Positions 1-9,508 of a DNA stretch of 9,508 nucleotides are shown here, in pieces (positions within the stretch are counted from its first letter, which is position 1; each line of letters begins with the position of its first letter). The notes below the pieces were generated by a model. The model made no database searches. It saw only the letters and a list, made by a program, of their open reading frames with translations, and had not been told where the DNA came from. A program made the translations under genes and the position numbers. The stretch is taken from positions 1-9,508 of the forward strand of contig NZ_FUWK01000061.1 in NCBI RefSeq assembly GCF_900167395.1, in the 5' to 3' direction. The DNA is from Nitrosomonas europaea (GTDB lineage Bacteria; Pseudomonadota; Gammaproteobacteria; Burkholderiales; Nitrosomonadaceae).

Positions 1-89
1 CGATAAAATTACCGAATTGAATAACTGAATCTGATCTAACAGGCACTCGTCAAATCGGGTAACTGTCAGATCAGATCTCAACTACTACA
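1..89 (+). mobile_element. IRR-type end of an IS481-like insertion sequence (element body lies left of the window)
   Basis: Positions 63-89 (ctgtcagatcagatctcaactactaca) are the reverse complement of 9214-9240 (tgtagtagttcagatttgatctgacag), matching at 25 of 27 positions. The 9214-9240 copy precedes a transposase ORF. A subterminal 13-mer ttacccgRtttga occurs at 50-62 (rc) and at 9263-9275, at different offsets from the tip. That is expected for IRR versus IRL of one IS type. The TGT terminus fits the IS481 family. Confidence 0.6.
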
Positions 90-334
90 CCTGAATATTT
101 TGAAGACTGTATCAAAAAAATCTTCCCTGTTCACAGAAGCTGTCACAGCCATATTCATGAAATGGAGCAAGTCCTGTTTGACAGGCTCGGAACAATGTTT
201 CGGAATGACTTTGCACAAGCCGCATCAGCATAGAACAGAAAATTTAATTGCTATCTATTTTTAACACTTTGATTTTGAATTGAATAGTTAACGCATACCG
301 TTGTATGTGTGTCGTTTTCATCTCCGTAGATCAT

Positions 335-721
335 CTATAAATCCACAAGGGCCTTAAATCCACCGTAGGCCATCCGTGAGGGATCGAACGGCATGTTGTT
401 TTCATCACAAGCTTCTTGCATGCGCGGGTCGGCCATCACTTTTTTGTTCACTTCATCCCGGTGTTCGCGTGATTTATAGACGATAAAGGCAAAAATAACA
501 GTCTCTCCATCTTTTGTCCCCGCCAGTTTGCCGAACGGCGTTATTTTGCATGTTTCAGGTGCGTCTTCGGGCATTTCCGGTTTGGCATCTTCCAGCACGC
601 ATTCCTTGTATTGGAGCGCACCGTGTTCCATCCAGATTTTTCCTGCGCTTTCTGCCATTTGACGGTAAGCGTCAATTTTGCCTTCCGGCACAGGTAAAAC
701 AAATCCATCTACGTAAGTCAT
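335..721 (-). CDS. DUF1428 family protein (YbaA-like)
   Basis: The ORF track entry is 335..727. The translation MTYVDGFVLPVPEGKIDAYRQMAE...FIVYKSREHRDEVNKKVMADPR matches the DUF1428 pattern as I recall it. I prefer the ATG at 719-721 over the TTG at 725-727. It is the last gene of a co-directional minus-strand cluster. Confidence 0.8.
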   Translation of the reverse strand: MTYVDGFVLPVPEGKIDAYRQMAESAGKIWMEHGALQYKECVLEDAKPEMPEDAPETCKITPFGKLAGTKDGETVIFAFIVYKSREHRDEVNKKVMADPRMQEACDENNMPFDPSRMAYGGFKALVDL

Positions 722-799
722 AATCAAAAAACCTTTTTTGTGATTTATAAAATCGTATCTATCTTTTTTCGTGTGTCTTCACCCACCTGAATGATATTC

Positions 800-1279
800 T
801 CATTCGCGCACCGCAGCTTCGAGCGCAGCAATATTGATTTTGTTCATCGTCATCATCGCCTCGAAAGCACGTTTCGCTTTATCACGGTCTGATCCTGTCG
901 TCAGCTCCATGAGCCGCTTTGGCGTGATCTGCCAGAAAAAACCCCAACGATCCTGACACCAGCCACAATTATTCTCGCTGCCGCCGTTCTCTATGATCGC
1001 GTTCCAATAGCGGTCGGTTTCTTCCTGGTCGTTGGTCAGCACCATAAAGCTAACGGCTTGGTCAGGGGTAAAATTCGGCCCGCCATTCAAGCCGATAAAC
1101 GACTGCCCGAGCACGGTGAATTCAACGGTCAATTCATTGCCTTCCTGTCCGCCGGGAAAATCGCCGGGCGCGGTATTCACCCGTTCCACACGGCTATCGG
1201 GAAAGGTAGCGGCATAAAATTCTGCCGCTTTGCCCGCTTCGCCGTGGTCGAACCACAGGCATGTTGCAATTTTCTGCAT
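800..1279 (-). CDS. PhnB/VOC-like protein (3-demethylubiquinone-9 3-methyltransferase-domain family, PF06983-like)
   Basis: [29 protein letters not shown]...[15 protein letters not shown] is the typical signature of this family. I chose the ATG at 1277-1279 because it is preceded by AGGAGA (rc of 1284-1289). The longer track ORF (to 1351) would overlap the upstream gene. Confidence 0.85.
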
Positions 1280-1301
1280 GGATATTCTCCTGTTGATCAT
1301 T

Positions 1302-1553
1302 TTATCGGTGCGGGCAGCCGGGCCAGCAGCAAGGGCGGCGTTTACCTTCACTCAGACTTTCACAGCCCCAATTGATTCTCTTATTCCTCGTAGCTATTTT
1401 CTTGGCGGATTCGACCCAGCATATCCACTCATTGCGAGCAAGCGGGGTAATATCCTCCCAGGTTTCCAGGGCTTCAGGATGGGCAATCAAGGCTTTTTTT
1501 AAATCTTCCGGCAATTCATGAACCATACCGCCGGATATCTCTCTTTTTGTCAT
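1302..1553 (-). CDS. YdeI/OmpD-associated (OmdA) family small protein
   Basis: [47 protein letters not shown]...[14 protein letters not shown] matches the OmdA/YdeI C-terminal domain pattern. An alternative start is the ATG at 1524-1526. Confidence 0.75.
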
Positions 1554-1574
1554 TGCCTGTCTTTCTTGTGGCCA

Positions 1575-2087
1575 TCAGTACGCCTTTTCTTGTTTCAGCA
1601 ATTCTTCAAGCTGCGTAATCGTTGTGCCCCAACCTTCGTGGAAGCCCATCTCTTCATGCAATTTTCTTTGTCCTGGCGTATTATGCATCGCACAAGCCGT
1701 ATACCGGGTCCCCGATGATGTTGGCTGTAGCTCTATTACGGCAGTCATGACGATGTGGGCGCATTCTTTATCGCTCGTTGTGGCGGGTACGGCGGGTCTA
1801 TAATTTTTTACCAGGGCGCTTGTCCATATCAGACGTTTTTCATCTGTAACCTCCAGAAAGCATCCCGAGTTCGGAAATTTATTACCTTCCGGGTCTTGCA
1901 TGACCGTATAAAACTCTCCCCCAGGACGCAGATCAACCCGGCAATCTGAAATGCTCCAGGGTTTTGGAACAAACCATTTTTTAAGCAGTTCCGGTTCGGT
2001 CAGGCCGCGCCATACCAAATTTACAGGGACAGCCAGTTCTCGTTTAAGCATGAGGTCCAGCTCGGCATCAATTGGTGTTGTGCTCAT
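1575..2087 (-). CDS. SRPBCC superfamily protein, AHSA1 (activator of Hsp90 ATPase homolog 1-like) type
   Basis: The translation reads LKRELAVPVNLVWRGLTEPELLKKWFVPKPW...GWGTTITQLEELL. The start ATG at 2085-2087 is preceded by AAGGAAAT. It overlaps the upstream arsR-type gene by 20 nt, the common ArsR-SRPBCC gene pair arrangement. Confidence 0.85.
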   Translation of the reverse strand: MSTTPIDAELDLMLKRELAVPVNLVWRGLTEPELLKKWFVPKPWSISDCRVDLRPGGEFYTVMQDPEGNKFPNSGCFLEVTDEKRLIWTSALVKNYRPAVPATTSDKECAHIVMTAVIELQPTSSGTRYTACAMHNTPGQRKLHEEMGFHEGWGTTITQLEELLKQEKAY

Positions 2088-2430
2088 CGTTATTTCCTTT
2101 CGGTGTGTTATGTTCTGTTAAAAGCAATGCATCCAATGCGTCAAAACGTTCGTTCCAGAATTTCCGCATTTGGCTCAGCCATTCCCACATTTCATCCACG
2201 CCTTGCGGGTTTATAGAATATATACGCTGCTGCGCTCGCTTCTCCATCTTCACCAGTTCGGCTTCCCGCAACACTTTGAGGTGCTGCGATACGGCAGACG
2301 GGCTAATATCAAACTGATTACTGATATCCGAAGCGGCAATCTCCCCCTGCGCTGCTATGATCTCGATCATGCGGCGGCGGTTCGGTTCGGCGAGGGCTGC
2401 GAATCTATCCATATTTTCATTATTTAGCAT
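2068..2430 (-). CDS. ArsR/SmtB family transcriptional regulator
   Basis: FAALAEPNRRRMIEIIAAQGEIAASDISNQFDISPSAVSQHLKVLREAELV is the canonical ArsR winged-HTH. The start is uncertain (ATG at 2428-2430 or 2410-2412). The track ORF extending to 2490 runs through AT-rich promoter-like DNA and is unlikely to be translated. Confidence 0.85.
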   Translation of the reverse strand: MLNNENMDRFAALAEPNRRRMIEIIAAQGEIAASDISNQFDISPSAVSQHLKVLREAELVKMEKRAQQRIYSINPQGVDEMWEWLSQMRKFWNERFDALDALLLTEHNTPKGNNDEHNTN

Positions 2431-2500
2431 TAAATTAATTAAGTAAATTATGAAATAATGGGATGTGCCGTGGAATAAATAATAAGGCATTGTCGATTAA

Positions 2501-2662
2501 CGAATAACCGAAACCGAACCAGTCGAACGCGGTGCTATCTACAAGAAAGCTGAGGAACCGTGGGTTTCTTTTGCTGTTGAAGATCAGAGACTGATCACTG
2601 GACAGAATCTCGCCTCTGGCGGTGCTGTTGCAGATTTGCTGATTAAAGCCCTTGGGAAGTAA
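2501..2662 (+). pseudogene. 3' remnant (last ~53 codons) of a DJ-1/PfpI (type 1 glutamine amidotransferase-like) gene
   Basis: My own translation of the plus-strand frame ending at TAA 2660-2662 is RITETEPVERGAIYKKAEEPWVSFAVEDQRLITGQNLASGGAVADLLIKALGK. The motif D-x-x-LITGQN-x-AS...A..L is the characteristic C-terminus of DJ-1/PfpI proteins. An in-frame TAA lies at 2498-2500, and AT-rich DNA full of stops lies upstream, so the 5' part is missing. Confidence 0.6.
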
Positions 2663-2690
2663 AGTCTGAGGGGCCATAACCAATCTTCAA

Positions 2691-2719
2691 TTGCTTCTTA
2701 TACCAATAAATATTATAAT
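2691..2719 (+). promoter_or_regulatory. Sigma70-type promoter for parDE
   Basis: The -35 element is TTGCTT at 2691-2696, followed by a 17-nt spacer and a perfect TATAAT at 2714-2719. This lies 31 nt upstream of the parD ATG. GAGGAG is at 2739-2744. An imperfect dyad ATACC...GGTAT (2700-2726) overlaps it and could be the ParD operator. Confidence 0.6.
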
Positions 2720-2749
2720 TAGGTATATGCGTTTATTGAGGAGCAGGTT

Positions 2750-2992
2750 ATGCCGATACAAAAAAATACCAGTGTCACGCTGGGCGAGCATTTTGAGAAG
2801 TTTCTTGCACATCAGATTGAAGCCGGGCGCTACGGCTCGGCAAGTGAAGCGATCCGCGCGGGGCTGCGTCTGCTGGAAGAACGCGAGGCCAAGCTGGAAG
2901 CATTACGCCGTGCCCTGATCGAGGGCGAGCAAAGCGGCCCGGCTGATTATTCCCTGCAAAATGTTCTGGATGAGCTGGAAAGTGCAGACTAG
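2750..2992 (+). CDS. parD: Type II antitoxin, ParD family (CopG/RHH-like)
   Basis: NTSVTLGEHFEKFLAHQIEAGRYGSASEAIRAGLRLLEEREAKLEALRRALIEGEQSG is the canonical ParD (COG3609) sequence pattern. Its stop TAG at 2990-2992 abuts the ATG of the toxin gene. Confidence 0.9.
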   Translation: MPIQKNTSVTLGEHFEKFLAHQIEAGRYGSASEAIRAGLRLLEEREAKLEALRRALIEGEQSGPADYSLQNVLDELESAD

Positions 2993-3286
2993 ATGGGATC
3001 GTTTATCCTCAGGCAGAAAGCAATGGATGATTTACTGTCCATTGGCCGCTACACCCGAAAAGAATGGGGAAAAACCCAACAAATCCGCTATCTGACACAG
3101 CTTGACCGTGCATTTCATGAACTGGCGGACAAGCCCGGTCTGGGCCGGGCGTGTGATGATATCCGGGAAGGCTATTTCAAGTATGGGGTTGGTAAACATG
3201 TCATTTTTTACCGTCATACTGGAAAAGACCAAATTGAGATTATCCGTATCTTGCATGGCCGTATGGATATCGAACAGCATTTGTAA
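2993..3286 (+). CDS. parE: Type II toxin, RelE/ParE family
   Basis: The protein is 97 aa with ...HVIFYRHTGKDQIEIIRILHGRMDIEQHL, the typical ParE C-terminus. It lies immediately downstream of parD with no intergenic gap. Confidence 0.9.
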   Translation: MGSFILRQKAMDDLLSIGRYTRKEWGKTQQIRYLTQLDRAFHELADKPGLGRACDDIREGYFKYGVGKHVIFYRHTGKDQIEIIRILHGRMDIEQHL

Positions 3287-3321
3287 TGCTGTTTTTCTAT
3301 TTTACGGCCCTGATTCCATTA

Positions 3322-3358
3322 CCGCCGAAAACCATAGGATTTCGGCGGCACGATTTTT
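3322..3358 (+). terminator. Probable rho-independent terminator after parE
   Basis: A 9-bp perfect stem forms between CCGCCGAAA (3322-3330) and TTTCGGCGG (3340-3348) with a 9-nt loop. It is followed by cacgaTTTTT. It sits between the convergent parE and ardA genes. Confidence 0.55.
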
Positions 3359-3418
3359 CCCTCCAAACAGAGAAACTAAGCACTGCTGGCTGAAACCTGC
3401 AGCGCTTTGCTATGGTCT

Positions 3419-3934
3419 TTAGTGATTCCAGAAGATATGCACCTCTTCCCATCCTGTTTCCAGGGTGAACACATCGCCGTTTAGCTCCATATCGCGGGCC
3501 ATACGCTCGTAATCGATATAGTAAACGAGATTTACGGGAATCTGCGTGGTGTCTTCGGTTAGTTCTTCCGCAAAATCGGCCAGTGATTGATAGCAGCCGC
3601 AGTAATTTTCCTCTGCCGCTGTTCTGGCTTCTTCCAGGTCACCACTAAGATGATCCAGCAGTTCACTGCCGAAATCCGGATATTCGGTAATGAAGCAAGC
3701 CACCTCATGGGCGGTTTCAAGCCCTGCATACTCGCTTAAAATAAATCCGCCAAAGCCTTCATGGTCATGTATCGCATATTCCTCCGCGAAGTCTTCCGGA
3801 CTGTCAGTCAGCATCTGATTCACTTGTTCCCGGATAGCTTCCAGGTCGTCGGTCGCATTGATCCAGACACCATGAAGTTTGCCATTGTTGTAAGCCGCCA
3901 AATCTGCAACATAGATTCTGATCTCGGTGCACAT
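3419..3934 (-). CDS. ardA: Antirestriction protein ArdA (DNA-mimic inhibitor of type I restriction-modification)
   Basis: IYVADLAAYNNGKLHGVWINATDD...EEYAIHDHEGFGG...YYIDYERMARDMELNGD matches the ArdA family (PF07275) along its whole length as I recall it, for example against Tn916 Orf18 and ColIb ArdA. A strong AGGAGA lies 8 nt upstream of the ATG. Confidence 0.9.
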   Translation of the reverse strand: MCTEIRIYVADLAAYNNGKLHGVWINATDDLEAIREQVNQMLTDSPEDFAEEYAIHDHEGFGGFILSEYAGLETAHEVACFITEYPDFGSELLDHLSGDLEEARTAAEENYCGCYQSLADFAEELTEDTTQIPVNLVYYIDYERMARDMELNGDVFTLETGWEEVHIFWNH

Positions 3935-3959
3935 TGTCTTTTTCTCCTAATTCGGTGTT

Positions 3960-3998
3960 GGGGTTCAGAGCAAAGCGCTTTGCCTCGCTCAGAACCCC
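3960..3998. repeat. Imperfect 17-bp-arm inverted repeat in the ardA leader
   Basis: GGGGTTCAGAGCAAAGC (3960-3976) faces GCCTCGCTCAGAACCCC (3982-3998), giving 14 of 17 pairs. It contains the perfect 12-bp palindrome CAAAGCGCTTTG (3971-3982). It lies 26-64 nt upstream of the ardA start. Confidence 0.7.
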
Positions 3999-4029
3999 TG
4001 CCGACTAGGGCGACTAAGGCGGTCGTGAA

Positions 4030-4102
4030 AAAGTCAAGAAAAATTGCGGAGGGTCTACCCCACGTAGTGGATCAGGTGGAAACCGTCATTTTTCTTGACT
4101 TT
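4030..4102. repeat. Perfect 15-bp inverted repeat with ~43-nt spacer upstream of ardA
   Basis: AAAGTCAAGAAAAAT (4030-4044) faces ATTTTTCTTGACTTT (4088-4102). The pairing can extend by CGG/CCG (4047-4049 with 4083-4085). Each arm carries a TTGACT -35-like hexamer pointing outward. Tandem 9-mers cgactaggg and cgactaagg lie at 4002-4019. Confidence 0.7.
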
Positions 4103-4371
4103 GAGGGGGACAAGAACCCATCCGGTTTTATCGTCCATAAGTATTTATGAATAATGTTCTCTGCTTTAATTAACAAATTGTACTCATTACCCGTAATCAG
4201 AGCACCGCAAGCAGCAGAGTACTTTTTGATAGGCATACTTAACCACTTATTAACCCCTTCCTGTTAATGTAAAAGGGCCATTTTGCGTATGTGGCAACAC
4301 TTTGCGCAACTTGAGATCAACCGGGAGGCAGGGACATTGGGGCGTGGTGTGCCTGAAATTTCATCGAGAGT

Positions 4372-4421
4372 GGTTCAGAATAATTACATTATTCTGAACC
4401 TTTGGTATGCGGTAGCATACC
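4372..4421. repeat. Perfect 13-bp-arm palindrome followed by two mutually exclusive short hairpins
   Basis: GGTTCAGAATAAT-tac-ATTATTCTGAACC occupies 4372-4400. Next comes GGTATGC-ggta-GCATACC at 4404-4421, which overlaps GCGGT-agcat-ACCGC at 4409-4423. The region lies 40-90 nt upstream of the 4461 ORF. Confidence 0.7.
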
Positions 4422-4460
4422 GCGCCTTTCTGGTAGCCCAACTTTCTGTCGGGGCCGCCC

Positions 4461-5258
4461 ATGGTTAAGCCGACCGATGCAGAATTGCGGACTTCTGGCG
4501 GATTGACCAGTGTTTTTCTGAATTGCGATACTTGCCTGTCCGACGAAGACTTCAACCGTCTGCGCCGCATGGAGTTCACTCAAAATGAACACGCCATTTT
4601 GTACGGCCAGCTTGGCGGTTCCATCGCCGGGATGATCGAGCTTGGCCCGGTTGCCAGCCGAACCCAATCCAGACAAGACGAAGAACGCAAGACCGAAGAG
4701 CGCCGGACAGCACAGTTTGTTCAACTGGTTGAACAAATGCGCGCTTCCATTGAACAGATGGAAGCCGATGTCAAACGCCTCGTTGCATCATTCGAGAAAC
4801 GTGACGGGGATGCATGGCGCGAGAAGCTCGCGCTCAATATTCTAGAAGCTGACGAGATTCCACAACAGGAAGCAGATGAAAGCATTACTGCGTACCGCAA
4901 ACGACTGGAACAGCATCTCATCAATGAAATGCTGAACCCGGACGGTACGATCAAGGACAAGTACAAAAACGACCCGAAATATGGCGACTACGCCGAATGG
5001 GCGCAGACGCAATTCCACTTAAACAGCGCCAAAGCAGCTGTCGCGGAACTGGATAACAGTGATACCAGCCCGCAACGCAAGGAACACATTCTCGATGAAA
5101 TGAAACAACGCGGCTATATCGAGGAAATGGTATTTACTGATCGTATATCTGGAAATTTGGACGCACAAAAGTCAGTACGTGATATTCGTGATAGCCAGCA
5201 CGATGAAGCGCTTTCACAAGTACGACCTCCCGAAGCTACTTTGAAATTTTTGTCGTAA
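4461..5258 (+). CDS. Hypothetical protein, highly charged and coiled-coil-like, no family recognised
   Basis: This is a 265-codon ORF with no internal stops and a plausible amino-acid composition. There is no clear Shine-Dalgarno at 4461. In-frame alternative ATGs occur at 4569 and 4737, the latter directly after a 22-bp palindrome. Confidence 0.55.
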   Translation: MVKPTDAELRTSGGLTSVFLNCDTCLSDEDFNRLRRMEFTQNEHAILYGQLGGSIAGMIELGPVASRTQSRQDEERKTEERRTAQFVQLVEQMRASIEQMEADVKRLVASFEKRDGDAWREKLALNILEADEIPQQEADESITAYRKRLEQHLINEMLNPDGTIKDKYKNDPKYGDYAEWAQTQFHLNSAKAAVAELDNSDTSPQRKEHILDEMKQRGYIEEMVFTDRISGNLDAQKSVRDIRDSQHDEALSQVRPPEATLKFLS

Positions 5259-5259
5259 G

Positions 5260-5718
5260 CTACTGGAAGACGGGATTCGTGTTCGCCGCCCGTCTGGCAA
5301 TACCGGCAACCTGTTCACGTACATTGTCGATAAAAAATAATCCTTCCGTACCGCCACGAACATGAAACGCAATGCCAGCGGCAGGTGCATCGTTTTGTTC
5401 AAAGAAGAATTTGATGTTCGTCATGCCAAATTTTTTAAAATCCCGTGTAAGCACGGTCTTTATCTGATCATCCGTAACGCCCGACTGGGTTCCCATACGG
5501 ACAGAAATCCCTACTCCGTTGGGATTTTTTTCTGACCATTCACTTCCAGCCACATCGACACAAGGCTGTTTCCAGCAAGTGATATAGTCTTCCTTGGCCG
5601 ATAGCAATGCCTCCTGTGCGAAGGCAGCACTGCCGCTAAAAACTATAAACAATACTCCCCAAACTGTTATCCAAAGTCTGAAAAATCCATGATTTTTCAG
5701 TGCCTTGCACTGTGACAA
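5260..5718 (-). CDS. Small secreted/periplasmic protein of unknown function (Sec signal peptide)
   Basis: The N-terminus KALKNHGFFRLWITVWGVLFIVFSGSAAFA/QE has a basic n-region, a hydrophobic core and an AxA cleavage motif. The mature part contains a CWKQPC cysteine pair. The only in-frame start is the TTG at 5716-5718. Confidence 0.6.
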   Translation of the reverse strand: MSQCKALKNHGFFRLWITVWGVLFIVFSGSAAFAQEALLSAKEDYITCWKQPCVDVAGSEWSEKNPNGVGISVRMGTQSGVTDDQIKTVLTRDFKKFGMTNIKFFFEQNDAPAAGIAFHVRGGTEGLFFIDNVREQVAGIARRAANTNPVFQ

Positions 5719-5860
5719 AAGAGAACCATTTTGTCACAATTTGCATATTTTCTTATTGGTGGAAAAGCAGTCGATCTTGCTGGCTTTTCGACGTGATTAT
5801 TCCATTTTGAGTTGACGGGAGACGGTGATGAAGATAAGTCAAAAGGGTTCCCTTTTGTCT
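5711..5860. promoter_or_regulatory. res-like array of three dyad-symmetric sites upstream of the serine recombinase
   Basis: Site A is at 5711-5738: TGTGACAAAA-gagaacca-TTTTGTCACA (28 bp, perfect 10-bp arms). Site M is at 5759-5792: GTGGAAAAGC-14 nt-GCTTTTCGAC (34 bp, 9 of 10 arm matches). Site B is at 5837-5860: AGTCAAAAGGG-tt-CCCTTTTGTCT (24 bp, 10 of 11 arm matches). All half-sites share an N-C/G-AAAAG core. Confidence 0.5.
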
Positions 5861-5871
5861 AGGGATTGAAA

Positions 5872-6504
5872 ATGGAAAGCCAGCACAATCACGTAATGAA
5901 AAAATCATGCCGCATCATCGGTTATGCCCGTGTTTCGACAGAGGATCAGCATCTCGATCTTCAGATCGATGCTTTGAAACTGGCCGGATGCAGTAGTATT
6001 TTTGAAGATCACGGCTTGTCCGCCACCGCCAAACGGCGGCCCGGCTTTGAGCAGGCTTTAGCCAGCTTGCAGGCGGGTGATATTTTCGTGGTCTGGAAAA
6101 TGGACCGGGCCTTCCGCTCGCTCAAGAATGCGCTGGATATCTTGGAAGAATTCGAAAACCGCGCGATTGAATTCCGCTGTTTGACCGAAGATATCGATAC
6201 CACCACGCCAATGGGAAAATGCATGTACCAGATCCGCCATGCGTTTTCCGAACTGGAACGTAACCTCATTCGGGAGCGAACCAAAGCCGGAATGGAAGCC
6301 GCCCGACAACGCGGTGCCCATCTGGGCAGGCCGAAGAAACTGTCACGCGGTCAGATCATCCGGATGCAAAACTTGCTCCAACGTCAGCCCGATATGACTC
6401 CTGTGCAAATCGCAGATCAATTCGGCGTGTCTTCACGCACGATCTATCGCGCATTATCCAAATATTCAACTATCAAAGAAGAATTGGCAATCCATGCTGG
6501 ATAA
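5872..6504 (+). CDS. Small serine recombinase (resolvase/invertase family) with C-terminal HTH
   Basis: RIIGYARVSTEDQHLDLQIDAL contains the catalytic Ser motif. Other family motifs present are VVWKMDRAFRS, ELERNLIRERTKAGMEAARQRG and GRPKKL, plus the C-terminal HTH VQIADQFGVSSRTIYRAL. I chose the ATG at 5872 because of AGGGA upstream. The ATG at 5896 (MKKSCRIIGYARVS) is an equally plausible start, and the track uses the TTG at 5866. Confidence 0.9.
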   Translation: MESQHNHVMKKSCRIIGYARVSTEDQHLDLQIDALKLAGCSSIFEDHGLSATAKRRPGFEQALASLQAGDIFVVWKMDRAFRSLKNALDILEEFENRAIEFRCLTEDIDTTTPMGKCMYQIRHAFSELERNLIRERTKAGMEAARQRGAHLGRPKKLSRGQIIRMQNLLQRQPDMTPVQIADQFGVSSRTIYRALSKYSTIKEELAIHAG

Positions 6505-6682
6505 CCAAAACAGAATTCGTCACTACCGTGCCTACACGCGTATGTATGGTGAAATGATGCAGGATTTGTGCAGTTCCGAACATTACATCACCTACCTGAT
6601 CAACAATGACGGGCTGAATAAATTTGAAACCGGGCTGCGCACCCTGATCGAGAAATCCTTGAACCAGCCCATACGGTCCTGA
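6494..6682 (+). CDS. Small hypothetical protein (62 aa), possibly translationally coupled to the recombinase
   Basis: Its ATG at 6494 overlaps the recombinase stop (6502-6504) by 11 nt. No family was recognised and no independent support exists. Confidence 0.3.
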   Translation: MLDNQNRIRHYRAYTRMYGEMMQDLCSSEHYITYLINNDGLNKFETGLRTLIEKSLNQPIRS

Positions 6683-6785
6683 TAGTCTGTTTTCAGCTCA
6701 ATGTGGCGAGTCGTTTTTTATTGAATTCACACAAAATGAGGACGATAACGTTACATAACCAGAAAACTTAAAAAACTAAGCCACT

Positions 6786-6813
6786 TTGTCACCAATAGTC
6801 ACAAGAGTATGAA
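6786..6813 (+). promoter_or_regulatory. Candidate promoter for the P-loop NTPase gene
   Basis: TTGTCA (6786-6791), a 16-nt spacer and TATGAA (6808-6813) lie about 70 nt upstream of the ATG at 6882. The -35 region is part of a motif also found at the recombinase-proximal site A. Confidence 0.3.
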
Positions 6814-6881
6814 ACATATACGCAAAACCATGTAATTAGTTGTTAGAGACCTTGGATATCAGGGTATTTAAAGAGAAAAAT

Positions 6882-8324
6882 ATGGAATTTAATGAATACG
6901 AATTACAAAGGTTATTTGGCCACGAAGCAGCTGAAGATGAAGACCCTCAAAGGCTAAAAGATTACTACTTTAAAAGTAAAGTGTATTCTCAAGTCGTTAA
7001 CGATCTTCCGTTGCGGATAATAGTTGGTCATAAAGGCATAGGTAAGTCAGCCCTTTTCCAAGTTGCAATTGATGAGGAGACAGAAAATAAAAGGCTTACG
7101 GTTTTAATTAAGCCCGATGATATTATCGGCATAGGAGAAGATACCGATGATTTTCTAAAGCTTATAAGAGATTGGAAAATAGGAATTAATGCAATTATCA
7201 CACAAAAAGCCCTCACTTCATTTGGTATGCTTTTCGAGGGTTGGAGAGGAAAGCTAAATCAGTATGGTGGTACAGCGTTAGATTTCTTATCTTCAACCTT
7301 AAAACTAGAGGGCAAGGTTAGTTTGACTGCTTCAAAAGAAGCTATCCTGCGTGATTTTCTAAAAAATAACAAAATTTCAGTTTATATCGATGACCTAGAT
7401 AGAGGCTGGCAAGGCCGCAAGCACGATATACAGAGAATTTCTGCACTATTAAATGCTGTAAGAGATATATCGACTGAAAATAGAGGCATTTACTTTAGAG
7501 TGAGCTTGAGATCTGATGTTTACTATTTGGCGCGCACATCGGATGAATCAACTGACAAAACAGAAGGTTCAGTAATCTGGTATTCATGGACTAATCATGA
7601 GATCTTGGTTTTACTTGTCAAGAGGATTGAGAGTTACTTTGGTAGAGAAGTAGATGAGGCTGAACTACTGAAAAAGCATCAACTTGAATTAATGAGATAC
7701 CTTGCTCCCATAATTGAAGAGAAATTTACAGGAAAAGGGCATTGGAGAGATGCTCCTACGTACAGGGTATTAATGTCTTTGATCAGGAAACGTCCTCGTG
7801 ATTTAGTCAAACTACTAACTTTGGCAGGTAGAGAAGCAAGAACAAAAGACGCAGAGCGGATTACTACAAATCATTTAGAAAATATTTTTGAAGAATATTC
7901 GCAGGGTAGACTACAAGATACAATCAACGAATATCGTTCCGAGCTTCCTGAAATTGAAAAGCTAATTCTTGGTATGAGGCCGACAAAGATTCAGCGAAAA
8001 GCATCACAAGGCTATGTATATACGACAGACCAATTACTGAAAAAAATAAAAGCAATTGAAGAGCAAGGAAAATATCGCTGGGCAAATAGAAATCAGGTTG
8101 ACACTAAAGAACTGGCAGCATTCTTGTATAAAATAAACTTCATTACAGCTCGGAAACAAATACCTACAGGCATTGATAGAAAATATTTTGAAGAAAATAG
8201 GTACTTGTCGAATAAATTTATAGAGTTTGGCTATGATTGGGAGGTTCACCCTGCCTACCGTTGGGCACTTCAGCCTGAAGAGCCAATGCAAATTTTCAAT
8301 GAGCTAGAGTTGAGTTCTAGCTAA
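6882..8324 (+). CDS. P-loop NTPase, AAA+/STAND-like (possibly Sll1717/KAP-like), with a C-terminal winged-helix-like region. Candidate defence ATPase.
   Basis: Walker A GHKGIGKS is at nt 7026-7049. Walker B-like VYIDDLD is at nt 7380-7400. A downstream RPRDLVKLL motif resembles the lid/sensor-2 region of Orc1/Cdc6-like ATPases. The N-terminal FGHEAAEDE...L..YF motif precedes the P-loop. I prefer the ATG at 6882 (purine-rich AAAGAGAAAAAT upstream) over the track TTG at 6840. The gene is AT-rich relative to its neighbours. Confidence 0.8.
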   Translation: MEFNEYELQRLFGHEAAEDEDPQRLKDYYFKSKVYSQVVNDLPLRIIVGHKGIGKSALFQVAIDEETENKRLTVLIKPDDIIGIGEDTDDFLKLIRDWKIGINAIITQKALTSFGMLFEGWRGKLNQYGGTALDFLSSTLKLEGKVSLTASKEAILRDFLKNNKISVYIDDLDRGWQGRKHDIQRISALLNAVRDISTENRGIYFRVSLRSDVYYLARTSDESTDKTEGSVIWYSWTNHEILVLLVKRIESYFGREVDEAELLKKHQLELMRYLAPIIEEKFTGKGHWRDAPTYRVLMSLIRKRPRDLVKLLTLAGREARTKDAERITTNHLENIFEEYSQGRLQDTINEYRSELPEIEKLILGMRPTKIQRKASQGYVYTTDQLLKKIKAIEEQGKYRWANRNQVDTKELAAFLYKINFITARKQIPTGIDRKYFEENRYLSNKFIEFGYDWEVHPAYRWALQPEEPMQIFNELELSSS

Positions 8325-8399
8325 ACATGGCTCCTAATAAATACAAGTCTCAGATACAACTACGCCTCGCCAGTGGTATATGGACATTAGGTATCACAA

Positions 8400-9218
8400 A
8401 TGACTTATGACACTAATCTACCGTCCGAAGACGGCATCCCTGACGAAGGCAACGCCAAGAAAGTTGCGCGTGGAACCTTACAAGTCATCGGGGGGGCTGT
8501 GCCGCTGGTCGGCGGCCTACTGTCAGCTCTGGCAGGCGCATGGTCCGAGCGTGAGCAGGCCAAGGTCAATAGATTCTTCGAGCAGTGGGTTCGCATGTTG
8601 GAAGACGAGATTCGAGAGAAGGAAGCAACAGTTCTCGAAGTTATGGCCCGGCTGGACTTGCATGATGAAAAGATTGCGGCACGAGTCGAGAGCAAGGATT
8701 TTCAATCTCTTGTTAAGAAAACATTTCGAGACTGGGCTGGGGTGGAGAGTGAGGAGAAGCGCGTTCTCATCCGGAATATTCTGAGCAACGCAGCAGCCTC
8801 AACCCTCTCTAGCGACGATGTTGTACGCATGTTCATCGACTGGATTGGTCAGTACTCAGAACTTCACTTTCAGGTCATTGGTGCCATCTACAACTCGGGG
8901 GGCATCACTCGTGGTGCAATCTGGAAAAAAATTGGAAAGGGCCGTGTTCGCGAAGATTCAGCGGACGCGGACCTGTACAAATTGCTGTTTCGAGACCTCA
9001 GTACCGGTGGCGTCATCCGGCAACACCGCAAAACTGACTACTACGGCAACTTCGTCGCCAAATCCACGCAGAAGAAGTCGCCTGCTCGTTCAGGTGGAAC
9101 GAAGACTCTTACCTCGGCATTTGACGAGGAAGATCAGTATGTCCTTACTGAACTTGGACAACAGTTTGTTCACTACGCCATGACAGATCTGCCACTCCGG
9201 ATTGCCTATAAATTGTAG
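8400..9218 (+). CDS. Hypothetical protein with an N-terminal Gly/Ala-rich hydrophobic segment. Organisation is loosely reminiscent of Abi-alpha/DUF4393 proteins. The 3' end is formed by the IS terminus.
   Basis: This is a 272-codon ORF, 75 nt downstream of the NTPase on the same strand. It carries the hydrophobic stretch LQVIGGAVPLVGGLLSALAGAW (nt 8472-8543). The central ESEEKRVLIRNILSNAAAS...MFIDWIGQYSELHFQVIGAIY resembles, from memory only, the E-rich/ANLLANA core of DUF4393. The stop TAG (9216-9218) lies inside the IS inverted repeat that begins at 9214. Confidence 0.7.
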   Translation: MTYDTNLPSEDGIPDEGNAKKVARGTLQVIGGAVPLVGGLLSALAGAWSEREQAKVNRFFEQWVRMLEDEIREKEATVLEVMARLDLHDEKIAARVESKDFQSLVKKTFRDWAGVESEEKRVLIRNILSNAAASTLSSDDVVRMFIDWIGQYSELHFQVIGAIYNSGGITRGAIWKKIGKGRVREDSADADLYKLLFRDLSTGGVIRQHRKTDYYGNFVAKSTQKKSPARSGGTKTLTSAFDEEDQYVLTELGQQFVHYAMTDLPLRIAYKL

Positions 9219-9508
9219 TAGTTCAGATTTGATCTGACAGCAGGTCTTGCCAAGAGGTGGGATTACCCGGTTTGATAGAGGTGCGAATCTTTATCAACCA
9301 AACGCGAAAGCGTAAAGGAGTAATCCCATGAGCAGTGTTCATCATAAAATCATTAAACATAAGATTGGCTTGCTTAATCTGGCAGCTGAGCTTGGCAATG
9401 TATCCCGTGCCTGTAAGGTGATGGGTTTTTCTCGCGATACTTTCTATCGCTATCAGGCAGCTGTGGAAACAGGAGGTGTTGAAGCTCTGATAGATGCAAA
9501 CCGACGTA
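9214..9508 (+). mobile_element. IRL-type end of an IS481-like insertion sequence (continues past the window end)
   Basis: The terminal repeat tgtagtagttcagatttgatctgacag (9214-9240) is matched in inverted orientation at 63-89. The subterminal motif ttacccggtttga is at 9263-9275. The transposase ORF begins at 9328. Confidence 0.75.
9328..9508 (+). CDS. IS481-family-like DDE transposase, N-terminal HTH part (partial, open at the window end)
   Basis: My own translation is MSSVHHKIIKHKIGLLNLAAELGNVSRACKVMGFSRDTFYRYQAAVETGGVEALIDANRR. AAGGAG lies at 9315-9320, 7 nt before the ATG. The N-terminus resembles IS481-group transposases as I recall them. The family assignment is from memory. Confidence 0.7.
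   Translation, partial: MSSVHHKIIKHKIGLLNLAAELGNVSRACKVMGFSRDTFYRYQAAVETGGVEALIDANRR

Follow-up and report, generated by a model that had tools for sequence, protein, structure and literature searches.

Two genes on one strand in a mobile region of Nitrosomonas europaea, encoding a 480-aa P-loop NTPase and a 272-aa protein of an unannotated family, raise a simple question: do they form one defence system, or are they independent genes that have become neighbors? The sequence-only reading of the window, by which we mean the whole 9,508-nt stretch of DNA analysed, had proposed an undescribed two-gene defence module, adding that the NTPase might act alone. What it had described at the level of features was found in place (Table 1): the NTPase ORF with its four motifs, the second ORF, which follows on the same strand after 75 nt, and the surrounding serine recombinase, IS, ardA and parDE. 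The GC discontinuity between the two genes is likewise real (37.4% for the NTPase and 52.0% for its neighbor, with 50.9% for the resolvase), and both ORFs are far beyond chance. Each has homologs in approximately 2,600 protein clusters. The NTPase gene is part of the cargo of an integrative conjugative element (ICE) of Nitrosomonas, in line with the suggestion of mobile-element cargo.

Table 1. Positions of the features discussed in the text (nucleotide numbering of the window)
Feature	Nucleotides	Residues	Strand	Basis or comment
ParD/ParE	2750-3286
ArdA	3419-3934		-
Serine recombinase (resolvase/invertase type)	5866..6504		+	Pfam Resolvase, 3e-45
AT-rich NTPase cassette	6459..8458 (approximate)		.	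No DNA match in L183/L184; 37-41% GC; read as insertion
NTPase upstream leader	6730..6881		+	Travels with the NTPase gene; DNA homology
NTPase ORF	6882..8324		+	480 aa from ATG; stand-alone, predicted Sll1717-family AAA+ P-loop ATPase
NTPase Walker A, GHKGIGKS	7026-7049	49-56		Direct sequence reading
NTPase Walker B, VYIDDLD	7380-7400	167-173		Direct sequence reading
NTPase sensor-2/lid motif, RPRDLVKLL	7791-7817	304-312		Direct sequence reading
NTPase FLYKINFITARK, putative C-terminal winged helix	8121-8156	414-425
Junction of the two units	8325..8399		.	NTPase homology ends at ~8315-8323; homology of the downstream gene begins at ~8384-8460
280-aa family gene (partner ORF)	8400..9218		+	272 aa; 75 nt downstream of the NTPase; unannotated 280-aa family
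Partner hydrophobic glycine-zipper helix	8475-8543	26-48		Kyte-Doolittle
IS481-family IS, left end	9214..9508		+	Removes the partner's last 9 codons, supplies the stop codon
IS481-family transposase, N-terminus	9328-9507			NF033577 transpos_IS481, 1.2e-08; Pfam HTH_29

We take the ATG as the start of the NTPase because homologs begin at MxFxExEL; starting from the alternative TTG at 6840, the protein would have 494 aa. Across 83 homologs with 47–95% identity, all four motifs are invariant or nearly so. The alignment contains 103 columns conserved at 97% or above, and Walker A (GHKGIGKS), Walker B (YIDDLD) and R306 of RPRDL all reach at least this level. The same three elements are shared with two other proteins, ORF1 of PfAC09 and a protein from a Lactiplantibacillus plasmid. 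As judged from sequence, then, the catalytic motifs of the P-loop ATPase are intact. The subfamily at 47–95% identity spans Pseudomonadota, Bacteroidota, Actinomycetota, Planctomycetota, Chloroflexota, Acidobacteriota and Bacillota, and the gene is AT-richer than its flanks in all 88 loci compared, by 14.8 points on average. A short leader accompanies the gene. DNA homology to N. eutropha Nm24 (89% identity) begins at 6730, and in more distant loci only at about 6870–6880. The leader presumably holds the promoter and ribosome-binding site of the NTPase, and a consensus scan gave no match to a sigma-70 promoter on the plus strand. A conserved small ORF beside the NTPase could be ruled out, as DNA homology in loci of 70–79% identity stops some 10–40 nt from the ORF.

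Regarding family placement, the sequence-only reading had been unable to assign the NTPase to anything described. However, the protein matches the NCBIfam model NF047389 ("P-loop ATPase, Sll1717 family") with 225 bits (E 2e-66, cutoff 75), and the match runs end to end, from residue 12 to 463 against positions 1–454 of a 454-position profile. An identical protein (P0001) carries NCBI's Sll1717-family name. On the strength of this profile match, we assign the NTPase over its full length to the Sll1717 family of P-loop ATPases. Other resources were less informative. Pfam produced only sub-threshold ORC-CDC6-like and AAA_16 matches, PHROGs just two families of unknown function together with a weak match to PHROG 296 ('DNA transposition protein'), and a profile search against PDB sequences no real match. 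PADLOC-DB 2.0 returned zero families at E≤1 for either protein, including those of Gabija, Septu, PARIS, Lamassu, Zorya, Tiamat, the PDC/HEC candidates and others. Signature peptides of the two proteins were not found in the DefensePredictor supplements, plasmids and E. coli genomes, searched at the DNA level for near-identical sequence, yielded nothing relevant, and no paper on 'Sll1717' came up in the literature search.

The general classes of NTPase that had been considered, STAND and KAP, have no Pfam support. STAND NTPases (NACHT, NB-ARC or AAA_16) combine an NTPase domain with C-terminal TPR, WD40 or LRR sensor repeats. Of these NTPase domains, the 480-aa protein matches AAA_16 only, at 16.9 bits in Pfam against a threshold of 32.6, with neither NACHT nor NB-ARC and with no sensor repeat domain. 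KAP NTPases usually have transmembrane helices inserted into the P-loop domain; the top 19-aa hydropathy window of our NTPase reaches only 1.2, and Pfam gave no KAP match (PF07693) at E≤1. One UniRef entry for a homolog bears the KAP name, for which the present analysis offers no support.

At the level of structure, the closest Foldseek matches of the NTPase model were ORC4, Cdc6/Orc1 (2qby), BrxC, HslU, RdrA and TnsC. ORC4 and 2qby ranked first with E 1e-4, but with a TM score of only about 0.2 and for a model of pLDDT 62, which falls to 40–60 over the C-terminal 80 residues. The model suggests an AAA+/ORC-Cdc6-like P-loop NTPase composed of an AAA+ core, a lid and a C-terminal winged-helix-like domain; because it is weak, neither this ORC-like arrangement nor the winged helix is more than a suggestion. 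Together with the absence of any recognizable nuclease, TIR, SIR2 or protease domain, this agrees with the initial description of an ORC/Cdc6-like AAA+ protein devoid of an enzymatic effector. The resemblance to Orc1/Cdc6 proteins (TIGR02928, PF24389) would lie in the common layout of AAA+ core, lid and C-terminal helix plus β-hairpin, and their lid motif resembles the sensor-2 region RPRDLVKLL. However, the NTPase scores far below the thresholds of these families (16.9 against 181.3 bits for TIGR02928, 15.6 against 27 bits for PF24389), and nothing ties it to origins or replication genes. BrxC of BREX and RdrA of RADAR, also among the matches, are defence ATPases of ORC/Cdc6-like or related AAA+ type. 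Both are far larger proteins that operate within multi-gene systems, whereas the NTPase neither matches their PADLOC models nor has conserved partner genes.

A closer functional parallel is provided by DS-41 (clone AAA2, WP_033812887.1), a single-gene E. coli anti-phage system validated against BASEL phages (DefensePredictor study, Science 2026, PMC13092281). It protects against lytic phages and is the only tested member of the Sll1717 family; its mechanism is not described in that paper (PMC13092281). DS-41, truncated to 399 aa, passes the same NF047389 model (92.2 bits over residues 14–394, cutoff 75), so the family in which the NTPase is placed also captures a known defence protein. The two are single genes of about 480–500 aa and have no recognizable effector domain. 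They share the motifs F(G/E)..AE.E near the N-terminus, G..G.GKSA, IDxLD, SWxNxE and the lid motif (R/S)PR(D/E)L(V/I)KL, and DS-41 retains the Walker A residues and R306. It differs in having Lys at the second acidic position of Walker B and long insertions within the ATPase core. On the DS-41 equivalog model NF053860 the NTPase obtains 39.7 bits against a cutoff of 370, over its N-terminal 84 residues only, and hence belongs to a different subfamily. A pairwise BLASTP comparison is not significant (E 0.04) and hhalign finds just a local match of 68 columns. What connects the NTPase to DS-41 is therefore a single HMM at the subfamily level.

Is the downstream gene part of the same system? If it were, the NTPase would be the sensor or motor, and the neighboring protein, whose hydrophobic N-terminal helix could be a membrane effector, would carry out the response. 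The genes share a strand across a short gap, there is no terminator-like site between them, and both genes are still together in each of the six N. europaea-type contigs retrieved. These six contigs, however, have a single element layout and are not independent occurrences. Outside N. europaea, tblastn found the 280-aa gene in none of 86 loci of NTPase relatives (80 genome and six viral loci, 47–95% identity, with flanks of up to 10 kb where the contig allows). Reciprocally, the NTPase was present in none of 83 loci of relatives of the downstream gene; 37 of the 81 metagenome and viral loci in this set have at least 1.6 kb of upstream sequence. Clustering of adjacent ORFs revealed no conserved neighbor for the NTPase (80 loci) and none for the 280-aa gene. 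Moreover, DNA homology to other loci ends at the limits of each ORF, and the closest NTPase relative outside N. europaea (N. eutropha, 95% identity) sits between ArdC and a TPR protein.

The history of the arrangement can be read from a related element. Two loci, L183 and L184, carry the same block of a 265-aa gene, a 152-aa gene and the resolvase, followed directly by the 280-aa gene, without the NTPase. In blastn, positions 4323–6458 of the window align with 4679–6819 of L183 at 75% DNA identity, and the aligned blocks leave 2,001 nt unmatched at the NTPase cassette, against 235 nt in L183. Therefore, the NTPase cassette is a later insertion, and the resolvase is the left edge of the ancestral block that received it. 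The NTPase and the 280-aa gene are two unrelated single-gene cargo units that became neighbors by insertion, not a two-gene system. Considering the reciprocal co-occurrence, the NTPase-free element and the difference in GC content, the linkage on which the proposed module depended is missing; the two-gene reading is largely refuted by the comparative data, and we regard it as highly improbable. The additional suggestion that the NTPase acts alone fits everything found. Since terminator-like sites are absent from the whole of 6400–9508, read-through from the NTPase into its neighbor is possible in this strain, but it would be incidental. The case also carries a caution: genes that adjoin on one strand of an island are not thereby an operon, and here it was the reciprocal neighborhood test that decided the question.

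If the NTPase is on its own, what does it do? Its relatives turn up as solitary genes in prophages and next to restriction-modification (RM) systems. In a Serratia prophage, an 84%-identical relative lies alone between tail-fibre assembly and sheath genes, corresponding to the P2 Z/fun region, and a 62%-identical relative follows fibre genes on an IMG/VR contig. Horizontally acquired genes are known to settle in the Z/fun region, which also contains the phage-exclusion gene Z/fun (PMC3091744). Both relatives thus fill the same slot as single genes, although the slot is a genomic location rather than a protein family, and the NTPase of the window resides in ICE cargo instead. In P. syringae a relative adjoins type IIG and type I RM systems. 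Neighbors of the relatives further include Hma, DUF499, HerA/DUF4297, a DISARM-type methylase and PDC-S20, as families rather than per-locus counts, since the neighbor scans for both genes were pooled. Counting against a defence role, many homologs are lone genes in housekeeping surroundings, as in Kangiella, Neisseria and P. aeruginosa. Overall, the placement of the relatives and the family tie to DS-41 make the NTPase a plausible phage-defence gene of an already known kind, which upholds the defence role proposed at the outset as plausible. The account that we consider probable is that of two unrelated solo units joined by insertion, with the NTPase most likely being a single-gene defence of the DS-41 kind against phages or mobile elements.

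Two other roles of a lone NTPase deserve weighing. It might serve the mobile element itself, as an AAA+ DNA loader similar to ORC/Cdc6, TnsC, MuB or IstB that acts in replication initiation, target selection or partition of an ICE or prophage. The Foldseek matches to ORC, Cdc6 and TnsC and the weak matches to TIGR02928 (orc1/cdc6) and PHROG 296 point in this direction, as do the neighbors: the resolvase here, an IS3 transposase in P. aeruginosa, and IS30 in Lactiplantibacillus, where a family member is found on a 13.6-kb mobilisable plasmid. Yet none of the matches to ORC and transposition families comes near its threshold, and 80 loci show no conserved recombinase, transposase or replication partner next to the gene. 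Furthermore, a position alone among housekeeping genes or within a prophage tail module would make no sense for a replication or transposition helper, and we consider this role unlikely. Alternatively, the NTPase could be a selfish, addiction-type gene or an anti-plasmid or anti-conjugation factor that keeps rivals out of the host of the ICE. It is ICE cargo near ArdA and ParDE in the window and near ArdC in N. eutropha, and family members are carried by elements that compete with others, namely a P2-like prophage, a small plasmid and the Pf phage/prophage PfAC09, in which a 25%-identical member is the accessory ORF1. Against this stands the protection from lytic phages conferred by DS-41, and we give the idea only a small chance.

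Under the preferred account of a solo defence gene, the NTPase travels from genome to genome as an AT-rich ORF on its own, and here it was inserted between the resolvase and a pre-existing 280-aa gene. Its ORC/Cdc6-like layout, together with the lack of a nuclease, TIR, SIR2 or protease domain, leads us to propose that it may function as an ATP-gated switch. The C-terminal domain would recognize invader DNA or an invader protein bound to DNA, and the ATP-bound oligomer would itself be the effector, blocking replication or packaging of the phage genome by sequestration or remodelling. If the NTPase does protect alone, the single validated example, DS-41, would be joined by a subfamily that is much larger, far better conserved and missed by PADLOC 2.0. 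Being both highly conserved and effector-less, it offers a clean model for how a lone ORC-like ATPase might block phages.

The 280-aa family, represented downstream by the 272-aa protein, has its own distribution. It comprises 617 clusters at 50% identity, all of about 270–300 aa and with no fusions. The protein from the window has no match in NCBIfam or PHROGs and only noise in Pfam, and tblastn against plasmid and phage records returned nothing. One of 41 diverse members matched Abi_alpha in Pfam (E 2.4e-4), too weakly for an assignment. The Kyte-Doolittle profile peaks at 1.85 (19-aa window, residues 29–47). A long helical stretch is predicted, and the protein has a basic region at residues 140–225 (pI 9.85). 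The latter may be a winged helix: a profile search against PDB sequences matched residues 150–233 weakly to the histone H1/H5 winged helix (E 0.02), a match that disappeared with a deeper profile of 41 sequences, which leaves the winged helix unproven. The AlphaFold model (pLDDT 48) was left out of the fold search. A general unit of resolvase plus 280-aa gene was considered and rejected, resolvases accounting for only four of 150 neighbor proteins. The family is independently mobile and occurs in variable and defence islands, its genes recurring beside Kiwa, RM systems, PARIS-like ATPases and CBASS-type genes. This company, and the lack of annotation anywhere, make it a reasonable candidate for screening. 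The gene might be a defence or abortive-infection gene in its own right, acting alone. A bolder joint reading, tentative and on balance doubtful, would see two solo immune genes here: a pan-bacterial, effector-less ATPase of an Sll1717 subfamily, halting phages through ORC-like, ATP-gated binding of invader DNA in place of an enzymatic effector, and an unannotated one-protein abortive-infection switch of 280 aa that couples DNA sensing through its basic region to membrane damage through its glycine-zipper helix.

The copy of the 280-aa gene in the window is altered at its end, as had been suspected. Homologs have about 280 aa, and the native C-terminus ...RIAYKYKPAEDSST reads ...RIAYKL* here because of the IS that begins at 9214; accordingly, homology to the IS-free N. 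europaea sequence CP157069.1 stops at 9213.

The sequence-only reading had described the NTPase and its 272-aa neighbor as a candidate undescribed two-gene defense module. What it reported as sequence was borne out: both open reading frames, the four NTPase motifs, the 75-nt gap and the GC step are all seen in the window. The motifs (GHKGIGKS, VYIDDLD, RPRDLVKLL and FLYKINFITARK) lie at the places quoted; at their key residues, conservation is 97% or higher among 83 homologs sharing 47–95% identity. The ATG start was preferred over the upstream TTG at 6840, because homologs start with MxFxExEL. The GC content is 37.4% for the NTPase gene, 52.0% for the partner gene and 50.9% for the serine recombinase (resolvase) gene. 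The native tail of the partner family is ...YKYKPAEDSST, whereas the window copy ends in ...YKL*, cut short by an IS481-family element that starts at 9214.

Features of the window and of the 280-aa family protein
Feature	Position	Strand	Remarks
Small-gene run: DUF1428, 3-demethylubiquinone-9 methyltransferase-like, OmdA, AHSA1/SRPBCC, ArsR-type HTH regulator	335–2490	-	Carried by the ICE upstream of ParDE and ArdA; Pfam labels taken from 95.6%-identical L081
Conserved block: 265-aa protein, 152-aa protein, resolvase, 280-aa protein	4323–6458 and 8459–9213	+, -, +, +	72–75% DNA identity to L183 4679–7808, which lacks the NTPase
62-aa ORF	6494–6682	+	Overlaps resolvase gene end; annotated gene in N. 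europaea assemblies
NTPase ORF, 480 aa	6882–8324	+	ATG start
Partner ORF, 272 aa	8400–9218	+	75 nt after NTPase; relatives about 280 aa
IS481-family element	9214–9508		Supplies stop codon of shortened 280-aa gene
Hydrophobic glycine-zipper segment	residues 26–48 of 280-aa protein		Kyte-Doolittle 1.85
Basic region	residues 140–225 of 280-aa protein		pI 9.85
Long helical stretch (predicted)	280-aa protein		

We asked how often the two genes occur together. Relatives of the NTPase (53–95% identity) were collected from 80 genome loci of many phyla, with flanks of up to 10 kb where the contig permitted, and from six viral contigs; tblastn found no match to the 272-aa protein in any of them. Conversely, the NTPase was encoded in none of 83 loci with relatives of the 272-aa protein (two genome loci and 81 metagenome or viral loci, 37 of the latter with sufficient upstream DNA). 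Clustering of all ORFs near each gene revealed no conserved neighbor for either, and DNA similarity between loci ends at the boundaries of each ORF. The two genes were seen together only in N. europaea-type contigs, all with one common element layout.

How this adjacency arose is suggested by a related element (L183/L184), in which the same block of 265-aa protein, 152-aa protein and resolvase (75% DNA identity) is followed directly by the 280-aa gene. At that junction the window has 2.0 kb of extra AT-rich DNA bearing the NTPase. Moreover, outside N. europaea the nearest relative of the NTPase, in N. eutropha Nm24 (95% identity), is located elsewhere, between an ArdC gene and that of a TPR protein. 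The gene order in L183/L184 and the different site in Nm24 together argue for insertion of the NTPase cassette beside an already resident, independent gene of the 280-aa family. Since no terminator-like site lies between the two genes, read-through from the NTPase into its partner is possible, and would then be an accident of insertion. Thus, given the absence of linkage in reciprocal tblastn, the lack of a conserved neighbor and the insertion seen against L183/L184, the two genes do not form a system: the earlier finding was genuine as sequence, but its framing as an undescribed two-gene module was wrong. What is still of note is that the NTPase subfamily is very widespread and highly conserved, that no effector domain is present, and that the 280-aa family is unannotated.

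The NTPase matched only the ORC-CDC6-like and AAA_16 families in Pfam, both below threshold, and nothing in PADLOC. In NCBIfam it is an end-to-end member of NF047389, "P-loop ATPase, Sll1717 family", with 225 bits (cutoff 75), and it is 100% identical to an N. europaea protein of that name at NCBI. A second, weak match was to NF053860, "DS41_1 anti-phage protein". DS-41 (clone AAA2, WP_033812887.1, 502 aa) is a single E. coli gene that counters several BASEL phages (DefensePredictor study, PMC13092281). The 399 of its 502 residues printed in the supplement of that study reach 92.2 bits with the Sll1717 model over residues 14–394, which is above the cutoff and makes DS-41 a member of the Sll1717 family too. 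Although both proteins pass NF047389, the window NTPase reaches only 39.7 bits of the 370 required by the DS-41 equivalog model, their pairwise BLASTP comparison is not significant, and the likeness is limited to motifs shared in the profile alignment. Judging from these scores, the NTPase belongs to a subfamily other than that of DS-41. It is a new member of an ATPase family that has a name and in which one protein, DS-41, has been validated as a single-gene anti-phage factor.

The surroundings of other family members are those of a traveling gene. An 84%-identical copy stands alone in a Serratia fonticola P2-like prophage, between the tail-fiber assembly and sheath genes, and a 62%-identical copy follows the fiber genes in a viral contig. 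This slot is the P2 Z/fun region, noted for horizontally acquired genes and a phage-exclusion gene (PMC3091744). The filamentous phage PfAC09 has a 25%-identical member as its accessory ORF1 (NF047389 score 243 bits), and a mobilizable 13.6-kb Lactiplantibacillus plasmid carries a further one. The PfAC09 protein (L176 5950–7452), annotated as "DNA-binding protein", is a full-length Sll1717-family ATPase at the end of the Pf genome, in the accessory region adjoining the excisionase. In P. syringae, a relative adjoins type IIG and type I restriction systems and an MvaT gene; this xenogeneic-silencer gene lies upstream, with one small ORF intervening in one of two loci. Relatives in Kangiella, Neisseria and P. 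aeruginosa are lone inserts amid core genes. Two genes to each side in 39 loci, neighbors include Hma, DUF499, HerA/DUF4297, a DISARM-type methylase, MADS and PDC-S20, and also numerous housekeeping genes. The GC content of the NTPase gene is below that of its flanks in all 88 loci (L001–L080, L170–L175, L185–L193), averaging 40% versus 55%, with a mean gap of 14.8 points. Overall, these settings are typical of an accessory gene that is solitary and horizontally mobile and, among the loci compared, often resides in defense hotspots. We consider it reasonably probable that the window holds a solo DS-41-like defense ATPase set beside an unrelated gene.

Family membership, intact ATPase motifs and solitary mobility are established for the NTPase; Pfam, PADLOC and hydropathy revealed no recognizable nuclease, TIR, SIR2, protease or membrane domain. 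Its AlphaFold model is mediocre (pLDDT 62), and Foldseek ranked ORC4, Cdc6/Orc1, BrxC, HslU, RdrA and TnsC at the top with low TM-scores, a result compatible with, but not proof of, an AAA+ core with a lid and a C-terminal helix plus hairpin. The study validating DS-41 does not describe its mechanism (PMC13092281). With an ORC/Cdc6-like build, the NTPase would act as an ATP-gated switch whose C-terminal domain would sense invader DNA or a DNA-bound invader protein, and the ATP-bound oligomer would itself be the effector, stopping phage replication or packaging.

The 280-aa protein had no match in Pfam, NCBIfam, PADLOC or PHROGs, and its structure model was too poor to use. One weak hit, to the winged helix of histone H1/H5, disappeared when a deeper profile was used. 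Exhaustive HMMER search yielded 617 clusters at 50% identity, with full-length members of about 270–300 aa and no fusions to other domains. In Chromobacterium vaccinii (L087 6452–8843), a 79%-identical gene directly follows KwaA-KwaB, 60 nt after KwaB, in an integrase/AlpA/DUF927 island. Kiwa is not known to require a third gene, and the 280-aa gene is also present elsewhere without Kiwa. In Burkholderia pseudomallei, a relative lies beside a filamentous prophage, two genes downstream of a PARIS-like AAA_15/AAA_21 ATPase. Other relatives lie after an HNH nuclease, upstream of CTD6/MC2 and AbiEii genes, and near resolvases, integrases, type I RM, SMODS and STALD proteins. Downstream of the block, L183 carries genes for CTD6, MC2, a 623-aa protein, AbiEii and an N6/N4 methylase. 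The relatives occupy variable islands, and the gene is a plausible candidate for solo defense or abortive infection in its own right.

The window matches an N. europaea-type element, with 95.6% identity to N. europaea CP157069.1 (L081) across 8.8 kb. In that IS-free locus (9209–13618), the 280-aa gene is followed by genes for a 506-aa Fic-domain protein, a LysE exporter and a TraG/T4SS coupling protein, which confirms the entire region as part of the cargo carried by an integrative conjugative element (ICE). Neither the 265-aa nor the 152-aa protein has a Pfam or NCBIfam match. The 62-aa ORF, likewise without a family match, has no counterpart in L183 or N. eutropha Nm24 (L001) and lies within the N. 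europaea-unique portion of the inserted segment. In the plasmid collection, Rhizobium replicons show weak DNA similarity to window positions 805–1032. An 84.5%-identical copy of the IS481-family element occurs in a Novimethylophilus genome (L015 11528–11818), about 90 nt downstream of an NTPase homolog; its presence near two NTPase loci may be coincidence or may reflect a common preference for AT-rich cargo.
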